A stretch of DNA of 64,000 nt, taken from positions 81,388 through 145,387 of the forward strand of contig JAOZFI010000006.1 of NCBI GenBank assembly GCA_027491395.1. The letters are read 5' to 3'. The notes beneath the pieces are model-generated. The model was given only the letters and a program-made list of their open reading frames with translations, made no database searches and had not been told where the DNA came from. How positions within the stretch are numbered: the first letter of the stretch is position 1; each line of letters begins with the position of its first letter. A program made the translations under genes and the position numbers. Below, one piece after another: positions 1 through 64,000 of the stretch. Origin of the DNA: Thermoproteota archaeon. Its GTDB lineage: Archaea > Korarchaeota > Korarchaeia > Korarchaeales > Korarchaeaceae.

Positions 1-2
1 CA

Positions 3-767
3 TTAAGACCGGGCTTCGGTCTCGACACCGAGATAACTCTTACTAGAGGACTAAGCAAGAAATCCGTGAACCAATTGAAGAGGACCCAGAAGCATGTGGC
101 GGACTCCAAGGAGAAGACCGTGGAACCTGCCCTAAGGAAGATAAGAGATGCTGCTGAGTCTCTAAACCTACCGCAAGAGACTGTCGAGGATGCAGCCACT
201 CTCTACAGGATGGCCGCACGGGCTGGACTGGTTAAAGGGAGAAGCATGGATGCCATGGTAGCCGCGGTCATCTATGCCGCCTGTAGGAGAACAGATGTAC
301 CTAGGACCTTAGAGGAGGTATCGAGATACTTCTCTCTGGAGGAGAAAGAGGTTGGGAGGAGCTTCAGGTTCCTGTTCAGGAAGCTAGGGATACAGATACC
401 TCCACCGAAACCGGAGAATTTTGTATATCTCATATGCTCCAAGCTGAACCTCCCTGAAGAGATCGCGACGCAAGCAATAAGGATAATCAAGATAGCCAAG
501 AAGAACGGAGCTACGATGGGAAGAGAGCCGGTAGGCGTGGCCGCAGCAGCAGTCTACATGGCCTGCCAAGAGTTAGGCATACACAGGACTCAGAGAGAGC
601 TAGCTCAGGCAGCTAACGTTACTGAGGTCACCGTGAGGAATAGGTACAAGGAACTCATCCAGAAGGCCCGCAAAGAATGGTTAGATGAGATAGGAGAGGA
701 AAGATTGAATGAAATAAAGAAGAGAATAGCCGAGAAGGTGAAAGCAGCCTCACAGGTGAAAGAATAA
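3..767 (+). CDS. tfb: Transcription initiation factor IIB (5'-truncated by window edge)
   Basis: Two cyclin-like repeats (KGRSMDAMVAAVIYAACR; GREPVGVAAAAVYMA; TQRELAQAANVTEVTVRNRYKEL); reading frame is open back to the window start. Confidence 0.95.
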   Translation, partial: LRPGFGLDTEITLTRGLSKKSVNQLKRTQKHVADSKEKTVEPALRKIRDAAESLNLPQETVEDAATLYRMAARAGLVKGRSMDAMVAAVIYAACRRTDVPRTLEEVSRYFSLEEKEVGRSFRFLFRKLGIQIPPPKPENFVYLICSKLNLPEEIATQAIRIIKIAKKNGATMGREPVGVAAAAVYMACQELGIHRTQRELAQAANVTEVTVRNRYKELIQKARKEWLDEIGEERLNEIKKRIAEKVKAASQVKE

Positions 768-806
768 TCTTTTTATTCCCCTTCAACGGCTCCATGGTGA
801 GTTGGA

Positions 807-950
807 ATGTATCAGTGCCTAAGGTGCGGCTACATCTTCACTAAGGAGGAGATGGAGGAATACTTCAAGGACTTTAAATGCCCTAGATGCGGGTACAGGA
901 TCCTAAGGAAAGTGAGGAAAGAGGAACCCAAGGTGGTGAAGGCGATCTGA
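807..950 (+). CDS. rpoP: RNA polymerase subunit Rpo12 (RpoP), 47 aa, below the ORF-track length cutoff
   Basis: Manual translation MYQCLRCGYIFTKEEMEEYFKDFKCPRCGYRILRKVRKEEPKVVKAI*; CxxC..CPxCGYRIL zinc ribbon; GGTGAG RBS at 796-801. Confidence 0.93.
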   Translation: MYQCLRCGYIFTKEEMEEYFKDFKCPRCGYRILRKVRKEEPKVVKAI

Positions 951-951
951 G

Positions 952-1524
952 TTGCCAGCCGATGAGGCGAACAAGTGGTTAACAAAGGAAATACTCACGC
1001 TGGCCGTATTATTCCTGATCTTTTTAGCATTCTTCAAGGTAGTCCTACCCCTGCTGACAGGTGTGGACTCCCCATTTACCGTGGTGACATCGGGATCGAT
1101 GAGACCCACCTTGGAAGTGGGGGATCTACTCATAGTGGTGGGCGCTGACCCTTACAATCTAAAGGTAGGGGACATAATAGTGTTCAGAGTCCCTTGGTCG
1201 AGCTCGCTCATAGTCCACAGGATAATCAGAATAGACATGAGCATGAACGGGCCAGTCTTTTACACTAAGGGAGATAACAACGCGCTTCCTGATCCGGGTT
1301 TCAGGACCTCTAGGGACATATACGGCAAAGTGGTTCTCAGAATTCCCTACTTGGGTTCCGCTCTGGAGCTGCTCCAGTCGCTTCCAGCCAAGCTGGCGAT
1401 TGTCGGAATTATTGCAGCCTATCTCCTCTATGAGTATTCCAAGGTATTAGGAAAGGAGAGTACCGATAATGAGCCTTATGAGCTTTACACAACCGAACAA
1501 GACGATAAATGGGAAGAAACCTGA
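952..1524 (+). CDS. sec11: Signal peptidase I (Sec11/S26B type)
   Basis: N-terminal TM; VVTSGSMRPTL (catalytic Ser), IVHR, TKGDNN motifs. Confidence 0.92.
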   Translation: MPADEANKWLTKEILTLAVLFLIFLAFFKVVLPLLTGVDSPFTVVTSGSMRPTLEVGDLLIVVGADPYNLKVGDIIVFRVPWSSSLIVHRIIRIDMSMNGPVFYTKGDNNALPDPGFRTSRDIYGKVVLRIPYLGSALELLQSLPAKLAIVGIIAAYLLYEYSKVLGKESTDNEPYELYTTEQDDKWEET

Positions 1525-1557
1525 AATTCTAGTGATTAGAGGTATCTAGTGGTAGAT

Positions 1558-1592
1558 CAAGTGGGGGAATAAAGGAGGCCCAAGTGGGGGAA
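1558..1592 (+). repeat. 12-bp direct repeat CAAGTGGGGGAA x2 upstream of the tbp promoter
   Basis: Copies at 1558-1569 and 1581-1592. Confidence 0.7.
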
Positions 1593-1607
1593 GGTAGCTG
1601 CCTCTCC

Positions 1608-1617
1608 TTTATATATA
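1608..1617 (+). promoter_or_regulatory. TATA box of tbp
   Basis: TTTATATATA about 35-45 nt upstream of ATG 1654. Confidence 0.55.
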
Positions 1618-1653
1618 ATGGGCCACTCGGATAGTAGTGAAACGGGGAAAACT

Positions 1654-2289
1654 ATGTCATTCGACGATAGTGAAAGCGAAGTAATGGAAGAAAAATCCAC
1701 AAAAAAGGAAGATGTGGAAGAAATTTTAAGAAGGCTGAGGGAGCCCGAGATAACCATCCAGAACGTCGTGTCATCAGCTGACATAAGGCAGAGACTCGAT
1801 CTACACGAGATTGCCAAGAAGATAAAGAAATCAAGGTATGATCCGGAGAAGTTCCCCGGACTAGTGCTCAAGCTAGATGAACCCAAGGCCGCCCTCCTGC
1901 TCTTCAGCAGTGGGAAGTTCGTATGCACTGGTACTAAGTCCGTAGAGGAATCGGCTAGAGCCATAAATGCGGCGATAGAGGTCCTCAAGAAGCATGGGAT
2001 AGAGGTCAAAAGGAGGCCTCTCATCAAGGCAGAGAACATAGTTGCTTCCGCAAAGCTCTTCGTCAAGGTAGACATAGAGAAACTGGCTTTGGAGCTTCCT
2101 AACACTCTCTACGAGCCAGAACAGTTCCCAGGTCTGATATTCAGGATGAAGGATCCCGATGTAGTTTTCCTGATATTCGCCTCTGGAAGCCTAGTTTGTA
2201 CCGGTGCGAAGAAGGAGTCTGATGTAAAGAGGGCAGTCTATAAATTGAGGAGGATCCTAGCTGAAGGCGGATATCTAGTTTTCGATTGA
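1654..2289 (+). CDS. tbp: TATA-box binding protein with acidic N-terminal extension
   Basis: Two TBP repeats (IQNVVSSA..YDPEKFPGL..LLFSSGKFVCTG; ENIVASA..YEPEQFPGL..LIFASGSLVCTG). Start moved from 1618, which abuts the TATA box, to 1654; exact start uncertain. Confidence 0.96.
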   Translation: MSFDDSESEVMEEKSTKKEDVEEILRRLREPEITIQNVVSSADIRQRLDLHEIAKKIKKSRYDPEKFPGLVLKLDEPKAALLLFSSGKFVCTGTKSVEESARAINAAIEVLKKHGIEVKRRPLIKAENIVASAKLFVKVDIEKLALELPNTLYEPEQFPGLIFRMKDPDVVFLIFASGSLVCTGAKKESDVKRAVYKLRRILAEGGYLVFD

Positions 2290-2353
2290 ATGCCGGTTCT
2301 CTCGACTCCAGCTCTTTTTATTTTAGTCAGGCGCTAACTGTGGGGGTGGGTCC

Positions 2354-3451
2354 ATGGTAAAGACGACAGTCTCAGTCATCAAAGCCGATATAGGTGGTCT
2401 GGCCGGGCATCACGTGGTTCACCCCAAGCTCAAGGAAGTAGCTGCTCAGGAGCTGTCTAAAGCCAAAGACTCTAGGCTTATAGAGGATTTCTACGTGACG
2501 GCAGTAGGGGATGACCTTCAACTGATAATGACACACAGGAAAGGAGTAGAGAACCCCGAAATCCACGAACTGGCTTGGAATGTTTTCAAGAAAGGTACTG
2601 AGGTGGCGAAGGAGTTAGGACTCTATGGTGCGGGACAGGACCTCCTAAAGGATGCGTTCTCAGGAAATCTAAAGGGCATGGGACCTGGAGTGGCTGAAAT
2701 GGAGTTCGAAGAGAGGCCATCTGATCCTTTAATTGTGTTCATGGCGGATAAGACCGAACCGGGCGCCTTCAACCTCCCCATGTTCCGGATATTCGCGGAT
2801 CCCTTCAACACAGCCGGCTTGGTTATAGACCCTAGGCTCCACGACGGTTTCATATTCGAGATAATGGATGTGATGGAGAGCAAGGTCGTGGAGATGTCCT
2901 CTCCGGAGGAGATGTACGACATCCTCTCCCTAATCGGTACTCCAGGCAGATATGTGATACGCAGGGTGTTTAGGAAGTCCGATAGAGAGATAGCAGCCGT
3001 GGTCAGTACAACTAGGCTGAACCTGATCGCTGGCAAGTATGTGGGTAAGGACGATCCCGTAGCTATAGTTAGGGCGCAAAGCGGATTTCCGGCGCTAGGA
3101 GAGGTGCTCGAACCCTTCTCGTTCCCCTTCTTGGTAGCTGGCTGGATGAGAGGATCTCACCACGGTCCCCTCATGCCCGTCTCCGAGGCCGACGCGAGGC
3201 CCAGTAGATTCGATGGCCCTCCCAGAATAGTCGCCTTAGGATTCCAAGTGCAGGACTCCAAGCTAATAGGACCGAGCGATCTCTTCTCTGATGTGGCCTT
3301 TGATGAAGCTAGGAGAATGGCCAACATGATAACTGACTACATGAGGAGGCACGGTCCCTTCATGCCACATAGACTCGGACCCGAGGAGATGGAGTACACG
3401 ACATTGCCCAAGGTACTTGAGAAATTGAAGGACAGGTTCAGGCCCGAGTGA
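2354..3451 (+). CDS. fbp: Bifunctional fructose-1,6-bisphosphate aldolase/phosphatase (class V FBPase)
   Basis: SVIKADIG, VGDDLQL, LYGAGQDLL, YVGKDDP, GWMRGSH, MEYTTLP motifs. Confidence 0.96.
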   Translation: MVKTTVSVIKADIGGLAGHHVVHPKLKEVAAQELSKAKDSRLIEDFYVTAVGDDLQLIMTHRKGVENPEIHELAWNVFKKGTEVAKELGLYGAGQDLLKDAFSGNLKGMGPGVAEMEFEERPSDPLIVFMADKTEPGAFNLPMFRIFADPFNTAGLVIDPRLHDGFIFEIMDVMESKVVEMSSPEEMYDILSLIGTPGRYVIRRVFRKSDREIAAVVSTTRLNLIAGKYVGKDDPVAIVRAQSGFPALGEVLEPFSFPFLVAGWMRGSHHGPLMPVSEADARPSRFDGPPRIVALGFQVQDSKLIGPSDLFSDVAFDEARRMANMITDYMRRHGPFMPHRLGPEEMEYTTLPKVLEKLKDRFRPE

Positions 3452-4127
3452 TTTCCACGAAAGGCTCCACCAACTCTTCCATTTTTTCGTAAGGATTTGG
3501 ACTTTTGGCTACAGCGGAGGCAACAAGCACACCATAGCTACCGAGCCTTATCGCAGCTCTTACATCTTCTCCACTGGTGATTCCTGCACCGCAGAGGAGA
3601 TCAACGTTAGGATTGACATCTATCACGGCCTTAAGCGAGTTCTGAACGACCTCCGGTTTGGCCTTTGATACCGGAATGCCCGTTCCGATGAGTTCAGGAG
3701 GTTCTATGGCGACCGCGTCTGGGGATAAGGCCGCGACGGCTGCCGACTCTTGAGGCGTTGGAGCGCACACTATGGGAGAGAGACCCAATTCTTTCAGCTT
3801 TGTAACGGCCACACTTATATGATGGAGCTCTATCTGCTTCTCAGAATGGTTCAACAGGGAACCTCTAGCACCAGACTTTTTTACGAGTTCAGGCGGAATA
3901 TGACCCGTGTGGGCCCCCGGGTCTATGGGATCCACATGCTGGGAGTACACTGGGATATCAACGCTTTCCGCCACTACTTTCAAATCCAGTACATTCGGAG
4001 CAATGCCGATAAGAACCCCTGTTTCCCTCCAGACCTTCTCCGCTTGTCTAGCTATCTCCACGGCCTTCACTCCCGAAGCCTGTGAGTATGTCTTCAGGTT
4101 AACCAGCAGCCTAGGAACCTCTGTCAT
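3438..4127 (-). CDS. tpiA: Triosephosphate isomerase (archaeal type)
   Basis: VNLKTY, LLNHSE, AIEPPELIGTG, LCGAGI motifs. Confidence 0.96.
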   Translation of the reverse strand: MTEVPRLLVNLKTYSQASGVKAVEIARQAEKVWRETGVLIGIAPNVLDLKVVAESVDIPVYSQHVDPIDPGAHTGHIPPELVKKSGARGSLLNHSEKQIELHHISVAVTKLKELGLSPIVCAPTPQESAAVAALSPDAVAIEPPELIGTGIPVSKAKPEVVQNSLKAVIDVNPNVDLLCGAGITSGEDVRAAIRLGSYGVLVASAVAKSPNPYEKMEELVEPFVEITRA

Positions 4128-4168
4128 AATTTAGTTGCTCTCCCAAATCTTAATCAGCTTTTTGTTAG

Positions 4169-5050
4169 GTGGGGATCCCGATTGAAATGAAGCTGGATTA
4201 CAGGTGCCCCGCCTGTATATTTAAGGTGGCAGCTAGAGAGGCTAGGTATGTACCGACCGATAGGAGACTTCCCTTTGTCAGGGATGTAGTGCGGGCCCTC
4301 CACTCTATGATGGACGAGGCTCCTACTCCCGCTCACATAGCGGCCGAGAGGGAGAAACTCCTCAAATCATACTCTGGATCGGAAGATCCCTATGCGACCA
4401 GAAAGGGGGAGCTAATAGAACTAGTCCTAAAGGATCTAGTTCCCCTGATAGAGGAAGAGCTAGTTAACCTACCTGAGGGCTACCACAGGTTCAGATGGCT
4501 TGCCCTGAACTCCGCATCGGCGAACGGATACGAAGTCCCACTAATGGGGGGAAAAGACCTCGTAGAGAGGTTCACCAAGGTGGTAGCTAGGGACCTAGAG
4601 ATAGACGGCACTGAGGAGGCGTTCGATATAATAACTAAAGCCGGTCCGGGGGACATAATATCCTTCATCTTCGACAACGCCCACGAAGCCCCAATAGACT
4701 TAATCCTAGTCAAGTATCTAGAACAGATGGGCAAGACCGTATATCTGTTTGCGAAAAAGTCTCCCATGGCTGACGATCTGACTGTGGAGGAACTACGATC
4801 ACTGCACAAGTCACCCTACATCTTCGGTTTGAGTTCCCCGCTTGGAGTCATGCCTGAAAGGGAGACGGAGGTTAACATGAACATCCTTAGATCCTCGAAG
4901 CTTATCATAGCCAAGGGGATGGCCAGCTACGAGACCCTCACCGAGGTGGACTTAGGTGTAAAGGTATTACACTTGCTCACACTAAAATGCGAGGCCGTTG
5001 CAGAACATGCTGGTGGAAAGCTGGGGAGCCCAGTAGCCATAATGAGGTGA
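4169..5050 (+). CDS. DUF89/ARMT1-like damage-control phosphatase
   Basis: N-terminal CxxC, DPY, FDNAHE, IIAKGMASYETL, LKC motifs. Confidence 0.8.
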   Translation: MGIPIEMKLDYRCPACIFKVAAREARYVPTDRRLPFVRDVVRALHSMMDEAPTPAHIAAEREKLLKSYSGSEDPYATRKGELIELVLKDLVPLIEEELVNLPEGYHRFRWLALNSASANGYEVPLMGGKDLVERFTKVVARDLEIDGTEEAFDIITKAGPGDIISFIFDNAHEAPIDLILVKYLEQMGKTVYLFAKKSPMADDLTVEELRSLHKSPYIFGLSSPLGVMPERETEVNMNILRSSKLIIAKGMASYETLTEVDLGVKVLHLLTLKCEAVAEHAGGKLGSPVAIMR

Positions 5051-5054
5051 TAGG

Positions 5055-5669
5055 ATGGCGGAGTTCTCTATGGGGGAGGGAGAATACCTAGTCAGGCTAG
5101 CTAGAAAATCTATAGAGCACTACATGGAAAGGAGATCAGTTCTCGAGGTCGATCCTCCCTATTCCAAGCTGAAGATCCCTTACGGAGCCTTCGTAACCCT
5201 GAGCACATATCCTGAGAGAAATCTTAGAGGCTGCATAGGTTATCCGGAACCTATTCTGCCCCTTTACAAGGCCGTCATAAGGGCAGCCATAGCGGCGGCT
5301 TTCGAGGATCCTAGGTTCCCTCCTCTAGCTAAGGAGGAGCTTGATAGGGTCGCAGTCGAGGTCTCAATACTGACCCCTCCCGAGAGGATAGACGACAAAG
5401 TGGAGAGCAGGTTCGATCTACGGAGGATGGTGAAAGTGGGGAAACATGGACTGATAGTTCGCCGCGGTGTGTATTCCGGCCTCTTGCTTCCACAGGTCGC
5501 CGTGGAATACTCTTGGGACTCCGAAGAATTTCTAAGCCAGACTTGTATCAAAGCCGGAATGTGGGTGGACTGCTGGCTCAAGGAGGGAACTGAAGTATAT
5601 AGGTTCACTGCGGAGATCTTTGAGGAAGAGAAACCCAGGAGACGGATCATCAGGAGAGAGATAGGATAA
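5055..5669 (+). CDS. AMMECR1-domain protein
   Basis: GAFVTL, LRGCIG, AAFEDPRF, GLLLPQV, CIKAG motifs. Confidence 0.93.
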   Translation: MAEFSMGEGEYLVRLARKSIEHYMERRSVLEVDPPYSKLKIPYGAFVTLSTYPERNLRGCIGYPEPILPLYKAVIRAAIAAAFEDPRFPPLAKEELDRVAVEVSILTPPERIDDKVESRFDLRRMVKVGKHGLIVRRGVYSGLLLPQVAVEYSWDSEEFLSQTCIKAGMWVDCWLKEGTEVYRFTAEIFEEEKPRRRIIRREIG

Positions 5670-5683
5670 GAAGGTTCGATCGC

Positions 5684-6865
5684 ATGCCGAGGGCCTACTT
5701 CTCACCCTTAGGTATAGGATACGGACACGCGTCTAGATCCTTGAACCTAGCTAGAAGGCTTAAGAAAGAGGGATTCTCCATCTTCTTCTCAGCATACGGA
5801 GATGCCTCCTCTTATCTGATGGGGGCGGAGGAAGTGGAGGTTGTGTATTGCGGTGAGGAAATGCTATGGAAGCAGAAGCCGGATGGAAGCCCTGACCTCT
5901 GGGGGACGCTCAAGAGTTTATCTGAACTGAGGAACTTCCTTCACCACATAAAGACCGAGAAGGAGAACATAGAGGCAGCATCTCCAGATGTCGTAGTATC
6001 CGACTCCAGAATATCCACATTGATCGCAGCTCAGTACCTTGGAGTGCCCAGCGTCGTGGTGCTCAACCAACCTAAATTACTCCTCTCGCCCCTCATGAGG
6101 AGAAACACTCCTCCAGATGATCTAAGTGATAGCGAGGGTTACAGCGTACTATCCACAGTGGTGGAGAAGCTACTCAACACGGCGATAACTAGGTTCTGGG
6201 GGCTCTCCCAAGCATCAATAATAGCGGATTTTCCTCCACCCTTCAGCATATCCAAGTACCATACCTCAGATCTCCCGAAACCTCTCATGGACAGGATAGT
6301 CTTCTCAGGCCCCCTGATAGAGCCTAACTGCAGACCGGGCAGGAAAGAGGACGTGATCCTGATAATGATATCTGGACCAGGCGCCGAGAGAAAGTCCTTG
6401 GCTGATGTTATACTGAAACTCCTGAATGACATACCGAAGGATCTCAGGGACTACGAATTCATAGTATCCTTGGGTGAGCCGTCCAATTCCGGAGACGAGG
6501 AGGTCCGGGACAACGTGAAGATATACAAGTGGCTGCCTGACAAGTGGAGCGTCTTGGAGAGGGCTAGGCTGGTGGTTTCCAGAGCTGGGCATACGACTAT
6601 CACTGAGGCGCTCATGTGCGGGAAGCCCCTCCTGTTGATACCCGTTCCGGGACAGACGGAAAAAATGGAGAACGCCCGCTCCATAGAAGAGATGGGTCTG
6701 GGCAGGATGGTCAGGCAGTCAGAGGTGGAGGCTAAGTTCTTTGAGGTGTTGAGATCCCTGCTTAAGCAAGAGTATGAGAGGAGGGTTAAGAGGTTCAGGG
6801 AGAGATTTAAAGACTGGAATTTCCTAGATAGGGCAGCTGGGATAATAGAGTCAGTTCTCTACTGA
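5684..6865 (+). CDS. GT-B glycosyltransferase (GT28/MurG-like)
   Basis: GIGYGHASR, DVVVSD, VSRAGHTTITEAL, GKPLLLIPVPGQTE. Confidence 0.85.
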   Translation: MPRAYFSPLGIGYGHASRSLNLARRLKKEGFSIFFSAYGDASSYLMGAEEVEVVYCGEEMLWKQKPDGSPDLWGTLKSLSELRNFLHHIKTEKENIEAASPDVVVSDSRISTLIAAQYLGVPSVVVLNQPKLLLSPLMRRNTPPDDLSDSEGYSVLSTVVEKLLNTAITRFWGLSQASIIADFPPPFSISKYHTSDLPKPLMDRIVFSGPLIEPNCRPGRKEDVILIMISGPGAERKSLADVILKLLNDIPKDLRDYEFIVSLGEPSNSGDEEVRDNVKIYKWLPDKWSVLERARLVVSRAGHTTITEALMCGKPLLLIPVPGQTEKMENARSIEEMGLGRMVRQSEVEAKFFEVLRSLLKQEYERRVKRFRERFKDWNFLDRAAGIIESVLY

Positions 6866-7350
6866 ACTAAAGATTTGGTTACCGCCCATCTCAGTGCTCT
6901 AAAGATTCTCTCCAAGTTATTCAGTTCATCGACTTGGATCCTTATTGCTCTGAGTCTGCCGTCAGGATATTCGTCGATCTCGCATCTCCCCCCGTACTCC
7001 TCCACTTTTCTCATGAGGAACGAGCTTATGGGCCTCTCCCTGGCATCTACTACCACGTTTTCGGTCGGCACGAACGCAATACTGCCCGTTCTCTTGTTAA
7101 CCCTGGCGATACCGATCAAAGTGCCGTCCTCCGAGGTGAGCCTCCTCTCCTCTACATCCCTAGGCTGCTGAATCTCAGGTTCCGACTTGAGTTGATCTGC
7201 AGTCACTAGGGTCTGCTCTAACAGGACCTGATCAAGGGCCTCGACCATTTCCCTCAACTGAAGGACTTCCCTCTCCAACTTCTCTATCCTCCTCTTCAGG
7301 AACTCCCTGAGCTTGAGTAAATTCTTTATCCTCTCACTCCTTTCGGACAA
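6859..7350 (-). CDS. Hypothetical protein with N-terminal coiled coil
   Basis: 163-aa ORF overlapping the lysS stop; heptad-rich first ~50 aa. Confidence 0.7.
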   Translation of the reverse strand: MSERSERIKNLLKLREFLKRRIEKLEREVLQLREMVEALDQVLLEQTLVTADQLKSEPEIQQPRDVEERRLTSEDGTLIGIARVNKRTGSIAFVPTENVVVDARERPISSFLMRKVEEYGGRCEIDEYPDGRLRAIRIQVDELNNLERIFRALRWAVTKSLVQ

Positions 7351-8956
7351 TCCTACCTTCCTCCAAAGATTTCCTGTACAAGTCCTTAAATCTGTTCACG
7401 CCGACCCTCGAGATGAGTGGGCCCAACTTGGGACCCTGTGGCTGACCCAGCAGTATCATGTATAGGGCCCTGAAGAACTCTCTTACTGGTACACCCTTGC
7501 CCCTAGCGGTCTCGAATGCTAGGTTCTGTATGTCCTCATCGACCATATCCTCAGAAAGACTCTCCACAAAGGAGTTCACGGCTTCGAGAACTTTACCATT
7601 TATCTCCACGATTCCGAGCTCTCTGCTGCCGAAGTTCTCCACGTAGTTCTTGGCATAGTACACGTATCTTCTGAAGATATCATCGTTCAGCAGGGAATCT
7701 GGATCCACGCCGTAATACTTTGAGATAAGGTCTGCAGCCAGCCTCAGCAACTCCTCGAAGCCCATATTTCTCGGAAGCATCGATACGACATTGAGGACCG
7801 CGGAGTACCTGTAAGGCCACGGCTCGGGGACGCCCTCCATCAGATAGGTGAACTCCATGAGTCTCTTCAAGGTGATGCGATCCCTTTCACTCCTTATTCT
7901 CTCCAAGTTGTGATACTTCCTCACGTTGTTTTCCAGCTCGTTTATGTAGAGAGGAGAGCTCTGCAGGGATATGCTCCTAGTTCCGTGGTATCTCTTGAAC
8001 ATGAGCATCCTCAAGGCCTCAGGGGGAGAGAACTCCATCCACATCTGGGGCGTTATGACGTTCCCAGCGCTCTTACTTATCTTCCTCTTAGTAGAATCTA
8101 GGAACATCTCGTACATCACCGTAAGCGGTGGCTCGTACCCTAAGACTTCCCTAGCTATCCTCTCGTTCACCCTGAACGAGTCGGTTATGTCCTTCCCGTG
8201 AGGTTCAAACACTATCCCTAACGCGGCCCACCTAGCTGCGAACTCTCCCTTCCAAGAGAGCTTACCCTCTCCCTTCAGATATGAGGCCTCACCGATGTAC
8301 CCGCACCCCTTCATCCCCTTGAACTCCTGATCACAGGCGTAAATGACCTTGCCCTCCTCAGGAATGACCTTCAGCACCCTAGTTGTATATATCCTACCGC
8401 ATCTCTCGCATCTAGGCCAGTAATGAATCCATCCCTCGGGTTTACTCGATCCCACCTCCTCTCTGATTATCCTGTCGACCTTATCGTTGTTCTCCAATAG
8501 TTTAGAGACCTGCTCGTCTAACAATCCGGATTTATAGGCCTCGGTCCCGGAGATAAATGTGAACTCTATGCCCAACTTCTCCAAGGCATCTATCAACATA
8601 GAGCTCATGTGTTCCCCGTAGCTGGAATGGCATCCCCAAGGATCGGGGATCTCGCTCACCGGCATTCCCAAATACTTGGAGTATTCCTCGGGCACTCCTG
8701 CAGGTACCTTTCTCAACCCATCTCTATCATCGCTGTACGCTATCAATTCACTCTTGTATCCCAGCTCCTCCAGAGCCAGCTTGACCCCGTAGGCCCTGAG
8801 CGAATCTCCCACAGAACCTATGTGAGGGAAGCCGCTTGCCCCTATCCCCGATTCAACCCTCAAAACATCTATCTTCCTTCCGAGCCCCTCCTCTCTCTCT
8901 ATTATGTCCTTAGCTATTTTATCCAGCCAGAAATGAGGCCTCCTCTCCGAACCCAT
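7334..8956 (-). CDS. lysS: Lysyl-tRNA synthetase, class I
   Basis: HFW N-terminus, SGFPHIGS (HIGH), GKLSWK, KISKS (KMSKS), QGPKLG; start taken at the internal ATG 8956. Confidence 0.95.
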   Translation of the reverse strand: MGSERRPHFWLDKIAKDIIEREEGLGRKIDVLRVESGIGASGFPHIGSVGDSLRAYGVKLALEELGYKSELIAYSDDRDGLRKVPAGVPEEYSKYLGMPVSEIPDPWGCHSSYGEHMSSMLIDALEKLGIEFTFISGTEAYKSGLLDEQVSKLLENNDKVDRIIREEVGSSKPEGWIHYWPRCERCGRIYTTRVLKVIPEEGKVIYACDQEFKGMKGCGYIGEASYLKGEGKLSWKGEFAARWAALGIVFEPHGKDITDSFRVNERIAREVLGYEPPLTVMYEMFLDSTKRKISKSAGNVITPQMWMEFSPPEALRMLMFKRYHGTRSISLQSSPLYINELENNVRKYHNLERIRSERDRITLKRLMEFTYLMEGVPEPWPYRYSAVLNVVSMLPRNMGFEELLRLAADLISKYYGVDPDSLLNDDIFRRYVYYAKNYVENFGSRELGIVEINGKVLEAVNSFVESLSEDMVDEDIQNLAFETARGKGVPVREFFRALYMILLGQPQGPKLGPLISRVGVNRFKDLYRKSLEEGRIVRKE

Positions 8957-9030
8957 GTAGATCGGTCCTACCGGTCTGTGAGCAATAAGAAATTTACCCA
9001 AAAATTAGAGGGGGTTTTCTCCCCCCGGGC

Positions 9031-9312
9031 TCACACTTGGGTGAGCTCGATCTCTATTACGCTTATGTCCCTCCTGCTACCGTTCTCGTCGATGATTTCC
9101 TCAGTGCCAGTCCTGAGGTCGGTTATCTTGATCTTGCCAGGGAAGTACTTAAGCCTAGTTATCTCAGCCACATCGACGGCCCTGGATATAGACCTACCCC
9201 TGGCCTTCAGCACGATCTTCTTCACACCCCTGTTTATCTGAAGGGTGGTAGCCATAACGTAGTTGATAGCAGGCTTCTTACCAACATAGACGATTCCCTC
9301 TTCAGCCACCAT
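9031..9312 (-). CDS. albA: DNA/RNA-binding protein Alba
   Basis: VYVGKKPAINYV, LKARGRSISRAVDVAE, ISVIEIEL. Confidence 0.96.
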   Translation of the reverse strand: MVAEEGIVYVGKKPAINYVMATTLQINRGVKKIVLKARGRSISRAVDVAEITRLKYFPGKIKITDLRTGTEEIIDENGSRRDISVIEIELTQV

Positions 9313-9407
9313 GCGTATCACCTCTCTATCCTCTGTAGGCCCGCCTCTTTCACTGGGGAGCCTGGAGGGCGAGCTGTGTCTGACTCACCACTCAGCAATT
9401 AAAAAAG

Positions 9408-9668
9408 TTACTCTCGCTTCAGGAGCTTCCTAACATCTAGGAGGGAGATCTTCTCTCCTTCCCTCCTCTCCAAGATGAGAGGCAACTTTCCTTTCTCCAG
9501 CTCCAATTTAGCTAGCTCGACGGGATCGGTCAGACCTTCAGGTATCTCGTTCTCATCTAAAAAGAGGGGAGAGCCAGCCGCGATCTGCTGGGCCCTAATG
9601 GATATTATCCTTATGCGCTCGAACTTGGTGAGCCTCTTGGGGCCCAACAGATCGCTATTAGCTGACAC
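9408..9668 (-). CDS. rpoK: RNA polymerase subunit Rpo6 (RpoK)
   Basis: LTKFERIRIISIRAQQIAAG..DPVELAKLEL..KLPLILER. Confidence 0.93.
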   Translation of the reverse strand: MSANSDLLGPKRLTKFERIRIISIRAQQIAAGSPLFLDENEIPEGLTDPVELAKLELEKGKLPLILERREGEKISLLDVRKLLKRE

Positions 9669-9669
9669 C

Positions 9670-11301
9670 TTACTCCTCACCTTTGCCCTTTCCACCTTCG
9701 AATTTCTTGCCGGCAGCAGCTATTATATCATCGATCTTGAGCACAGTGGTCGCGAACTCAGCTGCGGACTCTACGGCCCTCCTGATCACCCTCTCAGGCT
9801 CTATTATGTCCTTCTCGTACATGTTCTCCACCTCTCCGGTGTATATGTTGAAGCCATACTCCCTCTTACCCTCGGCGTGCGCCTTCCTCAGTTCGGCCAG
9901 CTTGACTATCGGGTCGTGGCCAGCGTTCTCTATCAGAGTCTTAGGTATGGACTCGAGGGCCTCAGCGAACTTCTCCACCACGTTCTGCTCCTTTCCACCG
10001 AGCTGGACCGCGTAGTCCTTGAGCTTGAGCACTAGATCCGTCCAAGCGGCACCAGCGCCCACAACTATTTTCTCATCCTCTATGACGTTTCTGACCACGC
10101 TTAAAGCGTCATGCAGGTTCCTCTCAGCCTCATCTATGACCTGCTTCTCTCCACCCCTTATCAGTATGCTAACGGCCCTGGGATCCTTGCATCCCTCGAC
10201 GAAGACCATCTTGTCCTCTCCGACCCTCCTCTCCTCAACTAGCTCCGCGTAACCGAGGTCCTTTTCAGATATCTCCTTAACGTTAACGATTATCTTGGCT
10301 CCAGTGGCCTTGGCGAGCTTCTCCATATCGGATTTCCTCACCCTCCTGACAGCTAGTATGCCGTGCTTCGCTAAGAAGTGCTGGGCGACGTCATCGATGC
10401 CCTTCTGGCAGAACACCACGTTCGCTCCGGTGGCGGCTATCTTCTCAACCAACTCGGCCAGCATCTGCTTCTCCTGGTCCAAGAACTCCTTAACCTGAGT
10501 CGGTGAGGTTACCCTGATCTTAGAGGAGAGCTCAGGCTTCTTTATCTCAAGGGCGCTCTCTATGAGAGCTATCTTGGCGTTCTCTATCCTCCTAGGCATC
10601 CTAGGATGTACGACCTCCTTGTCGATCACTATACCCCTGATGAGCTTTGTGTCAAACAGGGAACCGCCCTCCTTCTTCTCCAGCTTTATGTTATCGAGAT
10701 CAACAATTCTCTTACCGTCTCTCTCCTCCACGACCTGTAGAGCGGCATCGACGACGAGATCGGCCAGATAGTCCTGTGCCACCCGGGCGGACTTGCTGCT
10801 CATGGCTATCTTAGCTATCTTCTTCAGCAACTCTTTGTCGTTCCACGGGACCTTGATCGCTATCTCATTCAAGTACTCCACCGCCTTTTCCGCGGCCTTC
10901 CTGTACCCGGAGATTACTACTGTAGGATGTATGCCTAGATCCAATAGGTCCTCCGCCTTGGCCAGTAATTCACCGGCTAGGAGAACTACGGTAGTTGTAC
11001 CGTCTCCAGCTTCCTGCTCTTGGGATTTCGCTAAGTCCACCATCATCTTAGCAGTGGGATGCTCGACCTCTATCTCCTTCATTATGGTGGCACCGTCGTG
11101 TGTGATTATCACATCCCCAAAGGGGTCGACGAGCATCTTCTGCATGCCCTTAGGACTGAGGGAAGTCCTTATGGTATCAGCTATGGCCTTTGCAACGGTT
11201 ATATTCAACCTCAGGGCTTCCCTACCCTTGGTCCTTGAGGTTCCTTCTTTCAATATCAGAACGGGGATTGCTCCAGCTCCCTCGCCACCTTGAACGGCCA
11301 T
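9670..11301 (-). CDS. ths: Thermosome (group II chaperonin) subunit
   Basis: PVLILKEG, GDGTTT, FCQKGIDD, LKIDDIIAA; GAGGTGA RBS before ATG 11301. Confidence 0.97.
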   Translation of the reverse strand: MAVQGGEGAGAIPVLILKEGTSRTKGREALRLNITVAKAIADTIRTSLSPKGMQKMLVDPFGDVIITHDGATIMKEIEVEHPTAKMMVDLAKSQEQEAGDGTTTVVLLAGELLAKAEDLLDLGIHPTVVISGYRKAAEKAVEYLNEIAIKVPWNDKELLKKIAKIAMSSKSARVAQDYLADLVVDAALQVVEERDGKRIVDLDNIKLEKKEGGSLFDTKLIRGIVIDKEVVHPRMPRRIENAKIALIESALEIKKPELSSKIRVTSPTQVKEFLDQEKQMLAELVEKIAATGANVVFCQKGIDDVAQHFLAKHGILAVRRVRKSDMEKLAKATGAKIIVNVKEISEKDLGYAELVEERRVGEDKMVFVEGCKDPRAVSILIRGGEKQVIDEAERNLHDALSVVRNVIEDEKIVVGAGAAWTDLVLKLKDYAVQLGGKEQNVVEKFAEALESIPKTLIENAGHDPIVKLAELRKAHAEGKREYGFNIYTGEVENMYEKDIIEPERVIRRAVESAAEFATTVLKIDDIIAAAGKKFEGGKGKGEE

Positions 11302-11454
11302 ACATATCACCTCTTTTACTGGGTCTCTCAGAACTTGTCGCTGGGATTACCCATGTTAGGGTCGATAACCGAGTTAAAAAAGCTTATCAATCTATCCAGC
11401 CCTCCCGTTAACTTGAGGAGCTCCAAGAGAGAGTAAAAATGGTGAAATATTTGA

Positions 11455-14349
11455 ATGATAGACGAGGATCTCTTCAATCTATTGCCTAGTTGCCTGAGAT
11501 CAGCTATGAAAGATAGAGGAATTGGGAGGCTAACGGAGATACAGGAGATGGCCATTCCACTCATCCTCTCAGGTAAAAATGCCCTTCTGATAGCTCCAAC
11601 GGGTTCTGGAAAGACTGAAGCAGCCCTTTGGCCCATCCTCACAATGATGAAGAGTGAAGGAATAGGAGAGGGATTTATCACGCTTTATGTGACCCCCTTA
11701 AGGGCCCTGAACAGGGACCTAGAGGAAAGGATAACCTACTGGTCCTCTAGATGTGGCTTCGATGTTGGAGTGAGGCATGGTGATACCTCCAAGGCGGAGA
11801 GGACTAGACAATCGAGATCTCCTCCTCATATCCTCATAACGACACCAGAGACCCTCCTGATTATAATGTCCGGACCTAAGATCTCTAAGTGGCTTAAAAA
11901 CGTGAGGTATGTCATTATAGACGAGGTTCACGAGCTACTGGACGACAAGAGGGGCACGCAACTCTCCTTATCCCTAGAGAGGCTTGAGAGGATACGGGGG
12001 AGGGCATTCCAGAGGATAATGCTCTCAGCCTCCCTAGGCAACCCCGCGATGGCCCTAGAATATTTCTCCTATAGAAGGGACGGGGAGATCTCATATTCGC
12101 GAGAGAGCCGCTTAATGAAAATATCAGTAGCCTATCCGGAGCCTTCTCAAAGGGACATCGAGCTATCTAAGGCCATGCTCCTAGAACCGGGGGTGATAGC
12201 TAGGATCAGAATACTGGCGGATTTGATAAGGGAGGCCAGATCGGCCATAGTCTTCACGAACACTAGGTCCATGGCGGAGGCCCTTGGCTACAGGATGAGG
12301 AAAGCATTCGAGGAGCTGAAGATACATGTCCATCATAGCTCTTTATCGAAGGACGCTAGGGTGGAGAGCGAATCACTCCTCAAGAGGGGAGAACTCTCTG
12401 CGGTGATCAGCACGAGCTCGTTGGAGCTAGGAATAGATGTAGGGTACGTAGATTTGGTAGTACAGTACGGTTCCCCTAGGCAGGCGATGAAGTTGCTTCA
12501 GAGGGTCGGCAGATCTGGGCACGGTCCAGGCAGGGTGGCTAGAGGTGTAGTAGTTGCCCAGGACTCTGACGACTATCTGGAGTCGATAGTACTGGCTAAG
12601 AGGGCCCTCTCGGGCGATTTGGAGGAGCTAAGGCCTTTGGAGAAGTCCTATGATGTGCTCTACCACAGCACCATCGGACTGCTCTTGGGAGAGAGATCCG
12701 TCTCACTGCAGGATCTGGTGGACATGGCCAAGCGATCATGGCCGTACAGGGAGATAACCATCGACGAGGTTAGGGGAATATTCTCCTTCATGTCCAAGGC
12801 TTGGCCCAGAATCATCTGGTACGATGAAGTAGGGGATAGCGTCAAGAGGTATGGAGGCGGGCTAGCCCATGAGTACTTCTTCTCGAACATCTCCACGATA
12901 CCCGACACCACATCATACCCTGTCATAGATGACACCACGGGATTCTACATAGGCCAGCTGGATGAGACCTTCGTCTTGGAGTACCTGCTTCCCGGCGTTA
13001 AGTTCGTCTTCAGGGGATCGGTCTGGAAGGTCAAGAGGATAGAAGGCGGTCGCATTTTCGTGGAACAGGTCTTCGACCCGGTCGGTGCCATACCCAGCTG
13101 GATAGGGGAACAGTTACCCGTGGCAAGGGAGACTGCAATTGAGGTGGGAGCTATCAGGGGACTCGTGGAGGAGGCCATATCCGAGGACGCATTGGACGAG
13201 CTCGTAAATAATCTGGTGAGGGGGTACCCCTTCACAAAGTCTGAGGATCTCAGAAGAGCTCTAGCCACAGTAGTGGATCACGTGAAACAGGGTTATCCGC
13301 TTCCTACAGATCGGAGGATCGTGATAGAGGGTATAACTGGCTCAGGCGTCGTGATCCACTCCACTCAGGGTAGCTTGGTTAACAGGACATTAGGGAGAGG
13401 CCTGTCCTTCGTCATCTCCAGGGACTTCAAGGTCGCTGTAAGAGTGACTGAGGATCCCTACAGGATAGTGATAATGGGTGTTGGTAAAGAGGCAGTGGCT
13501 GAGTCCCTACATCGCCTCTCTAGGGAGGGTAGGGACACTCTGGTGAAGGCCGTAGCCAACAGTTCATTCTTCAGGATCAGGTTACTCCATGTGGCTAAGA
13601 GGATGGGCCTGATAAGAGATACGGCGAACTCTAGGATCGTGAGCTTGGTCAGGCTGGCCAAGGCATACGAAGGTACTCCCGTCTACGAGGAAGCTTTAAG
13701 GGAGTCCCTCACGAAGGATTTCGATGTTGATGGGACGCTGGACCTACTCAGGTCGATATTCTTAGGAAAGATAGAAGTGGTCATATCTGAGAAGCAGGGT
13801 CCGAGTCCCCTATCTCTGCTAGGATTGGAGAGATCAGGTCTACCCCTAGAGATAATTCCTCCATCGGAATTGAGCAGGAGGCTGCTGGAGAGCTTCAAGT
13901 ACAGGATACTTTCACAGCAGATCACGCTGGTCTGCTCCAACTGTTGGAGATGGAGCATGGACACCACGGTATTGAGCCTCCTAGATTTGGGGAAAGTGCC
14001 CAAATGTCCTGTGTGTGGAAGTGATAGGGTAGCGGCCCTCTCCGGATACTGGGCATCCGAAGCCAAGGAATATGTGGAGGAATCTAAGAGGAGGGGGAGG
14101 CCCTCTGTACCCAACTGGGAGCTCGCTAACAGGGTCTATGAACTCGGCTCACTCACCGAGAGGTACGGGCTACCAGCCGTAGTCGCGATGGCCGCTAGGG
14201 GGGTGGATCCAATGGACATCGAGTGGCTGGTATCGAGGCGTACCGAGTTGGACGAGGATTTCATGGCCGAACTCGCTAAAGTTGAGACTGAGGCCGTAAA
14301 GAGGAGGTTGACCGGGAAGAAGAGGAGAAGGAGGAAGAGGTCTGGTTAG
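11455..14349 (+). CDS. lhr: Lhr-family SF2 DEAD/DEAH helicase with C-terminal Zn finger
   Basis: APTGSGKT, TPLRALN, DEVH, SAS, TSSLELGID, QRVGRSGH; CSNC..CPVC. Confidence 0.92.
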   Translation: MIDEDLFNLLPSCLRSAMKDRGIGRLTEIQEMAIPLILSGKNALLIAPTGSGKTEAALWPILTMMKSEGIGEGFITLYVTPLRALNRDLEERITYWSSRCGFDVGVRHGDTSKAERTRQSRSPPHILITTPETLLIIMSGPKISKWLKNVRYVIIDEVHELLDDKRGTQLSLSLERLERIRGRAFQRIMLSASLGNPAMALEYFSYRRDGEISYSRESRLMKISVAYPEPSQRDIELSKAMLLEPGVIARIRILADLIREARSAIVFTNTRSMAEALGYRMRKAFEELKIHVHHSSLSKDARVESESLLKRGELSAVISTSSLELGIDVGYVDLVVQYGSPRQAMKLLQRVGRSGHGPGRVARGVVVAQDSDDYLESIVLAKRALSGDLEELRPLEKSYDVLYHSTIGLLLGERSVSLQDLVDMAKRSWPYREITIDEVRGIFSFMSKAWPRIIWYDEVGDSVKRYGGGLAHEYFFSNISTIPDTTSYPVIDDTTGFYIGQLDETFVLEYLLPGVKFVFRGSVWKVKRIEGGRIFVEQVFDPVGAIPSWIGEQLPVARETAIEVGAIRGLVEEAISEDALDELVNNLVRGYPFTKSEDLRRALATVVDHVKQGYPLPTDRRIVIEGITGSGVVIHSTQGSLVNRTLGRGLSFVISRDFKVAVRVTEDPYRIVIMGVGKEAVAESLHRLSREGRDTLVKAVANSSFFRIRLLHVAKRMGLIRDTANSRIVSLVRLAKAYEGTPVYEEALRESLTKDFDVDGTLDLLRSIFLGKIEVVISEKQGPSPLSLLGLERSGLPLEIIPPSELSRRLLESFKYRILSQQITLVCSNCWRWSMDTTVLSLLDLGKVPKCPVCGSDRVAALSGYWASEAKEYVEESKRRGRPSVPNWELANRVYELGSLTERYGLPAVVAMAARGVDPMDIEWLVSRRTELDEDFMAELAKVETEAVKRRLTGKKRRRRKRSG

Positions 14350-14353
14350 GTTG

Positions 14354-14980
14354 TCAAGTCAGGAGGCCCGCACCCCTCAGGATTCTAATGGCGGCACTCC
14401 TCGGATCGCTCGACTTCGTTATTGCCCTTCCCACCATGACGAAATCGGCTCTTTTAGCTACTTCCCCTATGGTAGACTCATTTATACCACCGGCGACACC
14501 TATCTTGACTCCCAGCTCTTTAGCGGAGTCTAGCAACTCGTATTCGGAGAATACCCCCTCATCAACCCCCCTGTGCAGGCATATCCTGTGTATTCCGAAC
14601 TCTATGATCTCTTTCAAACGGGGCACCACATCTCTTAGGCCTAAAGTGTCCACCAGTACCTCTCCCCCGGATTCTTCTGCTCTCCTGACCGCTTCCTTTA
14701 TGGTTTCATCCGGTGACACAGCCATTACGCTCATCAGATCGGCGCCGGAGGAGAAGGCCAGATCCGCCTCTAGGTACCCCGTGTCCATGGTCTTAGTGTC
14801 AGCGAACAGCTTGATCTCAGGAAATCTCTCCCTGAGCTTTCTCACGGATCTCATTCCTTCAGCCTTTATCAGTGGAGTTCCAACCTCAATCTCCCTGAAG
14901 CCGGCCCCCACCGCCAGCTCAGCTATCCTAATAGCCTCGTCCAAGGATGTCAGGTCGATTGACAGGAACACCTCTACCAT
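14354..14980 (-). CDS. 3-hexulose-6-phosphate synthase-like protein (OMPDC/HPS family)
   Basis: IEVGTPLIK.EG, ADTKTMDTG, HRGVD, VAGGI, VGRAITKS. Confidence 0.85.
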   Translation of the reverse strand: MVEVFLSIDLTSLDEAIRIAELAVGAGFREIEVGTPLIKAEGMRSVRKLRERFPEIKLFADTKTMDTGYLEADLAFSSGADLMSVMAVSPDETIKEAVRRAEESGGEVLVDTLGLRDVVPRLKEIIEFGIHRICLHRGVDEGVFSEYELLDSAKELGVKIGVAGGINESTIGEVAKRADFVMVGRAITKSSDPRSAAIRILRGAGLLT

Positions 14981-15252
14981 TCCGAGCCCCCCATCCATCT
15001 CCTGACCACGTAAATGAGTGCCAGAATTAAAACTAGCGAGATCAGGATCAGTGCCACAGTGATATGCAGGGGAATGTTCTCTCCAGCGGCGAAGATGAAG
15101 GGACCTATTATCACCACGAAACCTCCACCGGAACCAGCTTCGGTGGAGTGGGAGATCATCAAGGCCATGAAGCCCATTATGATGAGGGACACTCCCATGA
15201 AGATCAAGAACACTCTGACGAAAATCTTCTCATCTATCTCGCTCATGACCAA
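14974..15252 (-). CDS. DUF131-like small membrane protein
   Basis: Two TM segments around GGGFVVIIGP. Confidence 0.65.
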   Translation of the reverse strand: MVMSEIDEKIFVRVFLIFMGVSLIIMGFMALMISHSTEAGSGGGFVVIIGPFIFAAGENIPLHITVALILISLVLILALIYVVRRWMGGSEW

Positions 15253-15497
15253 GCCCCCATGAGGACGATCATGGTCAGCATCAGCAGGACGGATATAGCT
15301 ACTAGTACGATGAGGAGCGATGTCTTAATGTTCCTACCGAACACTATGGGGATAGGCCCTATCAGTATCACCCCACCGACGCTGTAGTCTCCGAACTTCC
15401 GGGATGGCAGTAGCAGCGCCAACGCGATTAACACAAGCCCCATAACTATTAGGAGAATTCCCATGAGGTCTAGAGGACTCAAGATCTCATCCCCCAA
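15243..15497 (-). CDS. DUF131 small membrane protein
   Basis: GGVILIGPIPIVFG signature. Confidence 0.85.
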   Translation of the reverse strand: MGDEILSPLDLMGILLIVMGLVLIALALLLPSRKFGDYSVGGVILIGPIPIVFGRNIKTSLLIVLVAISVLLMLTMIVLMGAWS

Positions 15498-16875
15498 TCA
15501 ACTTAGCGAGCTTGGGATAATTGGACGGATCCCCCCTGACCCTAACTATCTCCCCATCCATTAAAGGCGTACTTGGGCTAAAGGGAAGGGAGGAACCGGA
15601 TGGATCGTATATGGCAATGACCTCGTATCCAGTAACCTCTATGAATTGGGAAACGGTCATTCCTCTGGACTTGGATCTCCCCTCTACCTTAAAAGCCACA
15701 TAGTGCGGTGAACCTCCCTTGAAGTGGGGTGATTCGTGCCTCAAGGACCTTAGATCCCAGATCCTCCAGAGGACCTCGGCTATCATCTTGGATGCCGTAC
15801 CGTTCCCAAACGGATTGGGAAGGCCCTCTATCCTCCTCCTAACCTCCTCCTCGTAGAGGAACCTTCTAACCGATGACACTATGGAGGAGGGATTGGCGCC
15901 CGCTACCTCGCCGAATCCCAGTTCAACTATCTCAGGCCTCTCCGTGTTATCCCTCAATATGATGCAGGGCTTCTTCAGGGTGGCCGACTCCTCCTGAACC
16001 CCACCGGAATCGGTAGCCACCACATCCGAGGCCGAGAGAAGTCTCAAAAAATCTATGTAGCCTAGAGGCTCGATCAACATCACGTGCTCTAACGTCCTCA
16101 ATTCGCTCAACAGACCGAAAGCCTTCAGCCTCTTGTAAGTTCTCGGATGCAGGGGCCACACTATGGTCAGCTCATCCAATTCCCTCAGGGCTTTCACTAT
16201 CCCCAGCATTCTATACTCCTTGTCGGCATTCTCCTTTCTATGAACTGTGATGGTCATGAGAGGCTCACCCTCTACTACACCCAATTCCTTTAGGATGTTA
16301 GATCGTCTAATGGTGCTCCACATCTTCTCGACGACGTCAACTATGGTATTACCGCTCAATACAATCCTCTCGGGGGGATAGCCCTCCTCATTGAGATTGG
16401 AGAATGCTCTGGGGGTGGGGGCGAAGTTCAGCGACGCGAGGTGATCAGCGACCCTCCTGTTTATCTCCTCCGGCATCGTGAAATCGTAGCTCCTGAGCCC
16501 CGATTCTATGTGTATGAAGGGAACCTCTAGTTTGGAAGCAGCCAGAGCGGTTCCAAGTACGGAGTTCGTATCACCTACCGATAGGACAGCATCCGGTTCG
16601 TAGTTCTCCACAACCTTTCCCATCTCATGTAGAACCCTAGCAGTCTGATCCACCTGATCTCCCGATCCTATGCCCAAGTTGAGGTCTGGCTCGTCGAGTC
16701 CAAGCTCGGAGAAGAATACATCGCTCATTTCCCAATCGTAATGCTGCCCAGTGTGCACTAGAAACAGCTCTACACCCTTTATACGCGATAGAGCCTCGTA
16801 TACAGGCGCCATCTTGATGATCTCGGGTCTAGTGCCCACCGACAGAAGCAACCTCATATCCCTTCGCTTCTCCAT
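15487..16875 (-). CDS. wecB: UDP-N-acetylglucosamine 2-epimerase (non-hydrolysing) with C-terminal extension
   Basis: GTRPEIIKMAP, HTGQHYD, HIESGLRS, PEEINR, TDSGGVQEE, TERPE, NPFGNG. Confidence 0.95.
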   Translation of the reverse strand: MEKRRDMRLLLSVGTRPEIIKMAPVYEALSRIKGVELFLVHTGQHYDWEMSDVFFSELGLDEPDLNLGIGSGDQVDQTARVLHEMGKVVENYEPDAVLSVGDTNSVLGTALAASKLEVPFIHIESGLRSYDFTMPEEINRRVADHLASLNFAPTPRAFSNLNEEGYPPERIVLSGNTIVDVVEKMWSTIRRSNILKELGVVEGEPLMTITVHRKENADKEYRMLGIVKALRELDELTIVWPLHPRTYKRLKAFGLLSELRTLEHVMLIEPLGYIDFLRLLSASDVVATDSGGVQEESATLKKPCIILRDNTERPEIVELGFGEVAGANPSSIVSSVRRFLYEEEVRRRIEGLPNPFGNGTASKMIAEVLWRIWDLRSLRHESPHFKGGSPHYVAFKVEGRSKSRGMTVSQFIEVTGYEVIAIYDPSGSSLPFSPSTPLMDGEIVRVRGDPSNYPKLAKLIGG

Positions 16876-16927
16876 GACCTGTAATCATTTTTAATAAACG
16901 GAGGTGGACCTACCAGACACCTGAAAG

Positions 16928-19345
16928 GTGATCTACATGCTCAAGCCGGAAAAGGTAGTCCGATTCTACGCTTACACAACTAAACTGCATGTGGACGATA
17001 TGGCAGAGGCCCTCATGGAGTTCGATGATGTCCACGTAGAACCCCCAGAGGGACTTCCCGGCGTCAAACCTCCGGAGGGCCTAGAAACTCCAGATTTAGA
17101 TGCTTACGAAGAAATAATCAGGGCTTTAGAAAGAGCGAGCGCGTTAACTGGAATATCTCTAGAGGATATCTTGAATCAGGCTACTTCTAATAAAATTCCA
17201 GAGACCGTTGATCACAAGGAGCTGATCTCGGAACTGGATGAATTGGTGGGAAAGTACCTCTCCTTGAGGAAAGAGCTTGAGCTAGCAAAGAAGGCGAAAT
17301 CCTTGCTCAAAGAAAGGACTAATAGATTGAGGGAGCTAGAGGAGAAGCTCGAGGAGCTCGAGATGAAAATAAAGGAGTACTACGCGGCAGCTCTTGAGAT
17401 AACTGAGGAAGATCCCACAAAGCTGCGACTGGGAAGAATGCTGCTAGAAATAGATAGGGATCTCCTGAGGACTTCTTCGCTAGTAAATGCGGCCCTAAAC
17501 CCCTCCATGTCCATAAACGATATAAGAGAGATCCTGAGGAATCTACTGGAGTCCTTATCCGAGTTAGAGGCAAGATTATTGGCGGTACAAGATGAATTGA
17601 AGGAAGAGAAAGAGATAGAGGAAGTTAAACGAGGCATACAAGATCTCAAGGAGATTCTTGAAGAACTAAATAGAGAGATAGAAGGATACATGAGGAGGAA
17701 AGACAAATTATCCGAACTCAAAGCTGTGGAAAGTCTTTGGAATAGGATGAGAGATACCATAAGGAAGGTTCCGGAGCTGAGCCCTCTATTGGTTGAGAGA
17801 GAACCAGCGATAGCTAAGGTTACACAGCAGATAGCTGATCTAGAAAACGAGATAGGTAGAAGGGAGGGCATTATAAGGGAGAAGCTTCAGTTAGCTAAGA
17901 AACTCATCGCTAATGTGAGAGAGGCCTTTATCAGGCTTAGAGATAGGATGCTTACTATTAAGGCGGTAGCAGCAGGAGAAGCTGAACAAAGGGTATCTGA
18001 GCTCATAGAGGGGGCTAAACCGATAATCTCTGAGAAAGGTAAGTTAGAGGAGGAGATCAAGAAACTAGAAGTACTCAGCAACAAAGAAGAGGTGGGCAAA
18101 CTGAAGGAGGAGGCAGAAAAACTACTCTTAAAAGTGAGGGAAACCGCAGCCAAGCTCGCCTCGAAGGCACTCTCGGTGAAACCGAGGGCGATTCTACAGA
18201 AACTGAAGAAAATGACCTACCTAGGTGAGGAGATAGCGGTGATATCAGGATGGGTCCCTTCATCTAAAATCGATGACTTCGAGAGGAGCATTAAGGATAA
18301 GCTGGGTAATTACGTGGCTCTGGAGTTCGAAGAGCCGAAAAAGGGAGAAGGAGTCCCTTCCAAGGTCAAATTGCCTACAATACTAAGACCTGTCCGTCTA
18401 CTAACTCACAGGCTTTACGGATTACCATCGATAAGGGAGCTGGATCCGACGCCAATAACTGCGATATTCTTCCCGCTGATGTTCGGGATGATGTACGGTG
18501 ACGTAGGTCATGGTCTCACTTTAGCCCTCTTTGGTGCTCTGCTATGGAGTAGATCTAGAGGAGCAATGAAGGAACTGGCTGGTCTGTTAATCTACTCTGG
18601 AATGGCGGCAGCATTCTTTGGCTATCTATATGGCATGATTTACTTCATAGAATTCACCGAACATCCTATACTCAGCCCTCTTCACGATACCATGAGGCTG
18701 ATGGCTGTCGCTCTTCTATTCGGTGCTTTTGAACTAATGGTCGGCTTCATCATGAACACCATTAACAAATTGCTGGAGAAGGATATATTTGCTGCACTAT
18801 TTGAATATAAAGGAGTTACGACGCTAATCATGTATGCAGGCGCTGTCTACGCAGTTGTGAGGAACAATGCCGACATAGTAGGTACAATAACTGATCCACT
18901 ATTCATATCAATGGTAGTGCCTCTCCTTATAACAGCTATAGCTCCTGTAATAAGGGCTGCGAGGGAAGGACACGGTATAGGCGAAGGGATGTCCGAAATG
19001 ATCGCAACATTATTAGAGAGTGTGCTAGCTCTCTTCAGCAACTCACTGTCCTACATCAGGTTGGCTGCCTTCGCGGTGATTCACGAGGTCTTCGGGGTCC
19101 TAACGGCGCAGCTTATACTCGGTAAGGAGATCGCTACTATAGCCGATCTGGGATCTTTAATAGCTCCAGGGGCCCTAATAGGATTCGTGTTCATGAACAT
19201 AGCCGTTATGGGGCTCGAAGGGATGCTCTCATTCATACAAGCCACTAGGTTGACATTCTATGAGTTCTTCTCGAAATTCTACAAAGCGGCTGGGAGGGAG
19301 TTCAAGTGCGTCTCCGAGCTTCTCGGACCCACTCTCTCATCATAA
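16928..19345 (+). CDS. atpI: A/V-type ATP synthase subunit I (a), elongated
   Basis: GWVP, YGLP..ELDPT, FGMMYGDVGHG, SNSLSYIRL (essential Arg), RLTFYEFFSKFY. Confidence 0.93.
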   Translation: MIYMLKPEKVVRFYAYTTKLHVDDMAEALMEFDDVHVEPPEGLPGVKPPEGLETPDLDAYEEIIRALERASALTGISLEDILNQATSNKIPETVDHKELISELDELVGKYLSLRKELELAKKAKSLLKERTNRLRELEEKLEELEMKIKEYYAAALEITEEDPTKLRLGRMLLEIDRDLLRTSSLVNAALNPSMSINDIREILRNLLESLSELEARLLAVQDELKEEKEIEEVKRGIQDLKEILEELNREIEGYMRRKDKLSELKAVESLWNRMRDTIRKVPELSPLLVEREPAIAKVTQQIADLENEIGRREGIIREKLQLAKKLIANVREAFIRLRDRMLTIKAVAAGEAEQRVSELIEGAKPIISEKGKLEEEIKKLEVLSNKEEVGKLKEEAEKLLLKVRETAAKLASKALSVKPRAILQKLKKMTYLGEEIAVISGWVPSSKIDDFERSIKDKLGNYVALEFEEPKKGEGVPSKVKLPTILRPVRLLTHRLYGLPSIRELDPTPITAIFFPLMFGMMYGDVGHGLTLALFGALLWSRSRGAMKELAGLLIYSGMAAAFFGYLYGMIYFIEFTEHPILSPLHDTMRLMAVALLFGAFELMVGFIMNTINKLLEKDIFAALFEYKGVTTLIMYAGAVYAVVRNNADIVGTITDPLFISMVVPLLITAIAPVIRAAREGHGIGEGMSEMIATLLESVLALFSNSLSYIRLAAFAVIHEVFGVLTAQLILGKEIATIADLGSLIAPGALIGFVFMNIAVMGLEGMLSFIQATRLTFYEFFSKFYKAAGREFKCVSELLGPTLSS

Positions 19346-19415
19346 CAAATTTTTTATTAATGGTAATCATGAGCTCAGAGGTCTCCACAGATCGAGATAT
19401 GCTACGGGTGATCGT

Positions 19416-19745
19416 ATGGTCAACATGAGGAAGAAGAAATTGCTGTCCTATGTGATATTAGGACTTCCCCTATTGCTCCTGCCCCTGTCAATTGTTGGCG
19501 CCGCTGCTGCATCTCCTGAGGAGGCTGCGGCTGGAGCCGGTGGTCTAAAGTTTATAGGAGCCGCCGTTGCCATTCTTGGAAGCACAATCGCCGCTGGAAT
19601 AGCTCTGTACGGTGTAGCTATAGGTGGCAGCGCTCTCCTTGCTGAGAACCCGAACGCATTCACTCAAGTCCTTATACTAGGGGGTCTGGCAGAGGGAGTG
19701 GCAGTTTACGGTCTGCTAGTAGCCTTCCTCATACTGGGAGGCTAA
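19416..19745 (+). CDS. atpK: A/V-type ATP synthase proteolipid subunit K (c), single hairpin with signal-peptide-like leader
   Basis: ENP loop and GLAEGVAVYGLLV with ion-binding Glu; GGTGA RBS before ATG 19416; separate TTTTTATTAA box at ~19351-19360. Confidence 0.92.
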   Translation: MVNMRKKKLLSYVILGLPLLLLPLSIVGAAAASPEEAAAGAGGLKFIGAAVAILGSTIAAGIALYGVAIGGSALLAENPNAFTQVLILGGLAEGVAVYGLLVAFLILGG

Positions 19746-19864
19746 GTCCTCCCCCTTTATTTATGTGAAAGCCTCTTTCTCTCTCCTAACTAGAGATCAA
19801 CGTAGCGTCAGCCTTAAAAGGGTCTTGAGAAGCTTTAAAGAAGGAAAAGGGGAAATAGGAATCA

Positions 19865-20917
19865 TCACTCGATGGGAGGAGCTAGCAGCTCATACAGCAC
19901 TTCGGGGCTTACTCCACTCATCCTCCCGAGTAGGACCGTCTTTATGCTCTGAGACTCCCACTCAGAGCCTATCAAATACATGAGTATATACGCTTCCGTC
20001 ATCGATCCCTTCAAAGCTATTCTGAGCGAGTCTATGTAAGTCTTCTTAGTTAAGACATGCTCTATTACCCAAGGCTCTCCGATCTGCTTCATAGCTCTTT
20101 CTATCTCGATGGAAACGGGCCTATATGGAGCTAAGTTCACTAGTTCATCTAGAAATTCATTCAAGCTGTCTGTTTTAGTGGCGATATAAAGTAATTTTCT
20201 GAAGGGGAGCTTGGAGAATATCTTAGTGAGTACATCTTTCTTAACTCCTAGATACTTCGCCTTCAATAAGTCTCTCAGGAGCATATTTTCCATATAGGAA
20301 TAGAGTAGCAAGGAGAGAGGGGATCTTTTACCTGCCTTCATAGTCTTAAGTTGGGCCTCAAGGCGGCCCATGTAGTACCTATCTAAGGCCAGATCCACCT
20401 CGGTGACATCTCTCTCACTGGAGGAGAGCCACGAGGATAGTAGCCTAACTAGTCCTCTATCCTCCAGCATCTCCAATAATGTCTCAAATCTATCTGCCTT
20501 AGACAGCTTTTCCACATCAATTACATAGTGTTCCACGGGCAGAAGCCTCAGCTCCTTACCTCTACCTCCGAATAGCAGTGAGAAAACTATCCTCCTCAAG
20601 TTCTCTATGTCGTACTTACTCATGAATGTCCTGATGAGACCCTCAATGGGTGTCCCTCTAGATAAGGAGATCAATCTCCTAGCTCTTATTGAGTTAACTC
20701 TCAAGCATGCTTCTTCTACCCTTGACACGTCGAGCAAATCTTCGGGTCCCTCGAAAAAACTTCCGTAAGCAGTAGGAGATAGCTTATCGAAGAGAGCCCT
20801 TTCATCCTCTAAAAACACCCAAGACCTTATGTCCTCCGGATCAGTCAAGTGAGAGGCTAAACCGTGCGTTCTTACAACTAGATACTTCCTCTTCGCACCT
20901 TTTAACATTTCAAACAC
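19865..20917 (-). CDS. atpC: A/V-type ATP synthase subunit C (d/AC39)
   Basis: YLVVRTHGL, KYDIENLRRI, LDRYY, SIKTVLLG; last gene of the F-H-E-A-B-D operon. Confidence 0.82.
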   Translation of the reverse strand: MFEMLKGAKRKYLVVRTHGLASHLTDPEDIRSWVFLEDERALFDKLSPTAYGSFFEGPEDLLDVSRVEEACLRVNSIRARRLISLSRGTPIEGLIRTFMSKYDIENLRRIVFSLLFGGRGKELRLLPVEHYVIDVEKLSKADRFETLLEMLEDRGLVRLLSSWLSSSERDVTEVDLALDRYYMGRLEAQLKTMKAGKRSPLSLLLYSYMENMLLRDLLKAKYLGVKKDVLTKIFSKLPFRKLLYIATKTDSLNEFLDELVNLAPYRPVSIEIERAMKQIGEPWVIEHVLTKKTYIDSLRIALKGSMTEAYILMYLIGSEWESQSIKTVLLGRMSGVSPEVLYELLAPPIE

Positions 20918-21533
20918 CTCTTTTCAGCTGTCTATACTTCTTTACACGAAGGAACTCCTCCAGAGCGTCCTCCTCCAGGGCTTCCTCGATGTACTTGATG
21001 GCGGCCTCGTGGTCAGGTATTATTATCTTCTCCAGAGCATTCACTTTCCTCATTGTATCTGCTAGAGCCGCAGCTAGCCTCTCGAACTTGGCCTCGGAGT
21101 TTACTAGCGGCATCAACTCCTTTATTGCCTCTGAGAACTTTCTAGCGGCGGCTATCACCACTGCGTTTAAGGAGGGGGAAGTAGCCAAAGCGAACTCCCT
21201 TATCTCTATCTCAGGTATCTCCACGCCTATGACGCTCCGCACCTTCATTTCCGTGAGGAGGGGCATAGTCAGCAAGGCCGCTTTCCTCATCTCATCGGGT
21301 CCGGCGGCGGCATAAGCCAGCCTTAGAAGCTTGTAGGCCTCCTCTAACTTCTTCTCGACCTCGCTCCTCCTCCTAAGGTCCGGAAGTAAGTTCTGACTCT
21401 CCTTGACCAGCTGATCCCTCTTCATCTTGAGAGCGTCGACTCCCGAGCGGAGGAGGCGCGTTCTCTCCCTTAAGCGGATCAAAAATCCCTTGGTGGGGAG
21501 GACCCTCCCCACAGAGCGGAAGCTCAATCTCAC
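20910..21533 (-). CDS. atpD: A/V-type ATP synthase subunit D
   Basis: [28 protein letters not shown]. Confidence 0.94.
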
Positions 21534-22936
21534 TCACCCTCTGCCTGGGCTGCGATCCTCCTCTTAGGATGGAACTTGTTGAGGGTCTTCTCGCTTATCC
21601 TCGTCAGTTCGGCTTCAGGCAGTATGGACAATATGTCCCATGCTATGTTCAACGTCTCCTCTATGTTTCTTCTCTCCCTGAATCCCTGAGCCACGAATTC
21701 CCTCTCGAATCTCCTAGCGAACTCCAAGTACAACTTTTCCCTTGGGCTCAATCCCGCCTCACCCACGATCTGAACGAGTTCTCTAGCCTTGGTACCCTGA
21801 CTATAGGCAGCGTAAAGCTGGTCTGAGACCTCCTTGTGGTCCTCTCTCGTCTTTCCTGGACCTATACCATCCTTCATGAGCCTGCTAAGGCTCGGCAGAA
21901 CGTTGATCGGAGGATAGATGCCCCTGTTGTGGAGATCCAAGTCCAAGAATATCTGGCCCTCGGTGATGTAGCCAGTGAGATCTGGTATGGGGTGGGTGAG
22001 GTCCCCACCGGGCATCGTCAGTATGGGCATGAAGGTTATGGAGCCAGGTCTGCCGATTATCCTGCCTGCCCTCTCGTAGATGCTTGCTAGGTCGCTGTAC
22101 ATGTATCCGGGATATCCCTTCCTACTTGGTACCTCCTCCCTAGCGGAGCTGAGCTCCCTCAGCGCCTCGCAATAGTTGGTCATGTCCGTGATTATGACTA
22201 AGACATCCATACCCAAGTCGAACGCTAGGTACTCAGCAGCGGTCAAGGCAACCCTCGGGGTGGTTATCCTCTCTATGACCGGATCATTAGCTAGGTTTAG
22301 GAAGAGCACGGACCTGCTCAGCGCTCCGAATTCCTCGAACTGCCTCCTGAAGAAGAGAACGTCATCGTACTTCAGACCAACTGCCGCGAAGACTATGGAG
22401 AATCTCTCAGCCTTTCCAGGGACGATCGCCTGCCTCGCCACCTGAGCGGCTACCTCGTTGTGAGGTAGTCCGGACTCGGAGAATATCGGAAGCTTCTGGC
22501 CCCTGACCAAGCTCAACATTCCGTCAATGGCGGATATACCGGTCTCGATGAACTCGTCCGGGTAGTCCCTCTTGGCCGGATTTATGGGAGCGCCGTTTAT
22601 GTCCCTGTAGTCATCAGCCCTTATCTTAGGGCCTCCATCTATCGGCTCACCTGCGCCGTTGAACACTCTACCGAGCATCTCATCCGATACAGGGATCTTT
22701 AAGGTCGAGCCGGTGAACTTGACCATAGCGTTGGAATCAAGCCCTTCAGTGTCTCCCAGCACCTGTATGACGACCTTATCCCTACCGGCCTCCAGCACCT
22801 GACCGAACCACTCCCTGCCATCTTCGGAGTATATTCTGACCACTTCCTCGTAAGCAGCCCCAGGGACACCCCTCATTATGACGAGGGGTCCCTTCACCTG
22901 ATCAATCCCCTTGAAGGTCAGACCGTACACGGACAT
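21530..22936 (-). CDS. atpB: A/V-type ATP synthase subunit B
   Basis: [47 protein letters not shown]. Confidence 0.97.
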
Positions 22937-22937
22937 C

Positions 22938-24725
22938 TCATCTCACCTCCGCGAGAAGGGAGGATATCTCAGCCTCAAGTTGCGCTATAGCCTCCTTGAC
23001 AGCGTTCTCGAATTCCTCCTCAGGCACGAACTTGAGCCTCCTGAGGAGACCCAGTGATTTCATTTCAGCTATCCTAGATATGGGAACGCCCGCATCTATA
23101 ATGGGTCTGGCTCTATCGTAGAACTCCAGTAGCGTCTTCAGGAGGAGGGCCTGCTTCTTCGGGGAGCAGTAGGTATCTACCTCGTGGTAGGCGTTCTGCA
23201 CCAAGAATCCCTCCTTGATGAGCTCTGCAGACAGGAGGACGAGCCTGTTCTCATCGGAGAGAGCAGCCTCCCCCACTACTCTGGCCACCTCCTCCAAGCT
23301 GGAGGCCCTCTGCAGAAGGTCCATGGCCTTGTCCCTGTAAGCCATCATGTCATGTCCGGTGTTCTTGATCCACCACTCCTTCAATCCACCAGTATACTTT
23401 GAGAAGCTCCTCAGCCAGTTTATGGACGGGAAGTGCCTCTTGAACGCTAAGTCCTTGTCCAAAGCCCAGAAGGCGCCCACGTACCTCATGGTGTGCTGAG
23501 TGACGGGCTCGTTGAGGTCCCCTCCGGAGGGACTCACGGCCCCTATAACGGCGACGGACCCTAATTCGTCTCTCCTACCTCGGACCTTAATCCTACCAGC
23601 CCTCTCGTAGAACGAGGCTATGTAGTCGGGTAGATAGGCTGGATACCCTCTCTCGGATGGTATCTCCTCAAGCCTAGAGCTGAGCTCCCTTAACGCTTCA
23701 GCCCACCTGGAGGTCGAATCTGCCGTGAGAACCACGTGAAGCCCCATATCCCTGTAGTACTCGGCGTAGGTGATTCCCATGAAGATACTGGCCTCCCTAG
23801 CGGGGACTGGCATGTTGCTGGTGTTGGCAATGAGGACGCTCCTCTCCAGCAGAGGCTTCCCGCTCTTGGGGTCGACCAGCTTTGGGAAAGTGTGGAGCAG
23901 ATCGGTCATCTCATTACCTCTCTCCCCACAACCCACGTATACCACGACATCTGCGTCTGCCCACTTCGAGATTTGGTGAAGGGTCACCGTCTTACCGGTG
24001 CCAAAGCCACCAGGCACGGCGGAAGTGCCTCCCTTGACTATGGGGAAAAAGGTATCTATCACCCTCTGCCCGGTTACTAGAAGCTCTACGGGGGCTAGCT
24101 TCTCCTTGAAAGGTCTGGGCGTCCTGACAGGCCATTTATGATACATCTTGACCTCTTCCTTACCGCCTATGTGCTCTACCACGACTACAGGCTCCTCTAT
24201 AGTGTAGTCTCCCTCAGGGAGGACCTCTATGACCTTAGCTTTCTCTATGGTCGGTGGGAGCATTATCTTGTGAGTGACGGAGCCCTCTGGGACGGTTCCT
24301 AGGACGTCTCCAGCGACGACATCGTCCCCAGGCTTGACCAAGGGAGTCCACTGCCACTTTTTATCTCTAGGGAGGGTGGGCGCCTTAATTCCCCTAGTGA
24401 TGAATGGACCGCCAGCTTTCTCGGCTATGACTTCCAAGGGCCTGCCCAGCCCGTCGAGGACCTGCCCCAGTAGTCCCGGCCCTAATTCAGCTGAGAGGGG
24501 CTCTCCAGTCCTCTCGACGGGTTCACCCGCCTTCACTCCACCAGTAGGCTCGTAGACTTGTATTATCGCCTTGTCCCCCTCTATCCTGACTATCTCACCT
24601 ATGAGTCTCTCCTCTCCGACGTAAACGACCTCCCTGATCTTAGCACCCCTCATTCCCTCGGCTTCTACTACGGGACCCTTTATGTGAACGATAATACCTT
24701 TACTCTCATAAACTAACTCGGACAA
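22938..24725 (-). CDS. atpA: A/V-type ATP synthase catalytic subunit A (no intein)
   Basis: PGGFGTGKT Walker [33 protein letters not shown]. Confidence 0.97.
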
Positions 24726-24727
24726 GC

Positions 24728-25345
24728 TTACACCCCCTCAAACAATCTCCCTATTATCTCTATCTCCTTGGTCTCTCTGTAGGCCCTCAGCCTACCATCG
24801 AAGGTGTTGTAGTACCTCCTCTCATCCCTGCTGTCCCTCACCACGACCCCTCCGATGACCGGGACCGTTCTCTCGTCAACGGAGGCCTTTATATCTTCCT
24901 TCTCCAACTTCCTAGCCACCTTTTCGAGCAGGGATATATCCTTCTCCCTACCCATGAGGAATACCTCCTTCTCTCCTAGGACCTTCGCCCCCTCCAGCGA
25001 GTATCTCGTCAGTATCTCCTCGTAGTTCCATCCCGGCTCTTGGCCATCGGCTATAGCGGCCAGCTTCTCGTGCACTCTCCTGAAGAATTCACTCAGCAGC
25101 TCGGATTTGGTCATGAGAACTATTTGATTAGCCTCTACCTCAGCAGCGCTTCTCTTCCTCGCAATCTCCTCCCTCATCTCCCTCTCTGCCCTCTCCCTCT
25201 TGGATCTCAGTATCTCCTCCGCCTCTCTCCGGGCTGACTCGATTATCTCCTTAGCTCTCTTCTCGGCCTCCTTCCTGATGGCATCAGCCCTATCCTCAGC
25301 CATCTTGAGGATAGCCCTGACGATAGCCTCGGAGTCCTTATCCAC
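24728..25345 (-). CDS. atpE: A/V-type ATP synthase subunit E
   Basis: N-terminal EAE-rich helix, IGGVVV..YNTFDGRL; start uncertain (25345-25396). Confidence 0.88.
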   Translation of the reverse strand: MDKDSEAIVRAILKMAEDRADAIRKEAEKRAKEIIESARREAEEILRSKRERAEREMREEIARKRSAAEVEANQIVLMTKSELLSEFFRRVHEKLAAIADGQEPGWNYEEILTRYSLEGAKVLGEKEVFLMGREKDISLLEKVARKLEKEDIKASVDERTVPVIGGVVVRDSRDERRYYNTFDGRLRAYRETKEIEIIGRLFEGV

Positions 25346-25346
25346 G

Positions 25347-25667
25347 CTAACTACTTCCTCCCCACTCACCCTCGAGCACCTCCCTAACGACTTCATCGAC
25401 GAGGGAACTCATCCTCTCGGATGCCACCCTCCTTAGCTCCTCAGCTTTCATCTTAGCCCTATCAACAATCTCCTTAACTTCCCTCCCGATATCTTCCATT
25501 ACCGCCACCTCCACCGGAGTGTTCCTGGCCTCCTCGATTATTTTCTTTGCCTCTTCCTCGGCTTCCTCGATCATTCTCTTGGCTTCCTCCTCGGCCTCCT
25601 GAATGATCTTGGCAGCCTCCTTCTCGGCCTCCATAATGGCCTCAACCAATCTCGGCATTTCTCTCAC
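25347..25667 (-). CDS. atpH: A/V-type ATP synthase subunit H (G)
   Basis: Repeated EAEEEAKKIIEEA helix; operon position. Confidence 0.82.
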   Translation of the reverse strand: MREMPRLVEAIMEAEKEAAKIIQEAEEEAKRMIEEAEEEAKKIIEEARNTPVEVAVMEDIGREVKEIVDRAKMKAEELRRVASERMSSLVDEVVREVLEGEWGGSS

Positions 25668-25674
25668 CTCATAA

Positions 25675-26019
25675 TCAGAACTTCAGCTCCTCGCTACCTA
25701 AAGCTCTAGCCAGCAAGGATGCCAGCTCCTTCAACCTCACCCCCCTCGCACCTTCCATATCGGGCACTACCGCGAACACAGGGCTCACCTTACCCCTTCT
25801 GAGTAGATCCTCCCTGTAATCTCTGATCTCCTCAGCTACCCTCTCGTTGATGAATACCACATGAGGTAACTCGCTCTCATTGTCCCTGAAAAATTTTATC
25901 AGATTCCTGCGACCCCTGATTACCTTCGCGGGCACTCCGACCATCTCGAATCCCAGCGCGAGCACTTCGTCGTCCGTTACAGCTATAGGGGAGCTGGCAA
26001 TCCTCGTCCGTTCGCTCAC
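25675..26019 (-). CDS. atpF: A/V-type ATP synthase subunit F
   Basis: IAV..D..LGFEMVGV, VVFINERVA, AVVPD, RALG. Confidence 0.85.
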   Translation of the reverse strand: MSERTRIASSPIAVTDDEVLALGFEMVGVPAKVIRGRRNLIKFFRDNESELPHVVFINERVAEEIRDYREDLLRRGKVSPVFAVVPDMEGARGVRLKELASLLARALGSEELKF

Positions 26020-26080
26020 TGAAGCACCCCATGCCCGAAAGTTGGAAAATTATAAAAAGCCATATAGCCCGCTTACCCTA

Positions 26081-26170
26081 GCGGGGGTGGCCGAGCTCGG
26101 ACCAAGGCGGCGGACTTAAGATCCGCTGGGCGTCAGGCCCGCGTGGGTTCGAATCCCACCCCCCGCACCA
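26081..26170 (+). tRNA. tRNA-Leu(UAA), long variable arm, CCA encoded
   Basis: GCGGGGG..CCCCCGC acceptor stem; GCGGA-CTTAAGA-TCCGC anticodon arm; GTTCGAATC T-loop; TATAAAAA at 26051-26058. Confidence 0.97.
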
Positions 26171-26211
26171 GGGCCCCGCCGCCTTTCACCCCTCATGAGG
26201 TGAGCATCTGC

Positions 26212-26781
26212 TTGGGAGTGGAAAGGGAGGTCAAGCTGAAGATCCCCCATAGCGAATTTCTGAGTCTCTTGAGGGGGAAGAAAATCTCCTTCAAGATACT
26301 GGAAGCGATAGAGCAGGAGGACTTCTATATGGACACTCGCTCCTGTGGCCTCCTCACCTCAGGAAGGGTATTGAGGGTGAGGATCATTGGTAATCTAGTC
26401 AGAATCACCTACAAGGGGAGGAGGAAGGGTGGAGGTATAGAGAAGGTCAGGGAGGAGATTGAAGGGGAATTGGGGGATGAGAAATGCGGGGAAGCCCTCT
26501 CCAAAGTAGGAATAAACGTAAATTGCCCACCCGAACTCAACGAGCTGATGAACTTGCTCTCCAGTAGAGGTTATGAGGTGAAGATCGTGGTATGGAAGAG
26601 AAGGACGCCCGTTCTATTGGATGGATTCGATGTAGAGGTCACGCTGGACTACGTGAGAGATTTAGGAGAGTTCGTGGAGGTAGAGGGAGACGACGCAATG
26701 GATCTAGTTCGAATACTCGGCATAGAGTGCAGAGCAGTCATACCCAGCTACGCTGATCTAATCCACGCCCTTAAGCAGTGA
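26212..26781 (+). CDS. CYTH-domain protein (class IV adenylate cyclase/triphosphate tunnel family)
   Basis: EREVK, QEDFY, LRVR, REEIE, LGEFVEVE; start TTG 26212 after GAGGTGA (the track start lies inside the tRNA). Confidence 0.88.
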   Translation: MGVEREVKLKIPHSEFLSLLRGKKISFKILEAIEQEDFYMDTRSCGLLTSGRVLRVRIIGNLVRITYKGRRKGGGIEKVREEIEGELGDEKCGEALSKVGINVNCPPELNELMNLLSSRGYEVKIVVWKRRTPVLLDGFDVEVTLDYVRDLGEFVEVEGDDAMDLVRILGIECRAVIPSYADLIHALKQ

Positions 26782-28092
26782 TTTCACGCCTGATTTCTCA
26801 AGCAAGTCCAGGGAAGCCCTCTCTGCCTCAGCAAAGATATCCTCCTCGTCCCTCTTGGTGAATTTGCCGTCCCTCAAGATCACCTTACCATCTATCAGGA
26901 CGTGCCTCACATCTGTAGATCTGGCGGAGTAGACCAGATGGGACACCACGGAGTGGAGAGGCACCCACCAAGGTACTTTGACGTTCAAAAGAACAATATC
27001 TCCCCTGTATCCCTTGCAGATCCTCCCGATCTTCCATCGGAGGAAATCTCCGGGTATTCTAGTGGCCATGTCCAGCGCCGTCTGAGCCGGTATTGCCTTA
27101 GGATCCCTCTTCGAGACCTTGTGAATGAGGGCGGTCACCTTCATGGTCTCGAACATATCTAAGGTGTTGTTGCTGGCCGGTCCGTCGGTTCCAAGGGAAA
27201 CCCTAACCCCTTTCTCGACTAGGTCGGGTACTGGGGAGATTCCTGAGGCCAACTTAAGATTGCTCACGGGATTGTGAGATACTAAGGTGGATGTCTCCCT
27301 AAGGAGAGCGATCTCCATCTTGCTAGGCCAAACTACGTGCGCAGCGACCGTTCTATCACCCAATATACCGTATTCATGGGCCAGCTCTATCGCCCCCTTC
27401 CCGTACTTCTCTTTAATATCAGACACCTCCTTCTCGGTCTCCGCTAGGTGAATCTGGATGGTGGACCCATTATCCTCCGCCTTCTCCGAAATTTCCCTCA
27501 TCCTCTCCGGCGAGACCGTGTAGGGAGCGTGAGGTCCATAGCCCGGCTCGATCAATGGGTGATCTCGCCACTTCTGGACGAACCGATCTGCTAAAACCAT
27601 ACACTCGTCTACATTCTTGCATTCCGGAGTTCCAAAGTCTATTATCGCCTCGCTCAGCGCACCTCTCATCCCTAGATCGCTGAGAACCTCAGCTACGACG
27701 TCCTCGAAGAAGTACATATCGAAGATCGTCGTGGTACCGGTTCGCACCGCTTCTAGCACTCCTAGAGCGGTTCCGGCCCTTATGTGATCTGGTCTCAGGT
27801 GAGATTCCATGGGCCAGATCTTCTCCTGCAACCACGGGAAGAGGTCCATGTCGTCAGCCACTCCTCTTAGAAGGGTCATCGGTATGTGGGAGTGCGTATT
27901 AATCAACCCGGGAATCGCCACCATGCTGCTCCCATCGATCACCTCATCAACAGGTCCCTTCACATCACCCACATCCTCAATCTCCCCGTCCTTTATCAGG
28001 ATGCTTGCCCCCCTCAGGACCCTCCTCTTATCGTCCTGAGTAACCACGTACTCCAGCCCCTTGATGAGCACTTCCAAGGGAATCCCCCTCAT
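26758..28092 (-). CDS. mtaD: Amidohydrolase, MTA/SAH/5'-deoxyadenosine deaminase family
   Basis: PGLINTHSH, GPHAPYT, IHLAET..E, HNPVSNLKLASG, LGTDGPASNN. Confidence 0.85.
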   Translation of the reverse strand: MRGIPLEVLIKGLEYVVTQDDKRRVLRGASILIKDGEIEDVGDVKGPVDEVIDGSSMVAIPGLINTHSHIPMTLLRGVADDMDLFPWLQEKIWPMESHLRPDHIRAGTALGVLEAVRTGTTTIFDMYFFEDVVAEVLSDLGMRGALSEAIIDFGTPECKNVDECMVLADRFVQKWRDHPLIEPGYGPHAPYTVSPERMREISEKAEDNGSTIQIHLAETEKEVSDIKEKYGKGAIELAHEYGILGDRTVAAHVVWPSKMEIALLRETSTLVSHNPVSNLKLASGISPVPDLVEKGVRVSLGTDGPASNNTLDMFETMKVTALIHKVSKRDPKAIPAQTALDMATRIPGDFLRWKIGRICKGYRGDIVLLNVKVPWWVPLHSVVSHLVYSARSTDVRHVLIDGKVILRDGKFTKRDEEDIFAEAERASLDLLEKSGVKSLLKGVD

Positions 28093-28145
28093 CAGCAGCC
28101 GGATAAATTAAATAGACGTTACTGGATTCCAGCTTGGTATCTTAA

Positions 28146-29780
28146 ATGAAGTGGAAGGCTCTTGTCCTATTGACGATTGTTCTAATGTTTCCTGAGATGA
28201 TCCCCTCGGCTCAGCAGGAGGAGGGGAGTGGACATTACACTTACATATACACGGTCAAGGAGAGCGGTTGGATAGATATAGTGACTCGGTTCAACTCGAC
28301 GGGGGAGGGAAGTACCTGGGTCCTTGTGCCGAAATTCAGGGACTACAACTTCACGGTCCTCTCAGGGTCCATCAAGGATAAGGAGCTAATAAGGGACACG
28401 TCCTACTACTTCTACTCGAACCTCACGTTCTCATACACACCAGAAACTAATGTGGAGATCTCGTGGAGTTATAGATTTGGCGCTCTCATCGTGGAACCCA
28501 ACGGAGCGTTCTTCTCCACACAGATAGCCTTCTCTCGGGAGGATGATGCAACCATACTGGTGAAGCTTCCAAAGGGCTTCATCCCCCAGGGGATCGAGCC
28601 GAAGGGATACGAGCTTCGGAGAGAGGGGGAGTACAATGTGGTGAAGTATGACGTAGACGGGAGCAAGAACAATACGATGAGGGTCCTCATATCGTTCAAG
28701 GTGAAGGACGGTCAGGAGTTCAGTAAAAGGGAGGTCGGCAAGCTCACCATAAGCTACCCCCCCAGATACGAGGATGTCGTCGACAACATAACCAAGTACT
28801 ACGAGGCCACTCTACCCTTAATAGAGGAGTACACATCTGTTAGAGAGGAGATACCTGTAAAAGTCAATCTGTTCGTTCCAGGGACCATGGAGGAGATAAC
28901 AACCTTGGGATACACGGGGCCTAGGTTCACATCTGATGTGATAACTCAGGGAGAGATAAATCTGAACATGATGCTGGTCAGAATGCCCGATTACGAGCTG
29001 CCGAACACCTTCGTGCACGAACTCCTCCATCAGTACATGCAGGCAGCAGGACTCAGTGTGGACCTGAGATGGGCCCACGAAGGTCTGGCCCAATATCTAA
29101 GCTCCGTGATAGTGGAGAAGGCGCTTAGATTCCATGTTCCCTACGATAAGGAAGCCGAAAGAGCCGTGATGATGCAAACCGGTGGAGACCTAAGTTTCAT
29201 CTTAGGATGGAAGGGAGGGGGTCTCCCAGGCAACCCCGGTCTATACTACGCGGCTAGTGAGGTCCTGATAAGGAGGCTGGCGGACAAGTACGGAGGACCC
29301 GACCTCTACAAGAGGTTCTTCCAGCTCATCAGGAGAGACAGGGTCATCGTCAAGGAGCTAGGGGATTTCGTCAGGTACCTCAGCGAGGCAGCCGGTCAGG
29401 ACATCTCCGACTTCCTCAAGTCATTCGGCATAGACGTAGAATCGATAGATGAGAGGACCTTAGCCCTAATGAAAACAGCTAGGGAGTATGCGGAGGCCAC
29501 CTCGTGGTTCAACCCGTTTTCAAAGGAGGCACTCGAGGTACTGAGCGAGAGCAGGACCAAAGAGGCGGCCATACAGGCAATGGCGATGGTGGCGCTCGGA
29601 CTTGTCACCGAGGCCTTGACAGCCGCGGTGATAATCTCAGGCATTACATTCCTTCTAAGAGGCGGGAAAATTCCTTATGAACAGGGGTCAATCACGAACG
29701 AAAAGGAGGGGGGCGAGGAGGGTCTCAGAACACCCTCTCCGACTTCTCAAGGTGGAGCAGAAAATTCCACTTCTCCATGA
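28146..29780 (+). CDS. Secreted, C-terminally anchored gluzincin (clan MA) metallopeptidase
   Basis: Signal peptide; HELLH followed by WAHEGLA; YYAAS; C-terminal TM. Confidence 0.78.
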   Translation: MKWKALVLLTIVLMFPEMIPSAQQEEGSGHYTYIYTVKESGWIDIVTRFNSTGEGSTWVLVPKFRDYNFTVLSGSIKDKELIRDTSYYFYSNLTFSYTPETNVEISWSYRFGALIVEPNGAFFSTQIAFSREDDATILVKLPKGFIPQGIEPKGYELRREGEYNVVKYDVDGSKNNTMRVLISFKVKDGQEFSKREVGKLTISYPPRYEDVVDNITKYYEATLPLIEEYTSVREEIPVKVNLFVPGTMEEITTLGYTGPRFTSDVITQGEINLNMMLVRMPDYELPNTFVHELLHQYMQAAGLSVDLRWAHEGLAQYLSSVIVEKALRFHVPYDKEAERAVMMQTGGDLSFILGWKGGGLPGNPGLYYAASEVLIRRLADKYGGPDLYKRFFQLIRRDRVIVKELGDFVRYLSEAAGQDISDFLKSFGIDVESIDERTLALMKTAREYAEATSWFNPFSKEALEVLSESRTKEAAIQAMAMVALGLVTEALTAAVIISGITFLLRGGKIPYEQGSITNEKEGGEEGLRTPSPTSQGGAENSTSP

Positions 29781-30612
29781 CTATTTTCTCCAACTCCTCA
29801 ATTTCCTCATCACTTAACCCCCTGAATCTGTCCTGAAGCTCCAAGAACTCCTTAAGGGGCCTCTTCCTCGGTTTAACCGTTATTCTCAATTTCCCATTCT
29901 CTATCTCGTATAGAGGCCAGAAGTAGGTATCTACCGCGAGCTTGGCCACTTCAGCGGTTTTACTTACTGGGGAATTCCAGCCAGGCGGACAGGTAGAGAA
30001 TATGTGAATGTATCTGAATCCCTTTATCTTCTTGGCCTTCTCGAACTTGTTCGCTAGATCAAAGGGATATCCGACACTGGCGGTGGCTACGTAAGGAACC
30101 CTATGCGCCGCCACTATCATGGGCATGTCCTTGGGCATCTCCCTCTTGCCGGTCGGAGTGGTCTTGGTCCAAGCCCTAAAGGGGGTGGCTCCTGACCTCT
30201 GAATGCCCGTATTCATGTATGCTTCGTTATCGTAACATACGTAGATTATGTTTTCTCCCCTCTCAGCAGCCCCTGATAGGGCCTGTATACCTATATCGAC
30301 AGTCCCTCCGTCTCCCGCCCAGACGACAACATTCACATCCCTCCCAAGCATCTTATAAGCCCTGTACACTCCGGATGCCGTGGCAGCAGCTGCTGGGAAT
30401 GCTATATTGTAGAGAGGTGCTGAGATAGCGCTCTTGGGGAACGGCGACTGAATGACACTGAAGCACGAGGCAGGAACCACGTACACGGTGTTAGGTCCCA
30501 GCACCCTAGAAGCTATTCTGAACGCTAAAGTCGCCCCACAGCCGGGACAGGCTGCAGATCCCGGAAGATAGGAACCAGATTCCTTCCTTAGATCGTGTAT
30601 GGTCAAGGTCAT
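29725..30612 (-). CDS. porB: Pyruvate/2-ketoisovalerate:ferredoxin oxidoreductase beta subunit
   Basis: ACPGCG, AGDGGTVDIG, YDNEAYMNTGIQRS, CPPGW. Confidence 0.9.
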   Translation of the reverse strand: MTLTIHDLRKESGSYLPGSAACPGCGATLAFRIASRVLGPNTVYVVPASCFSVIQSPFPKSAISAPLYNIAFPAAAATASGVYRAYKMLGRDVNVVVWAGDGGTVDIGIQALSGAAERGENIIYVCYDNEAYMNTGIQRSGATPFRAWTKTTPTGKREMPKDMPMIVAAHRVPYVATASVGYPFDLANKFEKAKKIKGFRYIHIFSTCPPGWNSPVSKTAEVAKLAVDTYFWPLYEIENGKLRITVKPRKRPLKEFLELQDRFRGLSDEEIEELEKIVMEKWNFLLHLEKSERVF

Positions 30613-31838
30613 AACCTCACCTCCTCCGAGAGTTCTATCTTCTCATACTCCGGCTTGAGCTTGTACCAGTAGTAGGGTCTCCTCAGTCGATCGGAGGTTA
30701 TCCTCCCGATCCCATCCTTGGTCATCTTAACTATGTCCTCGTAAGTTACATCCCTGCCTCCTAAACCCGTAACGTAGTTGACTATGGGAGGACTGCCAGA
30801 TATGTTGTAGAGCGAAGATCTTACCTCTATCCCAATGGGACCGCCAGAGCTGAAGGCGATGCTCCTGTCTATGATGATCACTCCCTTCCTGTCCTGCAGA
30901 ACCTCAGCCACGTCTCTGTGAGGGAACGGCCTGAACGCCCTTACCTTCAGGAGTCCGACCCTCATTCCCTCCTCCCTGAGCTCATCCACCGCCACTTCAG
31001 CCTCAGAGGCCATAGTGCCAGCCGTCACTACGATGTAGTCGGCGTCCTCCACCTTGTACTTCCAAGTGGCCCCTCCGTGGTACCTGCCGAACTTCTGGAA
31101 GAACTCTTCAGCGACATCCTCGATGAGATCGAGGGCTCTCCTCATTGAGAGATCCATGGACCACCTCATCTCCTGATACTCGTCAGGAAGCGCCAGATTG
31201 CCGAATGTTATAGGATTCTCAGGATCCAGCTTCCAGTGAGGTGGGCTGTACTCTGGGAGAAACTCATCGACATCCTCCTGCCTCGGGATATTGACAGGCA
31301 TGTAGGTGTGACTGAGCACGAACCCATCCAAACACACCATGAATGGCAGGAGGACATCAGGATGTTCAGCCACCTTGTACATCATGAGTATGGTGTCCAA
31401 CACTTCCTGATTGGACGATATGTAGACTTGGAGCCAGCCGGTATCCCTCTGGGACATGGCGTCTTGGTGATCGACATGAATGTTCCAAGGGGGACCCACC
31501 GCCCTATTGACGACGGCCATTCCTATCGGCAGCCTGGAGCCAGCTGCCCAGTGGAGGACCTCTGACATCAGCAGTAACCCTTGACTGGCGGTGGCCGTGA
31601 AGGCCCTCACCCCAGCCGCCGACGCCCCTATGGCTGCGGCCATGGCACTGTGCTCGCTCTCAACCCTTATGTACTCAGCATCCATGTGCCCAGATTCTAT
31701 GAATGAAGCTATGTACTCAACTATGGTTGTCTGAGGGGTAATGGGGTACGCTGGAACGACCTTAACACGAGCCAGCTTAGCTGCTATGGCTGCGGCCTGA
31801 TTACCAGTTATTATCTCCCAAGTTCCCTCGATCGCCAT
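30609..31838 (-). CDS. porA: Pyruvate/2-ketoisovalerate:ferredoxin oxidoreductase alpha subunit
   Basis: AYPITPQT, VESEHSAM, TATASQGL, DGFVLSH, FRPFP, GLGGRD. Confidence 0.9.
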   Translation of the reverse strand: MAIEGTWEIITGNQAAAIAAKLARVKVVPAYPITPQTTIVEYIASFIESGHMDAEYIRVESEHSAMAAAIGASAAGVRAFTATASQGLLLMSEVLHWAAGSRLPIGMAVVNRAVGPPWNIHVDHQDAMSQRDTGWLQVYISSNQEVLDTILMMYKVAEHPDVLLPFMVCLDGFVLSHTYMPVNIPRQEDVDEFLPEYSPPHWKLDPENPITFGNLALPDEYQEMRWSMDLSMRRALDLIEDVAEEFFQKFGRYHGGATWKYKVEDADYIVVTAGTMASEAEVAVDELREEGMRVGLLKVRAFRPFPHRDVAEVLQDRKGVIIIDRSIAFSSGGPIGIEVRSSLYNISGSPPIVNYVTGLGGRDVTYEDIVKMTKDGIGRITSDRLRRPYYWYKLKPEYEKIELSEEVRL

Positions 31839-31839
31839 A

Positions 31840-32109
31840 TTACTCCTCCTCCTTGATCATTTGTATGGCCTTCGTGGGGCACACGTCAGCGCATACGCCG
31901 CATCCTTTGCAGAAAGTATAGTCTATCTGTGGGAACCCGTTGGGCCCCTCGGTTATCACATCCTCAGGGCAGTAAAGCCAGCACAGCCAGCACTTTATGC
32001 ACTTATCCTCGTCAACTACGGGCTTCTCGACCCTCCAGAGACCAGTTTTACCAGCCGCTCCTTTAGACGGCTTGGACACTGGGATAATGATCGGGACACC
32101 TAGGCCCAT
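31840..32109 (-). CDS. porD: 2-oxoacid:ferredoxin oxidoreductase delta subunit (2x[4Fe-4S])
   Basis: KTGLWRVEKP, CIKCWLCWLYCP, CKGCGVCADVCP. Confidence 0.92.
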   Translation of the reverse strand: MGLGVPIIIPVSKPSKGAAGKTGLWRVEKPVVDEDKCIKCWLCWLYCPEDVITEGPNGFPQIDYTFCKGCGVCADVCPTKAIQMIKEEE

Positions 32110-32210
32110 CTAACAGGCACCAAGGACTCCTACAAGAAAACCCCTATAAACATTGTTAAGCATAGAACGGTCAAGGGGAGCCTCTACTAAAATAAGGAAT
32201 TTGTAGGGGC

Positions 32211-32465
32211 TCAGTAAGCCCCCGCACCGGCTCTAGCAGGCCTCCTCTCGACGGCCTCCTCCTTTACTATGAGCCTCTTGCCCTCGAACTCGAGCTCGAG
32301 GGTCTCCCCAGCAAGAGCACCGGGCTTCACGCTCACCTCAATGGGCTGCTCGTCTCTCATGGGGTAAAAGATCTTCCAGACGTTGGCCTTGAGTCCAGGC
32401 CTCTTCTCCTCAAGGAATTCAAGTATCCGGTCCGTCATGGGAACTCCAACCCTTCTCGTTACCAT
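32211..32465 (-). CDS. Small hypothetical protein
   Basis: GAGGTGA RBS before ATG 32465; host-like codon usage; fills the intergenic gap. Confidence 0.75.
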   Translation of the reverse strand: MVTRRVGVPMTDRILEFLEEKRPGLKANVWKIFYPMRDEQPIEVSVKPGALAGETLELEFEGKRLIVKEEAVERRPARAGAGAY

Positions 32466-32563
32466 ATTGCTCACCTCTCGCACTGCCCGTTATGGGGCCA
32501 GTCTACTCCCTCGTGCTACTGTCCATTTAAAAATATAACTGCGAGAGTTATCCTGTCGGACAG

Positions 32564-33478
32564 GTGGTTTCCCTGAGCGGTCTAGAGGGTAGTATTGTCC
32601 CGTATAGCTTCCTAGGAATTCAGGAGAGCTACGAGGATTCGAGTTATGTTATAGTGGGCGTCCCTTATGATGCGACCTCATCTTGGATGCCCGGTTCCAG
32701 AGCAGGACCCCTAGCCATAATCGAGGCATCTCGCTATATGGACCCTTACGACATGGAGCTGGGATGCATACCAGCTGAAGCTGGTCTGCACACCATTCCA
32801 GAGCTCTCAGTGATGGAATCAACCCCAGAATCCATGGTGAGCACAGTTAGAGGGGCGGTAGGCAGGGTGATCGATGATGAGAAAGTCCCCATTTTACTAG
32901 GAGGAGAACATACCCTGAGCTTAGGAGCCATACAGGGGGTTAAGGATAGGATCGAGGTTTATGTGACACTAGATGCTCACGCAGACTTTTACGACGAGTA
33001 CGAGGGGCGAAGAATATCTCACGCAACAGTCTCTAAGAGGATCAGCGAACTCGTAGGGGATGTAATCATTTACGGGGTAAGGACCTTAGGATGGGAGGAG
33101 AGGGAGGAACTAGACTCCTTAGACAATGTAACCCTAATCCCTCTACTCGCTCGTGATGGTGAAGCTATGGGTGCACTCCTCAGAGGGATAGAAGGGAAAA
33201 ATGTGTATCTGAGCGTGGATGTGGATGTGCTCGACCCATCTGCACTTCCATGCTTGGGAACACCGGAGCCCGGGGGGATGAGCTATAGAGACGTAGTAAT
33301 GGTCCTCAGGGAGGTCTTCAGGAGGGCGAATGTCGTGGCGATGGACTTCGTAGAATTCTCCCCGTGCCCGGGCATGAGGTCCGATGCTTACACCGTGGCT
33401 AGGTTAGTCTACAAGTCCATAGGATATCATGTCCTTTACTCTGGGAAGCAGAACCTCAGATGCAGCGCCGATGAGTAG
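32564..33478 (+). CDS. speB: Agmatinase
   Basis: GVPYD, GGEHT, DAHAD, SHAT, SVDVDVLDP, GTPEPGG. Confidence 0.92.
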   Translation: MVSLSGLEGSIVPYSFLGIQESYEDSSYVIVGVPYDATSSWMPGSRAGPLAIIEASRYMDPYDMELGCIPAEAGLHTIPELSVMESTPESMVSTVRGAVGRVIDDEKVPILLGGEHTLSLGAIQGVKDRIEVYVTLDAHADFYDEYEGRRISHATVSKRISELVGDVIIYGVRTLGWEEREELDSLDNVTLIPLLARDGEAMGALLRGIEGKNVYLSVDVDVLDPSALPCLGTPEPGGMSYRDVVMVLREVFRRANVVAMDFVEFSPCPGMRSDAYTVARLVYKSIGYHVLYSGKQNLRCSADE

Positions 33479-33961
33479 GATCTCTATCCACGCCTTTATT
33501 AGAATCCCATAGATCACCGCGTCGGTGATCCATCCCGATACTTGGGGGGCTATCACCGGGATCCACAGCTTGAAGCTGGCCCATGTGAAGAGGGACTCTG
33601 GGATATACCCCACCAATAGGGCTAGGAGTGGGTGACTCGTTTTCTTGGCTAGTAGTCCAGTGAACAGACCAGTCAGGGCCTTCCCCGGGAATATCAGGGA
33701 TCCAGCTAAAGGTCCCAACCCACCTAGCAGTCCGAATCTGACGAAGGGCACTAGGGAGATTGTTGCCCCCACTAGGGTAGCTTCAGCGGGGCCTAGCATA
33801 TAGGCAGAAAATACGGTAGCGATATGCGATAAGTCCACCGCTATCTGAGGATGTAAATTACCTAAAACCGTCGAAAATAGGGCAAGCACGTTCCCTAAAG
33901 CTCCAAACATCGATACAGCGGCTATTCTCTTACTCGTATCATGGACCGCCAAGGTAGCCAC
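33404..33961 (-). CDS. Membrane protein, ECF transporter S-component-like
   Basis: 5-6 TM helices; KRIAAVSMFGAL, DLSHI, LGP patterns. Confidence 0.6.
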   Translation of the reverse strand: MATLAVHDTSKRIAAVSMFGALGNVLALFSTVLGNLHPQIAVDLSHIATVFSAYMLGPAEATLVGATISLVPFVRFGLLGGLGPLAGSLIFPGKALTGLFTGLLAKKTSHPLLALLVGYIPESLFTWASFKLWIPVIAPQVSGWITDAVIYGILIKAWIEILLIGAASEVLLPRVKDMISYGLVD

Positions 33962-34006
33962 CGGTGCGGCTATATTTTCAAAAATAAAAATATTTCTAAA
34001 ATGAAA

Positions 34007-35113
34007 TCACCCCGCTACCTCTAACTCCGGGGCCCGGACTATCGCTCTAACGAGTTCTCGGAGTCCTTCCCCACTCTTAGCCGATACTGGGATTATGGGG
34101 ACTCCATCACCTAGCATTTCCCTAATGACTTCCTCTCTCTCATCGTACTCGTAGTCCTCTAGCCTGTCCACCTTGTTAGCAGCTACCACAAAAGTCTCCC
34201 TTCCTTTACCTAGTTCAGATAGAATCTTCAGACTCTCAGCGAGCTTGACCCTCATGAGGTCCAGCTTGTCGGATACGTCCACCACCAGCACCTGCTTATG
34301 GGAATGAGTTATGTCCAAGAGGTTCAACTGGAAGGAAGCTATCAGTCGCGGGTCCAGATCTAGAACGAACCCTATGGTATCCACTAAATATGTATTCTCT
34401 CCCTCTATTCCCCCGTACTTGGACGACAGGGTGGTGAAGGGCATGTCGCTGACGGGCTTCTCGAATCCCGTCAAAGCATTGAATAAGCTCGTCTTCCCCG
34501 CGTTGTAGTAGCCGGTCAATACGGCGATCCTCGCCCCTCCCTCGATCCTCTTCATTATTTCGAGCTCCTTCTGCCTGCTGAGCTTGTCTATCTTCCTCCT
34601 CAAGATCTTCATCCTCTTCTGTATGGCCCTGATCTGCTTGTGGTAGGCGTACTCACCTCCTCCCCTGAAACCTGCCCTCATCTTCTTGTACTTTATCGAT
34701 GCCGACAGCTTTACGTAGGGGAATGCCTTCTCTAGGGTGGCTAGCTCTATCTGGAGCTTCGATAGTATGTCACTGGCGGCCTCTCTGAATATCATCAGGG
34801 TGACATCGTACCTGTCTATGACCTCAACGCCCAGTTTCCTCTCCAAATTCCACTTCTGCTTGCTGGTTAGGGTGTTGTAGATCACAAATACGTCAGGATC
34901 TATCCTCTTGATCCTTTCACGTATCTCCTCGACCTTTCCCTTCCCGAATACATAGTCCACGGTCTCCTTGGGTCTCACCTGAATTATTCTCTCCACTATA
35001 CTGTAACCGAGAGCCCTAAGTAGGGACTCCAGCTCACCTATCCTTATCTTGTACATGTGATGGTCGTGGACGTTAGTCTTGACCATTCCCGTTACGGCCC
35101 TGTATCCGGCCAC
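34007..35113 (-). CDS. hflX: GTPase HflX
   Basis: FGKGKVEEI, VIDR..LMIF, GYYNAGKTS, FTTL, DTIGF, NKVD, VSAK. Confidence 0.92.
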   Translation of the reverse strand: MAGYRAVTGMVKTNVHDHHMYKIRIGELESLLRALGYSIVERIIQVRPKETVDYVFGKGKVEEIRERIKRIDPDVFVIYNTLTSKQKWNLERKLGVEVIDRYDVTLMIFREAASDILSKLQIELATLEKAFPYVKLSASIKYKKMRAGFRGGGEYAYHKQIRAIQKRMKILRRKIDKLSRQKELEIMKRIEGGARIAVLTGYYNAGKTSLFNALTGFEKPVSDMPFTTLSSKYGGIEGENTYLVDTIGFVLDLDPRLIASFQLNLLDITHSHKQVLVVDVSDKLDLMRVKLAESLKILSELGKGRETFVVAANKVDRLEDYEYDEREEVIREMLGDGVPIIPVSAKSGEGLRELVRAIVRAPELEVAG

Positions 35114-35176
35114 CTACTCTTTCCTCCCCTCTCTGTGCATCTTGGTATCGAGTAAATAAACTGTTCGCTCTCGAGG

Positions 35177-36502
35177 CTACAGGTATGGGTTACGAGGTCT
35201 CTCTGTAAGCTCCTTCGGACCCTTAACAGTGGCATCTATTATCATCTTGCCTTGAGGGAGCTTGATGAGTCTCTTTTCGCCATTCAATTCTATCTCCCTC
35301 AGGTTGCTGTGATCTAGGGAGGACCCCTTAATCCCGGAGATCACCTTGAAATCGTCTGGTATGTGCGCCCTCTGCAGCACGGCCCTCATGACCTCAACGT
35401 AGTCCGATACATCCACATCATCATCGACCACGATGACCCTCTTCAGGCTTTTATGAGCCGCAATGGCCATCAACCCCGCTAAGGCAGGCTGATCAGGAGA
35501 GCTCTTCCTTATGGAAATCGCAGCCTCGATCCATCCGGCTCCACCGGGGGTAATGGCCACATCCACCACATCCGCCACCTCGGAGACCCTGTCCTCGATG
35601 AGCGGTTCCACAGGAAGGCCCATCAGGAGCTGATGCTCACTCCCAGCTGGAAGTATCGCTTGGTAGAATCCATCAGGCCTCGTATAGATTTCCTCCACTT
35701 CAAAGACCGGCTGCTGTCTAACGATGTCCTTTCCCAATATCTCGTAGAAGGGACCCTCGGGAGCCCTCTTCTTGGCCAGAATCTTTCCACAGATGACTAT
35801 CTCTGATCTGGAGGGGGCCCGCGCTTCAACCTCTTCGCATTGGGAAATGCTTACGGGCTCTCCAGCTATCCCCCCAGCCAATGCTATTTTGTCTATGCTC
35901 TCCGCTGGCACCGCCGAGGCCAGCATTACCTCAAGAGGGCTTCCAATGGAGATCGCCGCCGGTAAGTCCTCACCCTTCTCCGAAAATCTCTCTATGGTTC
36001 TGCTGAGCTTTCTGCCCTCAACAGCCCTCAAAACGAGCTTTTTATCTCCGATAGGCATCATCCTGTGGTAAGATGATGAGAAGAGACCATCTTCATCCTT
36101 GAATACGACAATAGAGGCCGTCATGTAAGGACCGGGTTCACCTGTGTAGTGCTTCAGTATGGGAAGCTCTGATAGGGTTATACCTGCCCTAACCCATTCA
36201 GGATCCCCTTCCACTGGTGGGATGGGATTCTTGAGGGCCCTCCTTATCCTGCCTCTCATCTCCCTCATATCAGAGATTTTGAAGGAAGTAAGGAGGGTCT
36301 CCCTTGACGTCGCCACACCACCCACTACCCGGAAAGCGCTCCTTCTCCCATCAACTAACAGAGGATTTTTGAAGAGGACCGCCTTCCTGCCATCCCATTT
36401 CTTCAGGTGAGCTGCCATCTCATACTCTACGGAGGTTTCCTTGTCGATTATGTGCAGAAGATCTCTTTCCTCCAGTCTTTTCAAGGCAAGCCTGAGATCC
36501 AT
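35177..36502 (-). CDS. UbiD-family prFMN decarboxylase (candidate anhydromevalonate phosphate decarboxylase)
   Basis: LPILKH, SYHR, EIVICG, EGPF, VIVVDDDVD, GSSLD, KMIIDAT. Confidence 0.85.
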   Translation of the reverse strand: MDLRLALKRLEERDLLHIIDKETSVEYEMAAHLKKWDGRKAVLFKNPLLVDGRRSAFRVVGGVATSRETLLTSFKISDMREMRGRIRRALKNPIPPVEGDPEWVRAGITLSELPILKHYTGEPGPYMTASIVVFKDEDGLFSSSYHRMMPIGDKKLVLRAVEGRKLSRTIERFSEKGEDLPAAISIGSPLEVMLASAVPAESIDKIALAGGIAGEPVSISQCEEVEARAPSRSEIVICGKILAKKRAPEGPFYEILGKDIVRQQPVFEVEEIYTRPDGFYQAILPAGSEHQLLMGLPVEPLIEDRVSEVADVVDVAITPGGAGWIEAAISIRKSSPDQPALAGLMAIAAHKSLKRVIVVDDDVDVSDYVEVMRAVLQRAHIPDDFKVISGIKGSSLDHSNLREIELNGEKRLIKLPQGKMIIDATVKGPKELTERPRNPYL

Positions 36503-36573
36503 AAGCCTCCCCCTACCCGACCCTAACATCTTTTTATTCCCTACTCCGGATTCCCACCGAGGTGTCCTTCCCC

Positions 36574-37872
36574 ATGTGGAAATTCGGTGAAAAGACTCAC
36601 TTCATAAGAGAGCTCCGAGATCTTCCTGAGGGAGAACGCGTTAGGATAGCGGGCTGGGTGTACAGAAAGAGCGAGCTGGGAGGCGTGGTGTTCATACGAC
36701 TTCGAGACTCCACAGGTGTTGTCCAAGTGGTGGTGAAAGAGGGAGAAGTTGGGCAAGACGATCTAGAGCGCGCCAGGAGCGCGGGCATCGAGGCATCCTT
36801 GGTTGTGGAGGGCAAGGTGAAGAGGGATCCGAGGTCCCCCACGGGGGTCGAACTTCTAGCCTCCAGCATCAAGATAGTCGGCTCCTCTCACGACTTCCCG
36901 ATAAAACCTGACTCTGGTGAGGAGTTCCTGCTAGATAACAGGCATCTCCATCTCAGGACTACTAAAATGAGGAACGCCCTTTTGATCAGAAGGGAGGTCA
37001 TGAGAGCCGTTGAGGAGTGGTTCATAACCAACGGCTTCGTCAGGGTTGAGGGCCCGACCTTCGTGGGAGCTGCGGTTGAAGGAGGGGCCACACTGTTCGA
37101 GGTACCTTACTTCAACAGGAAGGCATATTTAACCCAAAGCTCTCAATTCTACCTAGAGGCCGCCATATTCGCGTTCGAGAACGTGTATACAGTACAGCCT
37201 AGCTTCAGAGCAGAGAAGTCCAGAACTAGGAGGCATCTGACCGAGTTCTGGCACGCCGAGGCGGAGATGGCTTGGGCCGATCTCAAGGGCATGATGGATG
37301 TGGTCGAATCACTGCTCAAATATGTCTCCCAGAAGGTGGTGGAGAGAGCTGGTCATGTGTTAGAAGCCCTAGGCAGGAGATTCGAACCTTTGGAAGGAAA
37401 CTTCCCGAGAATCACGTACGATGAGGCATTGGACATAGCCAAAAGAAAGGGCGCATCCATAGAATGGGGGGAGGATTTCGGGACCGAGGTGGAGAGGGCC
37501 ATCTCGCTCGAATTCGATCTACCTGTATTCGTGACCCACTATCCGAAGCAGGCCAAGGCCTTCTACCACAAACCAGATCCTGAGAGGCCTGAAGTGGTCC
37601 TCTGCGCTGACCTATTGGCACCAGAGGGAATAGGTGAAATAGTGGGAGGAGGTCAGAGGATAGAATCCGAGGAAGAGCTCCTCAAGAGGATTAGAGAGGA
37701 GGGGTTGAATCCTTCAGACTACAAATGGTACATAGACCTCAGGAAGTACGGCAGCGTACCTCACTCTGGCTTCGGCCTAGGAATAGAGAGGACGATAAGG
37801 TGGATAGCCGGCCTACCACACATAAGGGATGCGATACCCTTCCCGAGGACTCCGACAAGGCTCTATCCCTGA
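36574..37872 (+). CDS. asnS: Asparaginyl-tRNA synthetase
   Basis: VEGGATLF, YLTQSSQFYLE, FRAEKSRTRRHLTEFW, YGSVPHSGFGLGIER. Confidence 0.93.
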   Translation: MWKFGEKTHFIRELRDLPEGERVRIAGWVYRKSELGGVVFIRLRDSTGVVQVVVKEGEVGQDDLERARSAGIEASLVVEGKVKRDPRSPTGVELLASSIKIVGSSHDFPIKPDSGEEFLLDNRHLHLRTTKMRNALLIRREVMRAVEEWFITNGFVRVEGPTFVGAAVEGGATLFEVPYFNRKAYLTQSSQFYLEAAIFAFENVYTVQPSFRAEKSRTRRHLTEFWHAEAEMAWADLKGMMDVVESLLKYVSQKVVERAGHVLEALGRRFEPLEGNFPRITYDEALDIAKRKGASIEWGEDFGTEVERAISLEFDLPVFVTHYPKQAKAFYHKPDPERPEVVLCADLLAPEGIGEIVGGGQRIESEEELLKRIREEGLNPSDYKWYIDLRKYGSVPHSGFGLGIERTIRWIAGLPHIRDAIPFPRTPTRLYP

Positions 37873-38531
37873 TCCTCCACATCCTCCAACTTCGCCTCTT
37901 TCACCCGCTTGAAAGGCGTGTTCAGGACCTCTTGGAGTTTCCTAGCCTTGGCCTCGCCCACCACCCTCCTCAACCTATGGAAATCAGCACTAAAAACGTC
38001 TCTTAGCGTTCCAAACTCGTTTAACAACTTCTCGGCTGATTTAGGACCTATAGAGGGAAAGCTCACGAGGATCGCGTAGGCCTCCTCCCAAGACTTCGGC
38101 TTCCTCCTCTTTTTGACGGGTATTATAGAGGGTCTGTCCCCCTCAACCTTCTTGGATAGGTAGGCCAGAAACTTAGCCGTATCCTCGGGGGATGTGACGT
38201 GGATGACTGAGACGCCTCTCAGGGCTAAGGAGGAGAGAGCCCCCAAGTAATGAGGGACAGCATTTCGTCTGATATGGAAATAGGGCTCCTCTATGACTAT
38301 TACGATGATCTCACAGTTAGTTCTCATTTGCTCAACCTGATCGAATAGTCTACCGTCGTAGATGGACTTGATGAAATCGTTCAGTGATTTTCTTTCGACG
38401 CAGACGTTGGTGCCAATCAGATAATCCGATACCTCTATTCTCCTCCTCTCAACGACCACCCCTTGCTTTCTAAGCAGTTTCTCTATTAGTTCTGGCTCTC
38501 TATCATCCATGATTATCCTCAATGTCCTCAC
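37863..38531 (-). CDS. xpf: XPF/ERCC4 structure-specific endonuclease (short form, nuclease plus HhH)
   Basis: DDRE, SDY, VERKSLNDF..SIYDGRLFDQ, PSIGPK. Confidence 0.9.
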   Translation of the reverse strand: MRTLRIIMDDREPELIEKLLRKQGVVVERRRIEVSDYLIGTNVCVERKSLNDFIKSIYDGRLFDQVEQMRTNCEIIVIVIEEPYFHIRRNAVPHYLGALSSLALRGVSVIHVTSPEDTAKFLAYLSKKVEGDRPSIIPVKKRRKPKSWEEAYAILVSFPSIGPKSAEKLLNEFGTLRDVFSADFHRLRRVVGEAKARKLQEVLNTPFKRVKEAKLEDVEDQG

Positions 38532-40215
38532 CGCTGAGCCATACGCCCCTTATCTCCTTAATTAGTTCCCTACTCTCCTCAGCTGAGTCAGAGCCCTCCA
38601 GCTCATCTAATACCATCCTAACGGCACCGCTCTCCAAGTAGGTGGCCCTTCCCCTGACTATCACTTCCCGACCTATCATCTCTCTCGCTATTTTATCAGT
38701 TGGTACGGAGTGAGAGGGCTCCCCCAACTCATCAGCTGCCTTTATCACATCCTCAGTGCTCATTCCCAGTATCCTCTCGGCCCTGTCCCTGAAGGCCACG
38801 ACCCTTGCTATTCCCGTCCCATCATCTATTGTGAATGTGAGGTAGAGCAGCGGGGTGGCTCTCTCCAACTCACCGCAATTGGGACAGTGAAATCTACCAT
38901 ACTCAAACTCTACACGCGCACCGCAGTTAGGACAGTGCCAAGTCACTCTAGCAGTGTCGGAGAACGAGATGATTGTCCCCCTGAACTCCCTTAGGCCATC
39001 AGATGATTCGCCTATCCACATCCTCCTATACTTTATCCTCTTAGCTGCCTTTTCCAGTTTGGGAGGAATTGGCTGCGCAATCTTCTCGAGAATTTCAACC
39101 GTTCCGGATCTACTGAGGACGACTATTCCATCATTGTCAGTGTATACTGGCCCAAACCTGAGCCTAAAGGGAGGGGCCTCCTCGGCCAGCAGGTCAGCCC
39201 AATCTCCCCATACTCTGAGGATCTCTAAAGAACCATCGACCTCGACCAGTAAGTCGAGGAATTTCCTACCCTTGGTTCCTATCTCCTCCAAGGGGAATGA
39301 GAAGAGAACCGTGCCCTCCAGCATTCCGCTGCTACCCTCTTCTGACACTTCCAATTTAGTGAGCGGCGTGGAGTGAAGCTCTAGTGAGTCGTCCCTCATG
39401 ACTACTCTAGCACCTGTGAGAATAACGGTAGATCCCTCCACGATCCCATCCGTCAGGGAGGCCTTATCTCCCCAGAGAACAACCCTAACCATATCTCCTT
39501 CCTCATCCCTTAGTAAGAAGGAACTCCTCCTCCCGATACTACCATCGCTTCTGGTGAATTCTGAGACAGGATAGACCCTAACAACCGTCCCCTTGAAATC
39601 AACAACATCACCATCTTTATCGTAGAGCTCCCTCACCTTCAGGATTTTCCTCTCCTCTACTGGAAGATCCTCATAACCGCCGGGTAGGACCTCTATATCT
39701 GACCCGGAATCGAGATGCAGGGCCACCCTACCGAACCTCTCCGAGACCCGCGCGTTAGTCACCTTGATAACATCGCCCTCCCCTATCTCCCCTTTACGTA
39801 TCCTGTCGACCAAGCTCTTTGACCAAACGATGACATCTATATGCCCGGTCTCATCTGCCAGTTTGAACTCCGCCCTCTCAGATGGCTCTCCTCTTCTGTT
39901 GATGTAGCTGAGTATACCGTACATTCTCACTATCTTTCCTTGGACGGTGGCTTTCCTCATACCGGGAACTAGCTTGCTGATCTTGATTGTTGGGTAGTGG
40001 ACCTGCTCGTCTTTGGTTACTTGACCCACATCGAGCTCAACGGCTATGAGGGAGAGGGCACCATCGGGCTTAACGAGACCCTTCATCTCCTCCACGTACT
40101 TCCTTACCCTCTCCAGCACCTCTTCCACTGTAAGGCCTGCCTTGGAAGCCACTAACCTCACTTTCTCCATGAACTCCTCGTCAAAGCCCTCATCGCGTCC
40201 AGCATCCAACCTCAA
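38503..40215 (-). CDS. rpa: Replication protein A-like ssDNA-binding protein (multiple OB folds plus Zn finger)
   Basis: LADETG..VIVW, LRDEEG..VVLWG, CPNC..CPNC, IDDGTG. Confidence 0.85.
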   Translation of the reverse strand: MRLDAGRDEGFDEEFMEKVRLVASKAGLTVEEVLERVRKYVEEMKGLVKPDGALSLIAVELDVGQVTKDEQVHYPTIKISKLVPGMRKATVQGKIVRMYGILSYINRRGEPSERAEFKLADETGHIDVIVWSKSLVDRIRKGEIGEGDVIKVTNARVSERFGRVALHLDSGSDIEVLPGGYEDLPVEERKILKVRELYDKDGDVVDFKGTVVRVYPVSEFTRSDGSIGRRSSFLLRDEEGDMVRVVLWGDKASLTDGIVEGSTVILTGARVVMRDDSLELHSTPLTKLEVSEEGSSGMLEGTVLFSFPLEEIGTKGRKFLDLLVEVDGSLEILRVWGDWADLLAEEAPPFRLRFGPVYTDNDGIVVLSRSGTVEILEKIAQPIPPKLEKAAKRIKYRRMWIGESSDGLREFRGTIISFSDTARVTWHCPNCGARVEFEYGRFHCPNCGELERATPLLYLTFTIDDGTGIARVVAFRDRAERILGMSTEDVIKAADELGEPSHSVPTDKIAREMIGREVIVRGRATYLESGAVRMVLDELEGSDSAEESRELIKEIRGVWLSGEDIEDNHG

Positions 40216-41252
40216 ACACCCGAGCTCTCCACCTCAACAATCGACGGTCTATCTAACCCACCCTCCACTCTAAACTTAACCGGTAGGAATTTCTCCACCA
40301 GCCATATATTACTTTCAGCATGCAGGGTCAACCTTGAGATGCCTATTCTCGACCTTCCCGAGGCTATTGCCAAGTAGGGGATTATCATATCACCTGAATG
40401 ATTGTCAAAAGCCATCCCGGTATCTAACTCCTCCAGCAACTTGGTTGCAGCGTTCTTCCCGACTGCCTCACTCGGCTTACCCCTCTCTCCAAGATCGTCA
40501 GCGCCTATAACTGGCTTACTTTCGGTCCAGAGGACTATGCCGGCACCCGGACCGAGATGCCTGTCTTGAGACCAATCCTCCTCTATGAACACCTTGAACC
40601 CCTTGCCCTCCAATAACTCGCTCGCTGCCCTGATCATCCTCTTCGTGATATGATTAGGTAGCTTGACCGCGTGCGCTCTTCCTCTGATTAGAGAGATGTC
40701 ATCCCTCTTCACCCTACTGAGACCTGAGAGGTCCGATGGCCACACCCTCAGCTCCACCAGTCCGCCGCCCTTTGGATAGTGGCCCCTCCTGATCAGTCTA
40801 ATTTCTGCATGAGCTCCCATCATGGTGAGATTCGGGAGAAAGACCTCTCTCATATAGTCGATGGGAGGTGCCATGGGGACATCCGTTCCCCCCCTAATGA
40901 GGAACCTCACATCACTGTCAGATGTCAGGCAAGCTGGCAACAACGCTTGAATCACGAGAGTCACGCTTCCAGCTGTACCTATGTCTACCTCAAATGATCC
41001 CCCTCTCTTATTCTTGGGTACGAAGAGCACTCTAGTGGAACCCACCCTAGCTCCTTCCACGTGAGCTTCCGTTAGCTTAGCGAGGGCCATCACGGCATTG
41101 AGATGCTGCGGTCTGAGGCCTGGTTTCTTCCTCTTGGCCCTTATATTGTACACCTCAACAGGCTTGAGCGTGACGGCAGACAGGGATAAGGCGTATCTTA
41201 GTATGGATCCCCCACCTTCTCCGTAACTTCCATCTATCCTTATCAGCTCCAT
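40212..41252 (-). CDS. rtcA: RNA 3'-terminal phosphate cyclase
   Basis: IDGSYGEGGG, PGLRPQHL, GGTDV, RGHYPKGGG, TLHAESN. Confidence 0.95.
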   Translation of the reverse strand: MELIRIDGSYGEGGGSILRYALSLSAVTLKPVEVYNIRAKRKKPGLRPQHLNAVMALAKLTEAHVEGARVGSTRVLFVPKNKRGGSFEVDIGTAGSVTLVIQALLPACLTSDSDVRFLIRGGTDVPMAPPIDYMREVFLPNLTMMGAHAEIRLIRRGHYPKGGGLVELRVWPSDLSGLSRVKRDDISLIRGRAHAVKLPNHITKRMIRAASELLEGKGFKVFIEEDWSQDRHLGPGAGIVLWTESKPVIGADDLGERGKPSEAVGKNAATKLLEELDTGMAFDNHSGDMIIPYLAIASGRSRIGISRLTLHAESNIWLVEKFLPVKFRVEGGLDRPSIVEVESSGV

Positions 41253-41319
41253 ACAGATGGGAAGGCCCTGTGTTCCCCTTTAAATAGCATTCCCTAGTCC
41301 TTTAGATCGGTGAAAGGGG

Positions 41320-41961
41320 ATGGCGGGGACGAAGATTAAGTTCGTCATAGAGGAGGTGGACGGTAGATACGTGGGAATTGGAGTTGGTGGAAGGGAGCTC
41401 TACTGCAATACGATCCCCCTCCCCTCCAAAGAGGAGGCAGAGGCCGACCTGAGAGCTACCTGCTACTCGGCGTGGGGGGATTCATTGGATCTAGTGCCAG
41501 AGTATCACATACCCTCAGCTTACGGATTGGCCCTCCTTATAAGTAAGCTGTTCTCCGGCGAGAGTACAGATCTCTCCGGAATCAGACTGGCCCGCCATCC
41601 CCGGGACAAATTTTGGAACGCTATCTTGCTGATGAGCTCAATACCGAGGGGCATGGTAACAACCTACGGGGAGCTGGCGAGGGCCTTGGGCACGTCGCCG
41701 AGGGCCGCTGGAAACTATGCCTCTCGAAACCCGTTTCCGCTCATAGTTCCCTGCCACAGGGTGATAAGGAGCGACATGAGGATAGGGGGCTACAGCTACG
41801 GTCCCATACTTAAAGCATCACTGTTAATTGCAGAAGGTGTGAAGGTGGACTTCGACACAGGTAAGGTAGATCCCTCAAGGGTGATCAGATCCGAGGATTT
41901 ACTGTCCCTTAAGGAGGTGCAGGGAATTGTCAGTTACCACCAAACACGTCTTCGCATCTGA
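41320..41961 (+). CDS. ogt: Methylated-DNA--protein-cysteine methyltransferase
   Basis: IPRG..TYGELA, RAAG, NPFPLIVPCHRVI, GGY. Confidence 0.92.
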   Translation: MAGTKIKFVIEEVDGRYVGIGVGGRELYCNTIPLPSKEEAEADLRATCYSAWGDSLDLVPEYHIPSAYGLALLISKLFSGESTDLSGIRLARHPRDKFWNAILLMSSIPRGMVTTYGELARALGTSPRAAGNYASRNPFPLIVPCHRVIRSDMRIGGYSYGPILKASLLIAEGVKVDFDTGKVDPSRVIRSEDLLSLKEVQGIVSYHQTRLRI

Positions 41962-43210
41962 CTTCGGTACTTCATACTACAAGTTCGGGCCTTGGTGGCT
42001 CATGAAGACCGGTCCCGACATGGTAGAGAACAGGGGGTACTTTCCGAGGATATCGAAGCTCTCGGCCGAGGTCAGGGGCATAAAGTCTAGGGAAGTAGTG
42101 GTGGGTAACGAGGTAGCAGAGTACTTGGAGTCTAGAGCTGACCTATCTAGGCTATATTATCCCATGAGAAATGGCATAGTGGAGAGAGGGGATGAGAGGG
42201 GCTGGAAGGTTATAAAGGAGCTCGTGAGATACGGGCTTCTCAAATACCATCCCGGAAGAACGGATTCTACTGGAGTTCCCTTCCATGGCTTCTTCGTAGT
42301 CGCATCGCTAGCTGCCCAAGCACCCACCTACATGTACGAGAGGATGTTTGAGATCCATAGGGAGGTGAACGCCGAGGAAGGAGGTGGCCTCGTGAGGGCG
42401 GTCACTATAATACCACAGCCGCTAGCTGTTGCTATAGCGGAGAAGGCGGTAACATGCATCGTGGTTGAAGCTGGACATGGAAACACCCAGATAACGCCCA
42501 TAAGCAGGGACGTAATCAAGGCCGCCTTGATTCCCCTCAACAGGGGAGGAAGCGACTCGGACAGGATCGCGGCCCAGATACTGAAGGATCTCGGTTACTC
42601 CGACTTAGCTAGGGAGGAGAAATTCGTCCGTATATTCAAGGAATCAGTGGGCCTCCTTCCCTTAGACGTAGATAAAGCCGTATCCTGGGCGAAGGATCAT
42701 CCCAGCGCGTTGCAGTCGGTCTTCCGCATTCCCGGTACTACCGTGGAGGTGGACATGGGAGATAAAGCGTGGCAGAGGTTCCTCATCGGCGAGTTCTTCT
42801 TCAATCCCGGACACGAGATCTTCGAGAGCTACTACTCTAGGGGCTTTACTCCCCCCAAGGACACTCTAGTGGGAGGTGAAGTAATCCCAGGGGATGTGAG
42901 CCTCGCCGAAGCCCTGAGGGAAGCCATTTCCAAGACCCCTGTTGAACTACAATCGTCCATAGTTAGGCACGTTATACTATCGGGAGGGGCCTTCAACTGG
43001 CAAGTCCCCAAAGGATTGGAAGGGATAGCTACGGACTCGCCGACCAAGCTTAAGGTGATGATGAAATCCGTGGGTCTGGAAACCGGTCCCAAGATGGTCT
43101 CAGACCCTCAGTTCAGCGTGTGGAGAGGAGCCGTAGTCTACGGATTGGCAGTCGGGGAAGGAATAAAGTGGGACTGGGGAAAAATGGAGGGCTGGTTCTA
43201 CGTGGAATGA
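41927..43210 (+). CDS. Crenactin (archaeal actin homologue)
   Basis: Phosphate-1 SDFGTSYYKFG, YPMRNGIV, PQPLAVA, phosphate-2 VEAGHGNTQITPI, adenosine ILSGGAF, SVWRGA; GGAGGTG RBS before TTG. Confidence 0.92.
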   Translation: MSVTTKHVFASDFGTSYYKFGPWWLMKTGPDMVENRGYFPRISKLSAEVRGIKSREVVVGNEVAEYLESRADLSRLYYPMRNGIVERGDERGWKVIKELVRYGLLKYHPGRTDSTGVPFHGFFVVASLAAQAPTYMYERMFEIHREVNAEEGGGLVRAVTIIPQPLAVAIAEKAVTCIVVEAGHGNTQITPISRDVIKAALIPLNRGGSDSDRIAAQILKDLGYSDLAREEKFVRIFKESVGLLPLDVDKAVSWAKDHPSALQSVFRIPGTTVEVDMGDKAWQRFLIGEFFFNPGHEIFESYYSRGFTPPKDTLVGGEVIPGDVSLAEALREAISKTPVELQSSIVRHVILSGGAFNWQVPKGLEGIATDSPTKLKVMMKSVGLETGPKMVSDPQFSVWRGAVVYGLAVGEGIKWDWGKMEGWFYVE

Positions 43211-43923
43211 ACCATCTCTTGGAATTGGATGGCATTCTCGAAGCTAAAATAGGAGTTATTGAATAGTACGTAGTTCTCCCTCAAGGACCACTTCTCCACG
43301 ATCTCCCTAAGCTTCTCTAATTCCTCCTGACCGTACTTGTGAGAGTAAACAATCTTCTTTCCCTCCTTCCTCCCATGCAGTCTATAATACCGAATCTTAC
43401 CGTAAACAGGAACTTCGTACATGGGGTCTACAACATGGGAGATACCTAGGTCCTCCAGCAGATCCCTGAACTCCGGGCTCTTGAACCAACCAGCCTCTCT
43501 GACCTCCCATGTCAGCAGGAAATCCCCTGATATGGCTGAGAAGAACTCTCGCGCGTTGGTGAGATTGACCTCGTTGAATTCGAAGGAGGGCGGGCTTTGA
43601 AAAACTACAATATTAGCTCCGAGCTCCTTCACTAGAGTCCTGAATTCCTCCCAAAGGTCGAAGTTCTCCTTGGTGGGCTTTAGCGACCCGTAAGAGTCTT
43701 CCTTAGGAAGGCCCGTCTTATCCCATATCCTGCTCTTGGGATCGTGGGTGAAGGCCATCCAGGCCTTTACGGTGAATTCAAAGTCTTTAGGGGATTCTCC
43801 ACGCCATTTTCTTAAAGTTTCAACCTTTGGAGGTTTATAAAATGTCTTTTGGATCTCCACCAACCTGAGTTTCTCGTAGTACTTCTTCCTAGAGACCTGA
43901 AACCCGCAGCAACCCACCTTCAC
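43198..43923 (-). CDS. DUF72 (YecE-like) TIM-barrel protein
   Basis: VGCCGF, VEIQKTFY, FEFTVKA, FQSPPSF, WEVR, YYRLHG, YVLFNN. Confidence 0.9.
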   Translation of the reverse strand: MKVGCCGFQVSRKKYYEKLRLVEIQKTFYKPPKVETLRKWRGESPKDFEFTVKAWMAFTHDPKSRIWDKTGLPKEDSYGSLKPTKENFDLWEEFRTLVKELGANIVVFQSPPSFEFNEVNLTNAREFFSAISGDFLLTWEVREAGWFKSPEFRDLLEDLGISHVVDPMYEVPVYGKIRYYRLHGRKEGKKIVYSHKYGQEELEKLREIVEKWSLRENYVLFNNSYFSFENAIQFQEMVHST

Positions 43924-45005
43924 GGTAACAGATATCCCCATTTCTCCACTATCGCCTCCACATCCCTATCCCTTCTAATTACTGATAAGAGGTTTTCACC
44001 CCTCATGAAAGAGTCTAGCACCTCCCTCATGGATCTAACTCCAGCTAAGATCCCTCTGGGGTGATCATATATTCCTAGATCCCCGTTGAGGATCACCTGC
44101 AGGTCCTCAGGTACGTTAGCGATGGCTATTCCCTGATGGACTTGGGGAGCAGTCAACGGCATCGCGGCGTCCTTCCCACCTCCTATGATTTCGTCTAGCT
44201 CCATAACGATTCCCAAATCTTCCCGCTTCCACGCCACGGGTCTCTCAATCAGATCAAAGCCACTAACCCTTAGGAGCTCGTAAGTGGCTTTAATTCCCAG
44301 ACCTACCTCTCTAATGAGGCAGTTCACCCCCCTCGCTGCTAAAAATATGTCATCTAGGAACTCGATCGCAAGCTCAAGCCTGCCTAAATCCCAGCACAGA
44401 TGAACGTAAAATCCCCTCATCCCCAAGGAGATGGCGCGCTCTAGGTCTTCCGAAGATGTAGGAAGTCTCATGAAGTACAACACCCGCCTTCCTTTCTCCT
44501 CTTTTATTCTATCGGTGATTTCGACTATTTGATGAGCCCTATCTAGGTAGGGAGAAGCCTCCTTGTCCATTAAATTGAGAGGATCGAAGCCCACGTGAAG
44601 ACCAGCTTTACACATCTCCCTAAATAATCTCGCATGCGAGAGAGGATGCAAAACAATATTTTTTCCTACTGAGGCCGCCACACCAGGTCCTCTCAGCCCC
44701 AAATACTTCTTCAGTCCAGATTTACCGGGAATAGGGGGTCTCACTCTGTCGAGAGGAAATTCAACGCTCTTCACCTCACAGATCAGGGGGAGATGCTCCA
44801 ATAGCGATCCCACCGCATAGTATACGGATGGAAGGAGGAGATCCCCGCCCACCAATTCCTCGGGTAGCTCGATGATGTATCGGTACTTCCCTACCTCCTC
44901 CAGCTTTACCCTCGCCTCTACCTCTCCTTCTAAGTCTGTTGGTACAGACGTCTCTTCCAAGGACTTTTTACACTTGAGTTCCAAGATCAAGACCTTTTCA
45001 CCCAC
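43920..45005 (-). CDS. Highly divergent RuBisCO large-subunit-like protein lacking catalytic residues
   Basis: Colinear with form III RuBisCO (P..GKSGLKKYLG; SPYLDRA..DRIKEEKG..LY; GIYDHPRG..AG..MR; EKWG end), but KDDE reads FDPL. Confidence 0.75.
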   Translation of the reverse strand: MGEKVLILELKCKKSLEETSVPTDLEGEVEARVKLEEVGKYRYIIELPEELVGGDLLLPSVYYAVGSLLEHLPLICEVKSVEFPLDRVRPPIPGKSGLKKYLGLRGPGVAASVGKNIVLHPLSHARLFREMCKAGLHVGFDPLNLMDKEASPYLDRAHQIVEITDRIKEEKGRRVLYFMRLPTSSEDLERAISLGMRGFYVHLCWDLGRLELAIEFLDDIFLAARGVNCLIREVGLGIKATYELLRVSGFDLIERPVAWKREDLGIVMELDEIIGGGKDAAMPLTAPQVHQGIAIANVPEDLQVILNGDLGIYDHPRGILAGVRSMREVLDSFMRGENLLSVIRRDRDVEAIVEKWGYLLP

Positions 45006-45057
45006 ATTCGGTCATTACCCGGGGTTCCCTTAAATGATTCCGGTGTAGGTATGTCCG

Positions 45058-46293
45058 ATGCCGGAAGAGGTGGAAGTGCCGAGGGGTAAGGGAGTGTTAG
45101 TGAGGTCACCAGCCTATATTAAACCTCTAAGCGGCAACATTGAAGTTTGGGGTGCCGAGTTCGATGAGATATCGGTTCAGATGGACGGTGTAGAGCTACT
45201 AATCACATCCTCAATCGATTCGAAAGTGGCTATAGATGGACACTACGTGAAGTTAGAGAACCCCATCCCGGACTGGTGGGAAGAGCTTCCTGAAACCGTA
45301 GCAGGCAAAAATACCATGTTCATAGGAAGAGTAGACTCCGGCAAGAGTTCCACGGTAGTTTTTACGATCAACAGGATAGTAGGGAGCGGTAGCGCAGTCT
45401 CCATAATCGATTCAGACGTTGGCCAGTCTGATCTGGGACCACCTGGGGTGATCTCCAGCAAGGATGTGGGAAAGCCCGTCATCCACACCAAGTTACTGGA
45501 ACCTGACTTCATGTACTTCATCGGCGACAAGACACCAAGCGGTCATTTCCTCCCGATGGTGAAGGGACTTCTAGAAGCTTTGAATAGATCTAGGAGCGAT
45601 ACAGTTCTAATAAACACCACGGGTTTCGTGGATGGAGGGGCAGCTAGGGCTCTAAAGAGGTTCAAAGTCGAGTTCTTAGATCCAGATATCGTAGTGCTGA
45701 TAGAGAAGGAAGAAGGGGACTTGAATCACATTGCTAAGACAATTCCCAAAGATGTAAAGGTTCTAAAGGTTAGATCACCAGTAGGAGATCTGGCCAAAAG
45801 CAGGAATTACAGGATCGCCGTAAGGAGGGCTCTACTCAGGAGATACCTATCTGGCGCCGCTACGAGAAAGTTTGACCTCCGGGAGATTGAGCTGATGAAT
45901 ACATTCCTCATGACCGGCAAGGCGAAGGACGAGTACATCCCATTTTTGGAGCGCATCTTAGGAGCGAGAGTTCATTGGATGGAGGAGTCCCCCGACATGC
46001 TCATAGCGATCACGGAAAGCGAAGTAGATAGGAGGAAAATTGCGATGCTCTCAGGGCTCTTGAACAAGGAGGTGAGAATAGGCCCAATGATTGTATACAA
46101 GGGACTTTACGTGGGCCTTATCCGAGGGAGGGGGTGCAAGGGCGTCGGCATAATACAATCAATGGACATTAGGGAGGGTTGGATGAGCGTCTTAACCAAG
46201 TATGAGGGACCACTAGATGGAATTGCACTGGGATACATCAGGTTTAATGCTGAGGGCGAGGAACTCGGCTCAAGGGGGATGAACGTTCCATGA
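45058..46293 (+). CDS. Clp1/Grc3/Nol9-family polynucleotide 5'-kinase
   Basis: GRVDSGKSS, DSDVGQSDLGPPG, INTTGFV, R..R..VR lid. Confidence 0.88.
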   Translation: MPEEVEVPRGKGVLVRSPAYIKPLSGNIEVWGAEFDEISVQMDGVELLITSSIDSKVAIDGHYVKLENPIPDWWEELPETVAGKNTMFIGRVDSGKSSTVVFTINRIVGSGSAVSIIDSDVGQSDLGPPGVISSKDVGKPVIHTKLLEPDFMYFIGDKTPSGHFLPMVKGLLEALNRSRSDTVLINTTGFVDGGAARALKRFKVEFLDPDIVVLIEKEEGDLNHIAKTIPKDVKVLKVRSPVGDLAKSRNYRIAVRRALLRRYLSGAATRKFDLREIELMNTFLMTGKAKDEYIPFLERILGARVHWMEESPDMLIAITESEVDRRKIAMLSGLLNKEVRIGPMIVYKGLYVGLIRGRGCKGVGIIQSMDIREGWMSVLTKYEGPLDGIALGYIRFNAEGEELGSRGMNVP

Positions 46294-47675
46294 GCTCCTC
46301 CTACATAAAAAATCTCGATGAGCTTGTTGATAACGGGGCAACTAGGAAGGACAAGGACGCTAGAAGGGCCCTGTTGCTGGCTTTTGATAAGGCGATAACG
46401 GCAGCTGACGCTTACAAAGCGGTATTTTCCAGATTCTCGGATCAGGAGATAGTGTTCGGTACCTCATCCATCGACATAGGATCTTTTAAGGATGTATACG
46501 TGGTGGGAGCGGGAAAAGCTGGGAGCATGATGGCTAAAGCCGTGGAGGACAGAATTGGGAAACGCATATCATTTGGTTGGGTAAATGTCCCTGCTAAGAC
46601 TGAGAAGACCGTTTCCCTCTCGAAGATCAGGTTGAATCCCGCTGGTCATCCCATCCCAGATGATGGTAGCCTGAAAGGAGCGAAAGAGATCTTAGATATA
46701 GCTAGAAAGGCTGGGGAGAGGGACCTAGTTCTCTCCCTGATATCTGGCGGCGGTTCGGCTCTAATGGAGTATCCCGTGGAAGGTATCTCTCTGAATGACC
46801 TCCGGGAGATGAACAGGTTGCTCGTACTTTCTGGGGCAGATATCAGGGAAATAAACGCAGTTAGGAAGCATGTATCTCAGATAAAGGGTGGTAGGCTCGC
46901 TAAGGCCGCATATCCAGCTACCGTCGTATCGTTGATAATATCTGACGTTATAGGGGATCCTCTGGATGTCATAGCCTCCGGTCCAACTGCGCCTGATGAG
47001 ACGACTTTTGAGGACGCTTGGCAAGTGCTCGAAAACTATTCGCTTATCGACAGGATGCCAGAATCTGTGATAGAGGTGTTGAAGCGAGGGTTAAAGGGCG
47101 AGATACCTGAGACCCCCAAGCCGGGCGACGAGGTATTCGATAAGGTCGTGAATCTGATAGTGGCCAATAATCTGAAGGCCGTCCAGGCAGCTGAGAGGGC
47201 GCTGGTTGAGATGGGCTACAACGTCCTAGTACTCGGCTCTAGGGCACAAGGAGAGGCTAGGCACATAGGTAAGTTCCTAGCAGGGCTCGCAGTCTCCATA
47301 GTAAAGGAAGGACTGCCTCTCTCCCCACCTGCAGCCGTCATCTTGGGTGGGGAGACTACCGTGAAGGTGACGGGGCAGGGAATTGGAGGTAGGAATCAGG
47401 AACTAGTTTTAGGAGGAGTTAGAACTATATCGGGCCTCGAGGGGGTCGTGCTGGGATCCGTGGGTACCGATGGAGTAGATGGAGTGTCTGATGCGGCGGG
47501 AGCGATAGCTGACGGCCAGACTCTGGGGAGGGCACTATCGGAGGGGCTAAGACCTGAAGTCTTCCTGAAAAATAACGACTCCCACACGTTCTTCTCATGG
47601 CTAGGCGATGCCATCTTCACGGGACCAACCATGACGAATGTGATGGATGTCATGGGGCTGGTGGTTCAGGAGTGA
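46290..47675 (+). CDS. gck: Glycerate 2-kinase (MOFRL family)
   Basis: VGAGKA, GHPIPD, LISGGGSAL, RKHVSQIKGG, GGETTV, GGRNQE, GTDGVDG, GPTMTNV. Confidence 0.93.
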   Translation: MSSSYIKNLDELVDNGATRKDKDARRALLLAFDKAITAADAYKAVFSRFSDQEIVFGTSSIDIGSFKDVYVVGAGKAGSMMAKAVEDRIGKRISFGWVNVPAKTEKTVSLSKIRLNPAGHPIPDDGSLKGAKEILDIARKAGERDLVLSLISGGGSALMEYPVEGISLNDLREMNRLLVLSGADIREINAVRKHVSQIKGGRLAKAAYPATVVSLIISDVIGDPLDVIASGPTAPDETTFEDAWQVLENYSLIDRMPESVIEVLKRGLKGEIPETPKPGDEVFDKVVNLIVANNLKAVQAAERALVEMGYNVLVLGSRAQGEARHIGKFLAGLAVSIVKEGLPLSPPAAVILGGETTVKVTGQGIGGRNQELVLGGVRTISGLEGVVLGSVGTDGVDGVSDAAGAIADGQTLGRALSEGLRPEVFLKNNDSHTFFSWLGDAIFTGPTMTNVMDVMGLVVQE

Positions 47676-47738
47676 AGCCTTCAACAATGATTTTTAAGTG
47701 GGGAAATCCCACCTACCTAGCGAATCCGTGGGGATAAC

Positions 47739-48047
47739 ATGCCGAGAAGGAACCCGAAAGGAAACGACTCCTCCCGAGGTTGGAAGGGGAGGTTAGGCAG
47801 GAAGGCTAAGGGAAGCTTGTACGTGACCAGATTCGATAAGCCAGAGGAGAAATCCTCCTCTCTGAAGCCAGGAGACTTAATAGAAGTGCTGGTACAGTCC
47901 GTCAACAGGAGGGGTGAAGGAGAAGGGGTCTACAGGGGAAGACCTGTGGTGATAGTTGGCGCTGCAGATCCAGGAATCACCGTAATAGCTAGGATAAGGA
48001 AGATCTCCGGTGGTAAGATAATAGCTGAGATGGTAGAAGTCCACTAG
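47739..48047 (+). CDS. Single TRAM-domain protein with basic N-terminal tail
   Basis: LKPGDLIEVLV..RRGEGEG..VIVGAADPG..V..RI pattern. Confidence 0.75.
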   Translation: MPRRNPKGNDSSRGWKGRLGRKAKGSLYVTRFDKPEEKSSSLKPGDLIEVLVQSVNRRGEGEGVYRGRPVVIVGAADPGITVIARIRKISGGKIIAEMVEVH

Positions 48048-48782
48048 ATGAACAGCGGAGACAAAACGATATCTAGTCTGGAGAGGCTTCTAAGAGAGCT
48101 GGGTCTCTCCTCGTATGAATCCAAGGCATTGGCCTACCTAGTCGTCTCGAGGGAACAGATCAAGGCGAGCGACCTGAGTAAGGCTACAGGAATACCCAGA
48201 ACTAAGGTATATGCGGTCTTGGAATCCCTGGAGGATCTGGGTTTAGTAAAAGTGACCCCTACTAGGCCGTTGAAGGCTTCATCCCCTCCTCTCGAGCTTT
48301 TACCCACCCTCCTCTTCGAGATAGTGTTAGAGGAAGCACTTCGAAAGATCTCCCTACTCAATAAGATGTTCAATGTGGAGTTCAGCGAGGGCCTCTGGAT
48401 CCTCGGCGAAATCAACCTGCCGGTGGGAGGTAGAGATACCTTAAGGAGGGTATCTAACATACTACTGAGAGATTCCAAGGACTTCCTAATTTTGGTAACC
48501 AATGAGAAATCTGTGGAACTTGTCCCCCATGGTTTGAGGTGCAGGAACATCAGTCTAGTCGTGGACAGTCCAGACACCTACGAGAAACTGAGAAGCAAGG
48601 GTCTTAAGACGAGAAACATAAGAATAGCAAACCCAGAACTTTTCGCGTTTGCCACCGAGAAATCTGGACTCATATCCAATGAAAATACAACAAACGGATT
48701 TATTTCAACAGATCCAAGGATAGTAAAGGCTCTTACGGTCCTGTTGAGGGCGCTATACTTGGCCTCACCTGTCTTTAAATAA
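48048..48782 (+). CDS. TrmB-family transcriptional regulator
   Basis: LGLSSYESKA, ASDLSKATGIPRTKVYAVLESL..GLV wHTH. Confidence 0.88.
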   Translation: MNSGDKTISSLERLLRELGLSSYESKALAYLVVSREQIKASDLSKATGIPRTKVYAVLESLEDLGLVKVTPTRPLKASSPPLELLPTLLFEIVLEEALRKISLLNKMFNVEFSEGLWILGEINLPVGGRDTLRRVSNILLRDSKDFLILVTNEKSVELVPHGLRCRNISLVVDSPDTYEKLRSKGLKTRNIRIANPELFAFATEKSGLISNENTTNGFISTDPRIVKALTVLLRALYLASPVFK

Positions 48783-48805
48783 GGGTTAAATCCCAACTTG
48801 TCAAC

Positions 48806-49198
48806 GTGTGGGGGGATGGGATGGACCCCGAGGAGAAGGAGGGTTGCGATTGGGAGCTCGAATTGCTGCAGCTAAACTCCTTACTCGACCTCCTGAGGTT
48901 AGCGGCGGCATCCAACTCCATTACAGTTCTTCTAGAGTTCAGGAGCGAGACTCTTGGTAAGAGAGTTATAGGCACCTTCGCAAACAACTACGGAACTACA
49001 AAACCAGACATATTCTCCTATGTCCTCTACGAAGAAGAGAATAAAGGGAGTTTCCTAGTATACAAAGCTGATGAGACGGGAGAGCAGTACAATTTCTCGA
49101 ACGGAATTTCCTCGGCTGGTAGTATGGCCTTTCCCTTGGTGAAGCTCGTAAAGGAACCTAAGTGGTTCTCAGAGAGGTTCTCAAATGAGCAGAAGTAG
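48806..49198 (+). CDS. Hypothetical protein
   Basis: ~125-130-aa ORF in the gene string; overlaps the next ORF; true start may be ATG 48821. Confidence 0.65.
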   Translation: MWGDGMDPEEKEGCDWELELLQLNSLLDLLRLAAASNSITVLLEFRSETLGKRVIGTFANNYGTTKPDIFSYVLYEEENKGSFLVYKADETGEQYNFSNGISSAGSMAFPLVKLVKEPKWFSERFSNEQK

Positions 49199-49550
49199 AC
49201 CTCTCGCCGCAGCACTTGTTTCCTTGGGCTTGATATCAATAATCGCTGTCTCCCTCTCATACATCTCGATCTCCTCGTTCAGGACTGATGCCATTGGAAG
49301 CCTCACCTGCAGCGGTGAGGAGGCAATTTTAGAGGTGGTGAACGGGGGTGTAAGGGTCAAGGTTTACTACGTGAGCGTGGTACGGGGAGACCGTGTGGTT
49401 GAGCTTAGACGAGTGGACACAGTTCTAGGTCAGGGCGAAACCTTGGATCTCCGACTAGAACTTCCCAAGGGTTCTAAAGTGTCTGTTCTGCTAGATAGGG
49501 GAGTCATTTCCAGCCTATCGTGTGGAGAAAGGAGGCGATCCCAGCCGTGA
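49185..49550 (+). CDS. Small N-terminally anchored protein (possibly pilin-like)
   Basis: Basic N-terminus, hydrophobic helix, beta-rich C-domain with two Cys. Confidence 0.6.
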   Translation: MSRSRPLAAALVSLGLISIIAVSLSYISISSFRTDAIGSLTCSGEEAILEVVNGGVRVKVYYVSVVRGDRVVELRRVDTVLGQGETLDLRLELPKGSKVSVLLDRGVISSLSCGERRRSQP

Positions 49551-49582
49551 AATAGTTTTATTCGATGAGCTTCCTGATAAAT

Positions 49583-49656
49583 GGGGCCGTGGTCTAGCTT
49601 GGTAGGATGCCGGCCTTGGGAGCCGGAGGTCCCGGGTTCAAATCCCGGCGGCCCCA
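49583..49656 (+). tRNA. tRNA-Pro(UGG), CCA not encoded
   Basis: GGGGCCG..CGGCCCC acceptor stem; CCGGC-CTTGGGA-GCCGG anticodon arm; GTTCAAATC. Confidence 0.96.
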
Positions 49657-49668
49657 TTTACGGGGATT

Positions 49669-49869
49669 ATGATGATGGTGAAGATTTTCACCAAGAGAGG
49701 CCTGCTCAAGTTCCTGTCGTCCTACCTAGAGGATACCGCTTACTCAGTTGATATAAGGAAGGATAGCATCTCGATTCGTCGAATCTCGCCAGTGACTAGA
49801 GGAACTCTGGGAATGAAGCTAGACGATGAGACAGTTAATTACCTTATCTCTAGGGGGGCAACCCTTTGA
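49669..49869 (+). CDS. Putative antitoxin (AbrB/VapB-like)
   Basis: 66 aa; TTGA overlap with the PIN gene; weak AbrB-like beta pattern. Confidence 0.55.
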   Translation: MMMVKIFTKRGLLKFLSSYLEDTAYSVDIRKDSISIRRISPVTRGTLGMKLDDETVNYLISRGATL

Positions 49870-50255
49870 GGGCCGTGGTGGATACCAATGTGCTGATTTA
49901 TGCCTACTTCAGTGATGCGGAGAAACACGATGAAGCTAGAAAACTCCTCTTTTCCCTAGACAAGTGGATAATCCCACTCATAGTTGTGGTGGAACTGTTC
50001 TGGTTCAGCAGAGGAGCTGGTCTCGATTCTAAAAGAACGAGGGATTTGATACTAACGTATTTAGCGGATAAACGGGCCGAGCTGGCGCACAACGAGCTGG
50101 ATGAGATCCTCGACTCTCTGTCATGCGATGATCCCTTGGACTGGGAAGACGAACTCATACTATCCATAGCCGAGAGGGAAGGCATTCCTCTGGCTACCTT
50201 CGATAGTAATATGAGAGGTAAAGCGGAAGAAAGGGGTGTTCAGGTTATTCCGTGA
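49866..50255 (+). CDS. vapC: PIN-domain ribonuclease (VapC-like toxin)
   Basis: VVDTNVLIY, VVEL, EDELIL, LATFD acidic tetrad. Confidence 0.88.
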   Translation: MRAVVDTNVLIYAYFSDAEKHDEARKLLFSLDKWIIPLIVVVELFWFSRGAGLDSKRTRDLILTYLADKRAELAHNELDEILDSLSCDDPLDWEDELILSIAEREGIPLATFDSNMRGKAEERGVQVIP

Positions 50256-50260
50256 ATAGG

Positions 50261-50372
50261 TGGTGCCGGGGCCGGGATTTGAACCCGGGACCCCCGGATT
50301 TCCCAGCGGGAGCACCGTGGGCCCAACCCAACTTATGAGTCCGGTGCTCTAACCAGGCTGAGCTACCCCGGC
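50261..50372 (-). tRNA. tRNA-Met(CAU) elongator with 34-nt intron at 37/38 (intron 50300-50333), CCA encoded
   Basis: GCCGGGG acceptor stem; CCGGA-CTCATA^..^A-TCCGG; BHB motif CTCA/TGGG with TAA and AAA bulges. Confidence 0.93.
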
Positions 50373-50459
50373 TCCAATGGAGTGGATGGACCACCGCACT
50401 AATAAAAATTGTCCCTCATCGGTGGCGTGATCTACACACGATCGTTCATGTTCACAGGG

Positions 50460-50537
50460 GGCCCACGCTCGGTGTGAGCTGGGAACTCCATCTCCACTGA
50501 GGATTCGTTGATGTTCGCTCTCCTCATCGCGTGGGCC
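50460..50537 (-). ncRNA. Box C/D guide sRNA (predicted 23S A-loop and ~2577 region targets)
   Basis: 9-bp terminal stem GGCCCACGC/GCGUGGGCC; box C AUGAGGA, box D CCGA; guides GAGCGAACAUCA and CCCAGCUCACA; TATA-like CTTAAAAT ~25 nt upstream. Confidence 0.8.
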
Positions 50538-50609
50538 ATGTAGAGTGGGGTACCCCACATTTTAAGGTTATGGAGATATTTTTAACGCGTAAGCGAATCG
50601 TATAACCCG

Positions 50610-51332
50610 GTGATGGGCGTGGGCTTTGAAATATCTGAAGAGTTTGAAGAAGAGATCCCCTACTCACTCACCGACTACCTCCTTCAACCGATGAGGCTTT
50701 CTTCAACCGTCTTTAGGGCGATGGTGATCAAGCCGAAGCTCAAGTATTGGCTAGTGGCTCTACTGATAGGCTCCGTCTTCACTGGATTGGGCATATGGAT
50801 GATATTTCAGAAAATAGAGATCAGCTTGGTGGGCGGGGGGAACATACCGGAGGAGGCTTTAGAGGCGGCCAAGGAGATGATGAATGTATTCATAAAGAAT
50901 CCGGCAATCGTCTACTTAGAAGCCCTTCTCTCGGAACTCTTCATCCAGTTAGTAACCGCTGTGGTCCTCTTCGTGCTAGTGAAGCTCATGTCGGGTGAGG
51001 GGGGTTTCTCCTCATCGCTGATGGTGGCGGGCCTTAAGAACATACCTTCTATACTCTCTGGGCTCCTGATGGCATACTTAGGCTATATCATGCCCCCCAT
51101 GAGATGGGAGATAGACCTCTCTACTGGAAACGTAGGAGGGTTCGGTGGTGCGATGCCTCAGGGACTAGAGGTTCAACAGCAGGCCATAAACATGCTAGTC
51201 TCCTTGTGGATGGTAGTTGTTATTTATCTGGCTTGCAGATACGGTTTCAAGATGAACAAGGGAAGATCCCTGCTTACCGCGGTAATACTGTGGGTAGTTC
51301 TCAACTTCACGGTGTTCCTGAGTCTCCTATAG
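50610..51332 (+). CDS. Yip1-family membrane protein
   Basis: Five TM helices; P..VF, GEGGF..L...G...IP, W..V...G/A..M.KGRS pattern. Confidence 0.72.
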   Translation: MMGVGFEISEEFEEEIPYSLTDYLLQPMRLSSTVFRAMVIKPKLKYWLVALLIGSVFTGLGIWMIFQKIEISLVGGGNIPEEALEAAKEMMNVFIKNPAIVYLEALLSELFIQLVTAVVLFVLVKLMSGEGGFSSSLMVAGLKNIPSILSGLLMAYLGYIMPPMRWEIDLSTGNVGGFGGAMPQGLEVQQQAINMLVSLWMVVVIYLACRYGFKMNKGRSLLTAVILWVVLNFTVFLSLL

Positions 51333-51340
51333 TCTAACCT

Positions 51341-52165
51341 TCACTCCTCCCTATTTATTGAATAAAGGGCCAGATCCCTGAGCAAGTCTCTTTGGGGGGT
51401 ATCCCCCAACACCTCTAATTTCTCTATGGCCTCGGCGGCTAGACCGTTAGCCATCTCCTCCAAGAGCTCCCTCAATCCTTCCTCCTTAAGAAGGGAGGTA
51501 AGTTCCCCGGGAGATCCCCAGTCCAATAAATCATCCTTTATCTGGTAAGCCATCCCCATGTAGAGCCCATATAAACCCAGATCACCGGAGATGTCGGGCC
51601 TACCGGCAATCACAGCGCCCAATGATGTGGCCGCCTCGAAAAGGACGGCGGTTTTGTACTTGAGTATCTCGAGGTATTCGTCCAAGGAGAGGGGATCTCC
51701 AGCCTCCAACACCTGTACTTCCCTCATCTCTCCCACAGACATGAGTTTAGACGCCCTAGATAGGATCTCACCCACTCTCCTATCCTCGTACATGCTGGCT
51801 ATATCTAGGACCAGCGATAGTATGAAGTCAGCCACGAGAATGGACATCTCGAACCCGTACTTCATGTGGAAGGAGAACTCACCCCTCCTCTGAGTGCTCT
51901 TATCTATTATATCGTCGTGTATCAGGGAAGCCGCGTGTATGAGCTCTATCGCGGCAGCCGCAGGGCCCGGATTTCCGCTTCCACTACAGGCGTCATGGAC
52001 GATCAGGAGGAGAGCGGGTCTTACCTTTTTCCCTCCGCTCAGGAATTCCTTTAAGGGAAGGAAGAAAGGGGTGTTTGACTCTTTATCCAATATCTCGTCG
52101 ATGGCAATTCTAGCCTCACTGACGTAGTGTTCCAGCGATGATTTTATGCGGTCCTTTAACGCTAT
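51341..52165 (-). CDS. trans-polyprenyl diphosphate synthase
   Basis: GGKKVRP, HAASLIHDDIID..RRG, YKTA, YQIKDDLLD; start extended to a putative ATA at 52165. Confidence 0.9.
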   Translation of the reverse strand: MALKDRIKSSLEHYVSEARIAIDEILDKESNTPFFLPLKEFLSGGKKVRPALLLIVHDACSGSGNPGPAAAAIELIHAASLIHDDIIDKSTQRRGEFSFHMKYGFEMSILVADFILSLVLDIASMYEDRRVGEILSRASKLMSVGEMREVQVLEAGDPLSLDEYLEILKYKTAVLFEAATSLGAVIAGRPDISGDLGLYGLYMGMAYQIKDDLLDWGSPGELTSLLKEEGLRELLEEMANGLAAEAIEKLEVLGDTPQRDLLRDLALYSINREE

Positions 52166-52194
52166 ACGCGCTCACCTCAGTAGTGGCTGCTGCA

Positions 52195-52938
52195 TCACTC
52201 CTCTAAAATAATGCTCCTCCTCTTGACCACCTTATCGGGGTGCACAACTATTCCATTATCCGTAATCTCGAAGGGGTGCCTCCTCATGGAGTGGGCGGTC
52301 CCCCTCATCTTCCATATTATGAGGCTCCTGATGAGCTCGCCATCCCACTCATCCAAGTCCAGTCTAATGATGCCATCGGCCGCGTGTTCAACTCCGGGGC
52401 CGCCGAACCCTCTCTCGGTGACTCCCACTTGGCTTATCAATATGGATGTAGTTCCCATTCCCGATAACACCTTCTTCAGGAGAAGAACTGTTTTCCTCGC
52501 CACCACGGGCTTTGTCAGGTAGAGCGCGGTCACCGAATCCACAACGACCCTGACCGCACTTACTTCACTGATAGCGGCCTTCATCTCATCTATGAGACTG
52601 TGAACATCCTCCGGGTCAGTAACAACGTACTTCTCCCTCTTGGCTGCTCCCCCTATGCCACCGGTGTATGCATCCACTATAGCGAACCTGCCCGCCTCCT
52701 CGTAAGGCTTGGGATCCCACCCGAATGCGGACATGTTAATCCTGACCTGCACCGGGTGCTCTTCCAGAGCCACGTAAACGCCAGCCTCTCCATTCTTCAA
52801 TCCATTGTACAGGTACTGCATCCCGAAGATCGTCTTTCCCGTGCCCGGCCCGCCTGAAAGGAGTACAACGTTCCTCTCAGGTATGCCCCCATTGAGGAGC
52901 TCGTCCATGCCGGGTATGCCGGTCTTTACCCTCCTCAT
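52195..52938 (-). CDS. KaiC/RAD55-like single-domain RecA-fold ATPase
   Basis: [41 protein letters not shown]. Confidence 0.92.
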
Positions 52939-52976
52939 GAGCTCACCCGGTTCTAACTACTTTAAAGTAAGTAATA

Positions 52977-54374
52977 ATGTCAACTCCCGATGGGAAAATG
53001 AACTTGCTCGACATGGAAGAAGGTGAGATTAGGAGAGCACTCCGCGATGGTAGGATAAAAGTCTCAGTTTACGGATTGGGTCATGTCGGCTCCCCCATAC
53101 TAGCGGCGTGGCTCCAAGCGGGCGCTAGCGGTATTGGAGTGGATGTGGACGAGGGAAAGGTACTCAAACTCAGCAGAGGGGAGTCTCCAGTCGATGAGCC
53201 CTGTCTCACAGATGTCTTCAGAAAGGCCTTGAATGAGGGGAGGTTAAAGGCGACGAGTGATGGCGAATGGGCATCTAGGGAAACTCACGTCAAGATAATT
53301 GCTGTTCCGACTCTGATAGATGGTGAGGGAAATCCTAAACTCGATGCTATCAGGTCCGCAGCCAAGTCCATAGCCTCGGGACTTAAAGAAGGGAACCTAG
53401 TTATACTTGAGAGTAGCGTACCCCCCGGAACCACTAGAGGAGTTCTCAAACCCATTTTAGAGGAGCTAAGCGGGCTTCAAGCTGGAGAGGATTTCGGGCT
53501 TGCTTACAGTCCGGAGAGGATATCAGAAGGGAGGGCGTTGAGGGACATAGTCGAGTCCTATCCCAAGGTGGTAGGGGGTATCGATGCCAAAAGCACGGAA
53601 GTAGCGGCTAATCTCTACTCTCTGGTGGTTAAAAGAGGGGTGATAAAGCTGTCAAGTGATTTAGCTGCGGAGCTCGAGAAGTTGGCCGAGGGGATCTATA
53701 GAGATGTAAATATAGCTTTGGCCAATGAGATAGCAGCCCTTTGCAGGGGATTGGGCGTGGATTACGATGAGGTAAGGTTGGCCGCCAACAGTCAACCCTA
53801 TTCCCACCTACATAGGCCGGGTACGGGAGTTGGAGGCCTGTGTATCCCTGTGTACCCGAGATTCCTCATTTGGAAGGCTAAGGATCTAGATATGGAACTT
53901 CCTTTAACCGCTATCGCCAGAACTATAAATGAGAACATGCCTGCAGAGGTATCCAGTCTCGTCGGAGAGGGTATGAAAAGGCTCGGTATATCGAACCCTA
54001 AATTAGCTATCTTGGGGCTGGCTTTTAGAGGTGATGTACCCGACTCGCGTCTCTCCCCAACCTACGATCTGATAAATCACCTGCTCTCAATGGGAGTCAG
54101 GGAAATAGTTGTTCACGATCCTATAATAAGAGAGGATGCCAAGCTTGATGAAATGGGAGTACCTCTAACGAACGACTTAATCGAGGCACTGGGGAGAGCC
54201 GATATTGCAGTGATATCGACCGATCACTCCGCCTACCGAATGAAATCCAGCGAGCTGTTTCAGCTGTCAAATAAGTTGAGGTTGATAGTGGATGGGAGGC
54301 ATGTGATCGAGGTAGACTCTTTGCCCTCCGGGGTCTTGTATGTGGGGGTGGGGAGGCCTTGGAGGGAAGGCTAG
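52977..54374 (+). CDS. wecC: UDP-N-acetyl-hexosamine 6-dehydrogenase (WecC-like)
   Basis: GLGHVG, ESSVPPGTT, SPERI, RDVNIALANE, GVGGLCIP, LGLAFR. Confidence 0.85.
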   Translation: MSTPDGKMNLLDMEEGEIRRALRDGRIKVSVYGLGHVGSPILAAWLQAGASGIGVDVDEGKVLKLSRGESPVDEPCLTDVFRKALNEGRLKATSDGEWASRETHVKIIAVPTLIDGEGNPKLDAIRSAAKSIASGLKEGNLVILESSVPPGTTRGVLKPILEELSGLQAGEDFGLAYSPERISEGRALRDIVESYPKVVGGIDAKSTEVAANLYSLVVKRGVIKLSSDLAAELEKLAEGIYRDVNIALANEIAALCRGLGVDYDEVRLAANSQPYSHLHRPGTGVGGLCIPVYPRFLIWKAKDLDMELPLTAIARTINENMPAEVSSLVGEGMKRLGISNPKLAILGLAFRGDVPDSRLSPTYDLINHLLSMGVREIVVHDPIIREDAKLDEMGVPLTNDLIEALGRADIAVISTDHSAYRMKSSELFQLSNKLRLIVDGRHVIEVDSLPSGVLYVGVGRPWREG

Positions 54375-54973
54375 CCTACTAGCCGCCTCACCAAGTTTAT
54401 CGTGAAAACTTCGACTAGTGAATCCATGGCTGACAGTGCAAGCCAAGGATCTTTAGAAACGACAAATGCGCCATGCCTCAGTACTATAACGGCATTGACG
54501 TCTTTCAATGCATTAGATACAATCTCAGCCAATTCCTCAGTACCGTATGGCCTCCAAGGGAGTATTTTAACGTCCCTCAGCATGATCTTCGCTTCTTCTG
54601 TCCAATCAGACTCCCTCAACGGGGCTAGAACCTCTCCATCGATCTTCGAACTCACCATAGACATCGCCAGCCCAGTTACTACCGCGTGATGGCAGTGGAG
54701 AATGGCTCCCACATCCGGTCTGATCTCGTAGACCTTTAGATGTAGCTTCCACTCCGAGCTGGGCCTCCCTTTACCCTCTAGGACTCTCCCCTGGCGATCA
54801 ATCAGTATTATGTCCTCGGCCCTCAACCTTCCCTTGAATTCACCCGACGGGGTTATGAGTATCCCCTCGTCCACACGTGCGCTCGCATTTCCTCCTGCCC
54901 CAGTAGTATAACCCCTCTCATAAGCCAACTTCATGACTTCAGCCAGTTCTGAGGCCCTACCAGTAAGGTCCAT
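54371..54973 (-). CDS. Class II aldolase/adducin-family protein (FucA/MtnB-like)
   Basis: GGNASAR, ITPSG, PSSEWKLH, ILHCH, LRHG. Confidence 0.88.
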   Translation of the reverse strand: MDLTGRASELAEVMKLAYERGYTTGAGGNASARVDEGILITPSGEFKGRLRAEDIILIDRQGRVLEGKGRPSSEWKLHLKVYEIRPDVGAILHCHHAVVTGLAMSMVSSKIDGEVLAPLRESDWTEEAKIMLRDVKILPWRPYGTEELAEIVSNALKDVNAVIVLRHGAFVVSKDPWLALSAMDSLVEVFTINLVRRLVG

Positions 54974-55652
54974 GATGGTACCTCTCCATCATCCAGAGCC
55001 TCCTCAGGTACCTCACCCTATGCCTGTAGGGATACGCCATTAGGACCCCTGCTATGAATCCACCCACATGGGCCCAATAGGCAACCCCGGTGGCTTCTCC
55101 AGCTAATAGACCGGGAATGAGCTGCCATATGAACCAGAATGTTATGTAATACTTGGCTGGTATAGGTTCAACCGTTATGAAGTACCAGATGAGGATGGCT
55201 GTCATTATCCTAGCTTGGGGGAAGAAGACGAGGTAGGCCCCTAGTACACCGCTTATCGCCCCACTGGCGCCCACAGCAGGTATCTCTGATAGGGGGAATA
55301 CTGCCATGTGGAGGAAACTCGCAGCAACTCCAGATATAAGGTAGAAAATGATATACTTGAAGTGGCCGAAGGCGGCCTCCACATTATCCCCGAATATATA
55401 GAGATAGAGCATATTCCCCAACAAGTGGAGCCAACCTCCATGCATGAACATCGAGGTGAAGAGCCTGTACGCGTTGGAAGCGGGGTCCTCAAGGAAGAAC
55501 CTAGGGATAAACCCGTACTCGTAGATCAACAACTCGAACCTCGCGGGTCCGCCAGCTATTTCCCATAGGAAGACCAGCGCATTGAATAGGATCAATCCGT
55601 AGGTAACCCAAGGGGTTATCGGACTGGGATTCTCATCCTTGAAGGGGAACAA
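54957..55652 (-). CDS. Rhomboid intramembrane serine protease
   Basis: FTSMFMHGGWLHLLGNM, VGASGAISG, AYWAHVGGF. Confidence 0.95.
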   Translation of the reverse strand: MFPFKDENPSPITPWVTYGLILFNALVFLWEIAGGPARFELLIYEYGFIPRFFLEDPASNAYRLFTSMFMHGGWLHLLGNMLYLYIFGDNVEAAFGHFKYIIFYLISGVAASFLHMAVFPLSEIPAVGASGAISGVLGAYLVFFPQARIMTAILIWYFITVEPIPAKYYITFWFIWQLIPGLLAGEATGVAYWAHVGGFIAGVLMAYPYRHRVRYLRRLWMMERYHHGPYW

Positions 55653-55663
55653 GAGATCATCCT

Positions 55664-55735
55664 CCCAAAGGGCTCAGCTGACCCTCTTCTGGGCCATATA
55701 CACCCTCTTGCCGAATACTCATCATGGCCCTTGGG
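55664..55735 (-). ncRNA. Box C/D guide sRNA (predicted 23S helix 69 C1920 target)
   Basis: Terminal stem CCCAAGGGC/GCCCUUUGGG; perfect box C AUGAUGA (55725-55719) and box D CUGA (55677-55674); D guide AAGAGGGUCAG. Confidence 0.85.
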
Positions 55736-55754
55736 AAAATTGGGGGAAAAAGGC

Positions 55755-56315
55755 TTAAACTTTCACCCCCTTGAGGAGAGATTCACCGATCTCCTTACCT
55801 CTATCCACTGCTTTCAAGTTCAAATCTATGAATTGTGGCTTCACCATCCTCCTTATTGCTTCTTTCAAGTTCTCCAAGGGTATGATCCCGGAGACCGTGA
55901 CGAAAACTCCAAGCATGAGCATGTTCGCCACGAGCCTGTTGCCCAGCCTCTCAGCCTCATCAGTGGCGGGGATCTTGTAGATGACCCTCACCTTACCCTC
56001 CACCGGATCGAAATATTTGATCATTGAGGAGTCCGCTAATATTATGGTCTTGTCCAAGGGATATCTCTTGGAGAAGGTGTTAAGGGACATCTGATTCATC
56101 GCTACCCAATAGTCCGGGCTTATTATCTTAGGATAATCAATTTCCTCGTCAGAAATAACTACCTCAGATCTCGTGGATCCTAACCTCGCCTCGGGTCCGT
56201 ATGTATAGGTGGCAGCCGCGTAGTAGTTGCTCAGCACAGAGGCTTGGGATAAAACAGCACCGGATAGCACAACGCCCTGACCACCGAAGCCTGAGATCAT
56301 TACTTCAATCCTCAA
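55755..56315 (-). CDS. korC: 2-oxoacid (2-oxoglutarate-type):ferredoxin oxidoreductase gamma subunit
   Basis: SGFGGQGVV, YGPEARLG, IPAT..A, NMLMLG, NLKAV..G. Confidence 0.9.
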   Translation of the reverse strand: MRIEVMISGFGGQGVVLSGAVLSQASVLSNYYAAATYTYGPEARLGSTRSEVVISDEEIDYPKIISPDYWVAMNQMSLNTFSKRYPLDKTIILADSSMIKYFDPVEGKVRVIYKIPATDEAERLGNRLVANMLMLGVFVTVSGIIPLENLKEAIRRMVKPQFIDLNLKAVDRGKEIGESLLKGVKV

Positions 56316-56643
56316 GCCACCACACCCCCTTTCTGACGATATCATCCCTCTTCCTAACCCTTTTCAACCAAGGATTCTCATACTTCTCTTCCACCTCTAA
56401 AAGCTCCTTCTCCTCCTTCTCATCCACTATGACTTGGAGTGCGAAGTCGGGGCAGTACCATTCACAGAGCCTGCAGGCCCTGCATTGGTCTATCCTAGCG
56501 GCATAGGGCTTTTTTACTCCCCTCCAATTTCTTTCCTCGCTTACCTCTAGGACATCCCATGGGCAGGCCCAGATGCAGAGGTAACAGCCTTTGCAGAGTT
56601 TATCGCTCACTGCTATCTGTTGCACCTTCACCGGAGATGCCAT
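56305..56643 (-). CDS. korD: 2-oxoacid:ferredoxin oxidoreductase delta subunit (2x[4Fe-4S])
   Basis: CKGCYLCIWACP, CRACRLCEWYCPDFA. Confidence 0.9.
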   Translation of the reverse strand: MASPVKVQQIAVSDKLCKGCYLCIWACPWDVLEVSEERNWRGVKKPYAARIDQCRACRLCEWYCPDFALQVIVDEKEEKELLEVEEKYENPWLKRVRKRDDIVRKGVWWLED

Positions 56644-56648
56644 CGAGC

Positions 56649-57500
56649 TCACCTCCCCCTGCCCTTTGCCCTCTCCTCTAGCTCCCTCAGTTTCTCAGTG
56701 TACTCCTTTCTGTCGGTCCTGTGCAAGTACTCCCCTACTATGATCTTGCCCCTCAGCTCCTCAGGGCTCTTGTTCTTCGCAACTCCCAAGGGGATGGAGT
56801 TCTCCTTAAACCACTGCATCATGTCCCTTGGATCGGGACGGTTCAGTATGTACCTGCCAGCGTAGGTGGGGCACTGGAACACTATCTCTATAGCAGCGAA
56901 ACCTTTGTGCTTTACCGCCTTCTTTATACTGTTTTTAGCCTGAATGAAGTGGTACGTCGTCCATCTAGCCAGATACGTGGCTCCAGCAGCCTTTAAAAGT
57001 TCCATCAGGTCAAAGTTGGGCTCTATGTTACCGTAAGGTGTGGTATTCGTCCTAGCTCCTTCGGGAGTGGTTGGAGACATCTGACCTCCTGTAAGGGAGT
57101 ACAGCATGTTTGTAGCTATGATTGCGGTGATTCCTATGTTCCTCCTTGCCGCATGGATCAGGTGATTACCTCCTATTCCCATGCTATCTCCATCCCCCAT
57201 TACCACAACGACGTTTAGATCCGGCCTAGACGCCTTCAATGCAGTAGCGAAAGCCAGCGCCCTACCGTGCAGGGTGTGAGCCGCGTCCCTCCTGAAATAA
57301 AGAGGGGTCCAACCGGAGCACCCTATACCCGACACGAAAACAGTCCTATCCCACTCCCCCTGTCCCAACTCCTCGAAAGCCATCAGGATCATCCTTTCAA
57401 TGATGCCCAAGCCGCAACCGGGGCAGAAGGCGTGGGGCATGATTTCAGTTCTCATATACTTCTTAGCTAGAACATGCTCGAATTCCGCTTCAGGAAGCAT
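56649..57500 (-). CDS. korB: 2-oxoacid:ferredoxin oxidoreductase beta subunit
   Basis: FCPGCG, SGIGCS, HTLHGRA, GDGD..IGGNH, TGGQMSPTTP. Confidence 0.93.
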   Translation of the reverse strand: MLPEAEFEHVLAKKYMRTEIMPHAFCPGCGLGIIERMILMAFEELGQGEWDRTVFVSGIGCSGWTPLYFRRDAAHTLHGRALAFATALKASRPDLNVVVVMGDGDSMGIGGNHLIHAARRNIGITAIIATNMLYSLTGGQMSPTTPEGARTNTTPYGNIEPNFDLMELLKAAGATYLARWTTYHFIQAKNSIKKAVKHKGFAAIEIVFQCPTYAGRYILNRPDPRDMMQWFKENSIPLGVAKNKSPEELRGKIIVGEYLHRTDRKEYTEKLRELEERAKGRGR

Positions 57501-57504
57501 AACA

Positions 57505-58662
57505 TCACCTCACAGCACTCTTTATCGCAGCTAAAATTTCATCTGGATGATGGAGTACTCCTCCCACCTTGGGCACTGACATCACTTTTGCCTGTCCTTT
57601 GGAGGCCCTGTCCACCTCTCTTACGATCTTTCCCATGTTCATCTCAGGCACAATTATGGCCTTAACCTGACTGGCGGTCTCCTCTATGAGACGATCATAG
57701 AAGGGCCATAGCGTGATCATCCTTATCAGACCAGCCTTTATACCTTGGTTTCTGGCTTCTCTGACAGCTCTAAGGGCAGTTCTCGCCGTAGAACCGTAGG
57801 CAACGACGGCAACCTCTGCATCCTCCATGTATCTCTTCTCGTACATCGATATCTTGTCTACGTTCTTCTCTATCTTGTAATAGATCCTCTTTATCGTTCT
57901 CTCAGCGGCCACATGATCAGTCCCTATCCTGTGGCCGAATTCATCGTGCATCACGCTCTCTACCAGTACGTTATAACCTTCTCCAAATGCAGGCATGGGA
58001 GCCACCCACTCGCCCGGATCCGGGAGATAAGGTATATAGTCCTCCGGAGGGACATTAGGTCTCCTTCTCTCGACTACCTCTATCTCCTCGTACGGGGGGA
58101 CCTTGACAGGTTCCCTGACGTGTGCGATAACCTCATCTGCGAGTATTATCACAGGGTTCCTGTAAGTCTCAGATAGGTTGAAGGCTTTGATGGCTAAATC
58201 GAACATGTCTTGAGCGCTAGACGGGGCTAGGGCTATGGTGGCGTAATCGCCGTGGCTACCCCATCTGGCCTGCATCACATCTCCTTGAGAGGGCAGGGTC
58301 ACGAGCCCAGTAGAGGGCCCACCCCTCTGGACATCCACTATCACAATGGGAGTCTCCGTGATTATCGCGTAACCGAGACCCTCTTGCATTAGGGAGTATC
58401 CTGGCCCGCTGGTAGCGGTCATGGACTTCCTTCCCGCCCAAGAAGCGCCGATGATCGCCATTATAGATGCCAATTCATCCTCCATCTGCATGAACACTCC
58501 ACCGACTTGGGGCATACGCCTAGACATCCTTTCAGCGATCTCTGTGGCTGGCGTAATCGGATAACCGGCAAAAAACCGGCATCCTGCAATTAGTGCGCCC
58601 TCTACTATCGCTTCATCACCCTGCATTAGATGGGTTCCAGGCTCGACATACAACCCTAACAC
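57505..58662 (-). CDS. korA: 2-oxoacid:ferredoxin oxidoreductase alpha subunit
   Basis: GYPITPATE, QMEDE, TATSGPG, QRGGPSTG, PEMNMG. Confidence 0.93.
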   Translation of the reverse strand: MLGLYVEPGTHLMQGDEAIVEGALIAGCRFFAGYPITPATEIAERMSRRMPQVGGVFMQMEDELASIMAIIGASWAGRKSMTATSGPGYSLMQEGLGYAIITETPIVIVDVQRGGPSTGLVTLPSQGDVMQARWGSHGDYATIALAPSSAQDMFDLAIKAFNLSETYRNPVIILADEVIAHVREPVKVPPYEEIEVVERRRPNVPPEDYIPYLPDPGEWVAPMPAFGEGYNVLVESVMHDEFGHRIGTDHVAAERTIKRIYYKIEKNVDKISMYEKRYMEDAEVAVVAYGSTARTALRAVREARNQGIKAGLIRMITLWPFYDRLIEETASQVKAIIVPEMNMGKIVREVDRASKGQAKVMSVPKVGGVLHHPDEILAAIKSAVR

Positions 58663-58703
58663 CGGCCGTAGCCCCTATTGAGTAGAAGAAAAATATAGCG
58701 CAT

Positions 58704-59192
58704 TTACCCCTTAATAAGCCTGCCCTCAGGATCTATCTCTCCTGCTCTAATTCTATGAGATTTCAGAGGAGCGCCATCCTCAGCCAGAACGGTCGGCACT
58801 ACAACTATAAAGAGTTCTCTCAGCCCATTTCTTCTCCTCTCTTCATTTATCATGAGAGCTCTTTCATATGTCTCTGGTGATACAACTATTAGATCGGCCT
58901 CCTCATCGGTCCCTGCCGGACCTATCGGTTCAACGATTTTAACTATTTGGAAGGGTATATTTTTCCCAGTGAGATAGCTGCTCAGCAGGGCCCTTCTCTC
59001 ATCGAAGGGCAGTATCCTCTCCCTGAAAGCCTTCCCCGCCAGTAGGGGACCGTCAGCCAGACCGACCATCAAGCTATCGGCCAGCTTAACGGCAGTATCT
59101 AGTAAAGCTCTGTGGCCCTTATGAAGTCTATCGAATGCCCCACCGACTATAGCCTTCCTAAAAGGCTTCTCACAGCATTTCCTACCTTCCAT
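58704..59192 (-). CDS. coaD: Phosphopantetheine adenylyltransferase (archaeal/eukaryotic type)
   Basis: VGGAFDRLHKGH, IVVSPET, IN..R..NGL, AEDG..KSHRIRAGEID. Confidence 0.9.
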   Translation of the reverse strand: MEGRKCCEKPFRKAIVGGAFDRLHKGHRALLDTAVKLADSLMVGLADGPLLAGKAFRERILPFDERRALLSSYLTGKNIPFQIVKIVEPIGPAGTDEEADLIVVSPETYERALMINEERRRNGLRELFIVVVPTVLAEDGAPLKSHRIRAGEIDPEGRLIKG

Positions 59193-59800
59193 ACCTCATA
59201 TACCTCCTCGGTCCTCCCGTCCTCCAACACCTCGGCGCCGTTCTCGGTCATCCGAACTACAAACCTAACACGCGCTTTGATGGCCTCGCTTAATGACTCC
59301 TCCGAATTCAAGACATATATCGTTTTGTATGGATCGAAATCTCTGGAGAACACGTTCTCCAGCGTATAATCCCCCCCAACCCAAGACTCGTGGATTAGAT
59401 GGTGTATGTTCAGTCTCAAGATCTTCTCCCACTCCTTCACCGGATCTCCCCTAGAGAAAACCCCAATCCTAAAACCGCTCTCTCTTGCAGCTAAAATGGC
59501 GTCTATTATTCCCGGAATTGGCTTCAAAAATGCTCTTTTAACGTCATGGTAAGCTATGACTCCGGCAGCGATGACCCTGTAATCCTCCTTCAGCCCTAGC
59601 TTGACCATCATCTCATTAAAGTGGAAAGGATAATCCTCACCTCTCTCCCTTACAACTTCCATTAGGGTCTCCATCGCCGTGTCTAAGTCCACAGGAAGGC
59701 CGGCTTCCTTCATTGCGGTAACAGCCCACTCCCTAGCGATTCCCTTTAGTAAGTTAGAGTCATAGAGGACATTGTCAATCTCGAGTAGAAGGAGCTTCAT
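59147..59800 (-). CDS. HAD-superfamily hydrolase homologue with degenerate catalytic motifs
   Basis: Cap-domain motifs AMKEAGLPVD, AAGVIAYH, WEKILRL conserved; motif I reads EIDN. Confidence 0.78.
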   Translation of the reverse strand: MKLLLLEIDNVLYDSNLLKGIAREWAVTAMKEAGLPVDLDTAMETLMEVVRERGEDYPFHFNEMMVKLGLKEDYRVIAAGVIAYHDVKRAFLKPIPGIIDAILAARESGFRIGVFSRGDPVKEWEKILRLNIHHLIHESWVGGDYTLENVFSRDFDPYKTIYVLNSEESLSEAIKARVRFVVRMTENGAEVLEDGRTEEVYEVWKVGNAVRSLLGRL

Positions 59801-60819
59801 TCCCTCACCACCTTTGAAAGCTTCTCAGGCCTATCAGGATCTAGGCCCCTTAAAATGGATACCTCATAGGAGAGGAGCTGTATCGGTATGACCATCAACA
59901 CGGGCGAGAATTCGTACTCGGTGGGCGGTAAGGAGAAATCCCCATCCTCACCAACCAATAGGGGTTCACCTCCGAAGGAGGATACCTTCTGCACGACCTC
60001 TCTAACTTCCCTCCAATTGAGGAATATGACTGGTGTGCCTCTATCTACCAGCTGAATGGGCCCATGAAGGAACTCCCTAGCGGCATATCCGACGTAGTGC
60101 AGGTTGGAAGTCTCTCTGAGTTTCAGTGCCGCCTCCAGTGCTGTAGGGTAGTTGGGACCCCTGCCGAGGACGAAACCCACGGGCTTCCCGGCTATCTTGG
60201 GTGCCAGATCGTGAGCAGGTGATCTTGACGCATCTATGGAGCGATTTACTTTCTCCGGAAGGAGTTCGAGCTCAGTGACGAGGCGATCTACCTCCCTACC
60301 TTGGATCGAGGCCAAGCTGACGGAGAGCAGGAAGGATGCCGCTAGCTGAGTGGTATAGCTCTTAGTAGCTGCGATAGCTCTCTCCTCACCGGCCCGGGTC
60401 AGGATCACTTGGTCCGATAGCTTAGCTAGGGTGCTAGCCGGAGTATTGGTTATCCCAATTATAGGCTCGACCGGATTCAACTCCCTAAATCTCCTAACTG
60501 CCGTCAGCACATCCTTACTCTCCCCACTCTGGGAGAAGGCGACTAAGGCGGAACCCTCTAGGTCATTGGGTAGCCAATCAGGCAGTTCAGAGGCTTGAAT
60601 GGAGATCACTCGTGAACCAGATACCTTCATCAGCGTTCTCCCTAGAACCAAGGACGCGTGGTAGCTTGAACCACTCCCCGTCGTGTAGACGAATCTCCCC
60701 TTCAGGTGAAGGGCCGCCTCCATTGCCTCACTCTTAGCCTCGTCTAATGTACGCCTTATTGCCCCTGGTTGCTCTAAGATTTCAGATATCATGTACTGAC
60801 CCGGTCTTTTCCCTTCCAT
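59797..60819 (-). CDS. Double-SIS-domain protein (glucosamine-6-phosphate deaminase/isomerase, GlmS C-terminal-like)
   Basis: EILEQP, GSGSSYH, SQSGES, AATKSY, EAALKLRE, HGP, PDRPEKLSKVV; no glutaminase domain. Confidence 0.88.
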   Translation of the reverse strand: MEGKRPGQYMISEILEQPGAIRRTLDEAKSEAMEAALHLKGRFVYTTGSGSSYHASLVLGRTLMKVSGSRVISIQASELPDWLPNDLEGSALVAFSQSGESKDVLTAVRRFRELNPVEPIIGITNTPASTLAKLSDQVILTRAGEERAIAATKSYTTQLAASFLLSVSLASIQGREVDRLVTELELLPEKVNRSIDASRSPAHDLAPKIAGKPVGFVLGRGPNYPTALEAALKLRETSNLHYVGYAAREFLHGPIQLVDRGTPVIFLNWREVREVVQKVSSFGGEPLLVGEDGDFSLPPTEYEFSPVLMVIPIQLLSYEVSILRGLDPDRPEKLSKVVRE

Positions 60820-60878
60820 CGCGATGAAGCGCTTCGGCTAGGGATAAAGTTATTTACCTGCTAGTAGGGGTAGGTCAT

Positions 60879-61961
60879 ATGGACGAGGAAACGATCTCCT
60901 TCTTTTCTAGATTTTCCGAGGCTTTTGGTCCCTCTGGATTCGAGATAGAACCCCTGAGAATGCTCAAGGACAGGTATTCATCGTATGCCGACGAGGTGCT
61001 GACCGACAGGTTGGGTTCGCTCATAATGAAGAAGACCGGAACGAGCGACAGGCCTCGGATAATGGCAGCGGGCCATAGTGATGAGGTTGGCTTCATAATA
61101 GTCTCCATCGAGGATAACGGTTTCCTCAAGTTCGAGCCCCTGGGGGGCTGGGTCCCCACAACTTTACCCGCTCATAGGGTGGTCATAAGGACGAAGAAAG
61201 GGGATTACGTGGGAGTGATAACGAGCAAGCCCCCTCATCTCATGACTCCAGAGGAGAGAAAGAAGCCCTTAGAGATAAAGGACCTCTATATCGATGTCGG
61301 CGCCAAGAATAAGGACCAGGTACAGGAGATGGGGATAAGGATAGGGGATCCCGTGGCGCCTCTAGCTCCGTTCGAGGTGCTAAGGGGCGGCAAGGCATGG
61401 TTGGGTAAGGCGTTCGACGATAGAGTGGGAGCATTCATAGTAATGGAGGCCCTCAAGAGGCTTAGAGAGGGTGGAGTCCAGCATCCCAATACCTATTACG
61501 CGGTGGCAACTGTCCAAGAAGAAGTTGGTCTGAGGGGAGCTGAGACTGCAGCGGATGTGGTGGACCCGGATGTCTTCATCGCTGTTGACGTGGACATAGC
61601 AGGTGACTCACCTGGCGTGTCTCCGAGTGAGGCTCCAGCTAAGATGGGCGAAGGAGTCTCGATACTGACTTGGGACAGGAGCATGATCCCCAACTCCCGC
61701 TTAAAGGAGTTCGTGATAGAAGTAGCGGAGGAGGAAAATATACCCTACCAGCTCTCTGCCGTTAGAGGAGGTACCGACGCTGGAAGAGTGCACCTGCATA
61801 AGTACGGAGTCCCATCAATCGTGCTAGGGGTTCCCACGAGGCACATTCATTCTCACAGCTCGATAATGTCTCCGGACGATGTGGAGTCCGCCATAAAGCT
61901 ACTGGTGGCCCTGATCAGAAGAATGGATGAGGAGGCTGTGAGGAGGTTCACGGGAATTTGA
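60879..61961 (+). CDS. M42-family (TET) aminopeptidase
   Basis: GPSGFE, GHSDEVG, KAFDDR, VQEEVGLRGA, GGTDAG, RHIHS. Confidence 0.94.
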   Translation: MDEETISFFSRFSEAFGPSGFEIEPLRMLKDRYSSYADEVLTDRLGSLIMKKTGTSDRPRIMAAGHSDEVGFIIVSIEDNGFLKFEPLGGWVPTTLPAHRVVIRTKKGDYVGVITSKPPHLMTPEERKKPLEIKDLYIDVGAKNKDQVQEMGIRIGDPVAPLAPFEVLRGGKAWLGKAFDDRVGAFIVMEALKRLREGGVQHPNTYYAVATVQEEVGLRGAETAADVVDPDVFIAVDVDIAGDSPGVSPSEAPAKMGEGVSILTWDRSMIPNSRLKEFVIEVAEEENIPYQLSAVRGGTDAGRVHLHKYGVPSIVLGVPTRHIHSHSSIMSPDDVESAIKLLVALIRRMDEEAVRRFTGI

Positions 61962-63385
61962 AGGAGCTGAGACTCACCCACCCAATTTCTTGGCTCGATG
62001 GAATAGACCTGAGGACTGGTAAGATAATTCAACAGGATCACCCCCAGAGAGGGGAAAGCATCGCGGGAAAGGTGCTGTACATACCCCACTCCATTGGGTC
62101 CACCGTGGGAGCATACGTCTTCTTCAGCCTGAGGAAGTACGGGACGGCTCCTCTCAAGATAATCTTGGAAGAGCCGGATAGCATAACCATCAGTGCGGAA
62201 CTGGCTGGGATACCTGTTGAATTGAAGGGAGGAAGAGAGCTCAGGCTTGAGGACCCGGAGGTCCCCGATGAGTTCAGGAGATACTTGGAGAAGGAGGCCT
62301 CCATCTCCGGCGCCGAGGGTTTCGTCAGAGTGAGCTCGGTGCACATATCCGGGGTCTCATATGCAACTATAGGCGATGCGGGGAGGGAGTGGCTGGAGGA
62401 GATGAAGGAAAGGGTGGGATTCAGGGTTCTAGCGACAACTAATCCTCTAGGAATGGATCTGACAAGATGGAGAGAGATGGGGATTCCAGAGAGCTTCGCA
62501 AGTGGTCAGTTGAGCATAGTAGAATCCCTTCTGCAGATGGGGGCGATCCCGTCCTTTACATGCACCCCCTACTTGGTGGGAAACCTACCCCACTTCGGGG
62601 AGCACATATCTTGGGGGGAATCTAGCGCGGTCGCCTATGCAAACAGCGTACTCGGGGCCAAGACTAACAGAGAAGGAGGAACCAAGACGATAGTCTCGGC
62701 CGCGACCGGGTACACTTCCCTCTACAACAGGCATCTAGAGATCAATAGGAGGCCCGATTTCAGAGTTAAGCCCCCTGAAATGGAGGGTCTCTCGGATTAC
62801 TACGCTCTAGCCTTCCTCGTTGGTAAGGAATACCCTAATGCCATCCCAGTGTACCTCGTGAGCGGATCTGTACCGGAGATGAAGGCCTTATCGGCTGCTG
62901 GGGCGGCATCAGGCTCCATAGAGATATTCCATGTCCCGGGAGTGACACCAAACCCTCTTCGATCGGTCGATCGAGAGGTGGAGGTGACCAAAAGCGAGTT
63001 AAGGGGAGTATATGAGGACCTGAGCACATTCGATGGGGGTACAGACCTAGTGGTTTTGGGATGTCCACATCTCTCCCTTCAAGAGTTCAAGACTATTGCT
63101 CAAATGGTGGACGGGAGGAAAGCCACGACCCGATTCTGGCTTTATACATCTAGAGCCGTGCTCTCAATGGTAGAGAGATCTGGCCTGAAGAACATCCTCG
63201 ACAGGTTCGGCGCGAGGATATGGGCCGACACTTGCATGGTCGTCTCTCCCTTGGAGGATATGGGGGTGAGGAAGGTAACCACCAACTCCGCCAAGGCCGC
63301 TAAATACCTGAAGACCCTAAGGGGTCTAGAAGTCGAGTTCCTAGACCTAAAAGAAATATTGGAGAGATATAGCGTGCTTCGCTAG
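61958..63385 (+). CDS. Fused aconitase X (DUF126+DUF521), candidate phosphomevalonate dehydratase
   Basis: Swivel domain GID..TG..HP.G.SIAGKVL..GSTVG fused to HISGVSY, TCTPY, WGESSA, TNREGG, GCPH, DTCMVVSP. Confidence 0.87.
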   Translation: MKELRLTHPISWLDGIDLRTGKIIQQDHPQRGESIAGKVLYIPHSIGSTVGAYVFFSLRKYGTAPLKIILEEPDSITISAELAGIPVELKGGRELRLEDPEVPDEFRRYLEKEASISGAEGFVRVSSVHISGVSYATIGDAGREWLEEMKERVGFRVLATTNPLGMDLTRWREMGIPESFASGQLSIVESLLQMGAIPSFTCTPYLVGNLPHFGEHISWGESSAVAYANSVLGAKTNREGGTKTIVSAATGYTSLYNRHLEINRRPDFRVKPPEMEGLSDYYALAFLVGKEYPNAIPVYLVSGSVPEMKALSAAGAASGSIEIFHVPGVTPNPLRSVDREVEVTKSELRGVYEDLSTFDGGTDLVVLGCPHLSLQEFKTIAQMVDGRKATTRFWLYTSRAVLSMVERSGLKNILDRFGARIWADTCMVVSPLEDMGVRKVTTNSAKAAKYLKTLRGLEVEFLDLKEILERYSVLR

Positions 63386-63389
63386 TTTA

Positions 63390-64000
63390 TTAGATCCCCA
63401 GATATGCCCTTTTCACGTGCTCATTTCCCAGAAGCTCTTCACCAGCACCTTCCATCACAGTAACGCCGTTCTCGATCACATAGGCTCTGTGAGCTATGCT
63501 CAATGCCATGTAGGCGTTTTGCTCGGCGATCAGTATGGTGACTCCCTTCTCCTTGTTTATCTGACTTATCGTCCCGAATATCCTATCGACCAGCAAGGGT
63601 GCCAAGCCTAACGAGGGTTCATCGAGCAGTAGCAGTTCGGGTCGGCCCATGAGGCCCTTACCTATAGCGAGCATCTGCTGTTCCCCACCGCTGAGGGTTC
63701 CAGCGAGCTGCTTTTCCCTCTCCTTCAGCACTGGAAAGAGCGAGTACACGAACTCCAAATCCCTCTCAACCTCATCCCTATCGGTCCTCATGAACGCCCC
63801 CATCTCCAAGTTCTCCCTGACCGTCATATCGGGGAAGAGACCCCTACCCTCAGGTACATGGATTATTCCCAACGAGGCTATTTGATAGGGCTCCATACCG
63901 ACTATACTCTTTCCTTGGAAGACCACATCTCCTCTCAATGGTTTGAGCATCCCAGTTATTACCCTCAATGTGGTTGTCTTCCCCGCTCCGTTGGCCCCTA
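63390..64000 (-). CDS. livF: Branched-chain amino acid ABC transporter ATPase (5'-truncated by window edge)
   Basis: GANGAGKTT at the window edge, VPEGR, LSGGEQQML, LLLDEPSLGLAP, EQN. Confidence 0.93.
   Translation of the reverse strand, partial: GANGAGKTTTLRVITGMLKPLRGDVVFQGKSIVGMEPYQIASLGIIHVPEGRGLFPDMTVRENLEMGAFMRTDRDEVERDLEFVYSLFPVLKEREKQLAGTLSGGEQQMLAIGKGLMGRPELLLLDEPSLGLAPLLVDRIFGTISQINKEKGVTILIAEQNAYMALSIAHRAYVIENGVTVMEGAGEELLGNEHVKRAYLGI

Follow-up and report, generated by a model that had tools for sequence, protein, structure and literature searches.

The window, a stretch of 64,000 nucleotides from a Thermoproteota archaeon, carries on its minus strand an open reading frame (ORF) with the RuBisCO-large fold (positions 43920..45005; 361 aa counted from the GTG at 45005) from which the catalytic set has been stripped. 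The kinship of this ORF with RuBisCO is well beyond chance. We consider it fairly probable that the product of the ORF is an inert, lineage-specific form III-type RuBisCO paralog, with a non-catalytic binding or scaffold role, and that the DUF72 gene beside it became its neighbor by deletion.

RuBisCO fold and catalytic columns

PF00016 matched the RuBisCO-like ORF at 29.5 bits (E 5.6e-07), which is 0.6 bits under the curated cut-off of 30.1, and the best NCBIfam match was TIGR03326 (form III). In a phmmer search against the PDB, 22 distinct chains were retrieved at E<=1. These included form III RuBisCO (8dht, 2e-11; 6hun, 2e-10) and an enolase (2oej, 1.1e-08 over residues 80-358). With a profile built from the orthologs, 118 superfamily proteins were found at E<=0.001. 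The AF2 model of the protein (pLDDT 73.1, pTM 0.80) was then compared with known structures by Foldseek. There were 381 matches at E<=0.001, and the top matches were all RuBisCO or RuBisCO-like proteins (RLPs). To form III RuBisCO, the probability was 1.00 and the TMq 0.65-0.68; for 6hun, the E-value was 4.9e-16 and the TMq 0.65. The model and the Foldseek matches show a shortened N-terminal alpha+beta domain and, after it, an alpha/beta barrel of eight strands. Thus, phmmer and Foldseek agree with the sequence-only reading, in which the ORF had been judged by eye to be colinear with form III RuBisCO, and the fold match whose absence would have spoken against that reading was found.

The catalytic sites were read from three independent alignments, which concur on the catalytic columns except that K115 and R225 are ambiguous by one column. 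The K-P-K site of RuBisCO reads S112-V-G-K-N116 in the RuBisCO-like protein. The carbamyl-Lys/Mg site reads F140-D-P-L-N-L145, and the columns of K201, D203 and E204 are F140, P142 and L143 in all three alignments. The H-R-A site (H294) reads A224-R-G226, and the H327 site reads D251-L-I-E254 with E254 at the H327 column. The two phosphate loops (S-G-G and G-G-G) read T285-A-P-Q288 and D309-L-G311, with an Asp in the place of a phosphate-loop Gly. The N-domain loop with E60, T65 and W66 is missing, and S67 stands at the N123 position. The sole possible catalytic match is K115 (for K175); it depends on the alignment and is Leu in 3 of the 11 orthologs. H315-P..G..A-G322 and E354-K-W-G357 are retained. 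Since the Mg/carbamyl site, the His, the phosphate loops and the N-loop are lost, the canonical binding of Mg-carbamate and of ribulose bisphosphate is not open to the protein. A frameshift, or catalytic motifs lying in a shifted register, was also considered and was rejected on the agreement of the three alignments. The motifs read by eye in the sequence-only reading were all correct in the window residues, as were the shortened N-domain and the persistence of the scaffold elements HP.G..AG and EKWG.

In a tree made with FastTree only and containing long branches, the ORF and its relatives form a monophyletic clade (local support 100), apart from the true form III RuBisCO of the same lineage. 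The branching within the clade broadly tracks the genera, and a basal member still possesses the K-P-K site and the N-loop. None of the 22 clade members carries K201. Among 86 superfamily matches outside the clade, in contrast, K201, D203 and E/H204 are all kept in 62, and all three are absent in 3. This bears out the earlier statement that the degeneration of the ORF goes beyond that of most RuBisCO-like proteins. The catalytic columns are replaced in all members of the clade, which is confined to one archaeal lineage, vertically inherited and, as judged from the sequences, inactive throughout. It is a metal-site-less variant of the RuBisCO-like proteins, most likely a non-catalytic one. One clade ortholog is recorded under Candidatus Korarchaeota, and the NCBI product name of one ortholog is "hypothetical protein". 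No description of the clade was found in the literature on RuBisCO-like proteins, pseudoenzymes and Korarchaeota, where supplementary tables may list such matches. The accessible text of two Korarchaeota papers mentions only above-threshold form III rbcL.

Conservation, gene order and pathway loss

The RuBisCO-like gene is under purifying selection and is not decaying. In the genus to which the window genome belongs (the window genus), it is present in 10 genomes, and the frame is intact in 10/10 carriers, as had been read in the window. The 10 orthologs, at 44-91% identity, share 94 invariant columns. The dN/dS values were 0.095, 0.100 and 0.140 at unsaturated dS (0.43-0.70), and those of the neighboring genes were 0.10-0.11 (Clp1) and 0.07-0.12 (DUF72). 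Thus, the dN/dS check proposed in the sequence-only reading gave about 0.10 with orthologs at hand, not a value near 1 without orthologs. The gene is among the fastest-evolving of the neighborhood: its product retains 45% identity, against 84% for crenactin. At the barrel strand ends, many polar residues are invariant within the genus (D141, D206, R225, E254-R255, H290 and D309), their placement at the barrel mouth being derived from the strand boundaries of the model or from sequence position. Across the whole clade, R255 is found in 11/13 and D309 in 10/13. Other residues shared specifically by the clade (R105-G106, F128, D331 and R335-G336-E337) are located away from the barrel mouth.

The gene is dispensable, since 11 of the 21 genomes of the window genus lack it, and four of those 11 are 99% complete. 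In the gene-less genus-mates the excision is clean, with no remnant of the gene in the spacer of 160-180 nt. The four gene-less genomes that were placed on a Clp1 tree form one clade, and the subclade to which the window genome belongs retains the gene in all of its 9 genomes. Since the gene-less genomes form one clade, the absence fits one old deletion and not ongoing decay. A second, independent loss was observed in two genomes of another genus (G035 and G036).

The DUF72 family gene (43198..43941, minus strand, 247 aa) lies downstream of the RuBisCO-like gene on the same strand and encodes a xylose-isomerase-like TIM barrel. PF01904 matched it over its full length at 140.8 bits (cut-off 25.3), and a PDB profile search matched it to 1vpq (9.5e-16). 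Its AF2 model (pLDDT 86.2) retrieved 1vpq by Foldseek, followed by sugar isomerases/epimerases and UVDE. For this family, the accessible part of PMC11791011 suggests a link to DNA repair. The two genes overlap at 43920..43941 on the minus strand. The stop codon of the RuBisCO-like ORF, TGA at 43922-43920, lies inside the sequence GTGA, and DUF72 may start either at the GTG at 43923 within it (4-nt overlap) or at the ATG at 43941 (22-nt overlap). Both ORFs of the sequence-only reading, and the overlap at GTGA that it described, were thus borne out. Since the orthologs of the RuBisCO-like protein begin 5 residues later (356 aa), its translation probably begins at the TTG at 44990 and not at the GTG at 45005. 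On the other side, a short divergent spacer (45006..45057) separates the ORF from a Clp1-type P-loop kinase gene (45058..46293, plus strand). The head-to-head arrangement of these two genes is retained through the archaeal family. In the window genus, the RuBisCO-like gene and the DUF72 gene are probably co-transcribed.

Outside the window genus, the clade gene stands beside a gene for a bona fide ribose-1,5-bisphosphate (R15P) isomerase (TIGR00511, 420-443 bits, cut-off 314). The two genes are adjacent and convergent (tail-to-tail) in 12 of the 13 non-genus genomes having a clade member, and in the thirteenth (G001) the locus is interrupted by a contig end. The 12 genomes include one of a second family (G007), with differing flanks. 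In these genomes, form III RuBisCO and AMP phosphorylase are located elsewhere. This ancestral link to the isomerase had been missed in the sequence-only reading. In the window genus, form III RuBisCO, R15P isomerase and AMP phosphorylase are over cut-off in 0/21 genomes, and in the rest of the family they are found in 14/15, 13/15 and 14/15 genomes, respectively. True RuBisCO was found neither in the window genome, which is 98.4% complete, nor in the 21 genomes of the genus, and genomes of the window type have no supply route for ribulose bisphosphate. These results show that the window genus has lost the whole pentose-bisphosphate (AMP) pathway, and that about half of its genomes keep the inactive paralog. 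The accessible part of a preprint (10.1101/2023.09.28.559970) arrives independently at the same loss, with deoA, e2b2 and rbcL dropping out in a Korarchaeota ancestor.

Role of the paralog and alternative explanations

In the sequence-only reading, the paralog was coupled to DUF72 as a candidate undescribed system. A functional two-gene unit, working as a complex or in consecutive steps, would suit the arrangement in the window genus, where the genes are adjacent on the same strand with overlapping stop-to-stop frames in 10/10 carrier loci. Since the DUF72 barrel resembles sugar isomerases/epimerases, a sugar-phosphate link is conceivable, and DUF72 comes next after the isomerase gene in three other genera. 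However, DUF72 is present in 5/5 checked genus-mates without the paralog, and in the four gene-less genus-mates where Clp1 was found it directly abuts Clp1. In the sister genera, the isomerase gene sits between the paralog and DUF72; in genus g5, the paralog has no adjacent DUF72 in 4/4 loci; and G035 and G036 have the isomerase and DUF72 with no paralog. Thus, the two genes are not lost together, and each was found without the other. Since the 13-kb region is syntenic throughout in these relatives, the adjacency has little independent weight. A complex prediction for the two proteins scored 0.00 in two runs, which were made with no controls and for which the verdict of the tool was "no answer"; it carries no weight either way. 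On the distribution and order of the genes, a two-gene unit is very unlikely; our verdict is against a system of the RuBisCO-like protein with DUF72, and the overlap of the two genes looks like the product of a gene deletion. A non-catalytic role as partner or regulator, either of true RuBisCO or of R15P isomerase, would account for the isomerase adjacency in 12/13 non-genus carriers across two families, the more so as the isomerase-adjacent genomes also possess real form III RuBisCO. However, neither partner is present in the window genome or its genus, where the gene is still under selection, and in G035 and G036 the isomerase persists with the paralog gone. Moreover, since the paralog and isomerase genes are convergent, they are not on one transcript. 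Such a partnership is excluded as the sole role here, and we give it almost no credence. The earlier proposal of a regulatory subunit of a true RuBisCO was likewise rejected for the window organism, since no RuBisCO is present in its genome or in the genus (0/21).

The gene might instead be a relic on its way out, a functionless leftover of the lost pathway that has not yet been deleted in one subclade. The absence of the pathway from all 21 genus genomes, the clean excision of the gene from 11 of them, the second loss in G035 and G036, the eroded N-terminus and the fast divergence are all in line with this. We nevertheless regard it as distinctly improbable, because the dN/dS of 0.095-0.14 at unsaturated dS equals that of Clp1 and DUF72, the frame is intact in every carrier, the 94 columns stay invariant down to 44% identity, and the gene-less genomes fall into a single clade of the Clp1 tree while the subclade of the window keeps the gene in all 9 members. 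The same selection (dN/dS about 0.10) would be expected of a re-tooled enzyme, in which a new carbamate-free acid/base or metal site, with D141, D206, R225, E254, H290 and D309 as candidate residues, would catalyze a different reaction, perhaps on a metabolite derived from pentose phosphate. All eight strand-end loops of the barrel hold invariant residues across 44-91% identity, R255 and D309 are conserved clade-wide, and other RuBisCO-like proteins, such as the 2oej enolase, are generally known as enzymes with new chemistry. However, apart from R255 and D309, none of the clade-wide specific residues is at the barrel mouth, and E254 and R225 are not retained in all sister genera. In addition, every known active member closes its site with the N-domain loop that is deleted here, and Asp stands in the place of a phosphate-loop Gly. 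A re-tooled enzyme is thus rather unlikely. The invariant polar residues at the strand ends are also compatible with a rebuilt catalytic site. We hold with little confidence that the RuBisCO barrel was rebuilt to a site without carbamate or Mg, used for a new reaction or for specific metabolite binding; if this were true, it would be the first function in the RuBisCO superfamily without the K-D-E metal site, and the origin beside R15P isomerase and the selection after the loss of the pathway would both be explained.

We favor a catalytically inert paralog with a binding or scaffold role. The clade gene is linked ancestrally, tail-to-tail, to R15P isomerase. The window genus has lost the pathway, and the isomerase gene dropped from the locus, by which the stop of the paralog was brought onto the DUF72 start; DUF72 would thus be a neighbor by deletion and not a partner. 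The protein would have a binding or scaffold function without catalysis, probably as a dimer as its relatives are, and this role would depend neither on RuBisCO nor on the isomerase. It may act through the remodeled barrel mouth (D141, D206, R225, E254-R255, H290 and D309) and/or through a C-terminal surface, for which D331 and R335-G336-E337 are the clade-wide candidates. The pseudoenzyme proposed in the sequence-only reading stands in part: the gene is intact, selected and stripped of its catalytic set, but the coupling to DUF72 and the role as a RuBisCO subunit fall away.

The clade discarded the carbamate-Mg site entirely, yet stayed beside the enzyme that makes the substrate of RuBisCO. 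In one genus, the gene has outlived RuBisCO, the isomerase and AMP phosphorylase under purifying selection. The clade is therefore a natural test of what the RuBisCO scaffold is capable of without its chemistry. It also has a bearing on surveys of rbcL by homology, which can mistake such paralogs for RuBisCO or pass them over under the name "hypothetical protein".

Comparison with known systems

The downstream ORF resembles the DUF72/TM1631 proteins (1vpq and 1vpy), with a full-length Pfam match and a Foldseek E-value of 4.8e-12 to 1vpq. The RuBisCO-like protein shares with archaeal form III RuBisCO (6hun, 8dht and 1geh; TIGR03326) the two-domain fold, the H-P-x-G motif and the terminal W-G, and in the sister genera its clade is likewise tied to genes of the pentose-bisphosphate pathway. 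However, it reaches only 44.4 bits against the TIGR03326 cut-off of 497.45 and is about 60-90 residues shorter. Unlike in bona fide RuBisCO (forms I-III), K201/D203/E204, H294, H327, the phosphate loops and the N-loop are all replaced or deleted.

Characterized RuBisCO-like proteins keep the carbamate-Mg site, and in them the fold has been recruited to new chemistry. Six RLP clades are reportedly named, with a residue table, in Tabita et al. 2007. The form IV enolases MtnW/YkrW (2oej and 2zvi) have the RuBisCO fold, match the ORF at comparable E-values and act as enolases without carboxylation. However, 2oej keeps K-D-D-E where the RuBisCO-like protein reads F-D-P-L. The scores of the ORF against the form IV models were 27.8 bits for TIGR03332 (cut-off 513.6), 38.7 for NF007095 (409) and 34.5 for NF042437 (700), and the ORF belongs to a separate clade on the FastTree tree. 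Methionine-salvage genes are not next to the RuBisCO-like gene, and an MtnA-type isomerase is on another contig. A methionine-salvage enolase was rejected on these scores far below the cut-offs, on the missing metal site and on the location of the MtnA-type isomerase.

Divergent "form IV-like" RuBisCO homologs have been described from phages and Beckwithbacteria (Jaffe et al., bioRxiv 10.1101/386292). In an atlas search, the nearest feature neighbors of the protein included a RuBisCO-like cluster in which Uroviricota is the most frequent phylum. Going by the description in the accessible part of the preprint, the key residues of those homologs are highly divergent, as they are here. The homologs described there differ in lineage and context, the clade of the window being archaeal, vertically inherited and tied to R15P isomerase.

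Fold and catalytic positions of the RuBisCO-like ORF

The RuBisCO-like ORF is located at 43920..45005 (-) and encodes 361 aa with a GTG start. The DUF72 ORF is located at 43198..43941 (-) and encodes 247 aa with an ATG start (PF01904, 140.8 bits; cut-off 25.3). The stop/start frame overlap described in the sequence-only reading is present, the TGA of the paralogue (43922-43920) lying within GTGA. DUF72 may start at this GTGA or at an ATG 18 nt upstream of it. Since the orthologues begin five residues later, the true start of the RuBisCO-like ORF is probably the TTG at 44990.

Single-sequence profiles matched the ORF weakly (PF00016, 29.5 bits, cut-off 30.1; TIGR03326, 44.4 bits, cut-off 497). 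In a phmmer search of PDB sequences, it matched 8dht, a form III RuBisCO (2e-11), 6hun (2e-10) and the enolase 2oej (1.1e-08). The AF2 model, with 11 orthologues in the alignment, had a pLDDT of 73.1 and a pTM of 0.80. When this model was used for a structure search, 6hun was matched (E 4.9e-16, TMq 0.65) and the top matches were all RuBisCO or RuBisCO-like protein. Thus, the kinship with the RuBisCO large chain is secure despite the weak profile scores.

The catalytic columns were read from HMMER alignments, from MAFFT with six form III-type sequences and from L-INS-i, and all agreed. The K-P-K segment is replaced by K115-N-I, the carbamyl-Lys/Mg segment by F140-D-P-L, H-R-A by A224-R-G, H327 by E254, the S-G-G loop by A286-P-Q, the G-G-G loop by G308-D-L and N123 by S67. 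The N-domain loop with E60/T65/W66 is deleted. In contrast, the solved enolase 2oej has an intact K-D-D-E segment where the window protein has F140-D-P-L. K115 may be the sole residue matching a catalytic one (K175); it moved one column in a further alignment, and Leu is found there in 3/11 orthologues. R225 could be equivalent to R295 if shifted one column. These results show that the window protein retains the RuBisCO scaffold and has none of the groups on which binding of Mg, CO2 and both ribulose bisphosphate phosphates depends.

Selection and the inactive clade

A word-indexed search of 5490 candidates gave 10 orthologues (44-91% identity, 347-362 aa); ten genomes of the window's genus carry the gene. 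When aligned, the orthologues share 94 invariant columns, among them runs specific to the family near residues 151-159, 249-256 and 330-337. By the Nei-Gojobori method, dN/dS in the three closest pairs (dS 0.43-0.70) was 0.095, 0.100 and 0.140 for the RuBisCO-like ORF, 0.113, 0.104 and 0.107 for Clp1, 0.121, 0.074 and 0.102 for DUF72, and 0.011-0.036 for crenactin. A decaying gene had been considered, with dN/dS near 1 and no orthologues; the range of 0.095-0.140 and the 10 orthologues contradict it. The RuBisCO-like ORF is a real gene under selection.

With the orthologue profile, a full HMMER scan detected 118 proteins at E<=0.001, and the profile matched 23 of the 43 genomes available for the phylum. 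The nearest matches (P0011-P0016 and P0024) likewise lack the metal site. In a FastTree analysis of 108 rows, 22/22 near relatives formed one clade (local support 100). The genuine form III RuBisCO of the lineage falls outside this clade, within which branching broadly follows genera. Since the tree has long branches, which are liable to cause artefacts in FastTree, this placement is provisional. The basal protein P0012 retains K-P-K and the N-domain loop, with Val at the carbamyl-Lys position, and may represent an intermediate stage of degeneration. NCBI names one orthologue 'hypothetical protein [Candidatus Korarchaeota archaeon]' and the sister-genus members 'RuBisCO large subunit C-terminal-like domain-containing protein'.

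For comparison, 86 superfamily proteins outside the clade were taken from the orthologue-profile search, a set biased to this family's neighbours. K201, D203 and E/H204 are all kept in 62/86; K201 is absent in 19/86 and all three residues in 3/86. Within the clade, K201 is present in 0/22 members. These counts support the claim that the protein has degenerated further than is usual for RuBisCO-like proteins. Clade-wide residues that true RuBisCO does not have are R105-G106, F128, G139, R255 (11/13), N297, D309 (10/13), D331 and R335-G336-E337 (13/13). Only R255 and D309 are at barrel strand ends, and the invariant D-x3-R-G-E run sits in the C-terminal helices.

A third gene of the RuBisCO family (410-440 aa; TIGR03326, 167-287 bits) occurs in some genomes of the lineage: G042:C8:181-1401, G002:C21:47795-49009 and G023:C9:4524-5693. 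The protein P0012 is grouped with these. In G042, this gene and the inactive paralogue are about 10 kb apart.

Locus states and loss of the pentose-bisphosphate pathway

In other genera of the family, an IF-2B family gene lies immediately downstream of the paralogue in convergent orientation. This neighbour is ribose-1,5-bisphosphate (R15P) isomerase (TIGR00511, 420-443 bits; cut-off 314). By comparison of coordinates, the arrangement occurs in 12/13 carriers outside the window's genus; the 13th, G001, gave only a weak match interrupted by a contig end. G007, from a second family, has the pair though its other flanks differ. The genomes with the pair possess a true form III RuBisCO elsewhere (e.g. 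G011 contig 2, 668 bits) and AMP phosphorylase.

Five locus states were observed beside Clp1. In seven genomes of three genera (state a), the paralogue and the isomerase converge and DUF72 follows in the direction of the paralogue. In G035 and G036 (state b), the paralogue is lost and the isomerase, still in reverse orientation, lies between Clp1 and DUF72. In 10/10 carriers of the window's genus (state c), the paralogue and DUF72 overlap in the same direction. In four 99%-complete genus-mates (state d), Clp1 is followed by DUF72 across a 160-180 nt spacer, in which no paralogue remnant was found. In 4/4 loci of another genus (state e), the convergent pair is followed by crenactin and DUF72 is not adjacent. 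Thus, the paralogue, isomerase and DUF72 vary independently, and the proposed coupling to DUF72 is not supported. State a minus the isomerase is exactly the window's gene arrangement; judged from gene order, DUF72 is probably a neighbour of the paralogue by deletion. Because the TrmB-to-XPF region is wholly syntenic among these relatives, the adjacency within the genus has little independent weight.

In a Clp1 tree that covers 4 of the 11 non-carriers of the genus, these four state-d genomes form one clade (SH-aLRT 100) and the nine carriers another (87), so that one deletion is enough to explain the four. Clp1 and the isomerase of G035 are about 600 nt apart at the site where relatives have the paralogue (locus L047, G035:C16, bases 2404-3002), and tblastn at E<=1e-3 found no paralogue remnant in this gap. 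The G036 gap is only about 30 nt. In G017, a genus-mate without the paralogue, Clp1 beside DUF72 matched as four fragments in differing registers (locus L041, G017:C35, bases 72-1149), and a whole-protein search gave no Clp1; a broken Clp1 gene or a fault in the assembly may explain this.

The DUF72 model is confident (pLDDT 86.2) and resembles solved DUF72 proteins, then sugar isomerases/epimerases, then UV-damage endonuclease. In PMC11791011, DUF72 is noted in the vicinity of archaeal PolB2, and a part in DNA repair is suggested for it. The most conserved gene nearby (dN/dS 0.01-0.04) is crenactin at 41927..43210 (+) (NF053560, 622 bits; cut-off 630). The end of a 213-aa gene, 41320..41961 (+), overlaps the crenactin start; judged by eye from a Cys-His-Arg-Val segment, this gene encodes a putative DNA alkyltransferase-like protein. 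Three successive overlapping ORFs of 222, 570 and 346 aa at 37863..41252 (-) are taken, also by eye, to be a putative XPF/Hef-type nuclease, a large RPA-like OB-fold protein with a zinc ribbon and an RNA 3'-phosphate cyclase. With the Clp1-type kinase (45058..46293, PF16575), the region appears to hold many genes for nucleic-acid end processing.

Over curated cut-offs, form III RuBisCO, R15P isomerase and AMP phosphorylase were each detected in 0/21 genomes of the window's genus, against 14/15, 13/15 and 14/15 in the rest of the family. The sole related isomerase in the genus, encoded on another contig, is MtnA-type; the copy in the window's genome reaches 378 bits with the methylthioribose-1-phosphate isomerase model and 210 bits with TIGR00511. 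No PF00016 match besides the RuBisCO-like ORF was found in that genome (98.4% complete). These results show that the paralogue is under selection in a genome with neither the known route to ribulose bisphosphate nor the capacity to carboxylate it. A preprint on Korarchaeota evolution (10.1101/2023.09.28.559970) infers independently that deoA, e2b2 and rbcL were lost in a single ancestor; in the accessible parts of this preprint and of a 2026 paper (PMC12787533), rbcL is counted only above threshold.

In two incomplete MAGs, one in-frame TAA each was observed in a form III RuBisCO match (G010:C25:8494-9207) and in two IF-2B-family matches (G001:C207:7713-8621 and G001:C3:7069-7998), one of which exceeds the R15P isomerase cut-off. 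Sequencing errors, pseudogenes or contig-end effects could account for them.

Possible role of the inactive paralogue

A pairing of the Asp that replaces part of the phosphate loop with an Arg beside the former H327 position would be expected of a closed or re-purposed pocket, and the conservation of the C-terminal surface points to contact with a protein. With the scaffold kept, the binding groups gone and selection persisting without the pathway, we lean towards a non-catalytic binding or scaffold role, which would have begun near the pentose-bisphosphate pathway and later become independent of it. The identity part of this statement is near certain; the statement as a whole is somewhat better than an even bet.

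A rebuilt catalytic site would fit the invariant polar residues in every strand-end loop within the genus, and we consider it unlikely. That the gene is dispensable, having been lost at least twice, would suit a relic awaiting deletion; a dN/dS of 0.1 opposes this, and such a relic is distinctly improbable. Given the independent variation of the genes, a functional unit of the paralogue with DUF72 is very improbable. Partnership with RuBisCO or R15P isomerase is excluded as the sole role in the window's genome and has hardly any probability.

No description of the inactive clade was found in the accessible literature on RuBisCO-like proteins and Korarchaeota. Both RuBisCO-like proteins and highly divergent 'form IV-like' sequences have been described before, and the inactive clade appears to be new. 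To a RuBisCO specialist, the vertically inherited clade without a metal site would be notable, as would its constant position next to R15P isomerase and its persistence once the pathway was lost.
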